Virus genome (UHGV): UHGV-0121884
Length of the DNA: 40,758 bases
Direction: 5' to 3' (one strand)
DNA from: a virus
In this document: positions 1 to 40,758 of the stretch, one piece after another
How positions within the stretch are numbered: the first letter of the stretch is position 1
How the letters are laid out: every line of letters begins with the position of its first letter
Program-made: the position numbers and the translations under genes
Notes under the pieces: model-generated
The model's database searches: none
The model's input: the letters and a program-made list of their open reading frames with translations, nothing else
Told to the model about the DNA's origin: nothing

Positions 1-134
1 TCGTCGCGCCGTTTGGCGATATGACGGTGAAATGCCATCAGCATTATTACATCACTACATTACCGGGCAGGCAGTGGCCAAAAATTGAGGCATTTATTAC
101 TTGGTTAAGAGAACAGGTAAAAACCACTTCATAA
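1..134 (+). CDS. dsdC: 3' end of host LysR-type regulator gene (dsdC-like), partial at window edge
   Basis: Frame open from window edge (codon phase from nt 3) to TAA at 132-134; translation ...VAPFGDMTVKCHQHYYITTLPGRQWPKIEAFITWLREQVKTTS matches my recollection of the E. coli DsdC C-terminus; lies outside the att core at 234-248. Confidence 0.45.
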   Translation, partial: VAPFGDMTVKCHQHYYITTLPGRQWPKIEAFITWLREQVKTTS

Positions 135-233
135 TGAATAAGACCACGAGTTCCTGGTGTGCCTTATTCGGCATTGCTAGTGCGAATTTAATAATTTACG
201 GTTTTTACGTGGTTTTAGGGATAAACACAAGAA

Positions 234-248
234 TGGTGTCCCCTGCAG
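234..248 (-). other. attachment-site core: 15 nt identical to the 3' end of a tRNA (T-stem end + acceptor strand + discriminator + CCA), probably tRNA-Arg argW; left prophage boundary
   Basis: Minus strand reads CTGCAGGGGACACCA; no complete tRNA upstream of it, so this is the partial duplicate expected at the distal end of a tRNA-integrated prophage; flanked by imperfect inverted repeat CCCCTGCAG..CAGCAGGGG (240-270). Confidence 0.45.
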
Positions 249-321
249 ACATCTACTTGAAGCAGCAGGGGATTGATTGGAATGGTGTTTTTTAGATGTG
301 AGAAATATTTTACCCGCTATT

Positions 322-522
322 TTACCCATTGGCGCGGCTTAAGAGCTTATTTTTGAATTCACAATGGTCACGATATAACCATCTTGCTCGACCGTGGATA
401 ACTTTGGCTTTTGGCAGGTCGCCGGACTTAATCCGGTCGTAGATGAAGGTTTTACCAAAGCCAGTATCAGCCATGATGAATTTCAAATCAACCAGGGAAT
501 CAGGCTGTAGTTCGTGTTGCAT
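322..522 (-). CDS. AlpA-family HTH protein, putative excisionase (Xis)
   Basis: 66 aa; pattern LVDLKFIMADTGFGKTFIYDRIKSGDLPKAKVIHGRARWLY fits AlpA/Xis winged-HTH signature (TG..x..IY..IK.G.FP..K.G....W); GGAG 9 nt upstream of ATG; first gene inside the prophage end. Confidence 0.55.
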   Translation of the reverse strand: MQHELQPDSLVDLKFIMADTGFGKTFIYDRIKSGDLPKAKVIHGRARWLYRDHCEFKNKLLSRANG

Positions 523-582
523 GAGTGCTATCTCCGAATAGGGAATCGAACCTGCAAATCAGGTAATAAAAAACCGCCATCA

Positions 583-747
583 GGCGGATTGGTGTTCTTT
601 CAGTTCTTCAATTCGAATATTGGTTACGTCTGCATGCGCTATCTGCGCCCATATCATCCAGTGGTTATAGCAGTCGTTGATGTTCTCTGCTTCGATAACC
701 CTGTTGAATGGCTCTCCATTCCATTCACCTGTGACTTGGAAGTGCAT
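583..747 (-). CDS. small hypothetical protein (55 aa)
   Basis: ATG at 747 preceded by GGAG; followed by hairpin CCGCC-ATCAG-GGCGG plus T-run (rho-independent terminator, approx 575-600). Confidence 0.3.
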
Positions 748-804
748 TTATCATCTCCATAAAACAAAACTCGCCGTAGCGAGTTCAGATAAAAGAAATC
801 CGCA

Positions 805-1605
805 TTAAGCGGCGTCGGTGAATTCAAATAAAAAACCGGCTTGCGCCGGCTCTCTCATCTTTCTGTCTACCCATGCTGATATCGATGGCGGGTGCACCTT
901 TTCAATAGCAGCGCGAAGTACAGCTGTACGTGCCAGTTTGTCGGTAATCTCAGGAAATCGCTTCTCTGTCTTCGGTACGTTAACAGCAACATTAGTAGAA
1001 TCCGCACTGGCGAACGGATACATACCAAGAACTCTCACGTCGAGCATTCGAAGACCATGAATTTTCACTTTCAAATTACGATTGATATAAAGTTCAGTGA
1101 AAACTTCATCCATTCTCTGTTCCCACCATTTAGAGCGTATGTGCCTGTGTGGGCCGCAGCATCCAATCGCCACCCATTCAAATTTGCCAGAAAGGCGTAA
1201 AAGACGTTCAATTGATTCGTCGGTATGCCAGACAGGAACCGCTTTTGATTTTAGCCAATCAGGAACACACTCAATCTGCTCGTCGTTTTCTGCCTCTGTC
1301 CCTTCGATAACGTCAGGTATAAGAAACCATTCAATTCTGCTGAACCACTTCCCAACAAAGTCGTAGAATTTTGCTCGTCTCTTACTCCAGTCTACCGGAG
1401 TGCCTTTCTTTAATGCTTTCATCCAGTCGCTAAAAGCGCCGTTATCAAGGCGTATATCACAAGGGAACATGGCAATCTTTTTCATCTGCTCTGGTCTGGC
1501 AAATGAAACAAAAGCCCCACCATCACGGTAAAGGGCTTTAATCAGCATATCTGTAGGGGCATGCTCATCCCCCCATATTGGGCTGCCGTGAAAGTGGATG
1601 GTCAT
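805..1605 (-). CDS. hypothetical early-left accessory protein (266 aa); possible TGT/DpdA-like fold (speculative)
   Basis: Long ORF co-oriented with early-left operon; motif order LDNGAFS .. IPDVIEG .. VAIGCCG .. IHGLRMLD loosely resembles tRNA-guanine transglycosylase TDSGGFQ .. IIQG .. AVGGL .. MGVG; no zinc-site cysteines seen. Confidence 0.45.
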   Translation of the reverse strand: MTIHFHGSPIWGDEHAPTDMLIKALYRDGGAFVSFARPEQMKKIAMFPCDIRLDNGAFSDWMKALKKGTPVDWSKRRAKFYDFVGKWFSRIEWFLIPDVIEGTEAENDEQIECVPDWLKSKAVPVWHTDESIERLLRLSGKFEWVAIGCCGPHRHIRSKWWEQRMDEVFTELYINRNLKVKIHGLRMLDVRVLGMYPFASADSTNVAVNVPKTEKRFPEITDKLARTAVLRAAIEKVHPPSISAWVDRKMREPAQAGFLFEFTDAA

Positions 1606-1647
1606 ATTATCCCCATATAAAAGAAATCCCCGCGAGTGCGAGGATTG

Positions 1648-1932
1648 TTATTTATTGCCGATATTTACCTTTATCGCGTAAACCTTTACCGGTTTATCGC
1701 CGAAGTGCGGATGTGTGATTGTCTTGATTTCATACCCTTCATACGGGACGTCAATTCTGCGGCTGGAATCGTCGCGCTTCGGATATCCCTTTGTGATAAT
1801 CAGGCGGTCATACTCGCGGAACATAATTCGCTTATTCCAGTAGTCATTACACAGGCGATACTCTTCCGTTTTCTCTCCGCGAATCATGGCATCGAAGTAT
1901 TCACCTTTAACGGCAAGTTGCAGGTTAGCCAC
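1648..1932 (-). CDS. ASCH (PUA-like) domain protein
   Basis: 94 aa; N-terminal AVKGEYFDAMIRGEKTEEYR matches ASCH GxKxxExR signature; ends 43 nt upstream of the 805..1605 gene. Confidence 0.5.
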   Translation of the reverse strand: MANLQLAVKGEYFDAMIRGEKTEEYRLCNDYWNKRIMFREYDRLIITKGYPKRDDSSRRIDVPYEGYEIKTITHPHFGDKPVKVYAIKVNIGNK

Positions 1933-2212
1933 GACCTTCCTCCTTTGGCTTGTGAATTTGTATCGTCATGCCGCTTTGAGTGGTGACTACAACGACAGAA
2001 CCAGGCTGAAGACTGTTAAGATTGAATGCTTCGTAAAACGAAGCCAAGGCCAGCGCTTTTTTATTCTTTCGGTTCCACCAACGCCATCCATTGCTACAGG
2101 CTACACTGACAATCCACTGTCCACTCCTGTAAGCCATATAAAACCAGATGAGCAAAACCTGAATGAATGCTATCCAGTCAATAATCGTATATTTCGCGAA
2201 GGAGACCATCAA
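1925..2212 (-). CDS. hypothetical protein with hydrophobic N-terminal segment
   Basis: 95 aa ORF overlapping neighbours by a few nt (operon-like packing); IIDWIAFIQVLLIWFYMAY looks like a TM helix. Confidence 0.35.
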   Translation of the reverse strand: MMVSFAKYTIIDWIAFIQVLLIWFYMAYRSGQWIVSVACSNGWRWWNRKNKKALALASFYEAFNLNSLQPGSVVVVTTQSGMTIQIHKPKEEGRG

Positions 2213-2706
2213 TTAACCTCCTGCGGCGGTTCCGGTAGAGGCATCCAGTACAAGGCGTTCCCTAACCACGATAAAGTGCCGTCGCTCAACTCCACGTATT
2301 CCCCTTGTACCTGTCCTGCCATATACTCGCCGTGCTTTGAATAAATTAAAATCCAATCATCTTGAGCGGGCATTCGCTCACTACAGCTTATCCAACCATC
2401 CGGAGTTACCGGATAGTTGCCCGACAGCTCGTTCAACTTGTAAGTTTGGCTTACAGGTTCGGCTTCCAGTTCTGCTATGCGCTTTTTTGCTGCTTCCAGC
2501 TCAACACGCAGCCTCCCAACCGTTAGCGCAATATCCTCGTTCTCCTGGTCGCGGCGTTTTATGTATTGCTGGCTTTTATCCAGTTCATACAGCAACGTTT
2601 CTGCGTAAATATAAAGTTCCTGTTTTTCACGATCCGCAGGATCGCTGTAATGCTCCTGCATGTATTGAAATTCTTCACGCAGTGCCTGATAGTCAATCTT
2701 GCTCAC
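2209..2706 (-). CDS. DUF551 / Ea22-like protein
   Basis: C-terminal W...WMPLPEPP motif typical of DUF551; coiled-coil centre; start set at GTG 2706 (AGGAGG 6 nt upstream) rather than ORF-track GTG 2727. Confidence 0.5.
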
Positions 2707-2870
2707 TGGTCGCCTCCTTTGCGCCACATCGCATTCAGATGTTTGTTTTGATTCACTGATGGAAACGAGTTTCGCTTAAGTAATTCCTCTCTCGATGGCA
2801 TTGGCTTTACGCGTTGGCGAATAATCATTTCTGCTGGAAGAATGCCGGGATTGTATGCAAGTCCTCTCAT
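2703..2870 (-). CDS. small hypothetical protein (55 aa)
   Basis: ATG overlaps stop of upstream gene (ATGA); below ORF-track size cutoff; fills otherwise empty gap. Confidence 0.3.
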
Positions 2871-3148
2871 GATTTACTCTCCACGAACTGGTCAATAGCC
2901 ATGCTAAGTGACATACCTAAAGTTTCGATATGCTGCTGAATATCCTGTAGCGTCTGCGCCTGAGATAACAGGATTTCACGGTTGCATAACTCTTTGACCA
3001 GATGCTCAAACTTGCTGTAATAACCGATACGGCTTAGTGTTTCTTTCCCTGCATTCTCACCTTCTTTGATAATTCCTCTTTCATTAAGAATCAGGTCGTG
3101 TTTTGTTCCAGTAATAACGTATTTACCGAGGTCGATGTTTAGCTTCAT
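2867..3148 (-). CDS. hypothetical protein (93 aa)
   Basis: ORF in early-left operon orientation, tightly packed with neighbours. Confidence 0.4.
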
Positions 3149-3164
3149 TGTTAATTACTCCATG

Positions 3165-3479
3165 TTAATTTATTTGTATGCCTGCTCTTTTTTCATCGAG
3201 TTTTTTTAGCTTGTATCGCATAGCCCTTACCGAATAAATTGAGCGGCAGGTTGCAATTGCTATTTCTTCTGCGGAGAACTTACCGAAAAGTGATACTTCG
3301 GCTCTTGTCCATCGTCTTCCACGAAGTCGGCTAACAATGTCAGCGCCAATCCTTGTTGCTTTCGCCATTACTGCTTTTTCAGTCCTTTCCAGTTTTTCAG
3401 CGATAACTCCAACTGGCATTGTCGCCGCTACTTCGCGCAAGAAATCGACTTCCCATTTCTCCCATGGAGTCTTTTTCAT
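3165..3479 (-). CDS. hypothetical protein with two HTH-like repeats
   Basis: 104 aa; internal duplication W..E..FL..A...IAEKL / W..AEV.LFGKFSAEEIA. Confidence 0.4.
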   Translation of the reverse strand: MKKTPWEKWEVDFLREVAATMPVGVIAEKLERTEKAVMAKATRIGADIVSRLRGRRWTRAEVSLFGKFSAEEIAIATCRSIYSVRAMRYKLKKLDEKRAGIQIN

Positions 3480-3490
3480 AGGCGATACCG

Positions 3491-3973
3491 TTATTTGATA
3501 AGAAGTGAAGGTTTCCCAACTTTGAGTTGAGCGCCGGGGATATTTATTCCTGCTTTTAGTTGGTGTTTGATTGCCAGTTTGTCGGCTTTAATTGTCGTTT
3601 CAAACTCAACGTATTCAGGAGGAAGGGCGCTTGAGTCGATGATTTCTACAGTTTCTGACGGTTTGCGGATTGTTACCTGGTGAATACCTGCTCGAATCTT
3701 TTTCTTGCCAACCATTTCAAGCGATGACGCTATATACGCCATAATGCTGTCAATCTTATTTTGAATTACTGCGGCTCGCTCATTTAGTGACTGTGCCTCT
3801 TCCTTGAGGCGTTCAGCATAACCAGATTCATTTTTAATAATGGCAAGAAGTTGCTCTATTTTATCGGTAAATTCTCCTTCCATGCCTTCTATTGTGTCAG
3901 CAATCATCTCTGGCTCTAAATCTGAATCTATCAGCTTTGCGTATTCATTGGCAATTTCATACAGTTTGCTCAC
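3491..3973 (-). CDS. coiled-coil protein, Gp157-like, RecT-associated
   Basis: Immediately downstream of recT; start set at GTG 3973 with GGAGG 6 nt upstream (ORF track uses TTG 3979); family call is by resemblance only. Confidence 0.4.
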   Translation of the reverse strand: MSKLYEIANEYAKLIDSDLEPEMIADTIEGMEGEFTDKIEQLLAIIKNESGYAERLKEEAQSLNERAAVIQNKIDSIMAYIASSLEMVGKKKIRAGIHQVTIRKPSETVEIIDSSALPPEYVEFETTIKADKLAIKHQLKAGINIPGAQLKVGKPSLLIK

Positions 3974-4859
3974 TGGCAACCTCCAGTTTCGCTTTGCATT
4001 CTGCGTAAATGGCTTGTACGTTCTGCTGCAATTTCATTCCAGATGTCAGGCGATATGCTTCTGCAAAATATCTCTTCAAATCATCCATGTTTTCAGCCTG
4101 AGCCATTTCATCACAAAGAAGTTGTGCTTTTTCCATTATTTCCTGCTGGCGTTTCCGTTCATCTTCGCGGATATCTTCCTCTGATTTGTGCGGCATAACC
4201 GGTTCCTGATGCATACCCTCATCTTCGTTAAGCAGGTGAATGGCATTATCCAGTCGCTGGGCTTTAGGCCAGTATTTGCTGGCGCGTTTAACTATTGTTT
4301 TACGCGCCATCTCTTCCCAGAATGTCTTCCACGGTCCATTCTTTGCCTTGCTCGTTGCTTCCACAGCTTTAATTTCTGCCAGACTCATTTCTTCAGTCAG
4401 GTAGTCACCATCTGCTGTTTTAACCGTGCAATAACCACCAACAATAGAGCCTCGCTCACCAAATGCGTTGTATTTGTGGGTTGGCGCTGAATCAAGGCCG
4501 TTTGATTCATAGGTGTCGTTTGAGTACACCAGTTTACATTGCCCCCACTTAATTGATCCTGTCGACTGTGCAAGGTGAAGTAATCCCATATAGCTGATAT
4601 CAAGGCAAACCATGCCGTCGCGCGGAACTAGATAAGCAAGTTTGCTGGCCGGGTTTAATGTGATGCCGATCGCCGCAACATTGATGATGGCGTTCTGTGC
4701 GCTGGTTGGATTTGCCAGTGCCGTTTTAGCCAGGTAATCATTTTTCTGGAAATACTGAATTGCAAACTGGCTTTCCTTAGCCCATGTCACCGTCTGTTCA
4801 GTCAATGCTCCGCAGAATAACTGCTCCTGCTGTTTAACGAATTCAACGATATTGCTCAT
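3957..4859 (-). CDS. recT: RecT/Redbeta-family single-strand annealing recombinase
   Basis: 300 aa; conserved C-terminal block GYCTVKTADGDY..EMSLAEI......GPWKTFWEEMARKTIVKRASKYWP typical of RecT family. Confidence 0.75.
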   Translation of the reverse strand: MSNIVEFVKQQEQLFCGALTEQTVTWAKESQFAIQYFQKNDYLAKTALANPTSAQNAIINVAAIGITLNPASKLAYLVPRDGMVCLDISYMGLLHLAQSTGSIKWGQCKLVYSNDTYESNGLDSAPTHKYNAFGERGSIVGGYCTVKTADGDYLTEEMSLAEIKAVEATSKAKNGPWKTFWEEMARKTIVKRASKYWPKAQRLDNAIHLLNEDEGMHQEPVMPHKSEEDIREDERKRQQEIMEKAQLLCDEMAQAENMDDLKRYFAEAYRLTSGMKLQQNVQAIYAECKAKLEVASEQTV

Positions 4860-5167
4860 GCTGCTTCTCCATAAATGTGTCTGCGTTTGAATATTGCGAA
4901 GGCATATTCAGCCTTAACTCTTTCGGTTATTGCATCCCAGAACCATTCAGCGGCTTTTTCCTGATAGTCACAGTCATCATCTTCCAGCCAGTCGATAGCG
5001 TCCTTAGTGTGTTCATCTGGCTTATATGAGCGAAGCATTTCGCTTATTGGGTCGCAGCGTTTGCAGAGGCGATCAACTTCACTGTTGATTCGTTCGTAAT
5101 CTTCATCAGTAAAACTTGCGATGATTTGCGATATTTCACGCTTATCATTCAGAGTCAGAATCATCAT
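4856..5167 (-). CDS. hypothetical acidic protein (103 aa)
   Basis: ORF upstream of and overlapping recT start by 4 nt. Confidence 0.4.
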   Translation of the reverse strand: MMILTLNDKREISQIIASFTDEDYERINSEVDRLCKRCDPISEMLRSYKPDEHTKDAIDWLEDDDCDYQEKAAEWFWDAITERVKAEYAFAIFKRRHIYGEAA

Positions 5168-5248
5168 CTTTCTCCTGTTCTTTGTGCTGATTGAGCATTT
5201 TGTTCATCTGACGAATGAATTCTTCGTCTGACCAGTTATCTGTAAAAC

Positions 5249-5419
5249 TCATGGGCGGCCTTGTTGTTTCAAAATATCCCAAAGCTTTTCGAGCAAACTT
5301 TTCATTCTTGGTTGTTTAAAGTCTGCTCCGGTTAGAATGTTTTTTCGTGAATGCTGTACCGATAAAATCGGGTTGAAAGGGCGAACCGATGCCGCCCCTG
5401 CAATAGCGAACTGTTGCAT
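5249..5419 (-). CDS. CIII-like small protein (56 aa)
   Basis: ATG 5419 with AGGAG 6 nt upstream; N-terminus MQQFAIAG resembles lambda CIII MQYAIAG as I recall it; position between kil-like ORF and ea10-like gene as in lambda. Confidence 0.35.
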   Translation of the reverse strand: MQQFAIAGAASVRPFNPILSVQHSRKNILTGADFKQPRMKSLLEKLWDILKQQGRP

Positions 5420-5494
5420 AGGATGCTCCTTCTGTTTGATTGCATAACGAAAACGCCTCGAGTGAAGCGTTATTGGTATGCGGTAAAGCCGCGC

Positions 5495-5863
5495 TCAGGC
5501 GGCTTTGATAGTCATATCATCTGAATCAAATATTCCAGATGTGTCGATATCGGTAATTCTTATTCCTTCGCTACCATCCATTGGAGGCCATCCTTCCTGA
5601 CCATTTCCATCATTCCAGTCGAACTCACACACAACACCATATGCATTTAAGTCGCTTGAAATTGCTATAAGCAGAGCATGTTGCGCTAGCATGATTAATA
5701 CAGCATTTAATACAGAGCCGTGTTTTTTGAGTCTGTATTCAGAGTCTGACCAGAAATTATTAATCTGGTGAAGTTTTTCCTCTGTCATTACGTCATGGTC
5801 GATTTCAATTTCTATTGATGCTTTCCAGTCGTAATCAATGATGTATTTTTTGATGTTTGACAT
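5495..5863 (-). CDS. Ea10-like protein (122 aa)
   Basis: Same length (369 nt) and same 182-nt spacing to ral as lambda ea10. Confidence 0.45.
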   Translation of the reverse strand: MSNIKKYIIDYDWKASIEIEIDHDVMTEEKLHQINNFWSDSEYRLKKHGSVLNAVLIMLAQHALLIAISSDLNAYGVVCEFDWNDGNGQEGWPPMDGSEGIRITDIDTSGIFDSDDMTIKAA

Positions 5864-6045
5864 CTGTTCATATCCTCATAGATAAAAAATTGCCCTCACA
5901 TTGGAGGGCAAAGAAGATTTCCAATAATCAGAACAAGTCGGCTCCTGTTTAGTTACGAGCGACATTGCTCCGTGTATTCACTCGTTGGAATGAATACACA
6001 GTGCAGTATTTATTCTGTTGTTTATGCCAAAAATGAAGGCCACCA

Positions 6046-6246
6046 TCAGGCAGCCTTGTTGTTCTGTTTACCAAGTTCTCTGGCAATCATTGCCGTCGTT
6101 CGTATTGCCCATTTATCGACATATTTCCCATCTTCCATTACAGGAAACATTTCTTCAGGCTTAACCATGCATTCCGATTGCAGCTTGCATCCATTGCATC
6201 GTTTGAATTGTCCACACCATTGATTTTTATCAATAGTCGTAGTCAT
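6046..6246 (-). CDS. ral: Ral restriction-alleviation protein
   Basis: 66 aa, same length as lambda ral; overlapped by a 28-codon ORF by 17 nt exactly as lambda ral/orf28; sequence MTTTIDKNQWCGQFKRCNGC... matches my recollection of Ral. Confidence 0.55.
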   Translation of the reverse strand: MTTTIDKNQWCGQFKRCNGCKLQSECMVKPEEMFPVMEDGKYVDKWAIRTTAMIARELGKQNNKAA

Positions 6247-6316
6247 ACGGATAGTCCTGGTATTGTTCCATCACATCCTGCGGATGCTCTTCGAACTCTT
6301 CAAATTCTTCTTCCAT
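6230..6316 (-). CDS. orf28-like small acidic ORF (28 aa)
   Basis: MEEEFEEFEEHPQDVMEQYQDYPYDYDY; overlaps ral start by 17 nt like lambda orf28. Confidence 0.3.
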   Translation of the reverse strand: MEEEFEEFEEHPQDVMEQYQDYPYDYDY

Positions 6317-6524
6317 ATCTCACCTCAAATAAGTGGTTTGCTGCCTAATTTCATTTTCTGGCGACCAACACAAGTCACACCCATTTCACTGCGTGGCTTG
6401 CTGTAGTAAAGATTGTGCCTGTCTTTTAACCACATCAGGCTCGGTGGTTCTCGTGTACCCCTACAGCGAGAAATCGGATAAACTCTATTCACCCCCCTAC
6501 AGAGAGAATGATGGAGATTCACCG

Positions 6525-7064
6525 ATGAGTAACTGGTGGCAGGAACTGTTACGTTTCTTCCTGCGTGGTCTTACGCTACAACAGTTAATTCATATGCTTA
6601 TTATTTTAATTGCCTTGATAATAATCACCCCAGCATCAATTAAAGAGTGGGTAGATATAAGGAACCCCGAAATACTTCCAGATCACTGGATGTATTACGC
6701 AATGCTTTTGTGTATCAGTTATGTTCTGAACAGGGTGATGGAGTTTATATTTCTGGCATCTTCAGACAGATATAAAAAATATCTCAGTAAGAGAGATGAG
6801 GCCAAAGTAATTGTGGAGACTGAGCGCCTGTTCAATTCTCTGGGTATTCAGGAAAAAGAGGTTTTAGCATTTGCTGTTATGGCAAATAACAAAATCGTAC
6901 TTAAGCACGGCGATCCGGTCGCTTTATCTCTTATGAGAAAAGGCCTTCTCCATCGCTCAGGTGTGACTTACAGCGCGTCAGGTAAAGAGAAATTTGTTAT
7001 ACCTGACGTCTGGTTCCATGAGTGTTATATGCGCTTTGCTGGTAAAGCTGATGAGCTAATTTAG
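6525..7064 (+). CDS. sieB: SieB-like superinfection exclusion / abortive infection membrane protein
   Basis: 180 aa from ATG 6525 (GGAGAT 8 nt upstream); N-terminal TM helix LIHMLIILIALIIITPA; opposite strand to the early-left operon between ral and N, as sieB in lambda/P22; upstream ORF-track extension judged non-coding. Confidence 0.5.
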   Translation: MSNWWQELLRFFLRGLTLQQLIHMLIILIALIIITPASIKEWVDIRNPEILPDHWMYYAMLLCISYVLNRVMEFIFLASSDRYKKYLSKRDEAKVIVETERLFNSLGIQEKEVLAFAVMANNKIVLKHGDPVALSLMRKGLLHRSGVTYSASGKEKFVIPDVWFHECYMRFAGKADELI

Positions 7065-7085
7065 TTCCTCGACGGCGGGGGATCG

Positions 7086-7394
7086 TCACCTCGCTGTCAG
7101 TTGTTTTGATTTCCGGTAGCCTGCTGCGTAAAGAGCTACGTTTGGCAGGCAAATACTTCCACTGCATTCGTCGGTATTTTGGTTACGAATGTTGCCGAGT
7201 GATATTGCTTTTTCAGAAAGGCTTAAACGCTTTCTCGTGCCTTTCTGAACAGGTTCCTCACTGTCTGTGCCGAAGATAGAATCAATGATGTTACAGATAG
7301 CATCACGCTCAATAGCCAGCTTTCTGCGCCGCTCATGACGGCGAGTTTTGGCATTTCCTGCAAATGTTGATTTCCCGCATACGATTACCGTCAT
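7086..7394 (-). CDS. N: antitermination protein N (P22 gene 24 type)
   Basis: 102 aa; N-terminal arginine-rich motif GNAKTRRHERRRKLAIERD is the P22 N boxB-binding peptide; cognate boxB found upstream at 7574-7588. Confidence 0.8.
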   Translation of the reverse strand: MTVIVCGKSTFAGNAKTRRHERRRKLAIERDAICNIIDSIFGTDSEEPVQKGTRKRLSLSEKAISLGNIRNQNTDECSGSICLPNVALYAAGYRKSKQLTAR

Positions 7395-7573
7395 GATGTT
7401 TTCCTCATGTGAAATGGCTTTGGTGGTGTGGTAGGTGGGAGACCCATTTCGACCTGTTTCGGCCTACTTCAATTCGGCAATAGTCCCGCAGGCCTCGCCG
7501 CTTTACGTGCGACATATTCCCGTCCATGAACCCTTCACCACACCGCCAAACCCATCTCGTTTGGTATCTGTTT

Positions 7574-7588
7574 GCGCTTTGTCAGCGC
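7574..7588 (-). promoter_or_regulatory. nutL boxB RNA hairpin (P22 type)
   Basis: Minus strand reads GCGCTGACAAAGCGC (5-bp stem, 5-nt loop), the P22 boxB sequence; boxA-like GGCTCTTTA lies just upstream in the transcript at 7597-7605. Confidence 0.6.
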
Positions 7589-7653
7589 CCCATCGAAGTT
7601 AAAGAGCCTGCCAATCTGTTCCGTTTGGCTTCCAGCTTCCTGCTGATGGCTAA

Positions 7654-7682
7654 ATAGTACGATGTGTACTTTATTGAGTCAA
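7654..7682 (-). promoter_or_regulatory. PL early-left promoter with overlapping operator
   Basis: Minus strand TTGACT - 17 bp - TACTAT; palindrome AGTACgatgtGTACT (7656-7670) overlaps the -10/spacer; similar AGTAC half-sites recur in the c2-cro intergenic region. Confidence 0.45.
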
Positions 7683-7740
7683 TACAAAATGTTCTAAATG
7701 CGGTTAGTTTTTTATAACACTTTGTATTTTATTGATTTAT

Positions 7741-7777
7741 ATTTTGGAAAAAGAAAACCCGACGCTAAGGTCGGGTT
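7741..7777 (-). terminator. rho-independent terminator downstream of c2
   Basis: Stem AACCCGAC / GTCGGGTT with 6-nt loop, followed on the minus strand by a T-rich run. Confidence 0.45.
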
Positions 7778-7807
7778 ATTGTTGTGTGTTTTAGAGTGGT
7801 GAGGCTG

Positions 7808-8467
7808 TTAACTAAATGTCTCTTCAGGCCACTGGCTGGCGATAACTTTCCCTACTACGGAACAGCTATCATTGCATGGGATCATTGGATATTGCGGGTT
7901 TAGTGGTTGTAGGAACACCTGACCGCTATCCCTGATCAGTTTCTTGAAGGTAAACTCGTCACCACCAAGTCTGGCTATGCAGAAATCACCTGGCTCAACA
8001 GTCTGCTCAGGGTCAACGAGAATTAACATCCCGTCAGGAAAGCTTGGCTTGGATCCTGTTGGTGCGGTCATGGAATTACCTTCAACTTCAAGCCAAAACG
8101 CACAATCACTGGCTTTTTTGGTTGTGCTGACCCATCTCTCCGCATCGCCTTTGGTAAAGGTTCTAAGCTCAGGCGAGAACATCCCGGCCTGAACATGAGA
8201 AAAAACAGGGTACTCATATTGTTTTTTTAACGGGGCAGATGAGTATTCGCCAACAGGTGAAAATGTACCGTCGTGGTTGAATGAGACGTTATCAATACCA
8301 AGGTATTTAAACACCACACCAATCTCGTCAAGAGATGGATGACGAGATCCGCGCAACCAGTGACCAATTCCACCCTGCGTCATACCAAGCTCTTCAGCTA
8401 ACTTCTCTTGAGTTATGCCGAGTTCTTTCATTCTGGATCTAGCCAGTTCATACCATTTCATTTTCAT
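7808..8467 (-). CDS. c2: CI/C2-type prophage repressor (HTH + S24 LexA-like autopeptidase)
   Basis: [25 protein letters not shown]; Ala-Gly cleavage site in [11 protein letters not shown]; S24 motifs GNSMTAP and FKKL; start taken at MKMKW (8467) rather than ORF-track upstream start. Confidence 0.8.
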
Positions 8468-8578
8468 ATCCTTATTATTACGCTCTGTACTAAAACCATC
8501 CATGCACAAGATGTATTTTTTGTTTGCATTCCAAAAGTACATATCGTATTATTGTTTCATGGTTACTATGGAGGGCAT

Positions 8579-8794
8579 ATGAGCAACCTACGAAAATATC
8601 GAGAGTCACTGAATATCTCTCAAACAACACTTGCTAAGGCGGTTGGATGCACACAGGGAGCTATCGGACATTGGGAATCTGGTCGTCGCTTCCCAGACCT
8701 TAAAACATGCCGTGCTCTTGTTGCGTGCCTAAACAAGTTAGGCGCAAAAGTCAGTCTTGATGACGTGTTCCCACCGGAACACAAAGCCGCTTAA
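8579..8794 (+). CDS. cro: Cro-like HTH repressor
   Basis: 71 aa, divergent from c2 across a 111-bp operator/promoter region; HTH LNISQTTLAKAVGCTQGAIGHWESG; GGAGGG SD. Confidence 0.65.
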   Translation: MSNLRKYRESLNISQTTLAKAVGCTQGAIGHWESGRRFPDLKTCRALVACLNKLGAKVSLDDVFPPEHKAA

Positions 8795-8903
8795 TAAGCG
8801 GATCCGCTCTTTATCAATCTGCACCGCCGACAACGCGGTAACTAATTAATCACTCATCGAAAGATGAGTATTAGTGATTATTTACCTATGGAAATAGTAA
8901 GAA

Positions 8904-9203
8904 ATGGAACAAACAAGTTACAGCAAACTATCACAGCGCGACGTTGATCGCGCAGAAACAGATTTACTCATCAACCTGTCAACGCTTACCCAGCGCGGTC
9001 TGGCAAAGATGATTGGATGTCATGAATCGAAGATAAGCAGAACGGACTGGAGATTTATTGCTTCGGTCTTGTGTGCTTTCGGAATGGCATCAGACATCAG
9101 TCCGATTAGCAGGGCTTTTAAGTATGCGCTTGATGGACTCACCAATAAAAAACGCCCGGTGTGCAAGACCGAGCGTTCTGAACAAATCCAGATGGAATTC
9201 TGA
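8904..9203 (+). CDS. cII: CII-family transcriptional activator (P22 c1 homolog)
   Basis: 99 aa; C-terminus LTNKKRP....ERSEQIQMEF matches lambda CII C-terminus. Confidence 0.75.
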   Translation: MEQTSYSKLSQRDVDRAETDLLINLSTLTQRGLAKMIGCHESKISRTDWRFIASVLCAFGMASDISPISRAFKYALDGLTNKKRPVCKTERSEQIQMEF

Positions 9204-9235
9204 GGTAATTACTGGATCAATCCACAGGAGTCATT

Positions 9236-9400
9236 ATGACAAAACGTCGTAAGAAATACCAGGAAAAAGAAGAGATTCGACACCCTGATTCACCTGAGGG
9301 ATTAGTGGTAGCCGCAGCAAATAACAGGGCGTTCGCAGAGCGCCTTGTTGGTGTTTACAGACTAGCCAAAGCAGGAGTGAAACATGGGCGTCGTTAAGTT
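9236..9400 (+). CDS. small basic hypothetical protein (54 aa)
   Basis: ATG 9236 with AGGAG 5 nt upstream; below ORF-track cutoff; between cII and replication genes. Confidence 0.3.
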
Positions 9401-9446
9401 AGCTGATTACAGGCATAACCCTGTACAACATCAGGAGGCATCCAGT

Positions 9447-10274
9447 ATGGGGTATGTCTCTATACACCGCCAGTTTATGGACAGCAGGCTCTATAAGGAC
9501 TCTCAGGCAGTACATCTTTGGCTTCACTTAATCCTCAAGGCTAATCACGAATCTACTGTCGTCAATACGGATATCGGTCCGATAACTGTTGATCGCGGTC
9601 AGATGATAACTGGACGCCCGTCGCTGGTCAGAGAAACATTCATCCCCGACAACAAAGTTCGGAGCTTATTACGGACTTTTGAGTCGAAAGGTATGCTTAA
9701 TATTTGCTCGATGGGGAAGAAATTTAGCCTGTTTACAATCGTTAAATATGACGATTTTCAGGCAAAAAATTGTCCAACGGTTGTCCAACGGTTGTCCAAC
9801 GCAAACACCAGTAATGGCGCGGCTCTCAGCGGAGATTGTCCAACGGTTGTCCAACGGTTGTCCATAAACAATAATATAAATAATATCTCTAATACTGACG
9901 TATTAGAGAGTGCCACAGCAGACAAAAAGTCTGACAAGAAAAAACCTTCCGTTAGCTGTCAGGATGTTGTCGATGCTTACCACGAAATCCTTCCTGAAGC
10001 GCCAAGAATCCGCGCACTGAATGACAAGCGTAAAAACCAGATCCGAACGTTCTGGCGCAAAGCCGGAGTGATAACCCGCCAGCTTGACGGGCATGGGTTC
10101 ACGATGCAGGACTGGAGAAATTATTTGAGCTACGTTGGCGAAAATTGCCGATGGATGTTCGAAGAGCGCACAAACCATCAACGCGGAACCGTCTGGCACA
10201 AAAAGGGATTTGATTTCCTGCTTAACGATAATACCTACCTGAAAGTTCGTGAGGGTGAACACGATGACCGATAA
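9447..10274 (+). CDS. replication initiator (lambda O / P22 gene 18 type) containing ori
   Basis: Origin iterons and AT-rich tract lie inside the coding sequence as in lambdoid O genes; start set at ATG 9447 (AGGAGG 8 nt upstream); ORF-track start 9384 is an alternative. Confidence 0.65.
   Translation: MGYVSIHRQFMDSRLYKDSQAVHLWLHLILKANHESTVVNTDIGPITVDRGQMITGRPSLVRETFIPDNKVRSLLRTFESKGMLNICSMGKKFSLFTIVKYDDFQAKNCPTVVQRLSNANTSNGAALSGDCPTVVQRLSINNNINNISNTDVLESATADKKSDKKKPSVSCQDVVDAYHEILPEAPRIRALNDKRKNQIRTFWRKAGVITRQLDGHGFTMQDWRNYLSYVGENCRWMFEERTNHQRGTVWHKKGFDFLLNDNTYLKVREGEHDDR
9770..9867. repeat. replication origin iterons: 5-6 direct copies of TTGTCCAACGG in two clusters, followed by an AT-rich tract (9868-9900)
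   Basis: Copies at 9770, 9781, 9792, 9836, 9847 and partial at 9858; then acaataatataaataatatctctaatactgacg. Confidence 0.65.
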
Positions 10275-11700
10275 TTTTTATGCGCCGCCCCATAGCATCG
10301 AGGCAGAGCAGGCGGTGATTGGTGGATTGCTTCTGGATGATGACAGCAGTGAGCGCGTCCAGAAAGTTCTGGCGATGCTGAAGCCTGACTCATTTTACAG
10401 CCGGCCACACAAAATCCTTTTCGAAGAAATAACCAGAATGCACCGGGAGCAAAAGCCAGTAGATGGCCTGACGCTTTTCGATGAACTGGAGCGTAAATCG
10501 TTAACGGCGTCTGTTGGCGGTTTTGCTTATATCGCTGAGATCGCAAAGAACACGCCAAGCGCCGCAAACATCGTTGCCTATGCAATGCAGGTTCGTGAAA
10601 CCGCAATGGAACGCTACGCCATCAACCGCATGACTGAAGCGACGGAATTGCTCTATTCCCGCAACGGAATGACTGCAACGCAGAAGTACGAAGCTATTCA
10701 GGCGATTTTCACGCAACTGACAGACCATGCAAAAACCGGATCGCGTCGCGGCCTTCGCTCATTTGGTGAGGTCATGGAAGACTGGGTTAGCGACCTTGAG
10801 AAGCGATTTGACCCGTCAGGCGAACAACGAGGAATGAGCACAGGGATCCCATCGCTGGACAGGATGCTGTCACCGAAAGGTCTGGTGAAAGGCTCTCTGT
10901 TTGTCATTGGCGCTCGCCCTAAGATGGGGAAAACGACGCTATACAGCCAGATGGCAATCAATTGCGCAGTGCATGAGAAAAAGCCCGCATTGATGTTCAG
11001 CCTTGAAATGCCAGGTGATCAGATACTGGAAAAACTGGTAGGGCAGAAGTCTGGTGTTAACCCGAATATTTTTTACCTTCCGGCGACAAATGACGCCGAT
11101 GACGGCTATCAGGGTGATTACGATGGTGACTTCAACAGGGCGATCGAAACAGCCAATCGCTTGAGTGAAATCGACATGCTTTACATCGACGACACGCCGG
11201 GATTATCTCTGGCTCAAATCGTCAGCGAAAGCCGTCGAATCAAGCGAGAAAAAGGATGTGTTGGCATGATTCTGGTCGATTACCTGACACTAATGACCGC
11301 TGAAAAGGCCGATCGCAACGACCTTGCTTACGGCATGATCACCAAAGGACTGAAGAACCTTGCCAAAGAGCTTGATTGCGTTGTTGTGCTTCTGACACAG
11401 CTTAACCGCGCACTGGAAAGCCGAACCAATAAACGCCCATTACCAAGTGACTCACGAGATACAGGGCAGATTGAACAGGATTGCGATTATTGGGTGGGGA
11501 TCCATCGTGAAGGTGCTTTTGATGACAGTGTTCCACCTGGTGAAACCGAACTAATCCTTCGTCTCAATCGTCATGGCAATACCGGCACGGTGTATTGCAT
11601 TCAGGCAAATGGCGCTATTTATGACACAGACCAACAGTCTGCTGAAATGCGCCGCCGTGAACGCGAGGAACCGCAGTCCAAGAAGAAAGGAGGATTCTGA
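10264..11700 (+). CDS. DnaB-family replicative helicase (P22 gene 12 type)
   Basis: Walker A GARPKMGKT, DnaB N-terminal SIEAEQAVIGGLLLDDD; start at ATG 10264 overlapping O-like stop. Confidence 0.85.
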   Translation: MTDNFYAPPHSIEAEQAVIGGLLLDDDSSERVQKVLAMLKPDSFYSRPHKILFEEITRMHREQKPVDGLTLFDELERKSLTASVGGFAYIAEIAKNTPSAANIVAYAMQVRETAMERYAINRMTEATELLYSRNGMTATQKYEAIQAIFTQLTDHAKTGSRRGLRSFGEVMEDWVSDLEKRFDPSGEQRGMSTGIPSLDRMLSPKGLVKGSLFVIGARPKMGKTTLYSQMAINCAVHEKKPALMFSLEMPGDQILEKLVGQKSGVNPNIFYLPATNDADDGYQGDYDGDFNRAIETANRLSEIDMLYIDDTPGLSLAQIVSESRRIKREKGCVGMILVDYLTLMTAEKADRNDLAYGMITKGLKNLAKELDCVVVLLTQLNRALESRTNKRPLPSDSRDTGQIEQDCDYWVGIHREGAFDDSVPPGETELILRLNRHGNTGTVYCIQANGAIYDTDQQSAEMRRREREEPQSKKKGGF

Positions 11701-11728
11701 TGACCATCTACATCACTGAGCTAATAAC

Positions 11729-11760
11729 AGGCCTGCTGGTAATCGCAGGCCTTTTTATTT
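11729..11760 (+). terminator. rho-independent terminator (tR2-like) after helicase
   Basis: Stem AGGCCTGC / GCAGGCCT, 8-nt loop, then TTTTTATTT. Confidence 0.5.
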
Positions 11761-11776
11761 GGGGGAGAGGGAAGTC

Positions 11777-12217
11777 ATGAAAAAACTAATCTTTGAAATT
11801 CGATCTCCAGCACATCAGCAAAACGCTATTCACGCGGTACAGCAAATTCTTCCAGACCCAACCAAACCAATCGTAGTAACCATTCAGGAACGCAACCGCA
11901 GCTTAGACCAGAATCGAAAGCTTTGGGCTTGCCTTGGTGACGTCTCTCGTCAGGTTGAATGGCATGGTCGCTGGCTGGATGCAGAAAGCTGGAAGTGTGT
12001 GTTTACCGCAGCATTAAAGCAGCAGGACGTTGTTCCTAACCTTGCCGGGAATGGCTTTGTGGTAATAGGCCAGTCAACCAGCAGGATGCGTGTAAACGAA
12101 TTTGCGGAGCTATTAGAGCTTATACAGGCATTCGGTACAGAGCGTGGCGTTAAGTGGTCAGACGAAGCGCGACTGGCTCTCGAATGGAAAACGCGATGGG
12201 GAGATCGGGCAGCATGA
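11777..12217 (+). CDS. ninB: NinB (Orf-family recombination mediator)
   Basis: 146 aa, same length as lambda NinB; sequence MKKLIFEIRSPAHQQNAIHAVQQILPDP... matches lambda NinB. Confidence 0.85.
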   Translation: MKKLIFEIRSPAHQQNAIHAVQQILPDPTKPIVVTIQERNRSLDQNRKLWACLGDVSRQVEWHGRWLDAESWKCVFTAALKQQDVVPNLAGNGFVVIGQSTSRMRVNEFAELLELIQAFGTERGVKWSDEARLALEWKTRWGDRAA

Positions 12218-12741
12218 CTATCAAATCAAATACGCCAGCACACGACAAGGACTGCTGGCAAACGCCGCTTTGGCTTTTTGATGCACTGGATATTGAGTTT
12301 GGATTCTGGCTGGATTCGGCAGCGAGCGACAAAAATGCTCTGTGTGCTCACTGGCTAACTGAGGCCGACGACGCGCTCAATTCTGAGTGGGAAAGCCACG
12401 GTGCAATCTGGAATAACCCACCGTACAGCAATATCAGGCCGTGGGTGGAAAAAGCCGCTGAGCAGTGCATACAACAGCGACAGACGATAGTGATGCTTGT
12501 GCCAGAGGATATGTCTGTCGGATGGTTCAGCAAGGCTCTGGAGAGTGTTGACGAAGTTCGCATCATTACTGATGGACGGATTAATTTTATCGAACCATCG
12601 ACAGGGTTGGAGAAGAAGGGAAACAGCAAAGGTTCCATGCTGCTGATTTGGCGACCGTTCATCAGTCCTCGACGGATGTTTACTACCGTATCCAAAGCGA
12701 CATTGATGACGATCGGGCGGGGCGTCAGGAGAGCGGCATGA
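12214..12741 (+). CDS. DNA N6-adenine methyltransferase (phage Dam-type)
   Basis: Catalytic NPPY motif in [12 protein letters not shown]; start ATG overlaps ninB stop (ATGA). Confidence 0.75.
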
Positions 12742-12914
12742 TGCGACAGCGACGAAGTATCACCGACATCATCTGCGAAAACTGCAAATACCTTCCAACG
12801 AAACGCTCCAGAAATAAACGCAAGCCAATCCCAAAAGAATCTGACGTAAAAACCTTCAATTACACGGCTCACCTGTGGGATATCCGGTGGCTAAGACATC
12901 GTGCGAGGAAATGA
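12738..12914 (+). CDS. ninE: NinE
   Basis: [58 protein letters not shown] matches lambda NinE; start overlaps methylase stop. Confidence 0.65.
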
Positions 12915-13276
12915 CAATGGATTATTCACAGTTAAGTGATTTTGAAATTAACAAGCGAGTGGCAATTTGCTGTGGATTTGCTCCCGAAGATTGCGAAATC
13001 GCAAAGTTGGGAACATCAATCGTTGGTGTTGAGTGGGATGACGAAACTGGTTATGCAATAAAAACGGTTGATTACTGTAAAAGCCCATCAGACGCAGAGC
13101 CGATTATCGTAGAGAACAGAATTGGAATTATTCCAGCACCAGAAAATGGATTATGGAAGGCAGCGCATAGAAAAGTTGGCGGTGATAGTACCCCATATCA
13201 TATGACTCAAGATGAAAACCCACTCCGCGCTGCCATGATTGTCTTTCTCATGATGCAGGACGCCAATAATGCTTAG
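12911..13276 (+). CDS. NinX-like protein
   Basis: 121 aa from ATG 12911 (overlaps ninE stop); assignment by position and size in nin region. Confidence 0.45.
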
Positions 13277-13445
13277 CCCATCCCAATCCATTCAATACCA
13301 GAAAGAAAGCGTCGAGCGAGCTTTAACGTGCGCTAACTGCGGTCAGAAGCTGCATGTGCTGGAAGTTCACGTGTGTGAGCACTGCTGCGCAGAACTGATG
13401 AGCGATCCGAATAGCTCAATGTACGAGGAAGAAGACGATGAGTGA
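13269..13445 (+). CDS. ninF: NinF
   Basis: 58 aa, [40 protein letters not shown]... matches lambda NinF; below ORF-track cutoff. Confidence 0.6.
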   Translation: MLSPSQSIQYQKESVERALTCANCGQKLHVLEVHVCEHCCAELMSDPNSSMYEEEDDE

Positions 13446-13650
13446 TTACCTGAAATGGTATCTCTGCCACCGCTGGTTAATTAAGTTTGCTGTAAAAGAC
13501 TGGATGACAGCGGATGCCAACAAGCTTAAGCAAAGAAAAGACTATTACTACGCCAGAATGAAGGAAAACTACTGCTCAATTCGCACTCGCATATTTATTA
13601 AAAAAGACCTTCAGTCAATTCTTCAATTGCGAGGGAAGGTAAATGGCTAA
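13438..13650 (+). CDS. hypothetical nin-region protein (70 aa)
   Basis: ORF with SD-like GAGGAAGAAGA upstream; overlaps neighbours by a few nt. Confidence 0.4.
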   Translation: MSDYLKWYLCHRWLIKFAVKDWMTADANKLKQRKDYYYARMKENYCSIRTRIFIKKDLQSILQLRGKVNG

Positions 13651-13933
13651 CCTACGCAAAGAAGCGCGCGGCAGAGAATGCCAGGTACGTATTTACGGCG
13701 TATGCAATGGCAATCCTGAAACTACAGTTCTGGCACATTACCGGATGGCTGGAATTTGCGGAACGGGAATGAAGCCTGACGACCTGATCGGCGCATGGGC
13801 TTGTAGCGCGTGTCACGATGAAATCGACCGACGCACCCATAATCTCGACAACAAAGACGCCAGACTTTACCACCTCGAAGGCGTGATCAGGACGCAGGCG
13901 ATACTGCTGAAGGAGGGGAAGATTAAGTCATGA
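13643..13933 (+). CDS. YbcO-like (DUF1364) putative nuclease
   Basis: 96 aa; RGRECQVRIYGVCNGNPETTVLAH..CSACHDEIDRRTH resembles E. coli DLP12 YbcO. Confidence 0.6.
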   Translation: MANLRKEARGRECQVRIYGVCNGNPETTVLAHYRMAGICGTGMKPDDLIGAWACSACHDEIDRRTHNLDNKDARLYHLEGVIRTQAILLKEGKIKS

Positions 13934-14292
13934 ACGAATATCAGTTTGTGCTCCCATACCCGCCGTCGGTGAATACCTACTGGCGAAGACGGGGAAGCCA
14001 ATATTACATAAGCGACAAAGGCCAGAAATACCGAAAAGACGTTCAGCAAATCATCCGCCAACTCAAGTTAGACATTTTCACCAAATCACGACTCCGTATC
14101 AAAGTCATCGCAGACGTTCCGGACTCCCGCCGTCGCGACCTCGACAACATCCTGAAAGGTTTACTCGACTCCCTTATCCACGCCGGATTTGCGGAAGACG
14201 ACGAGCAATTCGATGACATTCGCGTAATTCGTGGCGTGAAAGTACCAGGCGGAAGGCTTGGAATAAAAATCACCGAACTGGAGAACGCATGA
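13930..14292 (+). CDS. rusA: RusA Holliday junction resolvase
   Basis: 120 aa; RRRDLDNILKGLLDSL and GGRLGIKITEL conserved RusA blocks. Confidence 0.85.
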   Translation: MNEYQFVLPYPPSVNTYWRRRGSQYYISDKGQKYRKDVQQIIRQLKLDIFTKSRLRIKVIADVPDSRRRDLDNILKGLLDSLIHAGFAEDDEQFDDIRVIRGVKVPGGRLGIKITELENA

Positions 14293-14477
14293 ACGCCACA
14301 ATTCAAACGATACCAGAGCTTCTTATCCAGACACGAGGCAATCAGACCGAAGTGGCAAGGATGCTTTCCTGCGCAAGAGGAACAGTGCTCAAGTACAACC
14401 GAGACAGCAAAGGCGAGCGTCACGTAATAGTTAACGGCGTCCTGATGGTCAAACAGGGCAAAAGGGGAAGGCCATGA
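14289..14477 (+). CDS. ninH: NinH
   Basis: 62 aa; GNQTEVARMLSCARGTVLKY matches lambda NinH. Confidence 0.65.
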   Translation: MNATIQTIPELLIQTRGNQTEVARMLSCARGTVLKYNRDSKGERHVIVNGVLMVKQGKRGRP

Positions 14478-15097
14478 GACTCGAAAGCGTAGCTAAATTT
14501 CATTCGCCAAAAAGCCCAATGATGAGTGACTCACCACGGGCTACGGCTTCTGACTCTCTTTCCGGTACTGATGTGATGGCTGCTATGGGGATGGCGCAAT
14601 CACAAGCCGGATTCGGTATGGCTGCATTCTGCGGCAAGCACGAACTCAGCCAGAATGACAAACAAAAGGCTATCAACTATCTGATGCAATTTGCACACAA
14701 GGTATCGGGGAAATATCGTGGTGTGGCAAAGCTCGAAGGAAATACTAAGGCAAAGGTACTGCAAGTGCTCGCAACATTCGCTTATGCGGATTATTGCCGT
14801 AGTGCCGCGACGCCGGGCGCAAGATGCAGAGATTGCCACGGTACAGGCCGTGCGGTTGATATTGCCAAAACAGAGCAGTGGGGGAGAGTTGTTGAGAAAG
14901 AGTGTGGAAGATGCAAAGGCGTCGGCTATTCAAGGATGCCAGCAAGCGCCGCATATCGCGCTGTAACGATGCTAATCCCCAACCTTACCCAACCCACATG
15001 GTCACGCACTGTTAAGCCGCTGTATGACGCTCTGGTGGTGCAATGCCACAAAGAAGAGTCAATCGCAGACAACATTTTGAATGCGGTCACACGTTAG
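14474..15097 (+). CDS. Q: late antiterminator Q (lambda type)
   Basis: 207 aa, essentially identical to lambda Q as recalled (MRLESVAKFHSPKSPMMSDSPRAT...); zinc-binding CRDCHGTG...CGRCKG. Confidence 0.9.
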   Translation: MRLESVAKFHSPKSPMMSDSPRATASDSLSGTDVMAAMGMAQSQAGFGMAAFCGKHELSQNDKQKAINYLMQFAHKVSGKYRGVAKLEGNTKAKVLQVLATFAYADYCRSAATPGARCRDCHGTGRAVDIAKTEQWGRVVEKECGRCKGVGYSRMPASAAYRAVTMLIPNLTQPTWSRTVKPLYDALVVQCHKEESIADNILNAVTR

Positions 15098-15140
15098 CAG
15101 CATGATTGCCACGGATGGCAACATATTAACGGCATGATAT

Positions 15141-15168
15141 TGACTTTTTGAATAAAGTTGGGTAAATT
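15141..15168 (+). promoter_or_regulatory. late promoter PR' (with overlapping qut site)
   Basis: TTGACT - 16 bp - TAAATT, sequence near-identical to lambda PR' (ttgaataaa.ttgggtaaattt). Confidence 0.55.
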
Positions 15169-15174
15169 TGCCCC

Positions 15175-15368
15175 AACGATGGGTTAATTCGCTCGTTGTG
15201 GTAGTGAGATGAAAAGAGGCGGCGCTTACTACCGATTCCGCCTAGTTGGTCACTTCGACGTATCGTCTGGAACTCCAACCATCGCAGGCTGAGAGGTCTG
15301 TAAAATGCAATCCCGAAACAGTTCGCAGGTAATAGTTAGAGCCTGCATAACGGTTTCGGGATTTTTTA
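15175..15368 (+). ncRNA. 6S-type short late leader RNA ending at tR'
   Basis: About 192 nt from predicted PR' start to hairpin CCCGAAAC..GTTTCGGG + T-run (15312-15368), matching the lambda 194-nt 6S RNA/tR' arrangement. Confidence 0.5.
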
Positions 15369-15610
15369 TATCTGTGTAACAGGTAAGAGCATTCTCCCTT
15401 ATGGAGCTTGTCTTAAATGCACCGAGTGCTCTTTCCGTTGTGCTGAATTAAGCGAATGCCGGAAGCAGAACCGGATCACCAAATGCGTACAGGCGTCATC
15501 GCCGCCCAGCAACAGCACAACCCAAACTGAGCCGTAGCCACTGGCTATCCTGAATTCATCAGTGATAGTTATGCTGCGGCCTTCTACACATGACCTTCGT
15601 GAAAGCGGGT

Positions 15611-15650
15611 GGCAGGAGGTCGCGCTAACAACCTCCTGCCGTTTTGCCCG
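15611..15650 (+). terminator. strong hairpin + T-run upstream of holin gene
   Basis: GGCAGGAGGT-cgcgctaaca-ACCTCCTGCC followed by GTTTTG. Confidence 0.35.
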
Positions 15651-15765
15651 TGCATATCGGTCACGAACAAATCTGATTACTAAACACAGTAGCCTGGATT
15701 TGTTCTATCAGTAATCGACCTTATTCCTAATTAAATAGAGCAAATCCCCTTATTGGGGGTAAGAC

Positions 15766-16089
15766 ATGAAGATGCCAGAAAAACATGACCTGTTAGCCGC
15801 CATTCTCGCGGCAAAGGAACAAGGCATCGGGGCAATCCTTGCGTTTGCAATGGCGTACCTTCGCGGCAGATATAATGGCGGTGCGTTTACAAAAACAGTA
15901 ATCGACGCAACGATGTGCGCCATTATCGCCTGGTTCATTCGTGACCTTCTCGACTTCGCCGGACTAAGTAGCAATCTCGCTTATATAACGAGCGTGTTCA
16001 TCGGCTACATCGGTACTGACTCGATTGGTTCGCTTATCAAACGCTTCGCTGCTAAAAAAGCCGGAGTAGAAGATGGTGGAAATCAATAA
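15766..16089 (+). CDS. S: holin S (class I, dual-start)
   Basis: 107 aa [20 protein letters not shown]... matches lambda S; Met1-Lys2-Met3 dual start (holin/antiholin). Confidence 0.9.
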
Positions 16090-16549
16090 TCAACGTAAGG
16101 CGTTCCTCGATATGCTGGCGTGGTCAGAGGGAACTGATAATGGACGTCAGAAAACCAGAAATCATGGTTATGACGTCATTGTTGGCGGAGAGCTATTCAC
16201 TGATTACTCTGATCACCCTCGCAAACTTGTCACGCTAAACCCCAAACTCAAATCAACAGCAGCCGGACGTTACCAGCTTCTTTCCCGTTGGTGGGATGCC
16301 TATCGTAAGCAGCTTGGCCTGAAAGACTTCTCTCCGAAAAGCCAGGACGCTGTGGCATTGCAACAGATTAAAGAGCGTGGCGCTTTACCGATGATTGATC
16401 GCGGTGATATCCGTCAGGCTATCGACCGTTGCAGCAATATATGGGCTTCACTGCCGGGCGCTGGTTATGGTCAGTTCGAGCATAAGGCTGACAGCCTGAT
16501 TACAAAATTCAAAGAAGCTGGCGGAACAGTCAGAGAGATTGAGGTATGA
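16073..16549 (+). CDS. R: endolysin R (lytic transglycosylase)
   Basis: 158 aa [24 protein letters not shown]... matches lambda R. Confidence 0.9.
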
Positions 16550-16983
16550 GCAGAGTAACCGCGATTATCTCCGCTCTGGTTATCTGCATCATCGTTTGCC
16601 TGTCATGGGCTGTTAATCACTACCGTGATAACGCCATCGCCTACAAAGAGCAGCGCGATAAGGCCGCATCCACAATTGCTGACATGCAGAAGCGTCAACG
16701 TGATGTAGCAGAACTCGACGCCAGATACACAAAGGAGCTTGCTGATGCTAACGCGACTATCGAAAGTCTCCGTGCTGATGTTTCTGCTGGTCGTAAGCGC
16801 CTGCAAGTCGCCGCCACCTGTGCAAAGTCAACGACCGGAGCCAGCAGCATGGGCAATGGAGAAAGCCCAAGACTTACAGCAGATGCTGAACTCAATTATT
16901 ACCGTCTCCGAAGTGGAATCGACAAGATAACCGCGCAGGTTAACTACCTGCAGGAATACATCAGGACGCAATGCCTTCGATGA
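16546..16983 (+). CDS. Rz: spanin inner-membrane subunit Rz
   Basis: 145 aa; N-terminal [25 protein letters not shown], coiled-coil periplasmic domain. Confidence 0.8.
16739..16930 (+). CDS. Rz1: spanin outer-membrane lipoprotein Rz1 (embedded in Rz, +1 frame)
   Basis: Signal peptide with lipobox VSAC then proline-rich [13 protein letters not shown]. Confidence 0.6.
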
Positions 16984-17327
16984 TAGCGATAATTTTACTC
17001 ATCATCCTTCACATCTGGCTCTGTAGACAGGGTGGTGATCACTTCTGGAGTAAATCCAGATTAAACATCTCATTGCTGATGCTTGATATTGAGCATCTGG
17101 CGCGCGGTAAGGGGCTGCGTTGAGATAAGAGCCAGTCATTACAAATACCAGGATTTAGCCTCGCATTTGCGGGGCTTTTTTACATCTGCAGTAAACCGCG
17201 CATCGCAGCGCGTAACAATCCCGAGTCTTTCAGAAAGCTGAGCCTGAGAACTGCCGTATATGGTGGCGACCATCTCGGGGCGGCTTTTCTGTGCGAACAG
17301 GCTCATCTTTCTAAAAGGTAAGACGCT

Positions 17328-17849
17328 ATGAATATCGTTCCACTAAATTACAAAGGCGAACCTATCCGCTTCAATACTGATGGCTGGATTAATGCCACTG
17401 ATATTGCAAAACGTTTCGGGAAGCGTCTGGATCACTGGTTGTCCAACGCTGAAACTCTCGAATACGTTAGAGCTCTGGATGAGGTTTATTCAGGTGAACC
17501 ATCGAAAATTCTACATACCCGTGATTCCGGGTATGTAAAAACAAGCAAGGCACGAAAGGACAGGGGCGGCGGAACATGGCTGCATCCAAAGTTATCAGTT
17601 GCCTTTGCAAGATGGTGCGATCCGAAATTCTCCGTATGGTGCGACCTGCACATTGATAGTCTGCTTCGCGGTGAACTGACTGAGCAGCAGAAATATGAGC
17701 AAGCATGTCGCATTCGCGATGACCGGAAATCAAAAGCCAGCAATGGGGCAAGAGAGATGGCTCGCTGGCGATGGGATAAGCCGGTTATTGAAGCAAATGT
17801 CGAGTACTGGCGTGAGCAACTGCAGTTGACTCTCGATATCGCGTGCTGA
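17328..17849 (+). CDS. KilA-N domain protein
   Basis: N-terminal IRFNTDGWINATDIAKRFGKRLDHWL fits KilA-N DNA-binding domain. Confidence 0.5.
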   Translation: MNIVPLNYKGEPIRFNTDGWINATDIAKRFGKRLDHWLSNAETLEYVRALDEVYSGEPSKILHTRDSGYVKTSKARKDRGGGTWLHPKLSVAFARWCDPKFSVWCDLHIDSLLRGELTEQQKYEQACRIRDDRKSKASNGAREMARWRWDKPVIEANVEYWREQLQLTLDIAC

Positions 17850-18012
17850 TGGCAAACGCAAAACTGCGTTATCGAAAAAAATCAAAGCATTACGAGAACT
17901 GAGCAACGGTTATCCATTACAAAGCCTATCTACGGGTGGGCTTGATAATGGCTTATACCCTACACGGGATAACTTAACTGATATCCCTTTTAACGGATAA
18001 ACGGAGCCAACA

Positions 18013-18255
18013 ATGGCAGAGATTATTCCCATGACTGAAGAACAGAAATTCCAGTTAGAGATTTACAAACTGGTCATGAACCAGAACGCAGCCGCAGAAG
18101 AAGCATTTCAATTCATTGGCACTGACGAGTTGAAGCTTGAGCTATTCAAAATTCACTTCCAGTCAGGCGGCGCTAATTCAGATATCACTACCCGCACTAT
18201 CGAAGCGGTGCGTAAATCGAAGGAAGCGTTATACCTGTTCACCACCGGAGCATAA
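18013..18255 (+). CDS. hypothetical protein (80 aa)
   Basis: GGAG 7 nt upstream; immediately precedes terminase small subunit. Confidence 0.4.
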   Translation: MAEIIPMTEEQKFQLEIYKLVMNQNAAAEEAFQFIGTDELKLELFKIHFQSGGANSDITTRTIEAVRKSKEALYLFTTGA

Positions 18256-18257
18256 AC

Positions 18258-18698
18258 ATGGCGCGCCCAACAAAGTATCAAGAGGCGTATGCCGAACAGG
18301 CACGCAAACTGTGCTTGCTGGGCTACACCGATGCAGAGCTTGCTGATTTCTTCGAAGTCAGTGAGTCAACTATTAACAAGTGGAAGCTTGATTATCCTGA
18401 GTTTTCGGAGTCCATAAAAAAGGGTAAGGCCGTCGCTGATGCAGAAGTTAGTGACCGTCTTTATCAACGCGCTATGGGCTTCGTGGCTCCAGACATCGAT
18501 ATTCGTGTTATTGAAAACAGAATTGTCGAAACTCCGCTTGAGAAGTATTACCCGCCTGATACAACTGCCGCCATCTTCTGGCTTAAGAACCGACAGAAGG
18601 ATAAATGGCGCGACAAGGTTGATCACGAGCTAACAGGCAAAGACGGCGGCGCAATTCAGATTGAAACATCACCGATGAGCACTCTGTTCGGAAAATGA
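18258..18698 (+). CDS. terminase small subunit (Sf6 gp1 type)
   Basis: 146 aa; C-terminus ELTGKDGGAIQIETSPMSTLFGK matches Sf6-type TerS as recalled. Confidence 0.8.
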   Translation: MARPTKYQEAYAEQARKLCLLGYTDAELADFFEVSESTINKWKLDYPEFSESIKKGKAVADAEVSDRLYQRAMGFVAPDIDIRVIENRIVETPLEKYYPPDTTAAIFWLKNRQKDKWRDKVDHELTGKDGGAIQIETSPMSTLFGK

Positions 18699-20110
18699 CC
18701 TCGATTAATCCTATCTTTGAACCGTTCATTGAGGCGCATCGCTACAAAGTCGCCAAAGGCGGTCGAGGTAGCGGTAAATCATGGGCAATTGCGAGGCTGC
18801 TTGTTGAAGCGGCGCGTCGTCAGCCAGTGCGTATTCTTTGCGCTCGTGAACTGCAAAACAGTATCAGCGATTCGGTAATCCGGCTGCTTGAAGACACCAT
18901 CGAGCGTGAAGGATATTCGGCTGAGTTTGAAATTCAGCGTTCAATGATTCGTCATCTCGGAACGAATGCTGAATTCATGTTCTACGGCATCAAAAACAAC
19001 CCGACGAAGATTAAATCGCTCGAAGGTATTGATATCTGCTGGGTGGAAGAAGCGGAAGCGGTAACGAAGGAATCATGGGATATCCTGATACCAACCATCC
19101 GTAAGCCGTTCTCTGAAATATGGGTGAGCTTTAACCCGAAGAACATACTCGACGATACCTATCAGCGATTCGTCGTAAATCCTCCTGATGATATTTGCCT
19201 GTTGACGGTGAACTACACCGACAACCCGCACTTTCCTGAAGTTCTCCGTCTGGAGATGGAAGAGTGTAAACGCAGAAATCCGACACTGTATCGTCACATC
19301 TGGCTTGGTGAGCCAGTGAGCGCAAGTGATATGGCAATTATCAAACGTGAATGGCTTGAAGCCGCAACCGATGCGCACAAGAAACTCGGATGGAAAGCGA
19401 AAGGCGCTGTTGTCTCTGCGCATGACCCATCAGATACAGGGCCAGATGCTAAAGGTTATGCATCGCGTCACGGTTCGGTAGTTAAGCGCATTGCCGAAGG
19501 TCTGCTGATGGACATCAACGAGGGTGCTGACTGGGCTACTTCGCTGGCGATTGAAGACGGCGCTGACCATTACCTGTGGGATGGTGATGGTGTTGGTGCC
19601 GGGCTACGCAGACAGACAACGGAAGCGTTTTCCGGCAAGAAAATCACCGCCACGATGTTCAAGGGCAGCGAATCGCCATTCGATGAAGATGCACCGTATC
19701 AAGCCGGAGCATGGGCTGATGAAGTCGTACAGGGTGACAACGTTCGCACTATTGGCGATGTGTTCCGCAATAAGCGAGCACAATTCTATTACGCGCTGGC
19801 TGACAGGCTGTATCTGACATATCGGGCGGTTGTCTACGGTGAGTATGCAGACCCCGACGACATGCTGAGCTTCGACAAAGAAGCGATAGGCGAGAAGATG
19901 CTGGAGAAGCTGTTTGCAGAATTGACGCAGATTCAGCGCAAATTCAATAACAACGGGAAGCTGGAGCTAATGACTAAGGTCGAAATGAAGCAGAAGCTCG
20001 GTATTCCATCTCCTAACCTGGCTGATGCGCTGATGATGTGTATGCATTGCCCGGAGTCGGCTGCGCAACCCGACTATTCCAGTTACTCAATTCCTTGTGG
20101 TGTAGGTTGA
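18695..20110 (+). CDS. terminase large subunit
   Basis: 471 aa; Walker A VAKGGRGSGKSW; overlaps TerS stop. Confidence 0.9.
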   Translation: MTSINPIFEPFIEAHRYKVAKGGRGSGKSWAIARLLVEAARRQPVRILCARELQNSISDSVIRLLEDTIEREGYSAEFEIQRSMIRHLGTNAEFMFYGIKNNPTKIKSLEGIDICWVEEAEAVTKESWDILIPTIRKPFSEIWVSFNPKNILDDTYQRFVVNPPDDICLLTVNYTDNPHFPEVLRLEMEECKRRNPTLYRHIWLGEPVSASDMAIIKREWLEAATDAHKKLGWKAKGAVVSAHDPSDTGPDAKGYASRHGSVVKRIAEGLLMDINEGADWATSLAIEDGADHYLWDGDGVGAGLRRQTTEAFSGKKITATMFKGSESPFDEDAPYQAGAWADEVVQGDNVRTIGDVFRNKRAQFYYALADRLYLTYRAVVYGEYADPDDMLSFDKEAIGEKMLEKLFAELTQIQRKFNNNGKLELMTKVEMKQKLGIPSPNLADALMMCMHCPESAAQPDYSSYSIPCGVG

Positions 20111-20111
20111 T

Positions 20112-22310
20112 ATGGCAGAAAAAAAGATGACTGACTGGCATCGCAAGGTGCTGTGCAACTTTGATAATGCCTGGTCAGCAACGCAGGATATGCGTGAGCA
20201 GATTATTGAGGCTCAGCGTTTCGTCCGGGTGTCCGGCGCACAGTGGGAAGGCAGCACAAACGCTGGTTACTCATTTGATGAAGGCAGGTTTGAGCATTAT
20301 CCGCGTTTTGAACTGAATAAGATTTCCCGTGAATGTGATCGCATCATTGGCGAGTATCGACAGAATCGCATCAGCGTTAAATTCAGGCCGAAGGATGACA
20401 AGGCATCGGAAGCTTTAGCCGAAAAAATGAACGGCAAATTCCGCGCTGACTATCAGGAAACATCCGGTGGCGAAGCGTGTGATAACGCATTTGATGATGC
20501 CGTAACGGGTGGATTCGGTTGTTTCCGCATGTGTGCCGATTACGAAGATGAAATGGATCCGAGTAACGAGCAGCGCCGCATCAGCCTTCTTCCTGTTTAC
20601 GACCCAGCGACATGCGTCTTCTTTGATCAGGACAGCAAGCAATATGACCGCTCTGATGCTATGTGGGCTATGGAAATGTTCTCCATGACGCCTAAAGCGT
20701 TCGAGGCTGAATACCCTGATTCCATCGCGGCAAGCCTTTCTCGTGATGACACTGGCACTCAATATGACTGGTCAACGCCAGATGCCATCTATGTTGGACG
20801 TTACTACGAAGTCCGCATAGAGAAGGTGAAGCTCACGGCGTGGCGCAACCCTGTTAGCGGAGAAACGGCAATCTATGATGAAGATCAAATCAAAGATATT
20901 GTCGACGAGCTAACCGATGGCGCATTCGAACTGATTGGTGAGCGAACGGTGAAGAAACGCCGCGTTTATTGCGGCCTTCTGTCTGGCGCTGAATGGCTGG
21001 AAGAACCGAAGCGTATTCCGGGCGAACATATTCCTCTCATCCCGGTATATGGGCGTCGTTCATTTGTTGATAATCAGGAGCGAATCGAAGGCCACGCAGC
21101 AAAAGCGATGGATGCACAGCGTCTTGAGAACCTGATGGTTTCCATGATTGCAGATAACGCTACTCAGGCTGGCGGTGATGGCATTCCTGTAGTTGATGTT
21201 GACATGATTCCTGGTCCTCTTGCCACTCATTGGGCGGAGCGCAACAAAAAGCGCCCGGCGTTCCTGCCGATGGTCAGTCTGAAAAACAAAAACGGAGATA
21301 TTACTGCGCAGGCTCAGGTCAGCAGTTATACACCTCCGACACAAATGCCTCCAGCTCTTGCCGGGCTATTGCAGTACACCGGAACGGCTATTCAGCAAAT
21401 TACAGGTGCGTCGCAGTTTGAGAACATGCCGAGCAACGTCGCCACCGATACCGTTGATAGCATCTTTAACCGGATGGACACGCAGTCCTATATCTACATG
21501 GACAACATGGCTAAATCCATGCGCCGCGCTGGCGTTGTGTGGCTTTCTATGGCGCGTGAGGTCTATGGCAGTGATACGCCGATGCGTATCGTTAATGAGG
21601 ACGGCAGCGATGACGTGGCGCTGATGACTGGTGAAGTGGTTGACCGTCAGACAGGGCAGGTTATCGCGCTTAATGACCTTTCGCAGGGCAACTATGAAGT
21701 GACTGTCGATGTCGGTCAGTCGTTCGCTACTCGCCGTGATGCAACGGTTAAGTCGTTACTTTCCATGCTGGCACTTATCCCACCAGGAACGCAGAAGCAC
21801 GACCTTGTATCGTCGATGATTCTCGACAATATGGACGGCGAAGGGATGGACGACCTTAAAGAATACAACCGCAATCAGTTGCTTCTGTCTGGCGTTATCA
21901 AGCCGAGAACGCCTGAAGAACAGCAGATGGTTGAACAGGCGAAACAACAACAGGCCAGTCAGCCAGATCCGGCTATGGTTGCAGCGCAAGGTCAACTTCT
22001 TGCTGGTCAGGCTGAATTGCAGAAAGCGCAGAACGAACAGGCAGCTATTCAGGTTAAAGCATTCCAGGCACAGACGGATGCTCAGGTTGCTGCGGCAAAT
22101 GTTGTGAAAATCCTCGCATCTGCCGATAGCCAGCAGAAATCTGATATCCGCGAGGCTCTGAAACTGCTCGGACAGTTCCAGCAACAGCAAGGAGATAACG
22201 CCCGTGCTGATGCAGAGCTTGTCCTGAAAAGTCAGGCACAGGGCCATGCACAACGAATGGACATCAGCAGCATCCTGCAAAAATCAACCCAGCAACAACC
22301 ACAGCAGTAA
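20112..22310 (+). CDS. portal protein (P22 gp1 type)
   Basis: 732 aa; Q-rich C-terminal helical barrel region typical of P22-like portals. Confidence 0.9.
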   Translation: MAEKKMTDWHRKVLCNFDNAWSATQDMREQIIEAQRFVRVSGAQWEGSTNAGYSFDEGRFEHYPRFELNKISRECDRIIGEYRQNRISVKFRPKDDKASEALAEKMNGKFRADYQETSGGEACDNAFDDAVTGGFGCFRMCADYEDEMDPSNEQRRISLLPVYDPATCVFFDQDSKQYDRSDAMWAMEMFSMTPKAFEAEYPDSIAASLSRDDTGTQYDWSTPDAIYVGRYYEVRIEKVKLTAWRNPVSGETAIYDEDQIKDIVDELTDGAFELIGERTVKKRRVYCGLLSGAEWLEEPKRIPGEHIPLIPVYGRRSFVDNQERIEGHAAKAMDAQRLENLMVSMIADNATQAGGDGIPVVDVDMIPGPLATHWAERNKKRPAFLPMVSLKNKNGDITAQAQVSSYTPPTQMPPALAGLLQYTGTAIQQITGASQFENMPSNVATDTVDSIFNRMDTQSYIYMDNMAKSMRRAGVVWLSMAREVYGSDTPMRIVNEDGSDDVALMTGEVVDRQTGQVIALNDLSQGNYEVTVDVGQSFATRRDATVKSLLSMLALIPPGTQKHDLVSSMILDNMDGEGMDDLKEYNRNQLLLSGVIKPRTPEEQQMVEQAKQQQASQPDPAMVAAQGQLLAGQAELQKAQNEQAAIQVKAFQAQTDAQVAAANVVKILASADSQQKSDIREALKLLGQFQQQQGDNARADAELVLKSQAQGHAQRMDISSILQKSTQQQPQQ

Positions 22311-22400
22311 TTAACCAATAACGTGCAATGGCTGTCTTTATGAGGCCTGGCACCCTATTGCCTTCCGATGGGCTGAACATCGAGTAAACAGGGGTAACAA

Positions 22401-23297
22401 ATGGACCAGATGGCAGAAAACACACCAGAAGTTGAAATAGAAACCGATACATCAGAGCAGATTCCTGATGATGTCGAACTGGCTGAAGAAGTCGAAACAG
22501 AAGATGGCAGTGAGTCCTCCGGCAATGATGCAGAGGAAGCTACTGAAACTGATGACGACGAATCAGAACAGGAATTCTACTTTGGTGACGAAAAGCTGGA
22601 TTCGCCAACCAGCGAAGATGGCGCTGAGCATGGACTGGTAAAACACCTGCGCAAGACGATTAAAGAGAAAGACCGCGAGCTGAAAGAGCTGATGCGTCAG
22701 TCCCAGAAACCCGTCGAGCAGCAGCCGGTAATCACTCAACCACCGCGAATGCCAAAACTGGATGATGAGGACATCGGTTTCGATGAAGAAATCTACCAGC
22801 AACGCATGGCTAAGTGGGCGGAGGACAACGGCAAATACCAGGAGCAAGTACGAGAGCGGAAACGAGAGGAAGAGGCGCGTACCGCAACGCTTCAGCAGAA
22901 AGCAGCCAATTACATGCATAGAGTAAAAGCACTGAAAGTGGCTGGTTACCAGGATGCAGAGCAGGCTGTACGCGAAGATGTTCCTGTTCACATTCAGGAC
23001 ATGATCCTTCTTGAGTCAGAGAAGCCGGAAATCGTTGTTCTGGCACTCGGTCGCAACGCTGAACTGCGCAAGCAACTGGCAGAAGCTACCAACCCCGTAG
23101 CAATTGGTCGTCTGCTGGAACGTATCGAATCGAAGGCCAGAATCATGCCAAAAGCAAAAACCACGGCAGCCACAACCCCGACAGTTAAGGGGAGCAACGG
23201 CGCAGTAATCAATAACCTCGACAAACTTCTCGAAAAAGCGCGCGACACCGGTGATTACACCGAATACCGGGCGGCGAAGAACAAAGCTAAAAAATAA
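22401..23297 (+). CDS. scaffolding protein (P22 gp8 type)
   Basis: 298 aa, acidic N-terminus, helical, basic C-terminal coat-binding end; between portal and coat. Confidence 0.75.
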   Translation: MDQMAENTPEVEIETDTSEQIPDDVELAEEVETEDGSESSGNDAEEATETDDDESEQEFYFGDEKLDSPTSEDGAEHGLVKHLRKTIKEKDRELKELMRQSQKPVEQQPVITQPPRMPKLDDEDIGFDEEIYQQRMAKWAEDNGKYQEQVRERKREEEARTATLQQKAANYMHRVKALKVAGYQDAEQAVREDVPVHIQDMILLESEKPEIVVLALGRNAELRKQLAEATNPVAIGRLLERIESKARIMPKAKTTAATTPTVKGSNGAVINNLDKLLEKARDTGDYTEYRAAKNKAKK

Positions 23298-23317
23298 TCC
23301 ATCGGAGCTAAATACCT

Positions 23318-24577
23318 ATGTCTAACCAGTTAACAAAAGACCTCGAAATCCTCTTTGAGAGCGTCATTGATAGTTTTGAGGCGTCCAATGTCGTTTCCCG
23401 CGAGTGCAGCAAGTTCCGACCGGGCGACATTGAAATGCAGCGCGCTGGCGACGTTGTTTATCGCCCTCAGGGCTACCACCTGAAAACCGTGAGCGGACTT
23501 GATCTGACTTCGGCCACTGCAAACTCACTCGTTCAGCGTCAGGTGCCTGCTCGCTTCCGCGAGCCAGAGAACGTCATCTACGAACTGGACGCAAAAGAAA
23601 TGCGCGATCCGTGGCACAAAGAGCAGGCTGGCAAGGCGGCGGGTCGCCAGTTGGCGGCGTGGGTTGATAACATGATCGTCGATGAGGTGGTCGCTCGCTC
23701 CACCAACGTGGTCACCATTAAATCGGCGTCCACCGGTAGCACTCTCGGCGAAGAACTCTGGAACGCATCGGCTGACGTTGATGCAATGATGCTGTCCATT
23801 GGTGTGCCTCAGGGTGGTCAGCGCAAGGCGTTCTACAACCCGTTCAACTACAAAGACCTGGCTAAGGAGCTTGGCTCTCGCGCATATGCGGTCGGTGCAA
23901 CTCTGACAGCCTATGAGAAAGCTCAGATTCCACCTGTGGCATCCTTCGACAGTTTCCGCGTTGATTATGCTGGCGCAATGAAGGCTGGTTCAGCTACCGC
24001 TGTAACTCTCGGCGGCGCAGTAAAACACAAAGTTACCGCGATGGATTCCAACGGCGCGCCTACCGATAACCGCCAGGGTGACATCACCGTATCCACTGCT
24101 GGCGTACTGGCTGTCGGCGATGCATTCACTATCGCAGGCGTTAACAGTGTCCACATGATCAAGAAGGTGGATACAGGTAAGCCGCAGGTATTCCGCGTCC
24201 TGGCAGTAAATGGCACTACCGTTACCATCAGCCCGAAAATTCTGCCACCAGACAACGCGGATAAGGCGTCTATTCCTTACCAGAACGTTACCGCCAATCC
24301 GGTGGCAAACGCGGCGATCACCATCCTCAACAAGAAGGCTGCGGCTTCCAACATCTTCTTCGCTGAGGGTTCTGTTGAGCTGATGTATGGCAAGTTGGCA
24401 TTCCCTACCGGCCAGGGTCCGCAGGTTATGACCGCAACGACCGAGCAGGGTGCGACCATCATCATGGCTTACCAATTCGACGCTAAATCTGGCAAAACGT
24501 GGACTCGCTTCACCACGCTGGCTGGCGCAAGCGTACTGGTCCCGGAATTCACCGGCCTGGTATTGGCTAACCAGTAA
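23318..24577 (+). CDS. major coat protein (P22 gp5 type)
   Basis: 419 aa; GGAG SD; followed by strong terminator. Confidence 0.85.
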   Translation: MSNQLTKDLEILFESVIDSFEASNVVSRECSKFRPGDIEMQRAGDVVYRPQGYHLKTVSGLDLTSATANSLVQRQVPARFREPENVIYELDAKEMRDPWHKEQAGKAAGRQLAAWVDNMIVDEVVARSTNVVTIKSASTGSTLGEELWNASADVDAMMLSIGVPQGGQRKAFYNPFNYKDLAKELGSRAYAVGATLTAYEKAQIPPVASFDSFRVDYAGAMKAGSATAVTLGGAVKHKVTAMDSNGAPTDNRQGDITVSTAGVLAVGDAFTIAGVNSVHMIKKVDTGKPQVFRVLAVNGTTVTISPKILPPDNADKASIPYQNVTANPVANAAITILNKKAAASNIFFAEGSVELMYGKLAFPTGQGPQVMTATTEQGATIIMAYQFDAKSGKTWTRFTTLAGASVLVPEFTGLVLANQ

Positions 24578-24580
24578 TCC

Positions 24581-24607
24581 AAGGGGCTTCGGCCCCTCTT
24601 TTTTTTT
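24581..24607 (+). terminator. rho-independent terminator after coat gene
   Basis: GGGGC-TTCG-GCCCC followed by T9. Confidence 0.6.
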
Positions 24608-24617
24608 GGAGATCGAA

Positions 24618-24806
24618 ATGTCTCAAATCATGCTTTATAAGCCGGGATCGATGATCACCTGCGGCCCCCACTCGCTGGATTACATCATCGTTGATGACGA
24701 AGAAGTTAAATCTCACCTGAAAAAAGGCTGGGTAAAAACTCCTGAAGAAACCGCAACGAAGCAAAAAGTGGCTAAGGCGGAAGAAGATGGCGAAAACGAA
24801 GGGTGA
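24618..24806 (+). CDS. small hypothetical protein (62 aa)
   Basis: ATG 24618 with GGAGAT upstream; overlaps gp4 start. Confidence 0.35.
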   Translation: MSQIMLYKPGSMITCGPHSLDYIIVDDEEVKSHLKKGWVKTPEETATKQKVAKAEEDGENEG

Positions 24807-25248
24807 TCTCGTTCTAAAGGCTTTACGAAAAGCCGGGCTGTATTCCAATGCCACGTTGACAGATGCTGACCCTCAGGCAATTGAAGATGCCATTAATGAC
24901 CTCGAAGACATGATGGCAGCATGGCAGGCTAAAGGTATCGAGCTTGGATATCAGTTTGCTGATACAGAAAACGGCATCATGCCGTTACCTGACGATGATT
25001 CAGGTATCCCTGCATGGGCAAATGATGGCGTCGCTTTGAAACTCGCTGTGCAAGTGTGCATGGATAACGTCATTCAGCCGTCAGACGCTCTCCTTACCGC
25101 TGCTGACAGTGCATATCAAACAATCTGTATCGCTTTAACCAAAATACCACCACTTGAGCGGCGAAATGATATGCCTCGCGGGGCGGGGTTAAAAAGCGCG
25201 TTTACGTGGAATCGGTTTTACATCGAGAAAGATGATCCGAGTACGTGA
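24787..25248 (+). CDS. tail accessory / head-completion protein gp4
   Basis: 153 aa; KTKGDLVLKALRKAGLYSNATLTDADPQ resembles P22 gp4 N-terminus. Confidence 0.7.
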   Translation: MAKTKGDLVLKALRKAGLYSNATLTDADPQAIEDAINDLEDMMAAWQAKGIELGYQFADTENGIMPLPDDDSGIPAWANDGVALKLAVQVCMDNVIQPSDALLTAADSAYQTICIALTKIPPLERRNDMPRGAGLKSAFTWNRFYIEKDDPST

Positions 25249-25257
25249 GGTGAATAA

Positions 25258-26676
25258 ATGCCGATTCAGCAACTTCCGCTTATGAAAGGTGTCGGCAAAG
25301 ACTTTCGAAACGCCGACTATATCGACTATCTGCCAGTGAATATGCTGGCTACGCCCAAAGAAATACTCAACAGCAGCGGATATCTTCGCTCATTCCCGGG
25401 CATTGCCAAACGTTCTGATGTGAACGGCGTATCGCGGGGCGTCGAGTACAACATGGCGCAGAATGCTGTTTATCGCGTATGTGGTGGTAAGCTGTACAAA
25501 GGAGAAAGTGAAGTCGGTGACGTCGCCGGAAGTGGTCGCGTATCAATGGCGCATGGTCGAACATCTCAGGCTGTAGGCGTTAATGGTCAACTGGTCGAGT
25601 ATCGCTATGATGGTACGGTTAAAACCGTCTCAAACTGGCCTACAGACAGCGGATTCACGCAGTATGAGTTAGGCTCAGTCCGCGACATTACGCGATTACG
25701 TGGGCGTTATGCGTGGTCAAAAGACGGTACTGATTCATGGTTTATCACTGACCTTGAAGACGAATCTCATCCTGACCGCTACAGCGCACAATATCGCGCA
25801 GAATCGCAGCCGGACGGCATCATCGGCATCGGAACATGGCGAGACTTCATCGTCTGCTTTGGCTCATCGACGATTGAATATTTCTCCCTGACGGGCGCAA
25901 CCATTGTTGGTGCCGCTTTGTATGTCGCCCAGCCATCGCTGATGGTGCAGAAAGGCATCGCCGGAACCTACTGCAAAACGCCGTTTGCTGATTCGTATGC
26001 GTTCATCAGCAATCCGGCAACAGGTGCGCCGTCTGTGTACATCATCGGCTCCGGTCAGGTGTCACCAATCGCCAGCGCGAGCATTGAGAAAATCCTCCGC
26101 TCCTACACTGCTGATGAACTGGCTGATGGCGTGATGGAATCGTTGCGCTTTGATGCTCATGAGTTGCTGATTATCCACCTTCCGCGCCATGTTCTCGTGT
26201 ACGACGCATCTTCAAGCGCCAATGGTCCGCAATGGTGTGTGCTGAAAACAGGCTTGTATGACGATGTGTACCGCGCTATCGACTTCATTTACGAAGGCAA
26301 TCAGATAACGTGCGGAGATAAGCTGGAATCGGTTATCGGCAAATTGCAGTTCGATATCAGCAGCCAGTATGGGCTACAGCAAGAACACCTGTTGTTTACA
26401 CCACTCTTCAAAGCTGAGAACGCCAGATGTTTTGATCTGGAAGTTGAATCATCGACTGGTGTCGCTCAGTACGCTGACCGCCTGTTCCTCTCTGCAACCA
26501 CTGACGGCATCAATTGGGGAAAAGAGCAGATGATTGAGCAGAATGAACCGTTCGTTTACGACAAACGCGTTTTGTGGAAGCGAGTAGGGCGCATCAGGAA
26601 AAATGTCGGCTTCAAATTGCGCGTTATCACGAAGTCACCTGTCACTCTGTCTGGCGCTCAGATAAGGATCGAGTAA
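25258..26676 (+). CDS. tail hub protein gp10
   Basis: 472 aa, same length and position as P22 gp10. Confidence 0.8.
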
Positions 26677-27377
26677 TGGCTGATTCGAATCTCAACACCC
26701 CTGTTATTGTGCAGGCGACGCGGCTCGATACATCAATCCTTCCACGCAATATATTCAGCCAGTCTTACCTGCTGTATGTCATTAATCAGGGGGCTGATGT
26801 CGGCGCAATTGCCGGGAAGGCAAATCAGGCTGGTCAGGGCGCTTACGATGCTCAGGTGAAAAACGATGAACAGGACGTCGAACTGGCAGATCACGATTCA
26901 AGAATCACCGCAAACACAAAAGCGATAAATCTCCTTGAGGTCAGGTTAACAACCGCCGAAGGGAAGATAGTCGTACTGCGTAGCGATGTTGATTACTTGC
27001 TGGATGAGGTTATCGATATTCAGGCGCATCTGGTCACTGTTGACAAAAGACTGGATGGCGTAGAAAGCGATGTATCTGACATTAAGAGTGATTACGTATC
27101 GAAAACCGTAACCAAATTGCAGTCTCTTGCGTCACCGCTGGATGTAAAAACATCATATTCAGTTGATGGAATTCAGGTTGTTGGAGCAAGAAATACCGGA
27201 TGGACTGCAGCCACAGGTACACCTCTTCTTGGCTCATTCAACGCTAACCAGTCATACACGGTCGGCACTACGTACACACAATCCGAAGTCGCAGCTCTCG
27301 CTACAGGTTTGCAGCAGGCGCGGCAGCGTATTCTGGCGCTTGAAACGGCACTTAGATTACATGGGCTGATTGACTGA
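26676..27377 (+). CDS. tail needle protein gp26
   Basis: 233 aa from ATG 26676 (TAATG overlap with gp10); [25 protein letters not shown]...[13 protein letters not shown] closely matches P22 gp26; ORF-track upstream start judged spurious. Confidence 0.85.
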
Positions 27378-27832
27378 TGATTACATTCAAACCAACGCGA
27401 AACATCGACCTGATCGAAGCAGTAGGAAATCACCCTGACATTATTGCCGGGAGCAACAACGGTGATGGATACGACTACAAGCCTGAATGCCGTTACTTTG
27501 AGGTTAACGTGCACGGTCAGTTTGGCGGCATTGTTTACTATCAGGAGATTCAGCCGCTTACATTCGATTGCCACGCCATGTACCTGCCAGAGGTTCGCGG
27601 ATTCAGCAAGGAAATCGGGCTGGCGTTCTGGCGATACATTCTGACTAACACCACCGTTCAGTGCGTCACATCGTTCGCTGCACGCAAATTCCGCCACGGG
27701 CAGATGTACTGCGCAATGATTGGCCTTAAGCGTGTCGGAACCATCAAGAAATACTTCAAGGGCGTGGATGACGTGACGTTTTACAGCGCCACACGTGAAG
27801 AACTAATCGACTTCCTGAATCACGGGAGATAG
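27377..27832 (+). CDS. gp14-like head/tail assembly protein
   Basis: 151 aa in the gp14 position between gp26 and gp7. Confidence 0.55.
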   Translation: MITFKPTRNIDLIEAVGNHPDIIAGSNNGDGYDYKPECRYFEVNVHGQFGGIVYYQEIQPLTFDCHAMYLPEVRGFSKEIGLAFWRYILTNTTVQCVTSFAARKFRHGQMYCAMIGLKRVGTIKKYFKGVDDVTFYSATREELIDFLNHGR

Positions 27833-27834
27833 CC

Positions 27835-28524
27835 ATGTTATATGCATTTAAGCTGGGCAGAAAACTGCGCGGCGAGGAACCTTATTGCCCTGAAAAAGGC
27901 GGGAAAGGTGGCTCTGATAAAAGTGCAAAGTATGCCGCAGAAGCTCAGAAGTATGCCGCAGACCTGCAAAATCAGCAGTTCAATACCATCATGAACAACC
28001 TGAAGCCGTTTACTCCTCTGGCTGGGAAGTATGTCGGCAGCCTTGAGAACTTATCGTCTCTGGAAGGGCAAGGTCAGGCACTTAACCAGTATTACAACTC
28101 TCAGCAGTACAAAGATCTTGCTGGTCAGGCTCGCTATCAGAGTCTGGCGGCAGCGGAAGCAACAGGTGGATTGGGTTCCACCGCAACCAGTAATCAGTTA
28201 GCAACAATCGCACCAACGCTTGGTCAGCAATGGCTGTCTGGACAAATGAACAATTACAACAACCTGGCAAATATCGGTCTTGGCGCTCTTCAGGGGCAGG
28301 CAAACGCCGGGCAGACATATGCCAACAACATGAGCCAGATTTCACAGCAAAGCGCGGCTCTTGCAGCGGCAAACGCCAACCGACCGTCAGCATTGCGGCA
28401 GGGTGTTAGTGGTGCTGCATCCGGTGCGCTTTTGGGTGGTGGCATAGCCAGTGCTCTCGAGCTATCAACTCCGTGGGGTGCTGGTATCGGTGCTGGTCTT
28501 GGTCTGCTTGGCTCGTTGTTTTAA
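27835..28524 (+). CDS. ejection protein gp7
   Basis: 229 aa (same as P22 gp7); Gly/Ala-rich C-terminal region. Confidence 0.7.
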   Translation: MLYAFKLGRKLRGEEPYCPEKGGKGGSDKSAKYAAEAQKYAADLQNQQFNTIMNNLKPFTPLAGKYVGSLENLSSLEGQGQALNQYYNSQQYKDLAGQARYQSLAAAEATGGLGSTATSNQLATIAPTLGQQWLSGQMNNYNNLANIGLGALQGQANAGQTYANNMSQISQQSAALAAANANRPSALRQGVSGAASGALLGGGIASALELSTPWGAGIGAGLGLLGSLF

Positions 28525-28534
28525 GGGGTAATCA

Positions 28535-29986
28535 ATGGCTACGTGGCAACAGGGTATTAATTCTGGTGGTTTTCTGGCTGGAATTGGTGCGCAAAATGAG
28601 AATGCGCCAAAGGCAAGCGACATTAACGCAACGCTTGGTCTGATTCGCGAAAACAATGAACTGGCTCGATCAGGTGCAAATAACGTTGGTCTGACCGCGT
28701 TACGTGGTCTGGCTGGAGTTGCTGATATTTATAAGCAGCAGCAACAGCAGGAGCGTAAAGCGGCATTCCAGAAAGGTTATGCGGATGCTTATGCGTCCGG
28801 CGACAGGGAGCAGATGCGTAATCTTATTACAGCATTCCCCGAAGAGTTTGAGGAAGTCCGTAAAGGCATGGGGTATGTCGATGACGCCCAGCGGAATGAT
28901 TTTGGCAATCTGGCGCTCAAGGCTCAGGTAGCTTCGTCGCTTGGTCCGGGTGCATTTGGCAGGTTCATGATGGATAACGAAAAGGAGATGCGTCGTTTAG
29001 GTATCCCTCCAGAAACTATTGCGGAAATGCAGGTTAATGACCCGCAGGGCTTCCAGCACTTCGCAGGTAATCTGGCACTATTTTCTCTCGGTCATGAGAA
29101 GTATTTCGATATCAAAGATCAAATGGAAGGTCGGGATATTGAGCGTGGCAAGTTGGCAGAGACGATTCGCAGCAATAAAGCTGGGGAAGGTTTAAAGGCG
29201 CAAAGCATTGCTGTTAGCCGTGAAAACTCCCTGCGCACTGCTGGAGGTGCTGTTCCTGCATCTGTTAAAGAATATCAATATTTCAACAGCCTGTCTCCAG
29301 AGCAACAAAAGACATATCTTCGTGTTCGAGGCCGTCCTGGTGCTGGCGGGGAGAATGTTGTGCAACTGGCAGATGGCAGAACGGTAACGGTTGGTAGGAA
29401 GCTTCACGGCGCTGGTGCTAACGCGTTCTACGAAGGAATAGACAACGAGGGCAATATGATTCGCGTCCCCGCCAGTTCTATTGCTGCTCCGGCTACATCG
29501 GCAGCTAATGCACAGAATTACGAAATGAAGAAAGATCTTGATGCAATTTCTGGCGCATCAATTGACGATCTTGGCTTCATGACAGGTATTACAGGTTCTT
29601 CAGGTTCTTTTGCTCTTGGTGCAGATATTCGTAGCCGGGCATCTGGTGTTGAGGAGAGGAGGCTATACAACGCTGCACAGCGAATCATGGGCAAAATGCA
29701 AAATCAGGGGATTGCAGCAGCCCGAGATATGGGGGCATCTGGCATCAACACCGAAGCAGAGGCCAATAGGTATTTTCAGGGTATGCCAAAGCCTGATTTC
29801 TCAAGTCCTGAAGCGCTGCAACAATCAATGCGCGACATTCAGCAATATACCGACAATTACAACCAGCAATATAACGTTAATGTTGGTAATAGCGGGAAGA
29901 AATCATCAAGGCAACAGCCAGCTACTCAGCAATCAGCAGGAGGTAGCTACACGTCAAAATCAGGCATTCAATTTACGGTGGAATGA
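28535..29986 (+). CDS. ejection protein gp20
   Basis: 483 aa in gp20 position. Confidence 0.7.
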
Positions 29987-31998
29987 TGAAAGTAACTGCA
30001 AATGGTAAGACATTTACCTTTCCTGATGGTACGAGCACGGAAGATATTGGGGCCGCCATTGATGAGTATTTTGCTGGTCAGTCAGCGCCAACACAACAAG
30101 GTGTTCAGCAATCGCCAGCAGACAACTCACTTGCATCAGGATATGCACAGCTTGCCACTCAGCAGAAGGAAGGACTAGATCGCTCTGCTGAGCAAGGGGC
30201 TGTTTTAGGTGCTGCAATGCGCGATGCCGTTACCGGTGAAAGCCGAATGACACCAGAAATGGAGAGACTGCAAAATGTTGGGGCTGCCCCTGAGTTGAAC
30301 TCACTAAGCATGGATGCCCTGAAGGCTGGATGGTCTCAACTTTTCGGCTCCGACGCGTCTCAGGAAAAGATTCTTCAGAGCATGGGGGCGAAATTAAGGC
30401 AGGATGAGAAGGGTAACACTATCGTTTCCCTGCCATCCGGTGATTATGCCCTGAACAAGCCAGGTTTATCACCGCAAGACCTGACTTCGTTTCTTGCTAA
30501 TGCGTTAGCGTTCACACCAGCGGGCAGGGCTGGAACGGTGCTTGGTGCCATAGGGAAATCAGCTGCTACAGATTTAGCACTACAGGGTGGCACCAGCCTT
30601 GCTGGCGGAGAAGATATTGATCCTGCACAAACGGTAATTTCTGCTGGCATTGGTGGTGTTGGCAAGGGGCTGGAAAATACAGTTAGTGCGGTTTCCAGGG
30701 CTGTTCGCGGTGAGATGTCACCGGAAGCAAAGGCTGCTGTCGATTTTGCGTCGGAAAGAAACCTGCCGTTAATGACCAGTGACACACTGAAAGATAAAAC
30801 CTTTATGCAGGGGCAGACCCAAACATTAGGCGAAAGAGTTCCTTTTTTTGGAACCGGTAAGAACCGACTGAATCAACAACAAGCACGAGAAAATTTAGTC
30901 AGAACATTTAGCGATGGTCTGGGGGGAATTTCAGATAAACAGCTTTATGAGTCTGCGACTAAAGGGCAGCAAAAATTCATTGAGGCAGCAGGAAAGCGAT
31001 ATAACCGCATAATTGACGCTATGGGGGATACCCCTGTCGATCTCTCAAACACGGTAAAAGCTATCGACAATCAGATTGCCGTGTTAAGCCGCCCGGGCAA
31101 ATCTCAGGATAGAGCCGCGGTAAAAGTCTTGCAGCAATTTAAAGACGATATCACCAGCGGACCCAATGACCTGCGTCTGGCGAGGGAAAACAGAACCGAT
31201 CTTCGAAAGCGATTTATGGCGTCATCTGACACTGTTGATAAAGATACGCTCCAGAAAGCCAGCGATATTGTCTACAAGGCATATACAGCGGATATGAAAA
31301 AAGCAGTATCCCAAAAACTAGGCTCAGAAGAAGCTGCCAATATGTCTAGGGTTGATCGCTCATGGGCTAGATTCAATGACATGATGGGAAGAACGCGCGT
31401 TCAAAAGGCAATAGCCAGCGGCAAGGCTACACCTGAGGATGTAACAAAACTCGTTTTTAGCCAAAACCCATCAGAACGTTCTCAGCTTTACAGGCTTCTG
31501 GATGACAATGGTAGGCAAAACGCACGAGCAGCCATAGTTCAGAATGCTGTAGATAAGGCGACTGATCCGTCTGGAAATATTAGTGTTGAAAAGTTTATTA
31601 ATGCGTTACACCGGAACAGGAAGCAATCAGCAACTTTCTTTAAAGGCGTACATGGAAAGGAACTGGACGGCGTTATTAAATACCTCAACGATACAAGACA
31701 CGCGGCAAAAGCGAACGTTCAAAACTTAAATGGTCAGCAGCTTTATGGATTGTTAGTTGGTGGTGGCATCATAAACGCAGCAGTATTAGCGGGGATGCTA
31801 AAAACGGCTGCGTTTGTTGTTCCTGCTGCTGGTGTCGTAGGAGGAGCAGCGAAGGCATACGAAAGCCCTGTTATACGAAATGCCTTGTTACGTCTGGCAA
31901 ATACGCCAAAAGGTAGCACAGCATATGACAGAGCGATCAGTACGGTCACACAATCGCTCACCAGAGTCGCACAGGCATCACAAAAAGAAGCTCAATAA
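29983..31998 (+). CDS. ejection protein gp16
   Basis: 671 aa in gp16 position; overlaps gp20 stop. Confidence 0.7.
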
Positions 31999-32015
31999 CT
32001 GGCAGCCACGGATGG

Positions 32016-32366
32016 CTAATTTTTATTCTTTGATCTCGTCCACAGGGAAAGAAGAGCAATGGCAAGACAGGAAACAGAGAATAGATAACCTACCTCATAT
32101 GGTGCGCCAAAAAAATTAGCTATTGATACGGGCAAAAAAGCCGAAGCGATCAGAATTGAAAGGCAAAAAATAAGCCCAGTAACATAGTTTATTAAACTCT
32201 TAAATGAGAAACGTTTTGCTTGATTTACGGTCTCAGCGAGTGATCGCTTAACGATGGATAAAAGCAAATAGATGGCGACAGTAGCTAATGCCCCTTTCCA
32301 CCAGTCTGGATATAGTTTTGCGACAATCAGCCCAAGGAAAACCATGATGACAGACTGAGTATTCAC
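32016..32366 (-). CDS. small integral membrane protein (about 4 TM), immI-region accessory
   Basis: GTG start with AGGAGG 5 nt upstream; hydrophobic helices throughout; occupies the position where P22 carries sieA. Confidence 0.45.
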   Translation of the reverse strand: MNTQSVIMVFLGLIVAKLYPDWWKGALATVAIYLLLSIVKRSLAETVNQAKRFSFKSLINYVTGLIFCLSILIASAFLPVSIANFFGAPYEVGYLFSVSCLAIALLSLWTRSKNKN

Positions 32367-32450
32367 ACCAACCTCCTTAGTTTTGTGCAGGATACCATGT
32401 GACTCAAGGGAGCGCAGCCTACCCGGGTTGGTTAAGTGATTTTGTGCTTA

Positions 32451-33311
32451 TTACTTGTCTGGTGAGTGTTTATAACGGGCCTGTGAAAGGCTGTAGTTAG
32501 CAAATTTCTCAAGGCGCTCAGCAATTTCATCTAGTCGCTTAAGACGTTCGTCAAAGGGTGTATTCTTGTCAAATTTTGCATTTGACCAAAAATCTTGGCT
32601 AACCTTGTGTGCTTCTTCAACCAGTTTCTCTACTTCGCTATGCGGCATTGGAGAGATAAGTTTTTCCCTCTTTATTCGGAACTGAGAATGAATAGCCACG
32701 CCAACAACCTCGATAAAATCAGGTTGGAACATAGGGTATAAAGGGTTAAGTGGCTTAAGGTAGATTTGGCGCTGATCCAGTATAAGCTGCTTAAATGTAG
32801 CCTCAGAATCATCATTCAGCACACACATCACAAAGTCACCAGAAACAGCCTCTAGCGATGAATCGAAAGTTACGATTGTTCCAGGAGGAAAGCTAATCCC
32901 ATCACCGGAAGACATGGAGTCTCCTTGTATTTCAACGGCAAAACAGTATTCATTGGCTTCAGGAGGGGCTGGAATAAAGTCCTTTATAGCAGCAGTCTTT
33001 AGTAAATCATCTAGCGATTCAAATCTTGCCTGTACGTGTGTTAGCACAGGAATCTCGCGCACAGTAACAGTTCTCTTGACACTGCTAACGTCAGGGCCAT
33101 CTCCTTTCCCTTGCGTAAGCCATTCAGTGGTAGTTCCCAATGCAGCCGCAAGGTTTTGAAGTGCCTTTTCTCTTGGCTTGGCTTCCCCGCCCTCGTAAGC
33201 AGCGATCTGTCTGGATACCACGCCTACTTTCTTAGCAAGCTCGGATTGAGTCAAACCGATGGAGTTGCGCGCTATGGCAACTCGTTTAGAAAAAGAATCA
33301 TCAAAACTCAT
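32451..33311 (-). CDS. CI/LexA-like HTH-S24 protein with Ala-Arg at the cleavage position and a C-terminal extension
   Basis: 286 aa; XRE HTH (IGLTQSELAKKVGVVSRQIAAYE), S24 motifs GDSMS and TFKQL; region PVLTHVQARFESL aligns to C2 [13 protein letters not shown] but has AR instead of AG; about 70 extra helical residues at C-terminus. Confidence 0.6.
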   Translation of the reverse strand: MSFDDSFSKRVAIARNSIGLTQSELAKKVGVVSRQIAAYEGGEAKPREKALQNLAAALGTTTEWLTQGKGDGPDVSSVKRTVTVREIPVLTHVQARFESLDDLLKTAAIKDFIPAPPEANEYCFAVEIQGDSMSSGDGISFPPGTIVTFDSSLEAVSGDFVMCVLNDDSEATFKQLILDQRQIYLKPLNPLYPMFQPDFIEVVGVAIHSQFRIKREKLISPMPHSEVEKLVEEAHKVSQDFWSNAKFDKNTPFDERLKRLDEIAERLEKFANYSLSQARYKHSPDK

Positions 33312-33408
33312 ATTTGCACCTTAAAAAATCATTGACTCAATATTAGTCTGGTACTAACCTAATGTTGAAGATTGAGCAATTGAATAACAAAACTACATGA
33401 GGTGAATA

Positions 33409-33582
33409 ATGGAACAGAAGAAAAAAGATATCAAGCCTATCTCCTACCGCCCAAGTGCTGAAGTGCGTGAGTTTTTGGAAAGTAACGCAGCTAAAAGCTA
33501 CCGCTCGACTCAGGGGATGATCGATTTCTTTATGGCTAAGGTCATGGATATGGAGAAGAAAGGTGAAATTATCATCCATTAA
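33409..33582 (+). CDS. small ribbon-helix-helix-like protein (57 aa)
   Basis: ATG 33409 with GAGGTG upstream; PISYRPSAEVREFLESNA resembles Arc/Mnt-type beta-strand/helix; divergent from the HTH-S24 gene. Confidence 0.35.
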   Translation: MEQKKKDIKPISYRPSAEVREFLESNAAKSYRSTQGMIDFFMAKVMDMEKKGEIIIH

Positions 33583-34294
33583 AAACGTTGAAGCCCAACG
33601 GTGGCTAGACCGTCAGGCTTCGGTATCGAACAAATCCTACGACGGAAATATCGATATGAATATTGTAGCAAAATCAGATTACAACTTCCAAGGATTCACC
33701 TTTAACCCAGTAACAGAGGGCGGGTCTATCTGGTTTACCTCCACCGAACTAGCTAAGGCTCTCGGCTATAAAAAAACTGATGCCATCAGCCAAATTTATG
33801 CCCGTAATGCTGATGAGTTTTCCGACTCAATGTCATTGACCCTCAATATGAGTGTCAACGGGATAAACAATAGCTTACGTAACAAATCGGTCAGAGTTTA
33901 CTCACTCCGAGGCGCTCACTTGGTGGCGATGTTTGCTTCTACGCCCAAGGCCAAAGAGTTCCGCCGTTGGGTGCTGGATATTTTGGATCGTGAAGCCACG
34001 GATTCACCGATCGCCAAACAGTTCACAGATGATGAGTTAATCAGCCTTTGCTATCTCCAGCTCTGGATGGAAAAGAGCCAGCGGGTTAGCCAGCAACTTT
34101 ACCCGGCAATGAAACAGGCTAAGTCAGAATACGCAGGGATGCTATACGACATCGCCCACGACATTCGTTATATGACTGTGGAAACCAAGAAGATCCTGCT
34201 TCGTGAAGTACAGGAACTGGATAACAGCAATATTGTCGTGAAGCATGCGCAGCCAATGTTGGCAATGCTTCGCGGTGAGGAATGGATTCACTGA
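33563..34294 (+). CDS. Bro-N domain antirepressor-like protein
   Basis: IWFTSTELAKALGYKKTDAISQIYARN...VRVYSLRGAHLVAMFASTPKAKEFRRWV fits Bro-N; start uncertain (GTG 33563 or ATG 33656). Confidence 0.5.
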   Translation: MKLSSIKNVEAQRWLDRQASVSNKSYDGNIDMNIVAKSDYNFQGFTFNPVTEGGSIWFTSTELAKALGYKKTDAISQIYARNADEFSDSMSLTLNMSVNGINNSLRNKSVRVYSLRGAHLVAMFASTPKAKEFRRWVLDILDREATDSPIAKQFTDDELISLCYLQLWMEKSQRVSQQLYPAMKQAKSEYAGMLYDIAHDIRYMTVETKKILLREVQELDNSNIVVKHAQPMLAMLRGEEWIH

Positions 34295-34378
34295 TTGACG
34301 CACAGGACGGTGCAAAAAGAAAAGCCGACAGTTACGAGCTACCGGCTTTCATTGAAACTTGTCATAAGGGTCCAACCA

Positions 34379-35152
34379 ATGACTTTATTAAATTTAGCAG
34401 TTCATGAGCCAAATGTCGATCCCCAGCCGCTTCCAGTGATTGAATGGGAGGGTTTACGTGTTGTTACGACTGAAACGCTGGCTTCAGGTTATGGTACGGA
34501 TGAGGCTAACATTCGGAAAAACCTGTCACGCAATGCTGGACGCTTCATTGAAGGAATTCACATCTTCACTATTAAAGGCCAAGAGTTGAAGAATTTGCGA
34601 GTGACTAATAGTCACGCACAAATTTCGAACAAAGCTCGTTCAATTGTTTTGTGGACGGAGAAGGGCGCAGCGCGGATGTCGAAAATTGTCGATACAGACG
34701 AAGCATGGTCTTTCTTCGAACGGTTGGAAAATGCTTACTTCCGTCCCTTGGTAAAAAGCATCCTACCGCAGACATACGAGCAGGCTCTGGAAGATTTACT
34801 TCTAAAGGTCAAAGAGAATCGGCTTCTTGAGCAACAGCGCGACAGAGCGGTAAAAGAAAAGTTGTGGATTGCAGCAAAACGCGAAGCTACAGCAATGGCT
34901 ACCGCATCAGCAGCCGTCCGCGCCAAAAACAAATTAGCTGAACGGGTAGGGGAAGGAAAGAACTACGCCGCCATTATCCCGGTAGAAAAGAAGCTGGGGC
35001 AGAAATTCAAATGGCAGCCTCTTCGCAAGTGGTGCCGGGAGAATGACGTCACCCCACATGATGTCAACGACCCACGCTTTGGCTCAGTTAAGTCATGGCC
35101 TCGCGATGCTTGGCTTGCTGTGTATGGCGTAGATCTTCGAAAACTTTTTTAA
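34379..35152 (+). CDS. ORF6N/KilAC-type antirepressor-like protein
   Basis: N-terminal LPVIEWEGLRVVTTETLASGYGTDEANIRKNLSRNAGRFIEGIHIF fits ORF6N domain; start set at ATG 34379 (ORF track uses TTG 34295). Confidence 0.5.
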   Translation: MTLLNLAVHEPNVDPQPLPVIEWEGLRVVTTETLASGYGTDEANIRKNLSRNAGRFIEGIHIFTIKGQELKNLRVTNSHAQISNKARSIVLWTEKGAARMSKIVDTDEAWSFFERLENAYFRPLVKSILPQTYEQALEDLLLKVKENRLLEQQRDRAVKEKLWIAAKREATAMATASAAVRAKNKLAERVGEGKNYAAIIPVEKKLGQKFKWQPLRKWCRENDVTPHDVNDPRFGSVKSWPRDAWLAVYGVDLRKLF

Positions 35153-35177
35153 CCAAAAGGATAGATTATTGCTAATC

Positions 35178-35203
35178 AAACCCGCTTAATCGCGGGTTTT
35201 TTA
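35178..35203. terminator. bidirectional rho-independent terminator between convergent genes
   Basis: AAACCCGC-TTAATC-GCGGGTTT flanked by A/T runs on both sides. Confidence 0.5.
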
Positions 35204-35227
35204 TAAGGAGTATTCATGATTTACCCA

Positions 35228-35764
35228 TCAAACAACCCACCAGTTTGCCTGATTGGATGCCAGCCTTGCGGTTTTTATGGAATTAATTATGCCATGCTCA
35301 AGAGCCTTGTTAGCATCCAAAATGGTCGAGTCTGCTATCAGGGATGCCCACCTAATATGGGTTCCGATGTCGATATTGAACGTCTCAACGAAGCGATCAA
35401 GATCGTTATCGAGGCATTTCCCGTACTCTCTCAATCTGGCATGGTCGGCGGCTGGGGAGGCAAAGCACCATAATAGAGGATGTAACAGGAATCTTGATAA
35501 TGGGTTTGCGAAACGTTCTGAGCCAGCCAGGAAAACGATATTAGCTATGGATTCAACATTGCTTATGTTGTGAGTTCTAACGGTAACAGGGAGTGACTTA
35601 AGAAAGTTATACGCAGTAAAGCCAGCGGCAGTTTCCCCTCCCTGACTTGATATATGGATATTTAATTCAGTTGCGCCTTGAGATAATGCGGTGAGACAGT
35701 GGTTCTGAAGTTGCCCAACAGTGGCAGTGTTAACGGGGCATAAGAAATGAATTGTGTGCAGCAT
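35228..35764 (-). CDS. ClpP-fold serine protease homolog (178 aa), translationally coupled to mnt
   Basis: Aligns to ClpP core: ISSQGGETAAGFTAYNFL vs INSPGGVITAGMSIYDTM; ESIANIVFLAGSERFANPLSRFLLHPL vs [29 protein letters not shown] (candidate catalytic Ser and His retained); start ATG overlaps mnt stop (TAATG). Confidence 0.6.
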   Translation of the reverse strand: MLHTIHFLCPVNTATVGQLQNHCLTALSQGATELNIHISSQGGETAAGFTAYNFLKSLPVTVRTHNISNVESIANIVFLAGSERFANPLSRFLLHPLLWCFASPAADHARLREYGKCLDNDLDRFVETFNIDIGTHIRWASLIADSTILDANKALEHGIINSIKTARLASNQANWWVV

Positions 35765-36018
35765 TATTTATCATCCTTGCCATAAATCTTTTTAAGTGTC
35801 TCAAACACAACGGCCTTGAACTGCTCTGCTTGCTGATCAGCCAAGCGTTCAGCTTCGTCTCGATAGCCTGCAATCGGTGATGGCTTTGAGAGAGCATCCT
35901 GAACGATTTGTAATAACTCAGAGTTCATTGACCTTCCGTTAGCCTCTGCTCTTAATTTCAATTTTTCTCTTACTTCCAAAGGCATACGGAAGTTAAAGTG
36001 CGGATCGTTTCTAGCCAT
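35764..36018 (-). CDS. mnt: Mnt repressor (ribbon-helix-helix)
   Basis: 84 aa; MARNDPHFNFRMPLEVREKLKLRAEANGRSMNSELLQIVQDALSKPSP closely matches P22 Mnt. Confidence 0.85.
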   Translation of the reverse strand: MARNDPHFNFRMPLEVREKLKLRAEANGRSMNSELLQIVQDALSKPSPIAGYRDEAERLADQQAEQFKAVVFETLKKIYGKDDK

Positions 36019-36045
36019 GCCATCACCCCAAGTTAGTGTATTGAC

Positions 36046-36066
36046 ATGATAGAAGCACTCTACTAT
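36046..36066. promoter_or_regulatory. arc operator (Oarc) overlapping Pant
   Basis: ATGATAGAAGCACTCTACTAT, the P22 Arc operator; TTGACA at 36041-36046 serves as -35. Confidence 0.6.
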
Positions 36067-36074
36067 ATTCTCAA

Positions 36075-36093
36075 TAGGTCCACGGTGGACCTA
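36075..36093. promoter_or_regulatory. mnt operator (Omnt)
   Basis: Perfect palindrome TAGGTCCACGGTGGACCTA, the P22 Mnt operator. Confidence 0.6.
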
Positions 36094-36108
36094 TATTGTG
36101 AGGTAAAT

Positions 36109-36267
36109 ATGAAAGGAATGAGCAAAATGCCGCAGTTCAATTTGCGGTGGCCTAAAGAAGTATTGGATTTGGTGCGTAAGGTGGCGGAAGAGAACGGGCG
36201 ATCTGTTAACTCTGAGATTTACAAGCGAGTGTTGGACAGCCTGAAGAGAGAGGGGATAACGGTATGA
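36109..36267 (+). CDS. arc: Arc repressor (ribbon-helix-helix)
   Basis: MKGMSKMPQFNLRWPKEVLDLVRKVAEENGRSVNSEIYKRVLDSLKREGITV closely matches P22 Arc; ORF-track upstream extension judged non-coding. Confidence 0.85.
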   Translation: MKGMSKMPQFNLRWPKEVLDLVRKVAEENGRSVNSEIYKRVLDSLKREGITV

Positions 36268-36485
36268 GGTTTATTGAGGTTGATGAGATTGGCTATGAGA
36301 ATGCACTTGGTAGAGGTAAATCTTTAGTTAACATTGATGGCATTGAATCGATAAGGAGTGGTGAATTTACGGAGATCAGAATGATGTCAGGCGGAATCAT
36401 TCCTTGCCGTGATTCAGTAGAGTCAATCAAATCAAAAATGAGTGGTCAGTGGCTTTATAGCTACAGTGACTTACAAAAACAGTGA
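36264..36485 (+). CDS. hypothetical protein (73 aa) between arc and ant
   Basis: ATG overlaps arc stop (ATGA); followed by hairpin GAAGCCC..GGGCTTC (36485-36520). Confidence 0.4.
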   Translation: MRFIEVDEIGYENALGRGKSLVNIDGIESIRSGEFTEIRMMSGGIIPCRDSVESIKSKMSGQWLYSYSDLQKQ

Positions 36486-36548
36486 AGCCCCAACTGCGGT
36501 AACAGTCAGGGCTTCGGTATCGTAAAACCACGCATAGGAATTAACGAC

Positions 36549-37472
36549 ATGACGAGTGTAGCAATTGCAGAACATACAATCAACGTTCCATTCCACGGAA
36601 CAAATCTCTTTTTGGTCAGCATTAACAATGAACCTTACGTTCCTATGAAACCCGTTGTAGAAGGCATGGGTATGGTTTGGGCTGCTCAATTTGTTAAATT
36701 AAAACAGAGATTTGTCAAAGGTATTTCGGAAATCGAAATACCTTCTGCTGGCGGTAAACAGTTAATGATATGCCTTGCCTTTCGTAAGTTTGCGGCTTGG
36801 CTTTCAAGCATTCAGCCAAACAAAGTCCGTCCTGAAATCCGCGACAAGGTAATCCAGTATCAGGAAGAGTGTGACGATGTGCTATACGAGTACTGGACTA
36901 AAGGTCATGTAGTTAACCCACGCAAAGCTAAAAAGGCGTTGCCGGGTAAAATCACCACTGAACAGCAGGAAGCCATTAAACAACTCGTCATGAGTCGCGG
37001 TCAGTCTCTGCCAAAAGAAAAACAGGCTAAGGCGATGATCACCATGTGGTCCTCACTGAAATCCCATTTTGGATGTTCGTACAAAGAAATCAGTGAGGAG
37101 CAGTTCACCGAAGCACTGTCACTTGCAGCTCGAGTTCCACTTGAAGGTGAGTTCATTGGCAAACAAGAAGAGTTACCAGCGCCAAAACTGGATATTAACT
37201 TCCCGATTTCATGGTTTGCTGAAAATGCACCTTACGCCATTATCAGGCAGCAATGCGGTGATACTGTTGCTCTTGACCGCAGCGCACTCGTTGAATGCAG
37301 TCCGGCGTATAAACTAATCAATATTCTGACAAAAGCGGGGTATGACGTTTCAGCAGTAAGAGCTGAACTAAAAGCACTTCGCCATTTAATGGCTGAGCAA
37401 AGCTGGGCACTTAAAGAGATAGCTTCATTCGCAGCGATACGTGATAGAGCGTGCCACTCAATAAAACTTTAA
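36549..37472 (+). CDS. ant: antirepressor Ant
   Basis: 307 aa downstream of arc as in P22 immI; N-terminal AntA-like region NVPFHGTNLFLVSINNEPYVPMKPVVEGMGMVW. Confidence 0.65.
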   Translation: MTSVAIAEHTINVPFHGTNLFLVSINNEPYVPMKPVVEGMGMVWAAQFVKLKQRFVKGISEIEIPSAGGKQLMICLAFRKFAAWLSSIQPNKVRPEIRDKVIQYQEECDDVLYEYWTKGHVVNPRKAKKALPGKITTEQQEAIKQLVMSRGQSLPKEKQAKAMITMWSSLKSHFGCSYKEISEEQFTEALSLAARVPLEGEFIGKQEELPAPKLDINFPISWFAENAPYAIIRQQCGDTVALDRSALVECSPAYKLINILTKAGYDVSAVRAELKALRHLMAEQSWALKEIASFAAIRDRACHSIKL

Positions 37473-37512
37473 CTACCTGCACGAAAAGTGTAGGTCAATA
37501 ACCAACGCAACG

Positions 37513-37537
37513 ACCCAGCTTCGGCTGGGTTTTTTTA
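37513..37537 (+). terminator. rho-independent terminator after ant
   Basis: ACCCAGC-TTCG-GCTGGGT followed by T7. Confidence 0.6.
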
Positions 37538-37594
37538 TGCCCAAAATTCACCGTAGCCATGCTTCGGCGATTCCTTGTATCTGGAGCAAATTAA

Positions 37595-40540
37595 ATGACA
37601 GACATTACAGCCAATGTGATTGTATCGATGCCTTCGCAACTCTTCACTATGGCGCGTTCTTTTAAAGCCGTAGCTAATGGCAAAATTTATATCGGTAAAA
37701 TTGATACTGACCCTGTAAATCCTGAAAACCAGATTCAGGCTTATGTGGAGAACGAAGACGGTTCTCACGTTCCTGTTTCTCAACCAATCATCATTAACGC
37801 TGCTGGATATCCTGTATATAACGGACAGATTGCCAAATTCGTTACCGTGCAAGGCCATTCTATGGCTGTTTATGATGCGTATGGTGCGCAGCAGTTCTAT
37901 TTTCCTAATGTGCTGAAGTATGACCCAGATCAACTACGGCAGCAATTAGAAGACCCAGATGGAGCGAATAAATACCCAAAACTTCAGATAGCAAGATGGA
38001 GAGACAGTTATGATGTAAGAGGTTGGGGGGCTATTGGTGATGGTGTTCATGATGATACATCAGCTCTATCAGAATTACTTTCTGTTGCAACAGGTGGTGA
38101 AAAGATAGATGGGCGAGGGCTTACTTTTAAAGTATCAACTCTTCCAGATGTCAGTCGATTTAAAAATGCTCGTTTTTTATTTGAGAGAATACCGGGTCAG
38201 CCTCTTTTTTATGCTTCTGAAGATTTTATCCAGGGAGAGTTATTTAAAATTACAGATACACCGTGGTACAACGCCTGGACGCAGGATAAAACGTTTGTAT
38301 ATGACAATGTCATCTATGCGCCTTTTATGGCTGGAGACCGCCATGGTGTAAATAACCTCCATGTTGCATGGGTTCGCTCAGGAGATGACGGGAAGACCTG
38401 GACAACGCCGGAATGGCTTACAGATTTACATGAAAACTATCCCACAGTTAACTATCACTGCATGAGTATGGGGGTTGTCAGAAATCGCCTTTTTGCTGTA
38501 ATTGAGACGCGGACCGTGAGAGGAAATAAACTGCAGGTTGCAGAGTTGTGGGATCGCCCAATGAGTCGCAGCCTTCGCGTTTATGGTGGTATAACGAAAG
38601 CAGCAAATCAGCAAGTCGCTTATATTCGCATTACTGATCACGGATTATTTGCTGGTGATTTTGTCAACTTCTCAAACTCTGGTGTTACAGATGTTACCGG
38701 GAATATGACGGTGACTACTGTTATTGATAAAAATACCTTTACAGTTACGACGCAAAATACCCAGGATGTGGATCAGAATAACGAGGGTAGATACTGGAGT
38801 TTTGGCACATCATTTCACTCGTCACCATGGAGAAAAACCAGTCTTGGAACTATTCCTTCTTTTGTTGACGGAAGCACTCCTGTTACTGAGATTCACAGTT
38901 TTGCGACGATTAGCGATAACAGTTTTGCTGTTGGCTACCATAATGGTGATATTGGTCCACGCGAGCTTGGGATACTCTATTTCTCTGATGCTTTCGGTTC
39001 TCCTGGTAGCTTTGTTCGCAGACGCATACCTGCAGAATATGAGGCGAATGCATCTGAGCCATGTGTAAAATATTATGATGGCATTCTGTATCTGACGACC
39101 AGGGGGACATTAAGTACTCAACCCGGTAGTTCATTGCACAGAAGCTCTGATTTAGGTACATCATGGAATTCTCTTCGCTTCCCAAATAATGTTCATCACT
39201 CAAACCTTCCTTTTGCCAAAGTTGGCGATGAGCTGGTTATTTTTGGCAGTGAGCGCGCATTTGGTGAGTGGGAAGGAGGAGAACCTGATAACCGTTATGC
39301 AGGAAATTATCCAAGAACATTTATGACCAGAGTTAACGTCAATGAGTGGAGTCTGGATAATGTAGAGTGGGTTAATGTTACTGATCAGATTTATCAGGGC
39401 GGAATAGTTAACTCTGCGGTTGGTGTTGGTTCAGTTTGTATCAAAGACAACTGGCTGTACTACATTTTCGGTGGGGAAGATTTTCTAAACCCATGGAGCA
39501 TAGGGGATAACAACAGAAAATATCCTTATGTTCACGATGGTCACCCGGCTGATTTGTATTGTTTCAGGGTGAAAATTAAACAGGAAGAATTTGTTTCAAG
39601 GGATTTTGTCTACGGAGCCACTCCTAACAGAACGCTTCCTACTTTTATGTCGACGTCAGGCGTGAGGACGGTTCCTGTACCCGTTGATTTCACAGATGAT
39701 GTTGCCGTCCAGTCACTGACTGTCCATGCAGGTACATCAGGACAAGTTCGCGCGGAAGTCAAACTTGAGGGTAATTACGCCATTATTGCGAAGAAAGTAC
39801 CGTCTGATGATGTTACCGCTCAGAGATTAATCGTTAGCGGCGGTGAAACAACGTCTTCAGCAGATGGTGCAATGATAACGTTGCATGGTTCCGGAAGCAG
39901 TACTCCACGTCGCGCGGTATATAACGCACTCGAACATCTTTTTGAGAACGGAGATGTTAAACCTTATCTTGATAATGTAAATGCTCTTGGTGGTCCGGGA
40001 AACAGGTTCTCGACAGTTTATCTTGGCTCCAATCCTGTGGTTACCAGTGACGGAACATTAAAGACAGAGCCGGTCTCTCCTGACGAAGCATTGCTGGATG
40101 CCTGGGGTGACGTCAGGTATATCGCTTATAAATGGCTGAACGCTGTCGCTATAAAGGGGGAAGAAGGGGCGAGGATACATCATGGTGTAATCGCGCAGCA
40201 ACTTCGTGATGTTCTTATTTCTCACGGACTCATGGAAGAAGAAAGCACAACATGCCGCTATGCCTTTCTTTGCTATGACGATTATCCCGCAGTATATGAT
40301 GACGTCATTACTGGCCAAAGGGAAATGCCGCTGACTGATAATGACGGGAGCATCATTGTTGATGAGGATGATAATCCAGTGATGGTAATAGAAGACATCA
40401 TTGAGCGCGTTGAAATAACGCCAGCAGGATCTAGATGGGGGGTCAGACCTGATCTCTTATTCTATATCGAGGCGGCATGGCAGCGCAGAGAAATAGAAAG
40501 AATAAAAGCTAGGTTAGACTTAATAGAAGGGAAGCACTAA
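37595..40540 (+). CDS. tailspike: P22-type head-binding domain fused to endosialidase (endo-N-acetylneuraminidase) with C-terminal intramolecular chaperone domain
   Basis: 981 aa; N-terminus [57 protein letters not shown] matches P22 gp9 head-binding domain; C-terminal 164 aa (from Ser818, motif SDGTLK) matches K1-phage endosialidase chaperone domain; GGAG SD. Confidence 0.85.
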
Positions 40541-40693
40541 ATGTTTCGTTGGCGTCAAAAATATGAACTGCTCACATAAAGAAGTAAGTACATTGGCAAA
40601 AAACATTGACGTCAACGAAATTAAATATAAAAATTTAAATGCTTTTTAATGACAAGAAAAGTAACTAGTGGTAAAATAACGTAGGATACTAAC

Positions 40694-40758
40694 ATGTCAA
40701 GACTCAAGACTCAAGACTCAAGACTCAAGACTCAAGACTCAAGACTCAAGACTCAAGA
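40694..40758 (+). CDS. neuO: 5' end of neuO-like polysialic acid O-acetyltransferase gene (partial, runs off window)
   Basis: ATG 40694 with AGGA 7 nt upstream, immediately followed by AAGACTC heptad repeats encoding (SRLKTQD)n, the known neuO 5' architecture; acetyltransferase body not in window. Confidence 0.6.
   Translation, partial: MSRLKTQDSRLKTQDSRLKTQ
40697..40758. repeat. tandem heptanucleotide repeat (TCAAGAC / AAGACTC), at least 8 full copies, truncated by window end
   Basis: Perfect copies at 40697, 40704, 40711, 40718, 40725, 40732, 40739, 40746 plus partial ninth copy. Confidence 0.9.

Follow-up and report, generated by a model that had tools for sequence, protein, structure and literature searches.

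The first 560 nucleotides of the stretch of viral DNA that we analysed (40,758 nt in total, referred to as the window) were best explained as the attR end of a P22-like, CUS-3-related prophage located in the 3' end of argW. The recombination module was of the KplE1/HK620/Sf6 type, with IntS as integrase and TorI as excisionase, and a second tRNA-like fragment at positions 542-557 lay outside the crossover. We assigned this reading as a whole a probability of about 0.8. The junction itself was an ordinary, previously described argW junction of a CUS-3-like prophage, and little about it was new. Accordingly, the main inference of a first-pass annotation made from the sequence was right but not novel, since the core, the sharing of the module and the int/xis layout had already been published (PMC2951348, PMC8787464). 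The single new point concerned the tRNA-like snippet upstream of xis, which is conserved as an element of the phage and may be bound by a protein.

On the host side, window 1-134 (plus strand) contained the 3' end of dsdC, as the first-pass annotation had proposed. The reading frame closing at position 134 (stop codon 132-134) ended in EQVKTTS and was annotated as dsdC in the matching genomes. Positions 135-231 represented the host argW-dsdC intergenic DNA, i.e. the native sequence downstream of argW, and were matched by empty sites. The reverse complement of window 234-248, CTGCAGGGGACACCA, was an exact match to positions 61-75 of argW, the argW sequence being taken from the tRNA-Arg annotation of two E. 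coli genomes. This segment had been recognised as a partial distal copy of the core without a full tRNA, and indeed ARAGORN reported no tRNA cloverleaf or contiguous tRNA in the window, where the tRNA-derived sequence was confined to two pieces, 15-17 and 16 nt long and apart from each other. The true identity at the junction was 17 nt long (window 232-248, minus strand; CTGCAGGGGACACCATT) and consisted of argW 61-75 plus 2 nt. It was common to attB (the empty site), attL (the argW-proximal junction of the lysogen), attR (the window) and attP (the HK620 virion DNA), and these four sequences diverged on either side of it as predicted for Campbell-type integration. Alignment to empty argW-dsdC sites, which had been suggested as a check, covered window 1-248 and broke at 248/249. 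A chance resemblance of the two argW strings was ruled out by the shuffle counts, in which 0.04 and 0.02 hits with at most 2 mismatches were expected versus one exact hit for each string, and by the fact that all the remaining exact argW matches across the 40.7-kb window were no longer than 11 nt.

It has previously been reported that the core of this module was 16 nt long, CTGCAGGGGACACCAT (PMC2951348), and that the att site of Kapi1 was 17 bp long (PMC8787464). We found CTGCAGGGGACACCAT(T) at the junction with the argW-flanking host DNA (window 232-248). Across relatives the core followed the pattern [G(A/G)(T/C)GT(C/A)] TGCAGGG [GAC(A/G)CC], in which 7 central nt were flanked by imperfect inverted repeats. 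The central T:A was replaced by C:G in the lineages of Edwardsiella and Pantoea, and the change occurred on both sides together. From this alignment we infer that TGCAGGG (247 to 241, minus strand) is the overlap region and that the flanking repeats, predicted in the window as GATGTC (253 to 248) and GACACC (240 to 235, both on the minus strand), are the core-type half-sites of IntS. Strand exchange would thus take place inside the 17-nt identity, with these 7 nt as the probable exchange point.

Strain Ecol_AZ162 (NZ_CP019015.1, 2700-2830) carried at this site a different element with a P2-family capsid gene, for which the host break position was identical and the tRNA identity was longer, 21 nt (ATTCCTGCAGGGGACACCATT). 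Additionally, in viral-contig records (L040, L043, L044 and others) the same xis, P arm and core ended in ...GGGGACACCA or ...GGGGACAC, and the sequence that came next, about 100 nt downstream of xis, was of at least five different kinds, which may be host flanks, tandem islands or variant P' arms.

No integrase gene was present within the window, in line with the earlier statement that none would be found at this end. The right end of the window consisted of the tailspike gene followed by the AAGACTC repeat of neuO; positions 40696-40758 stopped inside this heptanucleotide repeat, and nine copies were visible before the window end. It had been predicted that int was located at the other prophage end beyond neuO, and a search for the matching core copy and int at the right end had been recommended. 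Both were identified in NZ_CP082774.1, which was 100% identical to window 1-900 and also held the last 700 nt of the window. The far end of this prophage contained yfdC, argW (tRNA-Arg), intS, neuO (acyltransferase) and the tailspike gene, with attL on the argW-proximal side. Therefore, the integrase was at the opposite end, beside the regenerated tRNA. The attL of this genome carried the five published TorI pentamers and the arm-type sites. The placement of attP between int and xis was borne out by the HK620 virion DNA, where the order was int, attP core and hkaC (xis), and the same core was annotated, with int on one side and xis on the other, in the records of HK620, Sf6 and Kapi1. In the literature, the module was described as common to KplE1, HK620, Sf6 and CUS-3, with an autoregulated intS promoter that sits within attL (PMC2951348), and the location of int and xis at opposite prophage ends was already spelled out (PMC8787464).

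In the free phage, the early-left genes are followed by the terminator, a T-loop-like box (the conserved part of the 542-557 fragment), xis (torI), the P arm with arm-type sites and the core, and after the core come the P' arm, which contains the int promoter and five TorI sites, and then intS and neuO. The exchange leaves intS beside the regenerated argW at one end, and xis, the P arm and the core beside dsdC at the other. The attP junction predicted by this layout was ...AGTAGATGTCTGCAGGGGACACCATTTATCAGTTCG..., with xis inside the circle. Within the P arm of the window, putative IntS arm-type repeats GGGTAAAA were located at 308-315 and 320-327 (minus strand); they were assigned by sequence match alone and were kept in all relatives compared. 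A TAAA-containing arm-type motif has been described for the P' (attL) sites (PMC2951348). Moreover, a 135-bp KplE1 attR was sufficient for in vitro excision with IntS, TorI and IHF (PMC3509656), and the primer sequences from that study mapped its equivalent onto window 211-345 (minus strand).

The sole gene between the two tRNA-like fragments was an ORF of 66 aa at 322-522 (minus strand). It corresponded to torI, which encodes a recombination directionality factor and is equivalent to hkaC of HK620 and gene 18 of Sf6. The protein matched PDB entry 1Z4H, 'Tor inhibition protein', over its full length (E = 6.6e-43) and was 100% identical by tblastn to E. coli loci that carry the name torI, a label that was found in thousands of genomes. 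The first-pass annotation had described the interval as containing only an AlpA-type xis. The single gene was confirmed, but 'AlpA-type' was a loose label since the Pfam Phage_AlpA model (PF05930) scored 12.7 bits versus a cut-off of 21; HTH_17 was likewise below threshold (16.9 versus 27). In published alignments TorI was nevertheless counted among the winged-helix factors, together with AlpA, Vis and Xis (PMC8844411).

The leader of xis was located at 523-541 (minus strand), with a Shine-Dalgarno GGAG at 535 to 532. Just upstream of the xis region there was an intrinsic terminator at 568-587 (minus strand; stem 587-574 plus a T run), which was common to lambda-type phages and marked a mosaic boundary. 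Altogether, three terminator-like hairpins were present on the xis strand within 900 bp (568-587, 767-786 and 830-855, minus strand), and the scan of these 900 bp returned 4 such hairpins on both strands versus 0.8 expected in shuffles. A simple scan of the xis strand produced no consensus sigma-70 promoter ahead of xis at its threshold. The hairpins and the absent consensus promoter fit the published control of excision through synthesis of the excisionase, with IntS being constitutive at a low level and the torI promoter described as uncharacterised (PMC2951348). Excision would require TorI, and in the prophage xis would probably be transcribed only if early-left transcription is antiterminated or if a weak promoter that depends on an activator is active. 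A Rho-dependent terminator was reportedly placed upstream of torI by Menouni in 2013, in a study of Rho-dependent termination and KplE1 maintenance.

Among the known systems, KplE1 (CPS-53 of E. coli K-12) had the same argW-dsdC insertion site, the same core and the same P-arm arm-type repeats, and its intS and torI were at opposite ends as well. The solved TorI (1Z4H) was the structure matched at full length by the window protein. K-12 matched window 1-572 at 96.7%, box included. However, KplE1 is a 10-kb defective remnant, whereas the window belonged to a P22-like prophage of about 40 kb with different DNA upstream of position 572. HK620, Sf6, Kapi1 and others were 96-98% identical over window 232-627 (to 801 for Sf6), the range for HK620, Sf6 and Kapi1 being 97-98%. 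Their order of int, attP core and xis was annotated, and the box fell within the sequence that their annotations give as pI promoter or boundary. Since these records were free-phage genomes, the core was flanked there by the P' arm and not by host DNA; the tailspike and conversion genes also differed from those of the window.

CUS-3 from E. coli K1 RS218 (CP000711) shared with the window the neuO gene with its AAGACTC repeat, the argW insertion beside dsdC and the endosialidase tailspike (99% identity over window 37498-40758). Nevertheless, megablast against CUS-3 matched 19,626 of 40,758 nt (48%) at 85-99% identity: the tailspike/neuO end was at 99%, the head genes were at 94-95%, and much of the early region was unrelated. 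Thus, the window was probably a mosaic relative of CUS-3 rather than CUS-3 itself. Moreover, the CUS-3 deposit, unlike the window, ended at the box and lacked xis.

The boundaries of that deposit deserve attention. The record (CP000711.1) started with TTGCAGGTTCGATTCC followed directly by TGCAGGGGACACCATT..., with positions 1-16 labelled 'attL core', and ended at a copy of window 542-557 labelled 'attR core' (40192-40207). No TorI-like ORF was found in the deposited record. In UTI89, where the prophage end was 100% identical to CUS-3, torI was located 20 bp past the deposited end and was followed by dsdC (UTI89 681-900). The record had taken the TTGCAGGTTCGATTCC repeat as the att core, and therefore xis was left out. 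The circle junction implied by the deposit was ...GATTTGCAGGTTCGATTCC-TGCAGGGGACACCATTTATC..., also given as ...GATTTGCAGGTTCGATTCCTGCAGGGG..., without xis. We considered it next to impossible that this 16-nt repeat was the real att core of CUS-3 and that xis was outside the phage, although the record annotated the repeat as both cores. The empty sites broke at 248/249 and not at 541/542, and the box, xis, the core and int were contiguous in virion genomes. The phage as deposited would have no excisionase, while torI sits 20 bp away in UTI89. Additionally, recombination at the 542-557 repeat would have left a hybrid scar (the 5' part of argW, the box and torI), and none was detected in 5,426 complete E. 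coli genomes. CP000711 ended at the wrong repeat; boundaries copied from it are about 310 bp short, and the core of the family lies about 310 bp further on.

The upstream fragment itself was correctly traced by the first-pass annotation to the adjacent T arm of argW: the reverse complement of window 542-557, TTGCAGGTTCGATTCC, was identical to argW positions 46-61. It was neither part of the crossover site nor a displaced half of an att site. The fragment included the conserved box GGTTCGATTCC (552 to 542, minus strand), and inside this box was a TorI-type pentamer GTTCG (551 to 547) that was oriented like the sites in attL. In HK620 and Sf6 the fragment fell inside the annotated 'pI promoter'. 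The HK620 annotation and the alignment with HK106 and ev099 placed a cII-box-like sequence, TTACCTGATTTGC (TTGCCTGATTTGC in HK620), at 554-566 (minus strand), where lambda-type phages have their pI cII box TTGCGTGTAATTGC after the same terminator. In lambda, the pI/cII box occupied the same position directly after this terminator and contained a partial TTGC repeat; however, int was adjacent to xis, attP was beyond int, and the T-loop-like box was lacking. The first 4 nt (TTGC) of the 16-nt tRNA match coincided with the second repeat of the cII-type box, and other lineages had CCAGG, ACAGG, GCCGG or ATAGG at this position. These four bases were probably derived from the neighbouring cII-type box, and the portion truly common across lineages was CAGGTTCGATT(C/T)C. 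The fragment was a conserved stretch of 11-14 nt that copied the argW T-arm/T-loop, CAGGTTCGATTCC, 29-30 nt upstream of the xis start, and it marked the left edge of the conserved recombination module.

The box was present in the virion genomes of HK620 and Sf6 and in 80 of 80 near-identical modules from viral contigs, where it was located behind at least three different terminators. We also compared diverged TorI relatives (60-92% protein identity) from Enterobacter, Citrobacter, Serratia, Pantoea, Edwardsiella and viral contigs. At 33 of the 49 distinct loci, the 60 nt upstream of xis contained a match of at least 9 of 11 nt to GGTTCGATTCC, compared with 0.5% of control windows, and the distance from the box to the ATG was 29-30 nt in 26 of these 33. 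Lineages with unrelated upstream DNA became alignable exactly at the box. Across 10 lineages the identity was 0.91 in the box, 0.33-0.44 in its flanks, 0.59 at third codon positions of xis and 0.87 at first and second positions, the value for the box being inflated because this sample was picked by the motif. Tandem duplications of the box were identified in L136, L137 and L139 (upstream of xis, at about 2440-2500), L133 and L015 (e.g., CAGGTTCGATTCCCGTCAGGTTCGATTCCC), with a spacing of 12, 13 or 16 nt. On the other hand, the box was absent from 9 of the 17 protein clusters and was cleanly deleted in L019. Among the 80 near-identical E. coli modules it was polymorphic at 4 of 11 sites (all rare alleles), as much as the third positions of xis; since this was not below synonymous sites, the constraint test within E. 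coli was uninformative.

Two candidate features around the box were rejected. The possibility that the RNA of the xis leader forms a hairpin or mimics a T arm was discarded because RNAalifold predicted no conserved pairing around the box in the 10 lineages; a 4-5-bp stem was possible in a few of them but was not conserved. A second TorI-like half-site over the Shine-Dalgarno ([GA]T[TC]CG-GAG, about 12 nt past the box) was seen in several lineages, and it was inseparable from an extended ribosome-binding site.

Several explanations can be considered for the presence of this tRNA-like fragment next to xis. The first-pass annotation suggested that xis was inserted into a single tRNA copy. Under this model, an uninterrupted stretch of 31 nt or more from the 3' part of argW would originally have been present in attP, and insertion of a 293-bp xis cassette would have given the pieces at 542-557 and 234-248. 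The two pieces were indeed on the same strand and in tRNA order, and they abutted in tRNA coordinates with a 1-nt overlap. However, the relatives kept a T-loop-like sequence of their own next to the core (TTCGATGTA). In most diverged relatives this was ATTCGATGTA, which resembled a T loop except for a conserved block of 3 mismatched nt and in the P arm was contiguous with TGCAGGGGAC. Thus, the T loop was represented twice in the module and was not split; judging from the alignment, the E. coli type AGTAGATGTC would be a decayed version of this core-adjacent segment. Moreover, the arm-type sites required by the core would have to have arrived with the cassette, and the unsplit arrangement (terminator, contiguous T arm, acceptor and P' arm) was found in 0 of 50,697 phage records. 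In other lineages, the match of the upstream piece was limited to 9-11 of the 11 nt of the box and to 14-17 nt of the T arm; part of the 16/16 match in E. coli was due to the TTGC of the cII-type box. The claimed insertion was therefore unsupported and quite improbable. The alternative origin offered with it, an older att or tRNA-derived remnant, fared somewhat better but was still rather unlikely. Here, the fragment would have no function and would be left over from an earlier attachment site or a captured tRNA end, inherited with the module between the terminator and xis. Its tRNA derivation was clear (13-14 nt of consensus identity to the argW T arm), and it was dispensable in vitro, missing from many lineages and polymorphic within E. 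coli. A relic, however, would not be expected to surpass the neighbouring non-coding DNA and the synonymous sites so clearly in conservation across lineages at about 60% third-position identity, to keep a fixed distance to the ATG or to undergo independent tandem duplications.

It was also unlikely, slightly more so than the relic, that the fragment was part of a cII (C1)-activated promoter of the pI type and that its tRNA likeness was incidental. HK620 and Sf6 were annotated in this way, and lambda-type phages had the genuine pI cII box at the same place behind the same terminator. Nevertheless, TTGC-N5-TT[GC]C occurred only in lineages with the lambdoid terminator context, while the box was kept behind unrelated DNA too. 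The box would occupy the spacer, which is normally without sequence constraint, and the simple scan found no promoter there. Additionally, a start upstream of xis would yield Xis along with Int during lysogenisation. We tentatively favoured, at somewhat less than even odds, a role of the box as a candidate operator for the module's own proteins, TorI or IntS, which would provide feedback on xis expression. This reading was preferred because the box held GTTCG in the orientation of the attL sites and also GATTCC, an attB-type (B-type) half-site under the inferred core model. Five TorI sites with the cores GTTCG, GATCG and GTCCG were reported in attL (PMC2951348), and the relatives that keep attP showed GTTCG repeats in the P' arm. 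Several observations spoke against an operator. The 135-bp attR fragment of PMC3509656, which excises in vitro, did not include the box. The spacing of the duplicated boxes was unlike the 10- and 20-nt spacing of the P'-arm TorI sites, and those sites were GTTCGC while the box had GTTCGA. The loss of the box in the clusters and in L019, its polymorphism in E. coli and the motif-chosen sample also counted against it. A bolder and more doubtful version of the operator would be that TorI reads the tRNA T-loop itself, as GTTCG corresponded to T54-A58, the core of the T loop in argW. The near-exact T-arm copy 30 nt upstream of xis might then serve as the operator for feedback by TorI or by IntS (through GATTCC), and the T loop in attL/attB might act as a hitherto unrecognised sixth TorI site flanking the core. 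A conserved box with a TorI pentamer by xis was in any case a concrete and cheap target for finding out how the excision switch is set.

Beyond the recombination module, Pfam gave no matches for the neighbouring ORFs at 580-747, 805-1605 and 1648-1932. The ORF at 805-1605 (minus strand, 266 aa) showed 97.7% DNA identity with HK106, where its RefSeq name was 'queuine tRNA-ribosyltransferase'.

Follow-up and report, generated by a model that had tools for sequence, protein, structure and literature searches.

Why should a viral genome that already encodes an immunity repressor carry a second CI-like protein between its gp16-like gene and its tailspike, and what does that protein control? The question arises from UHGV virus genome UHGV-0121884, whose 40,758 nucleotides are referred to here as the window. 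The gene lies on the minus strand at 32451–33311 (ORF call, Pfam, PGAP) and encodes a 286-aa repressor with HTH_3 and Peptidase_S24 domains and a C-terminal tail, which we call S24L; PGAP labels it 'LexA family protein' (WP_021548181.1). A first-pass annotation of the DNA had described a 286-aa minus-strand HTH and S24 protein with Ser and Lys motifs, distinct from the main immunity repressor, and both the ORF and its domains bear this out. The main repressor is encoded at 7808–8542, has an intact Ala-Gly, and its C-terminal domain is of the lambda-CI type (3bdn, E 4e-96), not the P22-C2 type; the cleavage-site sequence that had been quoted as that of 'C2' in fact belongs to this protein. The gp16-like gene (29983–31998) and the tailspike (37595–40540) flank the S24L locus, and the region between these two genes is the hypervariable 'ant moron' of P22-like phages (PMC2629481). 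We argue below that S24L probably acts as maintenance repressor, in the place of Mnt, for an antirepressor cassette of the immI type that is portable and self-contained.

The two domains of S24L are recognised without difficulty. Pfam assigns residues 14–65 to HTH_3 (E 6.7e-10) and residues 110–206 to Peptidase_S24 (PF00717; E 3.8e-16; 59 bits, cut-off 23). The DNA-binding domain as a whole (residues 7–67; 33111–33293, minus strand) is of the 434 type, with helices predicted by AF2 at a pLDDT of ~90 and a PDB profile match to the 434 repressor (E 4e-11), and is the best-conserved part of the S24L family (mean column conservation 0.78). The family comprises 171 homologues; column counts given here were made on 97 cluster representatives, and the MAFFT alignment holds 124 sequences. 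For the S24 domain (residues 86–211; 32679–33056, minus strand), the family profile matches the lambda CI C-terminal domain structures 2ho0, 3bdn and 8gmu at E ~1e-29, and Foldseek of the AF2 model, in which the S24 core is confidently lambda-CI-like, returns lambda CI, LexA and UmuD as top matches. Among 50,697 records of isolated phages, none carries the long form of S24L, and the only matches there to its tail-containing half were C-terminal domains of canonical CI proteins. NCBIfam gave no family above cut-off, and the PADLOC defence models that matched S24L (RmrA and CapH) cover the HTH only. The literature searched describes the 'ant moron' framework and circuits analogous to this one; a description of the S24L repressor family was not found in it.

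With lambda CI, 434 cI and LexA, S24L thus shares a 434-type HTH, a lambda-CI-type S24 fold, a Ser-Lys dyad and the conserved strand that leads to the cleavage site (EIPVLTHVQA). It differs from them at the site itself. The documented determinants of S24 self-cleavage are an Ala-Gly or Cys-Gly dipeptide together with the Ser-Lys dyad (PMC8565304). In S24L, the residues homologous to the Ala111-Gly112 scissile bond of lambda CI are Ala95-Arg96 (33024–33029, minus strand), and the MAFFT alignment, the PDB profile and Foldseek of the AF2 model agree in placing PVLTHVQA95-R96-FESL in register with A111-G112-MFSP. Alignment to the LexA and CI families, which the first-pass annotation had proposed as a check, therefore upholds its substitution of Ala-Arg for Ala-Gly, and a displaced Ala-Gly was not found: neither Ala-Gly nor Cys-Gly occurs anywhere in the 286 residues, so that no intact site lies elsewhere in the protein. 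The residue at P1' is glycine in only 3 of the 97 family representatives, the P1' column is the least conserved of the S24 domain (rank 126 of 126), and Ala-Gly is absent from all 21 cassette repressors. In these alignments, loss of Ala-Gly is a trait of the whole family. The suggestion of a non-inducible variant therefore stands in part: the canonical dipeptide is absent and S24L looks non-SOS-cleavable, but with P1' unconserved family-wide it is no point 'ind-' variant. LexA Gly-to-Asp mutants appeared among the solved structures found by Foldseek (1jhf, 8b0v). With no scissile Ala-Gly and no family-wide constraint at P1', S24L most likely escapes cleavage via RecA*. A LexA-box-like sequence was absent from every cassette promoter checked.

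The catalytic dyad has fared differently from the cleavage site. Ser132 (codon 32916–32918) and Lys174 (codon 32790–32792, both minus strand) sit in GDS132M and FK174Q, which align with S149 and K192 of lambda CI. The serine is kept in 93/97 representatives, the lysine in 87/97 and both in 85/97, and their columns rank 11 and 18 of 126 in the conservation of the domain. Judged from the alignment, a purely structural role is insufficient to account for this conservation. One or other residue is nonetheless lost in 12 of the 97 (Lys to Arg, Val or Met; Ser to Ala or Gly), and a dyad residue is missing from the repressors of four loci whose cassettes are otherwise intact, namely L001 (JEP4; Ser to Ala), L020 (Lys to Met), L021 and L023 (both Lys to Arg). 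Catalysis cannot, therefore, be essential to cassette function.

A further difference from lambda CI, 434 cI and LexA is the C-terminal tail, put at about 70 extra residues in the earlier annotation and measured here at about 75 (residues 212–286; 32454–32678, minus strand). It consists of a variable linker and a conserved amphipathic helix (ERLKRLDEIAERLEKF), with the motif RLxxIExxLxxLL..KKP(T) across the family. Structure prediction of the extension, which had also been proposed, gives two helices at residues 227–243 and 253–281 with modest confidence (pLDDT 52–78), and on this model the tail may serve in oligomerisation. Searched exhaustively against 1.84 billion representatives, the tail by itself gave five matches, comprising P0006, a member of the S24L family, and four short proteins of 94–129 aa that match at their own C-terminal ends; no other tail architecture was therefore detected.

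The genes around S24L homologues point to what the protein controls. In 19 of 21 distinct loci, the HTH-S24 gene is separated by ~98 bp from a divergent gene for a 57-aa protein (p57), and in most of them a sar-like element follows immediately after p57. The p57 ORF was not called in L016, where there is an in-frame stop at codon 3, or in L005, and tblastn detects p57 in both. Antirepressor-type genes follow p57 in the loci with called or annotated genes. On this comparative evidence, the conserved partner of S24L is the divergent operon of p57, sar-like RNA and antirepressor genes, which the first-pass annotation had missed. This constancy of arrangement is what identifies the locus as an immI-type cassette in which a CI-like repressor replaces Mnt. 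The cassette is found in prophages of the Enterobacterales (Escherichia, Klebsiella, Yersinia, Lonsdalea, Pantoea, Providencia, Morganella, Xenorhabdus and others), both in P22-like podovirus late regions and in siphovirus tail clusters (TMP/tail-L/Big_2).

The first gene of the operon in the window encodes p57 (33409–33582, plus strand), a putative Arc-like ribbon-helix-helix (RHH) protein that matches phrog_10182 (E 1e-34). Pfam matches within the p57 family fall below cut-offs (RHH_5 in 8/17 and Arc in 6/17 members), as do those to ParD. By hhalign, p57 aligns in register with the Arc of the window (E 3e-4, probability 40%), and a single-sequence AF2 model is coil-helix-helix, compatible with RHH. 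A tblastn search of isolated phages with p57 gave no match. Between p57 and the start of the antirepressor gene lies a sar-like antisense RNA (33586–33654, minus strand), identified by Rfam, folding and covariation, which covers the antirepressor RBS and start codon. It matches RF00262 over its full length at 40.0 bits (E 1.2e-5), 3 bits under the gathering score of 43; its fold has a z-score of -5.96, and across cassette loci it is 95.7% paired, with compensatory changes in 9 of 14 pairs. Most cassette loci have the element at this position, and in L007 and L008 it stands immediately upstream of the antirepressor gene. A consensus scan predicts a P_sar-like promoter (TTGGAA-18-TG-TACAAT; 33662–33691, minus strand) from which transcription of the antisense RNA would begin near 33655, and the position of this promoter relative to ant matches that of P22 P_sar. 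The next gene encodes a Bro-N and P22_AR_C protein (33656–34294, plus strand; Pfam, PHROG, PGAP and homologue alignment), which matches the PHROG anti-repressor Ant at E 4e-51 and P22_AR_C at E 5e-12 (Pfam). Although its reading frame is open from a GTG at 33563, translation probably begins at the ATG at 33656 and yields 212 aa, since PGAP places the start there in L002 and homologues align from residue 31. The second effector gene of the operon (34295–35152, plus strand) encodes an ORF6N-domain protein (Pfam E 9e-20) that matches phrog_4936 and anti-repressor PHROGs. Both proteins are assigned a putative antirepressor function by homology.

Between S24L and p57 is a divergent control region of 97 bp (33312–33408), which we compared in 22 intergenic regions (21 loci plus the window). 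The ~98-bp architecture is constant, and the region contains a predicted P_ant-like promoter with a conserved, near-consensus -35 (TTGACT, 33332–33337), a 17-bp spacer and a -10 of TAACCT (33355–33360). A repeated 4-bp half-site flanks the -35, giving a candidate operator, ATCA-TTGA-CTCA, which lies over it and includes the 11-bp palindrome ATTGACTCAAT (33331–33341); a candidate second operator, ATTGAGCAAT, lies at 33371–33380. The second base of the half-site (CTCA vs CACA) covaries with residue 33 in the recognition helix of S24L and not with the beta-strand of p57; clade structure is a confounder of this covariation, which does not hold in the JEP4-like clade. In shuffle tests, individual symmetric elements of the control region in the window are not above chance. 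An operator had earlier been proposed in imperfect inverted repeats here, and the repeat does exist, as TCAATATTAG (33337–33346) and CTAATGTTGA (33359–33368) with 9/10 positions complementary. We reject it as the operator, as shuffling these 97 bp yields an equally good repeat 11% of the time and the repeat is degraded (TCAATATGTG) in E. coli A10, the closest relative (repressor identity 96.5%). The position of the candidate sites suggests that S24L represses rather than activates.

In a lysogen, dimers of S24L would bind through the 434-type HTH at sites that coincide in part with the -35 and spacer of the strong P_ant-like promoter, and also at a second site ~40 bp downstream, so keeping the antirepressors silent. 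Dimerisation would be supplied by the lambda-CI-like S24 domain, and the conserved amphipathic helix of the tail could assemble dimers of dimers for cooperative binding, a role played in Mnt by the C-terminal coiled coil. After infection, p57, in the manner of Arc, and the sar-like RNA would restrict antirepressor synthesis. If S24L indeed escapes RecA*-mediated cleavage, as is most likely, the cassette would set a second, SOS-insensitive layer of immunity; the proposed target of S24L is an antirepressor operon and not the early lytic promoters of the phage.

The closest known system is immI of P22 (mnt/arc/sar/ant). The position from the gp16 ejection gene to the tailspike is that of P22 sieA-mnt-arc-sar-ant, a maintenance repressor diverges in both from an operon of a small protein (RHH in P22, predicted RHH here), sar-type RNA and antirepressor, and the P22_AR_C domain is shared. 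Whereas Mnt is an 83-aa, tetrameric RHH protein, the repressor here has 286 aa with HTH, S24 domain and tail, and we therefore class the cassette as a variant of immI and not as a member. The antirepressor combines P22_AR_N and AR_C in P22, whereas Bro-N/P22_AR_C and ORF6N proteins are found here, and p57 is only remotely Arc-like. The S24L cassette also occurs within siphovirus tail-gene clusters, unlike immI, and is therefore portable beyond P22-like phages. A canonical immI module is itself present in the window, directly downstream of the S24L cassette (35764–37472). Dedicated repressors that silence an antirepressor gene are also known from the LexA-controlled systems of Gifsy, N15 (AntC) and coliphage 186 (Tum) (PMC3121763). 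There, as here, derepression would inactivate a primary prophage repressor. The repressor in those systems is host LexA, which makes the circuits SOS-inducible, whereas S24L is phage-encoded, has no scissile bond and faces a promoter with no LexA box.

Antirepressor modules determine if and when prophages are induced and whether one phage wakes another. The cassette described here would be a widespread, portable version of the P22 immI circuit, guarded by a CI/LexA-like keeper that has no SOS-sensitive bond and bears an oligomerisation-type tail. It suggests modular exchange at the level of the cassette, with a CI-like repressor taken for Mnt and arc-sar-ant kept. This putative second immunity specificity is now labelled 'LexA family protein' by annotation pipelines, which invites wrong inferences of SOS inducibility. 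The 'ind-' S24 domains of the S24L family also form a natural series in which to ask what a Ser-Lys dyad does without its substrate.

That last question bears on the main alternative, that S24L is still a proteolytic switch whose dyad cuts a non-canonical bond (Ala95-Arg96 or elsewhere, e.g. in the tail linker) or another protein in trans, and that the trigger is RecA* or some other signal, making the cassette a device for inducible antirepressor release. The joint retention of Ser132 and Lys174 and the lambda-CI-like core speak for it, as does the fairly conserved P3-P1 (Val/Ala-Gln-Ala; Val-Gln-Ala in S24L), which many members retain and which may permit cutting under a looser requirement at P1'; the signal peptidases of clan SF, which are related, tolerate a range of residues at P1'. 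Against it stand the repressors that have lost Ser or Lys within intact cassettes, the extreme variability of P1', where Gly is a documented determinant of S24 self-cleavage, and the finding of no alternative conserved dipeptide in the cleavage-site region or tail of the family. We regard such a switch as unlikely, and its narrower form, that of a pseudo-substrate-free protease-repressor whose dyad performs RecA-independent or differently triggered proteolysis on a non-Gly site of its own chain or on a partner, as quite unlikely. If that form were true, many Enterobacterales prophages would gain an SOS-independent, signal-gated release of antirepressor that cross-induces co-resident prophages. 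It is very unlikely that the cassette is mainly an anti-phage defence or abortive-infection module, in which S24L restrains the Bro-N and ORF6N proteins until a superinfecting phage inactivates it. A non-SOS repressor could serve as such a guard, the site is a cargo hotspot where related prophages carry a YafO toxin-antitoxin, and PADLOC matches ORF6N and Bro-N to the candidate system PDC-S05 (E 3e-7 to 3e-3); these matches, however, are weak and at domain level, those of S24L touch the HTH only, PHROG annotations are overwhelmingly anti-repressor, and the order of arc-like, sar-like and ant elements resembles immI, which is known for antirepression.

It is more improbable still that S24L activates the counter-oriented operon, in the manner of the TF-smORF induction modules of linear plasmid-like phages (Silpe et al., 2023; PMC10432266). 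Those modules likewise pair a regulator, as here of XRE type, with a divergent small ORF that leads to SOS-independent inactivation of a repressor, and CI-type proteins can activate transcription. Their regulators, however, activate a small antirepressor peptide, whereas the small ORF here encodes a predicted DNA-binding, Arc-like RHH protein, the antirepressors are the large Bro-N and ORF6N proteins, and no sequence relationship was found between TF-smORF modules and the S24L cassette. A near-consensus promoter (TTGACT-17-TAACCT), whose -35 the candidate sites overlap, should need no activation, and the sar-like RNA and Arc-like gene point to a repressed, tightly limited operon; S24L most likely represses. 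Least credible of all is the model of the first-pass annotation, in which S24L and the membrane protein encoded after it make up an exclusion or sensor module of two genes, expressed in the lysogen. The two genes do share an orientation across an 84-bp gap in which no terminator was called, and the downstream ORF has a strong RBS and occupies the sieA slot. The pair is, however, confined to copies of this one prophage: query coverage reaches at least 80% in only 6 of 5,426 E. coli genomes, one of which lacks the membrane-protein gene. An identical S24L in E. coli 10035776-3 precedes a different, 62-aa ORF, the 96.5%-identical repressor of strain A10 precedes a 129-aa exported protein, and distant family members precede NYN, DUF2513 or tail genes. 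Conversely, some of the 19 homologues of the membrane protein lie beside gp16 in prophages that lack a repressor of this kind, none was found in phage records, and none is linked to S24L outside this one prophage.

The membrane protein is thus, by its homologue context, swappable cargo that is separate from S24L. Its ORF (32016–32366, minus strand) has 116 aa (109 aa in the shorter PGAP version), with four hydrophobic segments and an AAGGAGG 5 nt upstream of its GTG start, in keeping with the small four-TM protein with a strong RBS that had been described in the same orientation as S24L. The pair had been placed where P22 carries sieA, which holds for the 116-aa ORF; the S24L gene is at the position of P22 orf59a/mnt. 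Searches of Pfam, PHROG, PADLOC and NCBIfam returned nothing for the ORF. The lysogen probably transcribes it together with S24L, and its product is plausibly an envelope protein of the superinfection-exclusion type. Like SieA, it is a (predicted) small multi-pass inner-membrane protein directly after gene 16; SieA has 164 aa, with no detectable similarity (BLASTP E 8.3), and the 116-aa ORF lacks a conserved counterpart of the annotated P_sieA promoter. Its leader, RBS and GTG (36 bp; 32364–32399, minus strand) are 100% identical to the translation-initiation region of P22 sieA, and the exchange junction falls exactly there. Four unrelated envelope ORFs share this leader, which is thereby marked as the junction at which cargo is swapped at the start codon and yields a shortlist of candidate exclusion proteins.

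The window is a P22-like prophage of E. coli (Lederbergvirus), with a late region showing about 94% identity to CUS-3 and phiv205-1. An insert in the late operon, called the 'ant moron' by Casjens and colleagues, separates its gp16-type ejection gene (29983-31998) from its tailspike gene (37595-40540); the P22 version comprises sieA, orf59a, mnt, arc, sar and ant (P22 map), and the hypervariability of the insert is already known (PMC2629481). The window holds two arc-sar-ant cassettes in tandem. The downstream one is a canonical immI-type module (35228-37472) with an 84-aa Mnt-like gene (35764-36018, minus strand), Arc (36109-36267), a sar RNA (36481-36547, minus strand; Rfam, 77.7 bits) and Ant (36549-37472). 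A ClpP-like protease ORF of 178 aa (35228-35764, minus strand) abuts the Mnt-like gene and appears to be co-transcribed with it, a pairing kept in many E. coli prophages. Directly upstream is the cassette of S24L, a CI-like repressor. In CUS-3-type prophages (E. coli APEC O1, S88 and others) a YafO-family toxin-antitoxin replaces this cassette (window ~32000-35230) between flanks 99% identical to those of the window, which marks the space from gene 16 to the ClpP-like gene as a cargo hotspot.

S24L is a 286-aa protein (32451-33311, minus strand) made up of an HTH_3 domain (E 6.7e-10), a Peptidase_S24 domain (E 3.8e-16) and a C-terminal tail, and is identical in sequence to WP_021548181.1, annotated as a 'LexA family protein'. 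The first-pass annotation had described both this ORF and a neighbouring 116-aa membrane ORF, which are indeed present, and had read Ala-Arg at the S24L cleavage position, a reading that is upheld. In a 124-sequence MAFFT alignment, PVLTHVQ-A95-R96-FESL pairs with Ala111-Gly112-MFSP of lambda CI; the same register came from a family-profile search of solved structures (top matches lambda CI 2ho0, 3bdn and 8gmu, E ~1e-29) and from a structure search with the AF2 model of S24L (pLDDT 81.8; HTH and S24 core >90). No Ala-Gly or Cys-Gly dipeptide occurs in the whole S24L sequence, so there is no intact site at another position, the finding that would have overturned the first-pass reading. The comparison sequence that had been taken for 'C2' comes from the window's main prophage repressor (7808-8542, minus strand), a mosaic of a lambda-CI-type C-terminal domain (3bdn, E 4e-96), with Ala-Gly intact, and a different N-terminal HTH; the ORF as listed probably begins upstream of where translation really starts.

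Repressors of CI/LexA type and circuits with antirepressors are textbook matters; the literature searched supplies this general framework and analogues, and in it we found no description of the S24L family or of an immI cassette under such a repressor. A large protein database holds 171 homologues, the closest 92% identical, so the exact S24L sequence is absent from it. They are mostly 255-306 aa long, from Klebsiella, Cronobacter, Yersinia, Lonsdalea, Pantoea, Providencia, Morganella, Proteus, Xenorhabdus and other hosts; no curated family model captures them, and none of the long form occurs among isolated phages in a 50,697-record collection. S24L had been taken for a variant lacking Ala-Gly. 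The dipeptide is missing, but this is a family-wide property rather than a point variant: Gly occupies P1', the residue after the scissile bond, in just 3 of the 97 aligned family members, the others having I, M, S, A, R, L, K, F, N and more, and P1' is the least conserved of the 126 S24-domain columns. Ala is found at P1 in 52/97, and canonical short CI-type matches (P0107-P0120) have Ala-Gly in 9/14. We read this as loss of canonical RecA*-dependent self-cleavage across the family. The Ser-Lys dyad is kept more widely, with Ser132 in 93 members and Lys174 in 87 (ranked 11th and 18th in conservation among the same columns) and both in 85, while 12 members have lost one or the other (K to R seven times, S to A/G, K to V/M), some from intact cassettes such as that of the sequenced phage JEP4. 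In our reading the constraint on the dyad is relaxed yet clearly non-zero, and its retention is the most intriguing point.

The C-terminal tail (residues 212-286) has two predicted helices (227-243 and 253-281; AF2, pLDDT 52-78), and its family-wide pattern is a variable linker leading into an amphipathic helix that is conserved, RLxxIExxLxxLL, and commonly closes with KKPT. Searched alone against 1.84 billion representative proteins, it gave five matches, namely the family member P0006 and four short proteins of 94-129 aa in which the C-terminal end is the part that matches; among solved structures, neither profile nor structure search found one spanning it. By analogy with the tetramerising Mnt C-terminus, we infer that it may be an oligomerisation helix. 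Tail-less repressors of 213-225 aa, also without Ala-Gly, occur in the cassettes of JEP4 (5001-5642 of its locus, with Ser changed to Ala) and loci L024 and L026, still paired with a divergently oriented 57-aa gene and with genes of Rha/KilA type; the cassette can thus do without the tail.

The conserved partner of the repressor is the divergent operon. Around distant family members, gene order is constant in Lonsdalea, Yersinia, Klebsiella, genomes of 16 further species and E. coli strains: the HTH-S24 gene, a divergent region of ~98 bp, a 57-aa gene (in 19 of 21 distinct loci) and at least one antirepressor-type gene (P22_AR_N, Bro-N/P22_AR_C, KilA-N/ANT, pRha or ORF6N). The cassette sits in the ant moron in P22-like phages and among tail genes (tape measure, tail-L, Big_2) in siphovirus-type prophages. 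The window's 57-aa product, p57 (33409-33582; phrog_10182, E 1e-34), can be aligned in register with the Arc homologue of the window itself (hhalign E 3e-4) and is modelled as coil-helix-helix, and its homologues give consistent, though sub-threshold, RHH matches (RHH_5 8/17, Arc 6/17). In Rosenbergiella metrosideri (L016, 4730-4900) a stop lies in frame at codon 3 of the p57 homologue; the cassette there may be decaying, or p57 may have an alternative start. The Bro-N ORF is open from GTG 33563 (243 aa), overlapping p57, and its true start is probably ATG 33656 (212 aa); PGAP gives both alternatives, in different genomes.

With the ATG start, the 73-bp gap before the Bro-N gene contains the second, divergent one of the two sar RNAs that Rfam finds in the window (33586-33654, minus strand, full-length; E 1.2e-5, 40.0 bits where the gathering score is 43), which fills the space after the p57 stop. 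It folds with z = -5.96, and at the expected P_sar place (33691-33662) there is a promoter-like site whose -10 is extended. In most cassette loci a covariance model built on three sar sequences places the element at this same position (E <= 0.013 in 14, weaker in five more). Its terminator helix is 95.7% paired, against 78% in shuffles and ~45% in slid controls, with compensatory changes in 9 of 14 pairs; the alignment, being fitted to the model, favours pairing, although the slid controls and compensatory counts are nonetheless strong. The order of p57, sar-like RNA and antirepressor makes this an immI-type arc-sar-ant cassette with Mnt replaced by a CI-like repressor. In two Yersinia enterocolitica loci (L007/L008, 5253-5702) a T5orf172 (GIY-YIG-related) gene is inserted after p57, the sar-like element standing immediately before the antirepressor gene; the neighbouring tail cluster also has a GIY-YIG/NUMOD3 homing-endonuclease-like gene.

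The 97-bp control region (33312-33408) contains the S24 gene RBS and, facing the p57 operon, a near-consensus -35 TTGACT (33332-33337), a 17-bp spacer and a -10 TAACCT (33355-33360), followed by CATGAGGTGAATAATG, the RBS and start of p57. This architecture is kept in 22/22 intergenic regions compared. Around the -35 a 4-bp half-site is repeated, as CTCA..CTCA or CACA..CACA, and the corresponding TGAG or TGTG elements stand ~35-50 bp further downstream. Half-sites of the CACA type accompany Arg at recognition-helix position 33, those of the CTCA type another residue there, the JEP4-like clade excepted; the p57 beta-strand does not track the difference. These patterns support the view that the HTH protein binds over the promoter, half-site tracking being confounded by clade structure. 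The inverted repeat proposed earlier as an operator does exist (9/10), but 11% of shuffles are equally good, and it is degraded in E. coli A10, where the repressor is 96.5% identical. No cassette promoter has a LexA-box-like CTG-N10-CAG.

Taken with the observed anatomy, synteny, likeness to immI parts and scissile-bond loss, S24L is probably the repressor of its cassette; the individual mechanistic steps are held less firmly. S24L would dimerise via its CI-like domain, with the tail helix adding further assembly, and would bind over the P_ant-like promoter and also downstream of it, keeping p57 and the antirepressors silent in the lysogen. After infection, p57 and the sar-like RNA would restrain antirepressor expression, in the manner of Arc and sar in P22. 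Upon DNA damage the main lambda-CI-type repressor would still be SOS-cleavable and S24L would stay uncleaved, forming an SOS-insensitive immunity layer, as Mnt likewise is. That S24L instead retains a non-canonical proteolytic switch, with the kept dyad on one side and the P1' divergence on the other, seems to us unlikely. A defence or abortive-infection role, for a cassette of immI-like parts, is a good deal more doubtful, and S24L as an activator, with half-sites around the -35, is very improbable.

Least credible is the functional pair of S24L and membrane protein suggested in the first-pass annotation. The 116-aa ORF (32016-32366, minus strand), with four hydrophobic segments and an AAGGAGG-N5-GTG start, has 19 homologues; it is assigned to no family and matches nothing among phage records. 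An 85%-identical homologue adjoins gp16 in P22-like prophages without the S24 repressor, and what follows the S24 gene varies by locus (NYN, DUF2513, tail genes or none), which argues against the pair. Over 36 bp (32364-32399) the GTG, RBS and leader of the 116-aa ORF match the P22 sieA initiation region with 100% identity. This leader, CATGGTATCCTGCACAAAACTAAGGAGGTTGGTGTG (36-40 bp), is common to the window and loci L001, L002, L003 and L027, and heads four mutually unrelated envelope ORFs: P22 SieA (164 aa, multi-TM), the window's four-TM ORF, a 62-aa ORF with two TM segments that is unannotated in JEP4 and E. coli 10035776-3, and, in E. coli A10, a signal-peptide protein of 129 aa. The shared leader and the repressor-free homologues identify the 116-aa ORF as exchangeable sieA-slot cargo and not as the repressor's partner, and it is reasonably regarded as a candidate exclusion protein. 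Most of the module is found in only 6 of 5,426 complete E. coli genomes, one of the six without the 116-aa gene. The exchange point of the sieA-slot cargo is exactly the GTG start codon.

Follow-up and report, generated by a model that had tools for sequence, protein, structure and literature searches.

A P22 immI module and a probable second immI-type module in a variable slot

The window (the whole 40,758-nucleotide stretch of UHGV virus genome UHGV-0121884 that was analyzed) belongs to a P22-like E. coli prophage and carries a P22 immI module with, next to it, a probable second immI-type module that is independent of the first. Both occupy a variable slot with the DNA-ejection genes on one side and the tailspike gene on the other; the slot corresponds to the 'ant moron' of Villafane et al. 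(2008), and its rapid flux is known (ten types in sixteen genomes, PMC2629481). Domain scores for Bro-N, P22_AR_C, ORF6N, P22_AR_N, Arc, Mnt, HTH_3 and S24 all exceeded the Pfam cut-offs.

Module 1 is an ordinary P22 immI cassette (mnt-arc-sar-ant), in agreement with the preliminary description, which had named a canonical mnt-arc-ant triad with P22-type operators. The maintenance repressor gene mnt (35764-36018, minus strand; Pfam Arc 94.5 bits, Repressor_Mnt 46.1 bits) and arc (36109-36267, plus strand, RefSeq coordinates; Arc 90.5 bits) flank the overlapping divergent promoters Pant and Pmnt (36019-36108), which gave 11/12 and 10/12 matches in the promoter scan. This control region, annotated operators Oarc and Omnt included, shared 98% identity with P22. 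A 73-aa ORF (36264-36485, plus strand; phrog_11805, function unknown, 2.8e-53) overlaps the arc stop and sits between arc and sar, where the P22 map has no such gene. The canonical sar antisense RNA (sar1; 36481-36547, minus strand) scored 77.7 bits against Rfam RF00262 (gathering score 43), with a fold of -29.8 kcal/mol (z = -4.6). The product of ant (307 aa; 36549-37472, plus strand; P22_AR_N 136 bits) was 40% identical to P22 Ant residues 1-200 (BLASTP 4e-42). Module 1 is a member of the P22 immI type, with the same genes in the same order, and differs from P22 in the 73-aa ORF and in the C-terminal third of Ant. A terminator follows ant on the plus strand, upstream of the tailspike gene (37512-37531, terminator scan). 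A ClpP-like protein of 178 aa (35228-35764, minus strand; CLP_protease 44.4 bits) is encoded downstream of mnt, its start overlapping the mnt stop; every NCBIfam match was far under cut-off, and as far as can be told the gene is a cargo neighbor outside the antirepressor circuitry.

Module 2 is a mosaic segment of 2.8 kb (about 32,363-35,194) that adjoins module 1 and is separate from the P22-type cassette. Its boundaries were derived from partial matches in E. coli genomes, and homology to prophages without module 2 picks up again at about 35194. The segment comprises a minus-strand HTH-S24 gene, a divergent 57-aa gene, a Bro-N/P22_AR_C gene, an ORF6N gene and a terminator. The separate plus-strand operon described earlier (57-aa ORF, Bro-N gene, ORF6N gene) is present, and domain searches confirmed three antirepressor-family ('Bro-network') genes in the window, carrying P22_AR_N, Bro-N with P22_AR_C, and ORF6N, respectively.

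Genes, promoters and antisense RNAs of module 2

The neighboring HTH-S24 protein of the earlier account is real: a lambda-CI-like repressor of 286 aa (32451-33311, minus strand; Pfam HTH_3 and Peptidase_S24), with a 434/P22-C2-type HTH, an S24 domain and a C-terminal two-helix extension. The AF2 model (pLDDT 82.4) has the lambda repressor fold (Foldseek lambda repressor, E = 1.5e-13).

A divergent control region of 97 bp (33312-33408) separates this gene from the operon. P_right on the plus strand (TTGACT 33332-33337, 17 bp, TAACCT 33355-33360) and a candidate P_left on the minus strand (TTCAAC 33372-33367, 18 bp, TAATAT 33348-33343) were read from the sequence; both fell under the automatic promoter-scan threshold, and the -10 of P_right is poor in the window. 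By eye, all eight upstream regions compared in the 57-aa family had a -35 of TTGAC(A/T) and a -10-like hexamer 17 bp on. Inverted 16-nt arms (33329-33344 and 33368-33383), also found by eye and containing the palindrome ATTGACTCAAT, are candidate operators.

The 57-aa protein (33409-33582, plus strand; phrog_10182, function unknown) belongs to a family of 74 clusters in which organism names, where given, are all Enterobacterales. The ORF had been described as ribbon-helix-helix-like (RHH-like), and this was supported by the predicted structure and by a weak, in-register profile match. The AF2 monomer (pLDDT 84.7) shows an extended strand followed by helices at 17-29 and 34-50; about 20 of 29 Foldseek hits were RHH proteins, none of them significant. 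Pfam RHH_5 matched weakly (E = 0.019), hhalign placed the protein in register with Arc/Mnt at a weak E of about 1e-3 (probability 20-24%), and a PDB sequence search gave no Arc match. The protein is accordingly described here as a predicted RHH.

Two antisense RNAs of module 2, sar2 and a candidate sar3, are new and had been overlooked in the preliminary description. The second sar-type RNA, sar2 (33586-33654, minus strand), scored 40.0 bits (E = 1.4e-5) against RF00262, slightly short of the gathering score (43). Its sequence complements the Bro-N ribosome-binding region, and it folds into two stem-loops, the second being its own terminator (-30.6 kcal/mol, z = -5.1). Both sar1 and sar2 end 2 nt short of the downstream ATG, and the leaders and first codons of Bro-N and ant are homologous. 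Our own sar covariance model scored sar2 at 79.5 bits, with sar2 itself in the training set, and recovered the authentic P22 sar, not itself a training sequence, at 46 bits. In most loci searched, the model also found a sar-like RNA ahead of the first gene of the antirepressor families. In the alignment, 96.5% of cells were paired and 8 of 15 pairs were compensatory, a level reached in 0 of 500 shuffles, and slid controls were 33-49% paired. The promoter Psar2 (33662-33691, minus strand; TTGGAA, 18 bp, TACAAT, with an upstream TG; promoter scan) is embedded in Bro-N codons 3-12. A -10 equivalent (TACAAT/TACACT/TATACT/TAAACT/TAAGCT) lies in the same place in 9/9 ant-type genes compared, and the P22 annotation puts Psar at the matching position.

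The Bro-N protein (212 aa; 33656-34294, plus strand; Bro-N 42.1 bits, P22_AR_C 46.2 bits) is a putative antirepressor. It matched phrog_245 'anti-repressor Ant' at 6e-46, and its C-terminal domain was 33% identical to P22 Ant residues 213-272 (BLASTP 5e-11). Judging from the leader alignment, its start is most likely ATG 33656, which displaced a candidate GTG at 33563. The ORF6N-domain protein (257 aa; 34379-35152, plus strand; ORF6N 71.5 bits) is a putative antirepressor or regulator that matched phrog_4936 (8e-100) and several 'anti-repressor' PHROGs. It had been called ORF6N/KilAC-type; the ORF6N part stands, and no KilAC/ANT domain was found, as Pfam gave ORF6N alone even at E <= 10 and the C-terminal 120 aa have no recognized domain. 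Its start was set at ATG 34379, as in RefSeq, in place of TTG 34295.

Ahead of the ORF6N gene, promoter and terminator scans pointed to a candidate third antisense unit, sar3 (34313-34419, minus strand). Its promoter (TCGACA 34419-34414, 17 bp, TGcTAAATT with the -10 at 34396-34391) would yield a transcript that crosses the ORF6N start codon and ends at a hairpin (34350-34320) with a T-run. The overall fold z was only -1.5 and the region had no Rfam match. The -10 and the co-varying hairpin were kept in SPN3UB, JEP4, a Salmonella prophage and a Klebsiella prophage, among which the genes downstream of the unit differ. The operon ends at an intrinsic terminator (35178-35199, plus strand; AAACCCGC / GCGGGTTT then TTTTTATAA; -14.4 kcal/mol, z = -2.5) that coincides with the right mosaic boundary. 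It had been termed bidirectional, which is only half true because there is a proper U-tract on the plus strand only; the minus strand has the hairpin without it.

Recurrence of the arrangement and comparison with known systems

The arrangement of module 2 was the same in all 11 loci examined, sampled from E. coli H22, Klebsiella, Lonsdalea, a metagenome contig, a second E. coli lineage, Yersinia, Salmonella and a second Klebsiella lineage: an HTH-S24 gene, a divergent 57-aa gene, then 1-3 Bro-network genes. HTH-S24 homologues were 49-89% identical to that of the window in long-form loci and distantly related in short-form loci, and 57-aa homologues were 30-95% identical across the eleven. Because the pair recurs, divergent and upstream of antirepressor-family genes, in 11/11 loci, it is very likely, judging from this synteny, that the second operon is controlled by the HTH-S24 and the small RHH-like protein, as had been suggested. 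The Salmonella P22-like prophage L015/L016 and E. coli H22 each have a module of this type as their sole immI. The long-form HTH-S24 with its 57-aa partner had no match among 50,697 phage records, and literature searches retrieved no paper describing it.

Module 2 resembles P22 immI in its divergent maintenance repressor, its small RHH-like regulator as first gene, its homologous sar-type RNA with a promoter within the first codons of the effector, and an effector with P22_AR_C. It differs in having a lambda-CI-like HTH-S24 protein in the Mnt position, a 57-aa family without a Pfam Arc match in the Arc position, Bro-N and ORF6N in place of P22_AR_N as effector N-domains, and two effectors rather than one, probably with a second antisense unit. 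Gifsy GfoA/GfhA/GftA, N15 AntC and 186 Tum likewise have an antirepressor gene held off by a LexA/S24-family repressor, and prophage cross-talk via trans-acting antirepressors would also apply to module 2. These systems are LexA-controlled, whereas no host LexA box was found at 32-37 kb and the module 2 repressor is phage-encoded and without an Ala-Gly site; Gifsy-type proteins are small, whereas the module 2 effectors are large Bro-network proteins; and the CI of the window's prophage is itself directly cleavable. In P1/P7 immI (c4 antisense RNA/icd/ant) and P4 (CI RNA/eta), Bro-network genes are also under adjacent or internal small RNAs. Those RNAs come from different families (C4, isrK) and work by a different mechanism, being processed from the same transcript or acting by transcription termination, and unlike module 2 these systems have no RHH/CI-like protein pair. 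The same genomic slot is used by the 'ant moron' of P22-like phages (Villafane et al., 2008) and by the SPN3UB and JEP4 modules. Salmonella phage SPN3UB has 77% DNA identity to the sar2/Bro-N/ORF6N segment of the window, but its effectors are paired with Mnt-like and Arc-like RHH proteins rather than HTH-S24 and 57-aa; the short-form arrangement of HTH-S24, 57-aa and Bro-N occurs in JEP4 and in the Salmonella prophage L015.

Proposed regulation and function of module 2

Module 2 is best read, with a probability of about 0.55, as a second immI-like unit in which non-orthologous regulators follow P22 logic and keep two putative antirepressors off in the lysogen, allowing a brief burst at infection. 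By analogy, the HTH-S24 protein is proposed as its Mnt analogue (maintenance repressor) and the 57-aa protein as its Arc analogue (autoregulator). In a lysogen, the HTH-S24 protein would bind the palindromic sites at the overlapping divergent promoters and hold the operon off. When the DNA enters a cell without this repressor, P_right would fire and both effectors would briefly be made; afterwards, as in the P22 circuit, the RHH protein would close P_right and the antisense RNAs would stop translation of leftover mRNA. The effectors may then bind and inactivate CI-type repressors of resident or related prophages, a step for which the shared P22_AR_C domain and family annotation are the grounds. 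It is established how the P22 immI circuit works and that Ant has a broad specificity (PMC2629481, PMC3121763), and by analogy with P22 Ant (PMC3121763) activity against heterologous repressors, suggested earlier from the gene count, is plausible. The analysis shows the gene content, the domain identities, the homology and structure of sar2, the synteny, the degenerate cleavage site and the mosaic boundaries; antirepressor activity and cross-induction by the module 2 effectors are inferred.

The trigger might instead be DNA damage, with RecA-activated self-cleavage of the HTH-S24 protein derepressing the operon so that the antirepressors induce their own and other prophages. An S24 domain invites this idea, which the preliminary description had not raised. 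The scheme would have counterparts in the Gifsy, N15 and 186 systems, except that the LexA-like sensor would be encoded by the phage, and antirepressor-mediated SOS induction is well established in other systems (PMC3121763). The Ser-Lys dyad (GDSM, TFKQL) is intact and conserved in most of 102 homologues, and the C-terminal domain shares 35-40% identity with its lambda repressor counterpart, with RecA-filament-bound repressor entries among the Foldseek matches. The cleavage position is degenerate, however: it reads Ala95-Arg96 where Ala-Gly is expected, and in the twelve full-length homologues at >= 59% identity the P1' position is occupied by R, K, C or N and never by Gly. Among the 102 homologues, canonical AG was found mainly in distant 196-265-aa relatives and in a few at about 55-60% identity. 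LexA G85D is a classic non-cleavable mutant. PDB entry 1jhf carries the title 'LEXA G85D MUTANT'. In a sister subfamily with identical synteny the catalytic Ser is replaced by Ala (GEAM), and the prophage's own CI, with its canonical AG site, is directly cleavable, allowing SOS induction without need for an antirepressor. No LexA box was found in the 32-37 kb interval of the window. Because the Ala-Gly site is missing and no LexA box lies nearby, SOS control of module 2 is doubtful and the damage-triggered scheme unlikely; for the same reasons a device for anti-immunity or trans-activation that acts at infection is the likelier reading of module 2. A purely structural role of the S24 domain would leave the retained dyad unexplained, which counts against the infection-time reading.

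It is conceivable, if on balance rather doubtful, that neither Bro-network protein of module 2 is an antirepressor, and that they instead regulate by binding DNA or target the host or competitors, for example as SOS inhibitors, as exclusion factors or as transcription factors directed at satellites or other prophages, with tight control due to toxicity. Bro-network proteins with other functions are known (PMC9043618, PMC10111431): Bro-N, ORF6N, KilA-N and P22_AR_N are regarded as freely shuffling modules that bind DNA (Iyer et al., 2002, cited in PMC9043618 and PMC10111431), AriS-type proteins inhibit the SOS response via KilAC (PMC9043618), and the related CapR is a DNA-binding repressor (cited in PMC10111431). 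Effector sets also vary greatly among the operons of related loci, and the window's three proteins have no detectable mutual similarity beyond domains common to P22 Ant. Against this, the control architecture mirrors that of the one well-studied antirepressor gene, homologous antisense RNA included, the C-terminal domain of the Bro-N protein is that of P22 Ant, the KilAC domain is absent, and in E. coli H22, Klebsiella L005 and Lonsdalea the same regulators precede a P22_AR_N-type ant gene. An accidental mosaic, in which module 2 recombined into the hyper-variable slot with no combined function and one module is redundant or decaying, would fit the flux of the slot, the occurrence of either module alone in other prophages and the rarity of the tandem (at least 80% of the region was matched by 5 of 5,426 complete E. 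coli genomes). It is nevertheless very improbable, as every ORF, promoter, antisense unit and terminator of both modules is intact and four independent genomes carry the region at 100% identity. A second cassette of the same build made from different regulators is a tidy, unsurprising case of mosaic phage evolution.

The P22-type cassette

The 40.8-kb window was identified as an E. coli prophage of the P22-like type (lambdoid podovirus). Its early region encodes a lambda-type CI (7808-8542, with the canonical VQAGMF cleavage site and Ser-Lys dyad), SieB, Dam and Q. Ten early-region ORFs were checked for more genes of the Bro-network (shuffling antirepressor-family domains such as Bro-N, ORF6N, KilA-N and P22_AR_N), and none was found. 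Four complete E. coli genomes carry the flagged region at 100% identity, and a fifth has a near-identical copy; with the tandem arrangement included, at least 80% of the region was matched in 5 of 5,426 complete E. coli genomes. Other E. coli genomes match the region in part, and these matches put the mosaic boundaries of one of its two cassettes (module 2, 32451-35199) at ~32,363 and ~35,194.

The other cassette (module 1, 35764-37472) comprised mnt (35764-36018, minus strand; Pfam Arc and Repressor_Mnt), arc (36109-36267, plus strand; Pfam Arc domain) and ant (36549-37472, plus strand; P22_AR_N, 136 bits). Overlapping divergent promoters with Oarc and Omnt were flanked by the Mnt and Arc ribbon-helix-helix (RHH) repressors, and the mnt-arc control region was 98% identical to that of P22 across both annotated operators, which bears out the mnt-arc-ant triad with P22-type operators named in the preliminary description. 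The canonical sar RNA (36481-36547, minus strand) scored 77.7 bits with Rfam RF00262 (gathering score = 43) and ended 2 nt before the ant ATG. Module 1 thus has both defining sets of P22 immI parts, Mnt/Arc with operators and sar with a P22_AR_N Ant. The encoded Ant was 40% identical to P22 Ant over residues 1-200, and its C-terminal third differed.

Two further genes adjoin module 1. A 73-aa ORF (36264-36485, plus strand; phrog_11805, function unknown) overlaps the arc stop and lies between arc and the sar terminator; P22 lacks it, and no similarity was found to the 73-aa ORF at the module end of phage JEP4. Directly downstream of mnt, a 178-aa ClpP-like protein (35228-35764, minus strand; Pfam CLP_protease, 44 bits) is encoded by a gene whose start overlaps the mnt stop, an arrangement that makes its expression in the lysogen probable. 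Every NCBIfam match of the protein fell far short of its cut-off, which sets it apart from a standard ClpP or head protease. The neighbourhood of this gene in related prophages encoded either a ClpX-type zinc-finger protein or a Panacea-domain protein.

Regulators of module 2

The Mnt position of module 2 was held not by a Mnt-family protein but by a 286-aa HTH_3 and Peptidase_S24 protein of lambda-repressor fold (HTH-S24; 32451-33311, minus strand). Its AF2 model (pLDDT 82) showed an HTH domain of five helices and an S24 beta-domain, with two additional helices at the C-terminus. Foldseek matched it to lambda repressor (E=1.5e-13; C-terminal domain 35-40% identical) and to the LexA fold, and superposed its N-domain on P22 C2 and 434 repressor. 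The Ser-Lys dyad was intact, with GDSM and TFKQL aligning with the window's lambda-type CI and with LexA. The scissile Ala-Gly/Cys-Gly was absent: the protein reads HVQARF versus HVQAGMF in the window CI (Arg for Gly). The P1' residue was R, K, C or N, never Gly, in twelve full-length homologues at ≥59% identity; the canonical AG was found mainly in distant relatives of 196-265 aa, together with a few proteins of about 55-60% identity. In a sister subfamily that shares this gene neighbourhood, the catalytic Ser was replaced by Ala. The long form of the protein carries a ~75-residue C-terminal extension (residues 210-286; two long predicted helices, pLDDT 57-80) that could serve oligomerisation or partner binding; a short-form subfamily (201-233 aa) lacks it.

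No LexA box (CTGT-N8-ACAG) with ≤1 mismatch was found between 25 kb and 37.2 kb, and the count over the whole window was under chance expectation. Host LexA control of module 2 was ruled out on this basis, unlike at the antirepressor loci of Gifsy, N15 and 186, where a host LexA box lies at the promoter. Given the degenerate site, the Ala-for-Ser sisters and the missing LexA box, we think that the 286-aa protein acts as a stable Mnt-like maintenance repressor and not as an SOS sensor, with the retained dyad as a caveat. Repeatedly, the 'Mnt' role in circuits of this kind has been taken over by a CI-like protein whose cleavage site is degenerate.

Just downstream of the HTH-S24 gene and on the same strand lies a 116-aa ORF (109 aa in RefSeq; 32016-32366) with long hydrophobic stretches and no family match, in the place that corresponds to sieA downstream of mnt in P22. 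That it travels with module 2 was considered and rejected, as it is unlike the Salmonella ORF at the same position and falls outside the mosaic boundary.

A 57-aa ORF (33409-33582, plus strand) matched no Pfam family at E≤0.01; RHH_5 was hit weakly (E=0.019) and Arc was not. Its family comprised 74 sequence clusters, nearly all of 57 aa, every organism name given was from the Enterobacterales, and the PHROGs entry is annotated as unknown. By hhalign, Arc and Mnt aligned in register at a probability of only 20-24%. The AF2 model (pLDDT 85) had an extended stretch at the N-terminus and then two helices, a topology compatible with RHH, and ~20 of 29 Foldseek hits were RHH proteins (Arc, CopG, ParD, NikR, MatP), none significant for so short a chain. 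Searched against the PDB, the family profile hit designed beta-beta-alpha peptides alone; neither Arc nor Mnt came up. The 'small RHH-like ORF' described previously is present as an ORF, while its RHH character is suggested by predicted topology, the weak in-register profile match and the non-significant fold hits.

The 97-bp control region (33312-33408) contained an inverted pair of 16-nt sites, including the perfect palindrome ATTGACTCAAT. A predicted rightward promoter, with -35 TTGAC(A/T) and a -10-like hexamer at 17 bp, was kept in the eight upstream regions of the 57-aa family that were compared; the window's TAACCT was the weakest -10 among them. At the operon end, the hairpin at 35178-35199 was a good terminator on the plus strand only, so that the bidirectional terminator proposed earlier holds for that strand and not for the minus strand.

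Effector proteins and antisense RNAs

The first effector gene (plus strand, most likely from the ATG at 33656, to 34294) encodes Bro-N (PF02498, 42.1 bits; gathering score 25.6), as the preliminary description had it, and P22_AR_C (PF10548, 46.2 bits; gathering score 22.4). The second (plus strand, most likely from the ATG at 34379, to 35152) encodes ORF6N (PF10543, 71.5 bits; gathering score 27.8). Its earlier assignment as 'ORF6N/KilAC-type' was retained for ORF6N and dropped for KilAC/ANT (PF03374), for which there was no Pfam hit at E≤10 and no NCBIfam hit. Every gene previously listed was present, with strong domain support for all save the 57-aa ORF. The P22_AR_C domain was 33% identical to P22 Ant residues 213-272; with residues 1-200 kept in the window Ant, two P22 Ant domains are split between differently regulated proteins. 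The ORF6N protein and Ant were considered as paralogues and rejected, having no detectable similarity. Repressors of P22, L, lambda and 21 are inactivated by P22 Ant (PMC3121763), and by analogy anti-immunity or cross-induction would be expected here. The window effectors may be functional, repressor-binding antirepressors, a role suggested by the domain homology of Ant and the Bro-N protein to P22 Ant. To our knowledge, large Bro-network antirepressor-like proteins other than P22 Ant have hardly been tested.

A second sar-type RNA (sar2; 33586-33654, minus strand) ended 2 nt before the Bro-N ATG and scored 40.0 bits with RF00262 (E=1.4e-5), just under the gathering score. Its position, promoter, fold and covariation were all as expected for sar, and it was treated as a putative sar homologue. 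The sar2 promoter (TTGGAA-18-TACAAT with upstream TG, minus strand) lies within the first codons of the Bro-N gene, the position equivalent to that of Psar as annotated in P22. The leaders and first codons of the Bro-N gene and ant were alignable (MNIVAKSD vs MTSVAIAE), and nine ant-type genes of various phages, with Bro-N, P22_AR_N or KilA-N as N-domain, had the same promoter-in-start layout. In each ant-type gene examined (33656-33691 and 36549-36585 in the window; comparison loci L002-L011), codons 3-5 held the Psar -10 (TGCTACAAT or TACACT), which is why unrelated N-terminal domains share the opening M-x-S/I-V/L-A. This common leader and start looks like a recombination joint for effector-gene swaps.

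A covariance model of sar was built from the nine ant-type gene sequences. It found the authentic P22 sar, which was outside the training set, at 46 bits, and further copies in Salmonella and Klebsiella loci. In the alignment of 14 distinct sequences taken from the results of this model, 96.5% of cells were paired and 8 of 15 pairs had compensatory changes; these values were reached in 0 of 500 shuffles, and slid controls were 33-49% paired. Folding energies were -30.6 kcal/mol (z=-5.1) for sar2 and -29.8 kcal/mol (z=-4.6) for the canonical sar. The sar antisense RNA is thus not P22-specific: it is a portable element that accompanies many antirepressor-type genes.

Upstream of the ORF6N gene, a minus-strand promoter (TCGACA-17-TGcTAAATT) was followed by a hairpin and T-run. 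Its -10 and co-varying hairpin were kept in SPN3UB, JEP4, a Salmonella prophage and a Klebsiella prophage, with different genes downstream. The sar model gave no match, and in Rfam a Thr_leader hit at chance level was all that came up; what makes this a candidate third antisense unit is the conservation of its promoter and terminator signals.

Occurrence and proposed circuit of module 2

Eleven loci were examined for the HTH-S24 or 57-aa protein, and in all of them the two genes lay side by side in divergent orientation, with one to three Bro-network genes after them. Bro-N/P22_AR_C was found with ORF6N in Salmonella (L015/16), with an unknown gene in Klebsiella (L017/18) and with a pRha-like gene in a metagenome (L008/9); phage JEP4 (L003) had Bro-N and KilA, and E. 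coli L011 had KilA-N/P22_AR_C. P22_AR_N was found in Lonsdalea (L006/7), with P22_AR_C in Klebsiella (L005), and as a disrupted ant in E. coli H22 (L004). In Yersinia (L012/13, about 2368-4901), T5orf172-like, P22_AR_N and KilA-N or pRha/ANT genes stood in a row. In most loci, a sar-like RNA preceded the first effector gene; in the Yersinia loci, the sar-like hit was ahead of the second gene (P22_AR_N), not the first. The pair of long-form HTH-S24 and 57-aa genes had no match in 50,697 phage records (distant blastn, tblastn).

With these parts, homologies and conserved linkage, module 2 is most likely a second immI-like circuit, for which we infer what the two regulators and the effectors bind. 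In the lysogen, the CI-like HTH-S24 protein would keep the operon off. On entry into a cell without this repressor, the operon would fire briefly, after which the RHH-like 57-aa protein would repress the promoter and sar2 would block translation of leftover message, as the third antisense RNA probably would too. The brief burst of Bro-N/P22_AR_C and ORF6N proteins would inactivate CI-type repressors in the cell.

Chief among the rivals are SOS triggering of this circuit and a non-antirepressor function of the effectors. The Ser-Lys dyad kept in the 286-aa protein would fit an SOS-sensor role, but the change of the scissile Gly to Arg and the lack of a LexA box nearby argue against SOS triggering. 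A non-antirepressor function would accord with other documented Bro-network activities, such as those of AriS, which inhibits SOS through its KilAC domain (PMC9043618), and of CapR, which acts as a repressor (cited in PMC10111431, where domain swapping in the Bro-network is also called rampant); the P22_AR_C domain shared by the Bro-N protein and P22 Ant speaks against this rival.

P22 immI, ant-moron diversity, Bro-network shuffling and RNA control of antirepressor genes are well known. Literature searches found no description of a cassette of site-degenerate HTH-S24, 57-aa, sar-like and Bro-network genes, nor of this cassette stacked beside a classical immI. A broader reading is tentative, at roughly one in five for all its parts jointly: module 2 would be a widespread, uncharacterised second immI type of Enterobacterales prophages; its CI-like repressor, without canonical cleavage site and with the dyad kept, would hint at a non-canonical trigger or substrate; each effector gene would have a promoter-in-start-codon antisense RNA that doubles as a portable recombination joint; with the P22 immI alongside, one prophage would hold three independently gated antirepressors of different specificity; and the resulting multi-partite immunity would confer a broad capacity for trans-activation or cross-induction of co-resident prophages. 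The findings as a whole extend a known theme and overturn no current idea. Antirepressors decide which prophages wake together in multi-prophage bacteria and thereby affect how prophage-borne genes spread. The locus is a compact, intact test case, with three domain architectures, each behind a P22-style safety circuit, and their cognate regulators as a clear set to manipulate.

In most of the long-tailed (siphovirus-type) prophages among these loci, the module had the tail genes on one side and the tape-measure gene on the other. The P22-like prophages carried it in the slot named 'ant moron' by Villafane et al., a site of rapid flux at which sixteen genomes showed ten types (PMC2629481), and it was the sole immI in E. 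coli H22 and Salmonella L015/16. In the window, the flagged region was flanked by DNA-ejection genes and the 981-aa tailspike gene (37595-40540, plus strand), the upstream region and start of which match phage CUS-3, where the tailspike is annotated as a K1 endosialidase.

Follow-up and report, generated by a model that had tools for sequence, protein, structure and literature searches.

A ClpP-like peptidase gene joined to the immI repressor gene mnt by a predicted translational coupling in a P22-type prophage

The immI segment and the gene that follows mnt

The window, i.e., the whole 40,758-nucleotide stretch of viral DNA analysed here, carries an immI region of P22 type, recognised by a Mnt with an Arc fold and a Mnt C-terminal domain, overlapping divergent promoters Pmnt and Pant, arc, and ant; the slot after mnt holds a gene for a ClpP-like protein (Table 1). 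The earlier note had described this ORF as abutting the 3' end of mnt, and both ORFs are indeed present, with the TAATG overlap read from the sequence. The minus strand runs ...AAA TAA TG, and the A at 35764 is common to the mnt stop codon (35766-35764) and the downstream ATG (35764-35762). A Shine-Dalgarno sequence, AAGGA (35778-35774), lies within the final mnt codons and is followed by 9 nt and this ATG. On the evidence of this junction, the ClpP-like gene is translationally coupled to mnt. Plus-strand ORFs at 35216-35473 and 35253-35573 were regarded as shadows of the conserved minus-strand gene.

Table 1. Features of the immI segment of the window
Feature	Position	Strand	Basis or remark
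Hairpin, 8 bp, GC-rich, common to the convergent units	35178..35199	.	likely terminator of the mnt-protease operon
ClpP-like peptidase gene, 178 aa	35228..35764	-	N-terminally truncated ClpP isoform, PpClpP1 type
Translational-coupling junction	35762..35778	-	read from sequence
mnt, 84 aa, ribbon-helix-helix immI repressor	35764..36018	-	Pfam Arc E=3.4e-27 and Repressor_Mnt E=3.8e-12
Pmnt promoter, TTGAGA-17 nt-TATCAT	36046..36074	-	consensus scan; overlaps divergent Pant (36041-36069, +)
arc, 52 aa, divergent partner of mnt in immI	36109..36267	+	Pfam Arc E=5.9e-26; start by alignment to P22 arc
ant, 307 aa, antirepressor, immI output	36549..37472	+	Pfam P22_AR_N E=6.9e-40

Judged by its two Pfam domains, the gene 5' of the ClpP-like ORF is a true Mnt, and P22 mnt DNA is 86% identical to positions 35823-36100 of the window. 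The Pant/Pmnt control region, with its operators, is nearly identical to the annotated P22 region, and the order of mnt, arc, and ant beside the tailspike gene is the same in both phages. They differ downstream of mnt. In P22, the 59-codon orf59a follows mnt with no overlap, then t_mnt, and then sieA, a lysogen-expressed exclusion gene under its own promoter, PsieA. In the window, this slot is occupied by the ClpP-like gene, coupled via TAATG, and the Mnt C-terminus is the …YGKDDK tail, whose codons belong to the protease cassette described below.

A consensus scan between mnt and the ClpP-like ORF found no promoter-like site. The hairpin lies 29 nt 3' of the protease stop codon, and folding gave -13.9 kcal/mol (z=-3.6) for the minus strand and -15.0 kcal/mol (z=-3.8) for the plus strand. 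A simple terminator scan did not list it, though it is stable on folding. Of its two U-tracts, the minus-strand one (UUUGAUU) is weak and the plus-strand one strong; the hairpin is likely a stronger terminator for the plus-strand genes than for the mnt-protease operon. Because the protease gene sits in a Pmnt unit with a P22-like promoter region, no internal promoter-like site, and a hairpin after it, we argue that it is probably expressed in the lysogen. When the neighbouring genes were searched with PADLOC, only weak HTH and PDC-S05 matches were obtained.

Family, fold, and active site of the ClpP-like protein

The resemblance to ClpP proposed from the letters alone proved to be far beyond chance by Pfam, PHROG, and PDB sequence matches, as well as by structural superposition. 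In the profile search, Pfam CLP_protease (PF00574) matched residues 24-165 with 44.4 bits, above its gathering score of 20.2 (E=2.2e-11). The best PHROG match was PHROG_94, 'head maturation protease' (E=7e-21), and phmmer aligned residues 3-175 with PDB 9uxt_A (E=1.6e-35). The NCBIfam ClpP models gave 19-40 bits, all far below their cutoffs of 228-361. Comparison of the gene with an 80%-identical Pectobacterium allele showed 66 synonymous and 36 nonsynonymous codon differences, and this indicates that it is under purifying selection.

An AlphaFold2 monomer model (pLDDT 91.3) displayed the ClpP alpha/beta fold with its handle helix, and Foldseek superposed it on 9UXT with a TM of 0.89 and on the E. 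coli, Listeria, and S. aureus ClpP structures with TM values of 0.74-0.82. Among the best structural matches was Listeria ClpP1 (TM 0.82), which has Asn in place of the catalytic Asp. The ClpP core blocks, the S-x-GG-x3-AG loop, and the candidate Ser and His named in the earlier note all aligned to ClpP: the loop reads S40-Q-G42-G43-ETA-A47-G48 against the ClpP NSPGGVITAG, Ser72 falls in the Ser97 column, and His95 falls in the His122 column. Both residues are invariant across 132 distinct relatives. The complete Ser-His-Asp triad that had been expected was not found, since the ClpP Asp171 column is occupied by Ser146 in the phage protein and by Ala, Ser, or Thr in the family. The structural expectation was thus borne out for the superposition and, by alignment columns, for Ser and His, but not for the third residue, which is non-acidic. 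With E. coli ClpP (peptidase family S14), the phage protein shares the fold (TM about 0.74), the oxyanion-loop motif, and the catalytic Ser and His; however, identity is 23%, and about 26 N-terminal residues and Asp171 are absent from the phage protein.

Two further ClpP features are missing. Residue 1 aligns to approximately residue 26 of mature E. coli ClpP, and the N-terminal axial loop and helix A, which serve pore gating and unfoldase contact, are therefore lacking. The other is the hydrophobic pocket, in which, according to the ClpP literature, eight residues dock the IGF/IGL loops of ClpX/ClpA. By alignment, six of these eight are polar in the phage protein (Y60N, Y62H, F82S, I90H, L114N, and L189K), and only M92I and F112F are kept. 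Without the triad Asp, the gating loops, and the unfoldase-docking pocket, this protein is not a canonical ClpP. The name that RefSeq gives it in 128 E. coli genomes, 'ATP-dependent Clp protease proteolytic subunit', is a mis-annotation because the features needed for ATPase binding are absent, and the gene has been misnamed twice, the other label being the 'head maturation protease' of phage records.

The closest characterised relative is ClpP1 of Pseudomonas plecoglossicida (PpClpP1, PDB 9UXT), with 40% identity, a TM of 0.89, and an rmsd of 2.3 Å. The two proteins, of 183 and 178 aa, have in common the N-terminal truncation, the conserved Ser and His, the HP-x-x-W and DH motifs, and a non-acidic residue in the Asp171 column, Pro151 in PpClpP1 and Ser146 in the phage protein. 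PpClpP1 is a homotetradecamer with a pore of 42.7 Å, its activity is ~13-fold below that of its canonical paralog, it does not bind ClpX, and it forms with canonical ClpP a heterotetradecamer of higher activity (PMC12900304). It requires its Ser and His but not the third residue (PMC12900304; PLoS Pathog 2026). In Pseudomonas, this gene and its orthologues lie on the chromosome beside KGG stress-protein and DUF6555 genes, whereas the phage gene is prophage cargo in an mnt operon. The possibility that PpClpP1 is itself prophage-borne was rejected, as two clusters of orthologues lie on the chromosome among conserved neighbours that are not phage genes, and a scan of viral contigs with PpClpP1 as query yielded only four loci, all distant. 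Given the 40% identity and the chromosomal, non-prophage location of the Pseudomonas orthologues, the biology of PpClpP1 may not transfer to the phage protein.

The earlier note regarded the gene as an undescribed module, and this must be narrowed: the protein is named in RefSeq, and a cryo-EM structure and biochemical data for its 40%-identical relative date from 2026, but the mnt-protease cassette is absent from the literature found. A search on the phage ClpP-like gene and this cassette retrieved no paper describing them. The protein is a known kind in a phage setting for which we found no prior description.

Conservation of the cassette and contexts of the homologues

The cassette was surveyed in 46 loci, all those whose protease showed at least 80% identity and whose flanks were long enough. 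A Mnt-like gene preceded the protease with the same 1-nt overlap in all 46. These loci encode 13 distinct Mnt proteins with about six N-terminal DNA-binding types, and the Mnt C-terminal tail is conserved along with the protease in all 13; the Mnt of CUS-3, which has no downstream protease, has a different C-terminal end. The segment AAGGAT…AAATAATG was invariant in the 16 distinct junction sequences from these loci. By this conservation, the TAATG junction and the ribosome-binding site form one cassette with the protease gene. The protease itself is 97-100% identical while Mnt specificity varies. The pair is accompanied by a divergent arc and, in most loci, also by an ant-like gene, and this four-gene module was also found in a Lederbergvirus, between gene 16 and the tailspike gene, and in lambda-like phages, between the tail genes L and K.

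The notion that a Mnt-like gene stands upstream of every homologue was discarded, because it holds only within the clade of at least 80% identity. The homologues at 52-75% identity are solitary prophage genes with no adjoining Mnt or Arc gene. All the distant homologues inspected lie on the opposite strand: in Klebsiella and Leclercia between lysis and terminase genes, in Proteus between N and recombination genes, and in Chromobacterium between lysis and tail-fibre genes. The location was a prophage in the window and in the six other enterobacterial/Chromobacterium contexts examined. Given these solitary genes in other cargo slots, the ClpP-like family is not specific to immI, and a dedicated role in the turnover of Ant or Arc is weakened. 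In the E. coli clade, however, the gene is constantly linked to mnt, and the cause could be a functional connection with immI instead of the mere use of a lysogenic promoter.

Proposed role and competing explanations

We favour the reading that the gene encodes an accessory prophage ClpP isoform, expressed as cargo in the lysogen and possibly pairing with host ClpP, and give it a probability of about 0.6. The phage protein would be a serine peptidase subunit of ClpP fold working through a Ser72-His95 pair; it has lost the axial gating loops, helix A, the catalytic Asp, and the hydrophobic ClpX/ClpA-docking pocket. Its gene would be a moron, not a virion-assembly gene, in a CUS-3-like P22-type E. 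coli prophage. The Pmnt transcript would carry both mnt and the protease gene, with translation coupled through the Shine-Dalgarno sequence in the last mnt codons and TAATG, so that synthesis of the protease should accompany that of Mnt and take place in the lysogen. On the model of PpClpP1, the product should form a wide-pore barrel that cleaves peptides weakly by itself, and one ring of it may stack on a ring of the host's single ClpP, giving a two-isoform core in E. coli and altering ClpXP/ClpAP output in the lysogen. The two-isoform systems of Listeria, Mycobacterium, and P. aeruginosa (ClpP1/P2 in each) offer a parallel, because a partly degenerate second isoform supplies one ring of a mixed tetradecamer, the mode proposed here. 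Their second isoforms are chromosomal paralogs, whereas the phage protein would come from a prophage and be turned on together with lysogeny. The lysogen probably gains a second ClpP isoform, and the gene is most likely lysogen-expressed cargo that modifies host Clp proteolysis.

The name in phage records suggests another function, namely a head-maturation (prohead) protease, as annotated in the GenBank record of phage phiv205-1 and in keeping with the PHROG_94 match. The distant sequence similarity and the fold are shared with the prohead proteases of PHROG_94 and NF045542, but the NCBIfam model Clp_rel_HeadMat (NF045542) scored 49.3 bits against a cutoff of 120, and the gene is part of a repressor operon, away from the head cluster and on the other strand. 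In P22-type assembly, the scaffold is removed without proteolysis; in the window, the coat gene comes immediately after a P22-type scaffold gene, and a second ClpP-like ORF was not found there. Moreover, a Leclercia prophage with a homologue also has a 284-aa S14 protease between portal and capsid. The prohead-protease reading, which the earlier note had likewise set aside, is effectively refuted.

The remaining alternatives concern what the protein does in the lysogen. It might be a dedicated component of immI, a peptidase that degrades Ant (or Arc) and clears leaky Ant, or the Ant made by superinfecting hetero-immune phages, which escape repression by the resident Mnt, shielding the prophage from unwanted induction. 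Within the E. coli/Pectobacterium clade, every copy is fused to mnt and keeps arc and ant as companions, even where it has entered lambda-like phages, and the near-invariance of the protease beside varied Mnt specificities is what an operator-independent function would produce. We nevertheless consider this unlikely: the 52-75% homologues stand apart from any Mnt or Arc gene, the Ant types differ (P22_AR_N in the window, Bro-N in Pectobacterium), leaving no common substrate sequence, and degrading folded Ant would need a partner, given that the protein has no recognisable unfoldase-docking surface. The wide pore of PpClpP1 and its lack of ClpX binding would fit autonomous action on unstructured polypeptides, and on that ground one could picture a stand-alone superinfection-exclusion or anti-phage protein, an ungated, unfoldase-independent barrel that degrades unfolded or newly made proteins of an incoming phage or triggers abortive proteolysis. 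The gene occupies cargo slots of the kind that usually hold exclusion and defence genes, sieA lies downstream of the mnt operon in P22, and other homologues sit on the opposite strand at the lysis/terminase boundary. However, the PpClpP1 homo-oligomer has low activity, there is no partner sensor or effector gene, and PADLOC-DB 2.0 (5,027 models) returned 0 families at E<=1 for the ClpP-like protein, so that nothing ties it to a known defence system; we regard this explanation, too, as improbable. The missing triad Asp, gating loops, and docking pocket would also suit a catalytically crippled pseudo-protease, one that lowers ClpXP/ClpAP activity in the lysogen by poisoning or sequestering the ClpP rings of the host, e.g., stabilising a phage or host protein, and in a mixed barrel an unfoldase could dock on one face only. 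This is very unlikely, because Ser72 and His95 are invariant among the relatives, the third residue is dispensable in PpClpP1, and its hetero-complex is more active, not less.

Beyond the accessory-isoform reading, we suggest, tentatively and with more doubt than confidence, that the cassette of mnt 3' end, Shine-Dalgarno sequence, and ClpP-like gene is a new functional unit, a lysogeny-switched second ClpP ring that reprograms single-isoform ClpXP/ClpAP. Such a ring could break down the antirepressors, or further proteins, of superinfecting phages, or determine how fast repressor fragments are cleared during induction. If true, immI would have an attached layer of immunity, or of induction control, that works by proteolysis, and a protease would be added to the classical Mnt/Arc/Ant circuit, hitherto treated as transcriptional plus antisense only. 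If the gene were neutral cargo, it would still be a clean example of a cassette that brings its own translational-coupling signal into varied repressor alleles. E. coli is the textbook single-ClpP organism, and its Clp substrates include RpoS, LexA fragments, ssrA-tagged proteins, and lambda O. The ClpP-like gene was present in 128 of 5,426 complete E. coli genomes, with ATCC 11775 and APEC O1 among the carrier strains. Should about 2% of strains gain an unfoldase-blind second ClpP in lysogeny, Clp proteolysis could differ between lysogens and non-lysogens.

The mnt-protease junction and its control region

The ClpP-like ORF follows mnt directly, and the junction on the minus strand reads …GGC AAG GAT GAT AAA TAA TG. 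Position 35764, an A, is used twice, as the last base of the mnt stop codon and as the first base of the protease ATG, and the TAATG stop/start overlap of mnt with a 178-aa ORF described in the earlier note was thus read in the sequence. The upstream protein matched the Pfam Arc domain (E=3.4e-27) and the Mnt C-terminal domain (E=3.8e-12), and its gene showed 86% DNA identity to P22 mnt; on these matches, it is a genuine Mnt.

The mnt-arc control region was nearly base-for-base identical to that of P22. From the mnt start to the protease end, no promoter- or terminator-like site was detected other than one weak match within the protease gene, and the hairpin that lies past the protease stop codon also serves the convergent plus-strand genes. 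The simplest reading is that mnt and the protease gene would be transcribed from Pmnt as a bicistron. In P22, Pmnt is the promoter active in lysogens, and by analogy the ClpP-like protein is expected to be produced alongside Mnt in the lysogenic state.

Features located in the window
Feature	Position	Strand	Remarks
Scaffold gene	22401-23297		P22-type; directly ahead of coat
Coat gene	23318-24577		P22-type; directly after scaffold
LexA/CI-like repressor, 286 aa	32451-33311	minus	HTH_3 + Peptidase_S24
57-aa ORF	33409-33582		Divergent from LexA/CI-like repressor
Bro-N/P22_AR_C protein	33563-34294		Divergent from LexA/CI-like repressor; weak PADLOC PDC-S05 match
ORF6N protein	34295-35152		Divergent from LexA/CI-like repressor; weak PADLOC PDC-S05 match
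GC-rich hairpin, 8 bp	35178-35199		29 nt past protease stop; -13.9 kcal/mol, z=-3.6
ClpP-like peptidase ORF	35228-35764	minus	178 codons
mnt	35764-36018	minus	84 codons; directly upstream of ClpP-like ORF
Shine-Dalgarno AAGGA of protease gene	35778-35774	minus	9 nt ahead of ATG, within final mnt codons
Pant	36041-36069	plus	TTGACA-17-TATATT; overlaps Pmnt
Pmnt	36074-36046	minus	TTGAGA-17-TATCAT; overlaps Pant
73-aa ORF	36264-36485	plus	phrog_11805, E=2.8e-53; between arc and ant, start overlaps arc stop
Tailspike	37595-40540	plus	P22-type head-binding N-terminus + CUS-3-type K1 endosialidase

A ClpP fold with non-canonical features

The protein matched Pfam CLP_protease at E=2.2e-11 (44 bits, where the gathering score is 20), the ClpP-family profile match that the earlier note had proposed as a check, and also PHROG_94 (E=7e-21) and solved ClpP structures in a sequence search. 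An AlphaFold2 model built from an alignment with 20 relatives (pLDDT 91.3, pTM 0.87) was superposed by Foldseek on ClpP structures with TM values of 0.74-0.89. The loop S40-x-G42-G43-x3-A47-G48 aligned with the ClpP NSPGGVITAG loop, and ClpP Ser97 and His122 corresponded to Ser72 and His95, in agreement with the loop and candidate residues noticed earlier. Both residues were invariant when 134 distinct sequences were aligned, comprising 132 relatives from the family and, as references, E. coli ClpP and PpClpP1 (the closest characterised relative). Of the Ser-His-Asp triad anticipated on a ClpP fold, the fold, Ser and His were recovered but Asp was not: the Asp171 column is occupied by Ser146 here and by Ala, Ser or Thr in close relatives, and no acidic residue was found at this column in the close-relative clade of the same alignment.

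Moreover, the N-terminus corresponds to position ~26 of mature E. coli ClpP, and this late start leaves the protein without helix A or the axial gating loop. In E. coli ClpP, according to the ClpP literature, eight residues form the pocket in which the ClpX/ClpA loops dock; at six of these positions the present protein has a polar residue (Y60N, Y62H, F82S, I90H, L114N and L189K), and the NCBIfam ClpP and head-protease models all scored far under cutoff. Judged by its sequence, this is not a canonical ClpP, and three defining features of a canonical ATP-dependent ClpP subunit are missing. Pro96, Trp99, Asp107 and His108, forming an HP-x-x-W … DH motif (residues 96-108), were conserved in 99-100 of 100 sequences from the clade at least 45% identical; the motif is also found in PpClpP1 and is missing from canonical ClpP in the alignment. 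Asp107 may be a substitute for the missing triad acid.

The gene was present in 6 of 50,697 phage records, labelled as hypothetical or 'head maturation protease'. As a prohead protease the protein failed when tested, the NCBIfam head-protease scores being those far under cutoff. The prophage in the window is a Lederbergvirus resembling CUS-3, with P22-type scaffold and coat genes, and a six-frame scan with the family profile found no further ClpP-like ORF in the window. In P22-type assembly the scaffold is released intact, and a protease is unnecessary. A Leclercia prophage with a homologue also encodes, between portal and capsid, a separate S14 protease of 284 aa, which sets the short gene apart from head maturation. 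The non-structural role put forward earlier therefore stands, with the gene outside the head machinery. PADLOC defence models gave no match for the protein.

The cassette and its homologues in other genomes

The gene was found in 128 of 5,426 complete E. coli genomes, always chromosomal, the carriers including the type strain ATCC 11775 and APEC O1. Among the 30 E. coli matches listed, 28 overlap a gene annotated as 'Arc family DNA-binding protein'. In the Lederbergvirus phiv205-1, the order protease-mnt/arc-small ORF-ant adjoins ejection-protein and tailspike genes, and in the lambda-like PhiR12 phages a protease-mnt/arc-ant module lies between tail genes L and K. This insertion in a lambda-type siphovirus indicates that the immI-type module and the protease move between phage types as a unit. 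In Escherichia phage PhiR12_1 (locus L002), the whole module occupies 5035-7047, between the lambda-type L and K tail genes of the siphovirus.

At all 46 loci compared, each with sufficient flanking sequence and an intact protease of 80% identity or more, an Mnt-like gene precedes the protease gene and overlaps it by the same single nucleotide. Thirteen different Mnt proteins are encoded at these loci, and among them there are about six unrelated ribbon-helix-helix segments at the N-terminus (HFNFRMP, TTVRIP, LGIRIP, QVNLRLP, QFKLRLP and QINIRIS, for example), which presumably confer differing operator specificities. All 13 share the C-terminus …ETLK(T/K)(M/I)Y(G/A)KD(E/D)K, and AAGGAT-N8-ATG with TAATG was kept in 16 of 16 different junction sequences. 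Mnt proteins lacking a downstream protease have different C-termini: the last ~19 codons of P22 mnt differ from those of the window, and Mnt2 of CUS-3, the closest named relative, has nearly the N-terminus of the window Mnt but ends in …KKMYETR, with no protease downstream. Therefore, the mobile unit comprises the last mnt codons, the Shine-Dalgarno sequence, TAATG and the protease gene, and its 3' boundary lies ~24 nt beyond the protease stop codon. Against an 80%-identical Pectobacterium allele, 66 synonymous and 36 nonsynonymous codon changes were counted, indicating purifying selection on the protease gene. Two or three tandem mnt-like genes precede the protease at two of the comparison loci (L055 and L061). 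In CUS-3 (locus L138, 5006-6927), two tandem mnt genes come first, then two hypothetical genes and hkcB; a ClpP-like gene is absent.

Homologues 52-75% identical are in prophages too, none of them following mnt. The homologues in Klebsiella and Leclercia prophages stand alone, with the lysis cassette on one side, terminase genes on the other and an orientation opposite to that of the adjoining genes; the Proteus homologue is placed between the N antiterminator and ERF/SSB genes, and that of Chromobacterium between lysis and tail-fibre genes. These are classical cargo (moron) positions. The slot after mnt is likewise a variable cargo slot, since it holds orf59a, within the mnt transcript, and then sieA in P22, and two unrelated ORFs in CUS-3. 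In Klebsiella prophages L121-L123 the homologue (6001-6717) is called as 238 aa, with a ~55-residue N-terminal extension unique in the family; this call is probably a wrong start, with the conserved MIHTVHF start inside.

Relationship to PpClpP1, possible function and neighbouring genes

The best solved match was 9UXT (E=1.6e-35, the runner-up being at 2.5e-7; 40% identity, TM 0.89), which is ClpP1 of Pseudomonas plecoglossicida (PMC12900304). PpClpP1 has a truncated N-terminus and the residues Ser73-His96-Pro151, of which Ser and His are essential but the third is not; it assembles as a homotetradecamer whose pore measures 42.7 Å, shows a peptidase efficiency ~13-fold below that of the canonical paralog and does not bind ClpX, and together with canonical ClpP it forms a more active heterotetradecamer that keeps ClpX binding (PMC12900304). 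The ClpP-like protein is a new member of these PpClpP1-type truncated isoforms, a small subfamily: among 1.84 billion 50%-identity cluster representatives, 8 proteins matched with E<=1e-30, rising to 524 when the cutoff was relaxed to E<=1e-10. The PpClpP1 orthologues of pseudomonads lie on the chromosome beside conserved genes for KGG stress proteins and DUF6555, hinting at a stress-linked role that is not discussed in the structural paper. Since the enterobacterial genes are instead in prophages, their clade looks like a bacterial second-isoform ClpP acquired by phages. At loci L139-L142, from several Pseudomonas species, the genes that border the orthologues encode KGG-repeat stress proteins (PF10685) and DUF6555.

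By analogy with PpClpP1, the protein would form a wide-pore barrel of low autonomous activity, unable to recruit ClpX, and its ring may stack onto that of the host's sole ClpP to yield a mixed core whose output would be changed. We favor, with a probability of about 0.6, an accessory ClpP isoform that is expressed in lysogens and acts on, or together with, the Clp system of the host; any specific role is much less probable. Candidate substrates are antirepressors, which would explain a constant protease alongside a variable Mnt, superinfecting-phage proteins, host regulators such as RpoS, and cleaved repressor or LexA fragments, whose ClpXP-dependent clearance is reported to complete induction in other systems (PMC10584840).

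Both a cassette with a built-in translational-coupling signal on many mnt alleles and the family as general prophage cargo in Enterobacterales appear to be undescribed in the searchable literature. The undescribed module proposed earlier thus holds for the phage setting but not for the kind of protein, as PpClpP1 has been characterised (PMC12900304). The cassette gains in interest if a hetero-complex or an immunity role holds.

A second repressor/antirepressor-like module (32451-35152) separates the ClpP-like gene from the gene-16 homologue; with its Bro-N/P22_AR_C and ORF6N genes and the classical ant, the prophage has three antirepressor-like genes. At the position of the 73-aa ORF, nothing but the sar antisense RNA region is present in P22, and phiv205-1 has a smaller ORF there. 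The K1 endosialidase of the tailspike marks the prophage as K1-capsule specific.

Follow-up and report, generated by a model that had tools for sequence, protein, structure and literature searches.

The P22-like phages CUS-3, HK620, Sf6 and P22 have tailspikes with a conserved N-terminal domain, and the catalytic domain of the CUS-3 spike is an endosialidase (PMC5380687, citing Stummeyer et al. 2006). The CUS-3 protein, SiaK1 or endoNK1 (CP000711, ABQ88383), was described by Stummeyer et al. in 2006 (PMID 16689790) and King et al. in 2007 (PMID 17601779). It is listed at 109 kDa in a review table (PMC5380687) and counts among the endosialidases that have been cloned and are enzymatically active (PMC3594737). 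In CP000711, siaK1 is annotated as "endosialidase tailspike protein" with endo-alpha-sialidase activity under the evidence code IDA (PMID 16689790). The spike of phage K1F, gp17 (endoNF; PDB entries 1v0e, 3gvl and 3gw6), carries the same catalytic domain as that of CUS-3 on a T7 tail-fibre-like N-terminus (PMC5380687). The exact chimeric architecture that we describe below is already known, as it is stated for CUS-3 in published reviews (PMC5380687, PMC3594737). It is a textbook example of a host-range switch via the exchange of tailspike modules, for which CUS-3 serves as the reviews' illustration.

Work on K1F gp17 and on pb1 of phage T5 also provides a model for C-terminal processing. In the mechanism proposed for both proteins, the scissile serine is activated by a lysine five residues downstream, and cleavage requires an arginine of the neighbouring chain in the folded triple beta-helix (PMC4690869), so that cleavage reports the correct folding of the trimer. 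The folding of P22 gp9 needs no released intramolecular chaperone (PMC4690869).

Here, we analysed a tailspike gene in a stretch of viral DNA of 40,758 nucleotides (UHGV virus genome UHGV-0121884), which we refer to as the window. This gene almost certainly encodes the spike of a temperate phage that infects E. coli K1 and is both P22-like and CUS-3-like. It belongs to the already described CUS-3 type of endosialidase tailspike, and nothing in it is new; nor does the sequence hold anything against this reading. The gene is one more allele of this type, from extraintestinal E. coli with a mosaic prophage like CUS-3; it is useful for annotation and opens no new question. The breakpoints of its modules are mapped precisely in the window.

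Domain composition of the tailspike

The coordinates of the gene, its domains and its surroundings are collected in Table 1. The ATG is preceded by GGAG at a distance of 9 nt, and the product begins with MTDITANV, as in P22 gene 9. In a megablast comparison with phage records, CUS-3 siaK1 (CP000711) matched the gene with 99.0% nucleotide identity at 100% gene coverage, leaving 30 nucleotide differences. The two proteins have the same length, and 970 of the 981 residues are identical. The 11 substitutions (at positions 43, 49, 121, 207, 309, 366, 548, 767, 807, 832 and 932) avoid every key residue that was checked (0 of 11). The precursor has a predicted mass of 109.3 kDa, which matches the 109 kDa given in the review (PMC5380687), and residues 1–817 and 818–981 are predicted at 90.6 and 18.7 kDa, respectively. 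A chance match is ruled out for the ORF, the Pfam and structure matches and the SDGTLK motif.

Two other interpretations of the ORF were discarded. A frameshifted or truncated pseudogene was rejected because the gene has 981 codons, the same number as CUS-3 siaK1. A 132-aa antisense ORF (37535..37933, minus strand) was considered mechanical, as it overlaps the strongly conserved head-binding coding region and is without support. The RefSeq label for the gene is just "phage tailspike protein".

Table 1. Positions of the tailspike gene, its predicted domains and neighbouring features in the window
Feature	Coordinates	Strand	Residues	Identity to K1F	Basis or remark
P22_portal	20112-22310
P22_Tail-4	24787-25248
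Phage_stabilise (gp10)	25258-26676
ORF with HTH_3 and Peptidase_S24	32451-33311	-	285 aa
ClpP-like protease ORF	35228-35764	-	177 aa		Pfam CLP_protease, E = 2e-11
Arc/Mnt-family repressor ORF	35764-36018	-
Antirepressor gene	36549-37472	+	307 aa
Conserved tailspike leader	37495..37594	+			"bsq1 boundary sequence" in the CUS-3 annotation; contains the ribosome-binding site
ant terminator, hairpin plus T-run	37512-37531				Terminator scan; matching site annotated as ant terminator in HK620 and P22
Tailspike gene, CUS-3 siaK1 orthologue	37595..40540	+	981 aa		ORF with ATG start
Head-binding (virion-attachment) domain	37595..37933	+	1-113		Pfam PF09008; ends YDPDQ
Linker/neck	37934..38029	+	114-145	56%	BLASTP to K1F gp17 aa 214-245
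Endosialidase N-terminal extension (End_N_terminal)	38030..38230	+	146-212	61%	Pfam PF12218, E = 8e-37
Six-bladed beta-propeller catalytic domain (End_beta_propel)	38231..39580	+	213-662	70%	PF12217, 772 bits, E = 1e-232
End_beta_barrel insert in propeller	38564-38812	+	324-406		Pfam PF12195
Stalk (End_tail_spike)	39581..40045	+	663-817	56%	PF12219, E = 7e-78; ends ...LGSNPVVT817; contains Arg804
Predicted intramolecular chaperone, putatively self-cleaving	40046..40537	+	818-981	56%	PF13884, 3gw6; 18.7 kDa
Ser818 codon	40046-40048	+	818
Lys823 codon	40061-40063	+	823
neuO, from ATG to window end	40694-40758

The N-terminal part scores 220 bits (E = 7e-66) with the Pfam family Head_binding (PF09008), whose curated cut-off is 24, and residues 1–113 cover model positions 1–113 of 113. 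Among solved structures, the head-binding domains of P22 (1lkt, E = 3e-44) and Sf6 (7sg7, E = 3e-64) were matched, and the P22, Sf6 and related solved tailspikes align only to residues 1–118/127. BLASTP with P22 gp9 gave 66% identity over 137 aligned residues (E = 7e-57), with the similarity decaying past YDPDQ113. The identity to HK620 over residues 1–113 is approximately 96%, as counted on an alignment with HK620 and Gally. An earlier reading of the DNA made from the sequence alone (hereafter, the sequence-only reading) had assigned the first 110 residues to a P22 gp9 head-binding domain; the domain is present over its full model, and it ends at residue 113. The ORF coordinates given in that reading are exact, and each element of its interpretation is borne out, with minor corrections. 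The Lederbergvirus spikes of P22 (gp9), HK620 and Sf6 are alike in this domain and in the upstream ant terminator and leader, whereas for receptor binding they have beta-helix O-antigen hydrolases that bear no relation to the endosialidase, and the similarity stops between residues 113 and 127.

The remainder of the protein had been said to lack the P22 endorhamnosidase and to resemble the endosialidases of K1 phages instead. Residues 146–817 indeed form a complete endosialidase, in which PF12218, PF12217, PF12195 and PF12219 are all found in order and at full length. The K1F endosialidase structures 1v0e and 3gvl align end to end with residues 145–817 (E = 0), the last residue of 1v0e being aligned to residue 817, and solved structures at about 63–66% identity span residues 145–979. 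In BLASTP, residues 214–1064 of K1F gp17 match residues 114–980 of the tailspike with 62.6% identity. Alignment domain by domain to P22 gp9 and K1F, which the sequence-only reading had suggested as a check, gives a P22 part of residues 1–113 followed by homology to K1F from residue 114. The homology to K1F gp17 takes in the linker and everything C-terminal of it, with the same domain order and the same catalytic and cleavage residues, but the N-terminal virion-attachment part of K1F gp17 is unrelated, with residues 1–213 of K1F unmatched in BLASTP against the tailspike. A Pfam search of the central part for a signal other than endosialidase gave none but a BNR_2 match below the threshold, located within the propeller. 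His350, Arg549, Glu581, Arg596 and Arg647 of K1F, which are designated as key catalytic residues in a mutational-scan paper (PMC12632334), are identical in the tailspike, where they correspond to His250, Arg456, Glu488, Arg503 and Arg554.

The C-terminal part scores 41.6 bits with Peptidase_S74 (PF13884, "chaperone of endosialidase"), for which the cut-off is 22, and residues 818–878 are aligned to model positions 1–57. The K1F construct 3gw6, which consists of the stalk and the chaperone, aligns to residues 698–979 (E = 6e-96). The residue opposite Ser818 in 3gw6 is Ala, the construct's replacement of K1F Ser911. All of the cleavage residues are conserved: in the motif SDGTLK, Ser818 corresponds to Ser911 of K1F and Lys823 to Lys916, and the counterpart of Arg804 is Arg897. 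In the GenBank record of K1F, the mature gp17* ends at residue 910 and gp17-CTD starts at residue 911. The middle stretch of the chaperone domain (residues 906–945) is just 25% identical to K1F. These matches agree with the earlier proposal that the last 164 residues, starting at Ser818, are a chaperone domain with a Ser-Lys dyad in SDGTLK. Proteolytic maturation of endosialidases at a conserved serine is reportedly treated in work by Stummeyer in 2006, King in 2007 and Schwarzer in 2009.

Expected maturation and function

We infer the enzyme activity, the cleavage and the virion attachment of this spike from its homologues. By this analogy, three precursor chains of 109 kDa would trimerise, guided by the C-terminal chaperone domain. 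After the triple-beta-helix stalk has folded, Lys823 would activate Ser818, and the neighbouring chain would supply Arg804. The bond between Thr817 and Ser818 would then be cut, and the 18.7-kDa fragment would be released. The window also encodes a gp4/gp10 tail hub, to which the mature spike of approximately 90.6 kDa would attach by means of its P22-type N-terminal domain. The docked spike would bind and cleave the alpha-2,8-polysialic acid of the K1 capsule, by which the phage would reach the cell surface. Genes for a cognate P22-type tail hub and portal are in the same genome (P22_Tail-4, Phage_stabilise and P22_portal in Table 1). Because these P22-type structural homologues are present in the window, they would be the expected docking partners for the head-binding domain.

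The enzyme might instead have a changed specificity for polysialic acid, for example towards or away from the O-acetylated form, that is linked to the adjacent neuO gene and differs from a plain K1F-like activity. The neuO start lies 154 nt downstream of the tailspike stop, and NeuO-dependent O-acetylation guards against K1 phage (PMC9659370). In addition, the enzyme part is just approximately 66% identical to K1F, and it has an insertion of 7 residues (424–430) relative to K1F gp17, which is without this stretch. However, the catalytic residues are identical to those of K1F, and for the CUS-3 enzyme, which is 99% identical, the annotated endo-alpha-sialidase activity is an assayed one. Both points argue for an ordinary endosialidase and make such a shift in specificity improbable.

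It might also be supposed that the prophage is decaying and that the gene, although it looks intact, is a relic, which never occurs in virions and has no current role, or one unrelated to infection. CUS-3-like prophages are reportedly prone to decay, and in many isolates, RS218 among them, their tail and coat genes carry a pseudogene annotation (PMC9659370); an intact tailspike gene is therefore no proof of an inducible phage. The related phiv205-1 copy (compared over locus positions 344–5739) is split by two transposase genes of an insertion sequence at approximately gene nt 208. In the present gene, however, the ORF is of full length and every checked key residue is intact. Four complete E. 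coli chromosomes carry it at 100% identity, and a copy with at least 80% coverage occurs in 181 of 5,426 complete E. coli genomes. The window also contains ORFs of ordinary length for the P22-type terminase, portal, coat, gp4, gp10 and gp7. On these grounds, we regard a relic as quite unlikely and retain the reading of the gene as a CUS-3-type tailspike.

Module junction and mosaic history of the gene

When the 5′ part of the gene was searched with blastn, the matches to HK620, P22, epsilon34, N7 and the majority of the other P22-like phages listed stop at query positions 458–461, which correspond to window positions 37932–37935. Because the P22-like DNA matches end there and the homology to K1F gp17 starts at residue 114, the principal junction is located at codon 113/114 (nt 37933/37934, with codon 114 starting at 37934). 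The matches to smaller phage groups end at window positions 37948–37951 and 37972, and the DNA similarity to Gally and 683R2 ends at 38043, at the GWGAIGDG motif. The sequence-only reading had placed a domain junction near nt 37920–37980, and the real mosaic boundary falls within this range; the three downstream ends, together with gene nt 522 in the comparison with phage ZX5 (see below), are further breakpoints. Its description of the junction as a recombination hotspot is a fair one, although recombination at the tailspike genes of P22-like phages is an established property (PMC2629481; PMC5380687).

The tailspike of Gally is 91% identical over residues 1–159, unrelated beyond and without an endosialidase Pfam domain, which indicates that the linker of residues 114–150 is common to spikes of other specificity. 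This linker (window 37934–38043) is shared with residues 214–250 of K1F gp17 and with Gally and 683R2. Its users include the T7-like K1F spike, the present P22-like spike and P22-like spikes that are not endosialidases.

The tail fibre of the Uetakevirus vB_EcoP_ZX5 (MW722083; compared over locus positions 2303–5422) has an endosialidase and chaperone module that is 99.5% identical at the nucleotide level to gene nt 522–2914, with 96% amino acid identity over residues 134–980 of the tailspike. In contrast, its N-terminal part of approximately 190 residues differs, and its phage backbone is that of another genus. In this comparison, the breakpoints are not at codon 113/114; they fall within the N-terminal extension of the endosialidase and close to the 3′ end of the gene.

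The divergence from CUS-3 siaK1 is distributed unevenly along the gene. The first 361 nt contain 17 of the 30 nucleotide differences, which amounts to 4.7% as compared with 0.5% in the rest (binomial P = 8e-9), so that the divergence is approximately 9-fold lower past gene nt 361. The two parts of the gene therefore differ in their recent histories. As a tentative explanation, which we hold to be reasonable but somewhat short of probable, the linker of approximately 37 residues (114–150, ending in GWGAIGDG) may act as a portable connector that offers short patches of homology for swaps of receptor-binding modules between unrelated backbones. The low divergence past nt 361 would then reflect that either the head-binding part or the enzyme part was independently replaced in this lineage not long ago.

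Prophage setting

The window holds an apparently intact, mosaic prophage that is CUS-3-like and P22-like. At the megablast level, CUS-3 matches only about half of the window; the prophage is a mosaic relative of CUS-3 and not CUS-3 itself. CUS-3 has the same boundary sequence upstream of the tailspike gene, the same neuO heptad array downstream and the same order of ant, tailspike, neuO, int and argW (tRNA-Arg). From approximately position 37498 to the tailspike ATG, the window and CUS-3 are identical, and 5′ of this stretch they diverge. The antirepressor and the product of CUS-3 ant are equally long, but the two sequences differ in the approximately 25 nt compared just 5′ of the boundary sequence at approximately position 37498, which gives a sharp mosaic edge.

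Over its final 7,164 bases, the window shows full identity to the chromosome of E. coli O16:H6 strain CU37RT-2, in which the locus continues with an acyltransferase gene, intS and a tRNA-Arg gene. In neuO, which encodes a phase-variable O-acetyltransferase, an array of AAGACTC heptads begins at position 40699 and is cut by the window end. The array has 8 full copies before the window end, 35 copies in the identical stretch of CU37RT-2 (locus positions 7105–7349) and 19 in CUS-3. Because 35 heptads are not a multiple of three, the reading frame of neuO in CU37RT-2 is off.

Several other ORFs lie upstream of the tailspike gene. The variable "ant moron", located between the ejection-protein genes and the tailspike gene, contains the Arc/Mnt-family repressor ORF and, directly downstream of it, the ClpP-like protease ORF. 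The ORF with HTH_3 and Peptidase_S24, an architecture like that of LexA/CI repressors, is located in the moron region of the late operon, away from the usual immunity region.

Follow-up and report, generated by a model that had tools for sequence, protein, structure and literature searches.

A phase-variable heptanucleotide tract at the start of neuO in a CUS-3-like prophage of Escherichia coli

The window analysed here is a stretch of 40,758 nt, one strand of the virus genome UHGV-0121884, and its last 65 nt (40694-40758) form the start of neuO, carried by a CUS-3-like (P22-like, Lederbergvirus) prophage at argW beside dsdC and opening with the poly-psi phase switch; a probability of about 97% is assigned to this reading. 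The locus is already known, since the structure, enzymology, population distribution, and phenotypes of neuO have all been published. The initial annotation, which had been made from the letters alone and had identified a neuO-like phase-variable repeat in a P22-like prophage, is supported as correct by the comparisons presented below. The features at the end of the window are as follows.

40694-40758, plus strand: 5' fragment of neuO, comprising the ATG, the bases TC, and the tract, and encoding M-S-(RLKTQDS)n (sequence; PGAP CDS 40694-41533 in strain GN06667)
40699-40758, plus strand: poly(psi) heptanucleotide tract, (AAGACTC)x8 + AAGA (sequence, repeat finder, CUS-3 repeat_region annotation)
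40683-40686, plus strand: AGGA Shine-Dalgarno-like motif, 7 nt 5' of the ATG at 40694 (sequence reading)

By sequence reading, the start codon of neuO (ATG, 40694-40696) is followed by two bases, TC, and AAGACTC units run from 40699. Eight perfect units occupy 40699-40754, and the final AAGA (40755-40758) opens a ninth unit that is cut by the end of the window; the earlier description of an ORF that starts at 40694 and immediately enters at least eight perfect AAGACTC repeats continuing past the edge is therefore exact. The DNA unit is a heptanucleotide, three of which encode one RLKTQDS protein heptad, and the word "heptad" used for the DNA repeat in that description was imprecise. Tandem Repeats Finder returned the tract with a period of 7, 8.9 copies, 100% matches, and a score of 124, making it the top-scoring tandem array in the window. 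A three-unit AAGACTC probe allowing at most two mismatches matched only this tract in the window, with 0.00 matches expected from 100 dinucleotide-preserving shuffles. A start codon upstream of the ATG at 40694 is excluded because a TAG lies in the same frame at 40682-40684. The region between the preceding tailspike gene and neuO contained the following features.

40541-40693, plus strand: tailspike-neuO intergenic region of 153 nt, AT-rich, presumed regulatory region of neuO (sequence, scan)
40606-40634, plus strand: promoter-like TTGACG-17-AAAAAT, 9/12 (consensus match only)
40649-40677, plus strand: promoter-like ATGACA-17-TAAAAT with a TG extended -10, 10/12 (consensus match only)

The 153-nt spacer showed 0-1 mismatches to the window across the 20 loci compared (CUS-3 was left out of the scoring), and a scan of 40541-40693 detected no terminator-like site. 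Both candidate promoters are sigma-70-like, and transcription starting from the one at 40649-40677 would leave nearly no leader ahead of the Shine-Dalgarno-like motif. The consensus scan also returned a promoter-like match on the minus strand that overlaps the start of the neuO tract. No mapped neuO promoter is reported in PMC9659370 or PMC8653822, and the two plus-strand sites therefore stay consensus matches. Promoter-like hexamers close upstream of the ATG, together with the minus-strand match over the tract start, are what might be expected if the ATG at 40694 were not a functional start and the repeats served as a 5' leader or regulatory spacer, their count tuning transcription and not frame. 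Such a role is exceedingly improbable and was rejected, given that AGGA stands 7 nt ahead of the ATG with an in-frame stop just upstream, that a full-length ORF occurs exactly and only where the tract preserves the frame, and that the RLKTQDS heptads encoded by the tract belong to a crystallised and assayed protein, published constructs of which already express the M-S-(RLKTQDS)n N-terminus (PMC3046976). The tract is thus read as the translated 5' end of neuO.

The last 959 nt of the window showed 99.2% identity to phage CUS-3 (CP000711, host E. coli RS218) and 99.8% identity to phage phiv205-1 (MN340231, APEC DE205B), and among 5426 complete E. coli genomes, 194 matched this region, in every case chromosomally. 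In the CUS-3 record, the corresponding spot, between siaK1 and int, is labelled "neuO, poly(psi) domain" with 19 copies of AAGACTC. Four complete genomes matched both window ends at 100% identity, each spanning exactly 40,758 nt from one end to the other. Base-by-base comparison over the 40,758 nt gave 0 mismatches to E. coli CU37RT-2, 0 to GN06667, and 2 to B2.3, in which the tract, followed past the window edge, contained 35, 27, and 52 units, respectively. Downstream of the tract, the three genomes showed 0-1 mismatches in 2,450 nt covering the neuO body, intS, and tRNA-Arg; CU37RT-2 and GN06667 had 0 substitutions between them across the 2,450 nt 3' of the tract, and B2.3 carried 3 substitutions in total (window plus downstream). 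According to the PGAP annotation of the identical genomes, the order past the edge is the rest of neuO, intS, tRNA-Arg (argW), and yfdC. neuO is located between the endosialidase tailspike gene (37595-40540) and the integrase gene, and intS followed neuO in every extended locus.

Because the window ends within the tract, the total unit number, the ON/OFF state, and the gene body are taken from these identical genomes and are not read in the window itself. An acetyltransferase body had been predicted past the edge, and it is not absent: the identical genomes contain a 214-codon body after the tract. With the body outside the window, the source copy might be pictured as a decayed remnant, with a deletion or an insertion sequence standing where an intact body should follow the tract. 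CUS-3-like prophages are prone to decay, as in strain CE10, which has a truncated neuO (PMC9659370), and IS insertions were found in the tailspike gene at some loci. A remnant is nevertheless very unlikely and was rejected: an intact 214-codon body, intS, and argW are kept in 4/4 genomes that match both ends at 100%, and only 0-2 substitutions separate the window from the three that were compared along its whole length. The neuO body is kept in 21/21 loci, and PGAP marks no gene of the identical prophage copies as a pseudogene. The source copy is accordingly very probably an intact neuO. It could derive from GN06667 (27 units, ON), from CU37RT-2 (35 units, OFF), or from some other strain. The window opens inside dsdC and ends inside the neuO tract. 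Its end in a perfect repeat, which measures 189 or 245 nt in the zero-mismatch genomes, would fit a short-read contig break, and a break inside the tract makes a phase call from such assemblies impossible.

The relation between unit number and reading frame was examined in 21 records (19 E. coli chromosomes, CUS-3, and phiv205-1), which were top BLAST hits that include near-duplicates and do not form a random sample. Perfect tracts of 10-52 units were found in 20/21 loci, and the tract of the remaining locus (L006) was interrupted. In every locus, the tract was followed by a 214-codon open frame beginning with FS(I/V)DDNGSGN, the DNA of the neuO body after the tract reading GTTTTCC(A/G)TTGATGATAATGG..., and the two other frames stopped 3 and 17 codons past the tract. 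Among the perfect tracts, a full-length ORF of 251-293 aa, read from the ATG, occurred only at unit counts divisible by 3 (15, 18, 27, 30, and 33), and a truncated ORF was found at counts of 10, 14, 16, 17, 19, 20, 31, 34, 35, and 52. Ten of the 21 loci were in frame. GN06667, with 27 units, contains a 279-aa ORF and is ON, whereas CU37RT-2 (35 units) and B2.3 (52 units) are truncated and OFF. The interrupted tract of L006 (NZ_CP160121.1, strain 729_270514_x_12) occupies 3400-3624 of that locus (225 nt, ~32 units) and consists of 12 perfect units, a degenerate 22-nt block (AAGATCTCGAGACTCAAGTTGC), and 17 perfect units. It preserves the frame and yields a 291-aa ORF, which PGAP nevertheless calls a pseudogene; the 22-nt block may have arisen in assembly, or it may be genuine and serve to stabilise the tract. 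The proposed rule, by which the frame is kept at multiples of three and at no other count, held in the 21 loci, applying to the perfect tracts, with the interrupted one in frame as well.

Furthermore, this locus is mis-annotated in public records. In every OFF allele, PGAP calls the same 111-aa "acyltransferase" (WP_011478229.1) from an internal ATG of the neuO body (5455-5790 in locus L002, 5574-5909 in L004, and equivalents elsewhere) and sets no frameshift or phase-variable flag, and the phiv205-1 record labels its ON neuO as "general stress protein". The 111-aa call in OFF alleles is spurious, and together with the label in the phage record it offers a lesson for annotation. As to the window itself, it can be labelled as a CUS-3-like prophage that ends in a hypervariable repeat, and its ON/OFF state is therefore not callable.

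The tract is a hypervariable site against an invariant prophage background, since 27, 35, and 52 units occurred in prophages that are 0-2 substitutions from the window over 40.7 kb. Two poultry isolates, probably sisters to judge by their names and genome sizes, contained 19 units (L005, OFF) and an interrupted tract of ~32 units (L006), and GN06667 and GN05476, apparently one clone, both contained 27 units. Published data document a similar variability. A 38-unit OFF strain gave rise to 39-unit ON colonies after four passages (PMC8653822), and fragment analysis of strain MS7163 showed 93% at 21 units with 20- and 22-unit minorities (PMC13001214). Across 64 complete genomes, the tract ranged from 3 to 53 units and 65.6% were OFF (PMC13001214), and natural neuO copy numbers of 2-93 have been reported (PMC3046976). 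The repeat number is thus not invariant, as the phase-variable reading had implied, in view of the 27, 35, and 52 units in near-identical prophages and the published passage from 38 to 39 (PMC8653822).

Repeat counts from public assemblies may carry assembly errors. On this basis, the length differences could be assembly artefacts and the tract a fixed low-complexity coding segment that performs no switch; the degenerate block in the L006 tract resembles a consensus error, and the window may itself end here owing to an assembler break at the repeat. However, clonal length changes have been demonstrated by Sanger sequencing, fragment analysis, and colony screening (PMC13001214, PMC8653822), and heterogeneity was noted during NeuO protein expression (PMC3046976). 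GN06667 and GN05476 independently contained 27 units, and the span of 10-52 units far exceeds typical consensus error. The artefact explanation was rejected because length change has been shown experimentally in clonal populations (PMC13001214, PMC8653822), and it retains next to no probability beside a tract that changes in length. Given 27, 35, and 52 units among prophages with 0-2 substitutions, it is conceivable, if doubtful, that short-term change in tract length proceeds mostly by large jumps of 8-25 units (e.g., by unequal recombination between units) or, alternatively, by very many +/-1 steps that far outpace point mutation, and that length would then be selected for its rheostat effect on activity in a non-ST95 (O16:H6) background. 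If true, this would be a refinement of the known mechanism and not a new system.

The predicted protein was consistent with the identity of the gene. Residues 38-279 of the 279-aa ON allele of GN06667 matched PDB 3JQY, "Polysialic acid O-acetyltransferase" (NeuO with four heptads), at an E-value of 2.9e-160 with two conservative differences; the NeuO body is ~99% identical to the crystallised NeuO. A Pfam Hexapep repeat was detected in the ON protein, and the next matches after 3JQY were meningococcal OatWY (2WLC, 6.6e-31), followed by galactoside and maltose O-acetyltransferases. The gene had been called neuO-like from the repeats, and this call agrees with the 99.2% identity to the annotated neuO poly(psi) of CUS-3 and with the match of the allele from a zero-mismatch genome to 3JQY. 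In the published description, the neuO tract opens two nucleotides past the start codon, only multiples of 3 are ON, and each three units encode one RLKTQDS (PMC3046976); the anatomy at the window end agrees with it in every particular and thereby corresponds to the definition of poly-psi. Catalytic efficiency and activity rise with heptad number (PMC3046976). It has further been reported that slipped-strand mispairing is the source of length change, that O-acetylation depends on acetyl-CoA and acts on polysialic acid chains of at least 14 residues, that this modification protects against lytic K1 phage and neutrophils and raises serum sensitivity, and that DsdC gives transcriptional input to neuO (PMC13001214, PMC9659370, PMC3046976, PMC8653822). 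Judged by sequence similarity, the product of the gene at the window end is predicted to O-acetylate alpha-2,8 polysialic acid with an ON/OFF phenotype.

In the proposed mechanism, slipped-strand mispairing in replication would lead to the gain or loss of AAGACTC units. Each 7-nt unit shifts the frame, and only unit counts divisible by 3 would therefore be ON, joining the ATG to the 214-codon body of a left-handed beta-helix acetyltransferase. In phase OFF, the open frame would continue past the tract for only 3 codons where n mod 3 = 1 and for 17 codons where n mod 3 = 2. In phase ON, one RLKTQDS heptad would be added per three units, and the tract would act as both switch and rheostat. The enzyme would acetylate the K1 capsule, which is the receptor of the prophage's own endosialidase tailspike, and capsule acetylation would in turn alter susceptibility to K1 phages and host immunity. 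A prophage that modifies the receptor of its own tailspike would represent a form of superinfection exclusion, and a role of neuO in superinfection exclusion has also been proposed in PMC13001214.

The gene immediately upstream of the spacer encodes the tailspike.

37595-40540, plus strand: endosialidase tailspike gene (siaK1 homologue), 981 codons (ORF listing, Pfam, PDB, CUS-3 annotation)

The stop codon of this ORF is the TAA at 40538-40540. Its Pfam domains include a P22 Head_binding domain at residues 1-113 (6.9e-66), End_N_terminal, End_beta_propel (1.4e-232), End_beta_barrel, End_tail_spike (7.4e-78), and a C-terminal Peptidase_S74 intramolecular chaperone. For the protein, E = 0 was obtained against the PDB endosialidases 3GVL and 1V0E (endoNF), with further matches to tailspike N-termini of P22, Sf6, and the CUS-3 type. 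The endosialidase tailspike that the initial annotation had placed upstream of the repeats is accordingly confirmed by four endosialidase domains (Pfam), by 3GVL and 1V0E at E = 0, and by the P22 head-binding domain, and the P22-like character of the prophage is borne out by nearest phages that belong to Lederbergvirus and by PGAP calls for P22 coat, gp4, gp10, ejection proteins, portal, and terminase. As annotated by PGAP, the identical copies are complete P22-like prophages. They have genes for recombination, nin genes, immunity of the cI/cro/cII type, a DnaB-like helicase, a lysis cassette, and terminase, together with the P22-like virion module (portal, P22 coat, gp4, gp10, ejection proteins), an immI region that holds Arc and antirepressors, and the tailspike. 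A neighbour of the tailspike gene, 36549-37472, contained P22_AR_N (Pfam), the N-terminal domain of the P22 antirepressor. The K1 label was found in the records of several related hosts, namely FN39xxxx and APEC E19035 O2:K1:H5.

In several avian-pathogenic strains, the tailspike gene was broken by IS66- or IS3-family insertions (503-3241 in loci L010, L011, and L021, and 1-3241 in L014), with neuO and intS intact. An IS-broken tailspike gene beside an intact neuO agrees with a published proposal by which neuO is kept in a decaying prophage (PMC9659370).

Other regions of the prophage also contained genes of immunity and exclusion. The main immunity region is located at 7808-9203, and an accessory region on the immI side at 32451-36018. 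The latter contained a second HTH and Peptidase_S24 LexA/CI-like protein (32451-33311, minus strand), an ORF6N protein, a P22AR C-terminal protein, two Arc-family genes, and a ClpP-like protease (35228-35764, minus strand; Pfam CLP_protease, 2.2e-11); a phage-borne ClpP adjoining Arc is unusual. A SieB superinfection-exclusion gene (6525-7064; Pfam SieB, 1.5e-19) adjoins a Ral antirestriction gene (6046-6246), and the two together indicate that the prophage carries at least two anti-superinfection functions besides neuO. In addition, two clusters of about three perfect 11-mers each (TTGTCCAACGG) were found at 9770-9801 and 9836-9864, 34 nt apart and followed by an AT-rich stretch. The clusters are located inside an ORF (9384-10274) that had no Pfam hit and stands directly upstream of the DnaB-like helicase gene, and they look like lambdoid origin iterons within an O-like initiator gene.

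The opposite end of the window marks the site of integration.

1-134, plus strand: 3' end of dsdC, host chromosomal flank (PGAP annotation of identical genomes)
542-557, plus strand: 16-nt att core GGAATCGAACCTGCAA, which marks the far (attR) end of the prophage (identical to the CUS-3 att core and to part of argW)

The same att core recurs inside argW, past intS, in the identical genomes, and the prophage is thus integrated at tRNA-Arg argW between yfdC and dsdC through a 16-nt att core. No tRNA gene was detected in the window, argW being located past its edge. The 32-nt 3' end of argW (AATGGTGTCCCCTGCAG followed by GAATCGAACCTGCAA) was also found split within the first part of the window, the first 17 nt at 232-248 and the next 16 nt, corresponding to the CUS-3 att core, at 542-557. 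Between these two pieces lies torI (322-522, minus strand), whose product is the excisionase partner of the KplE1 IntS-type integrase. Its position places torI outside the attR that was used to delimit the CUS-3 genome, and the piece at 232-248 could be either the true end of the prophage or a KplE1-like remnant in tandem.

The neuO contingency locus of prophage CUS-3 in E. coli K1 RS218 was reportedly first described by Deszo et al. in 2005 (PNAS 102:5564), and King et al. (2007, J Bacteriol 189:6447) is said to be the paper on the CUS-3 prophage. The window shares with CUS-3 the AAGACTC unit, a tract that opens 2 nt past the ATG, a location between the endosialidase tailspike gene and the integrase gene, and integration at argW beside dsdC. 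In contrast, the second codon in CUS-3 of RS218 is TTA (Leu; ATG TTA), whereas that of the window is TCA (Ser; ATG TCA), and only 47% of the first 25 kb of the window aligned with CUS-3, at ~95% identity. Such mosaicism relative to CUS-3 is ordinary for lambdoid and P22-like phages, which shuffle modules. The RS218 tract contains 19 units and is OFF, whereas the tract of the window is cut by the edge. The best overall phage match was phiv205-1, which covered 58% of the first 25 kb. This CUS-3-like Lederbergvirus carries a neuO with 18 repeats (ON, 258 aa) adjoining intS and attL, and differs in that its tailspike gene is broken by an IS66-family transposase.

Contingency loci of Neisseria and Haemophilus, such as the tetranucleotide repeats of lic1 or mod, are likewise based on an intragenic repeat whose unit is not divisible by 3 and on a slipped-strand switch of translation. 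neuO differs from these loci in its 7-nt unit, in a tract that is translated into a functional N-terminal extension tuning activity, and in being borne by a prophage. At the protein level, OatWY of N. meningitidis W-135/Y (PDB 2WLC) shares the left-handed beta-helix hexapeptide acyltransferase fold and, NeuO itself aside, no solved homologue is closer. On the other hand, the OatWY match (E 6.6e-31) covered only NeuO residues 88-271, downstream of the heptads, and the poly-psi domain is unique to NeuO (PMC3046976).

The neuO system has been established since 2005 and is still under study (PMC13001214, PMC9659370, PMC8653822). It constitutes a prophage-borne switch that alters the K1 capsule, a major virulence factor of E. 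coli causing neonatal meningitis and urosepsis, and that affects phage susceptibility, killing by neutrophils and serum, and Siglec recognition.
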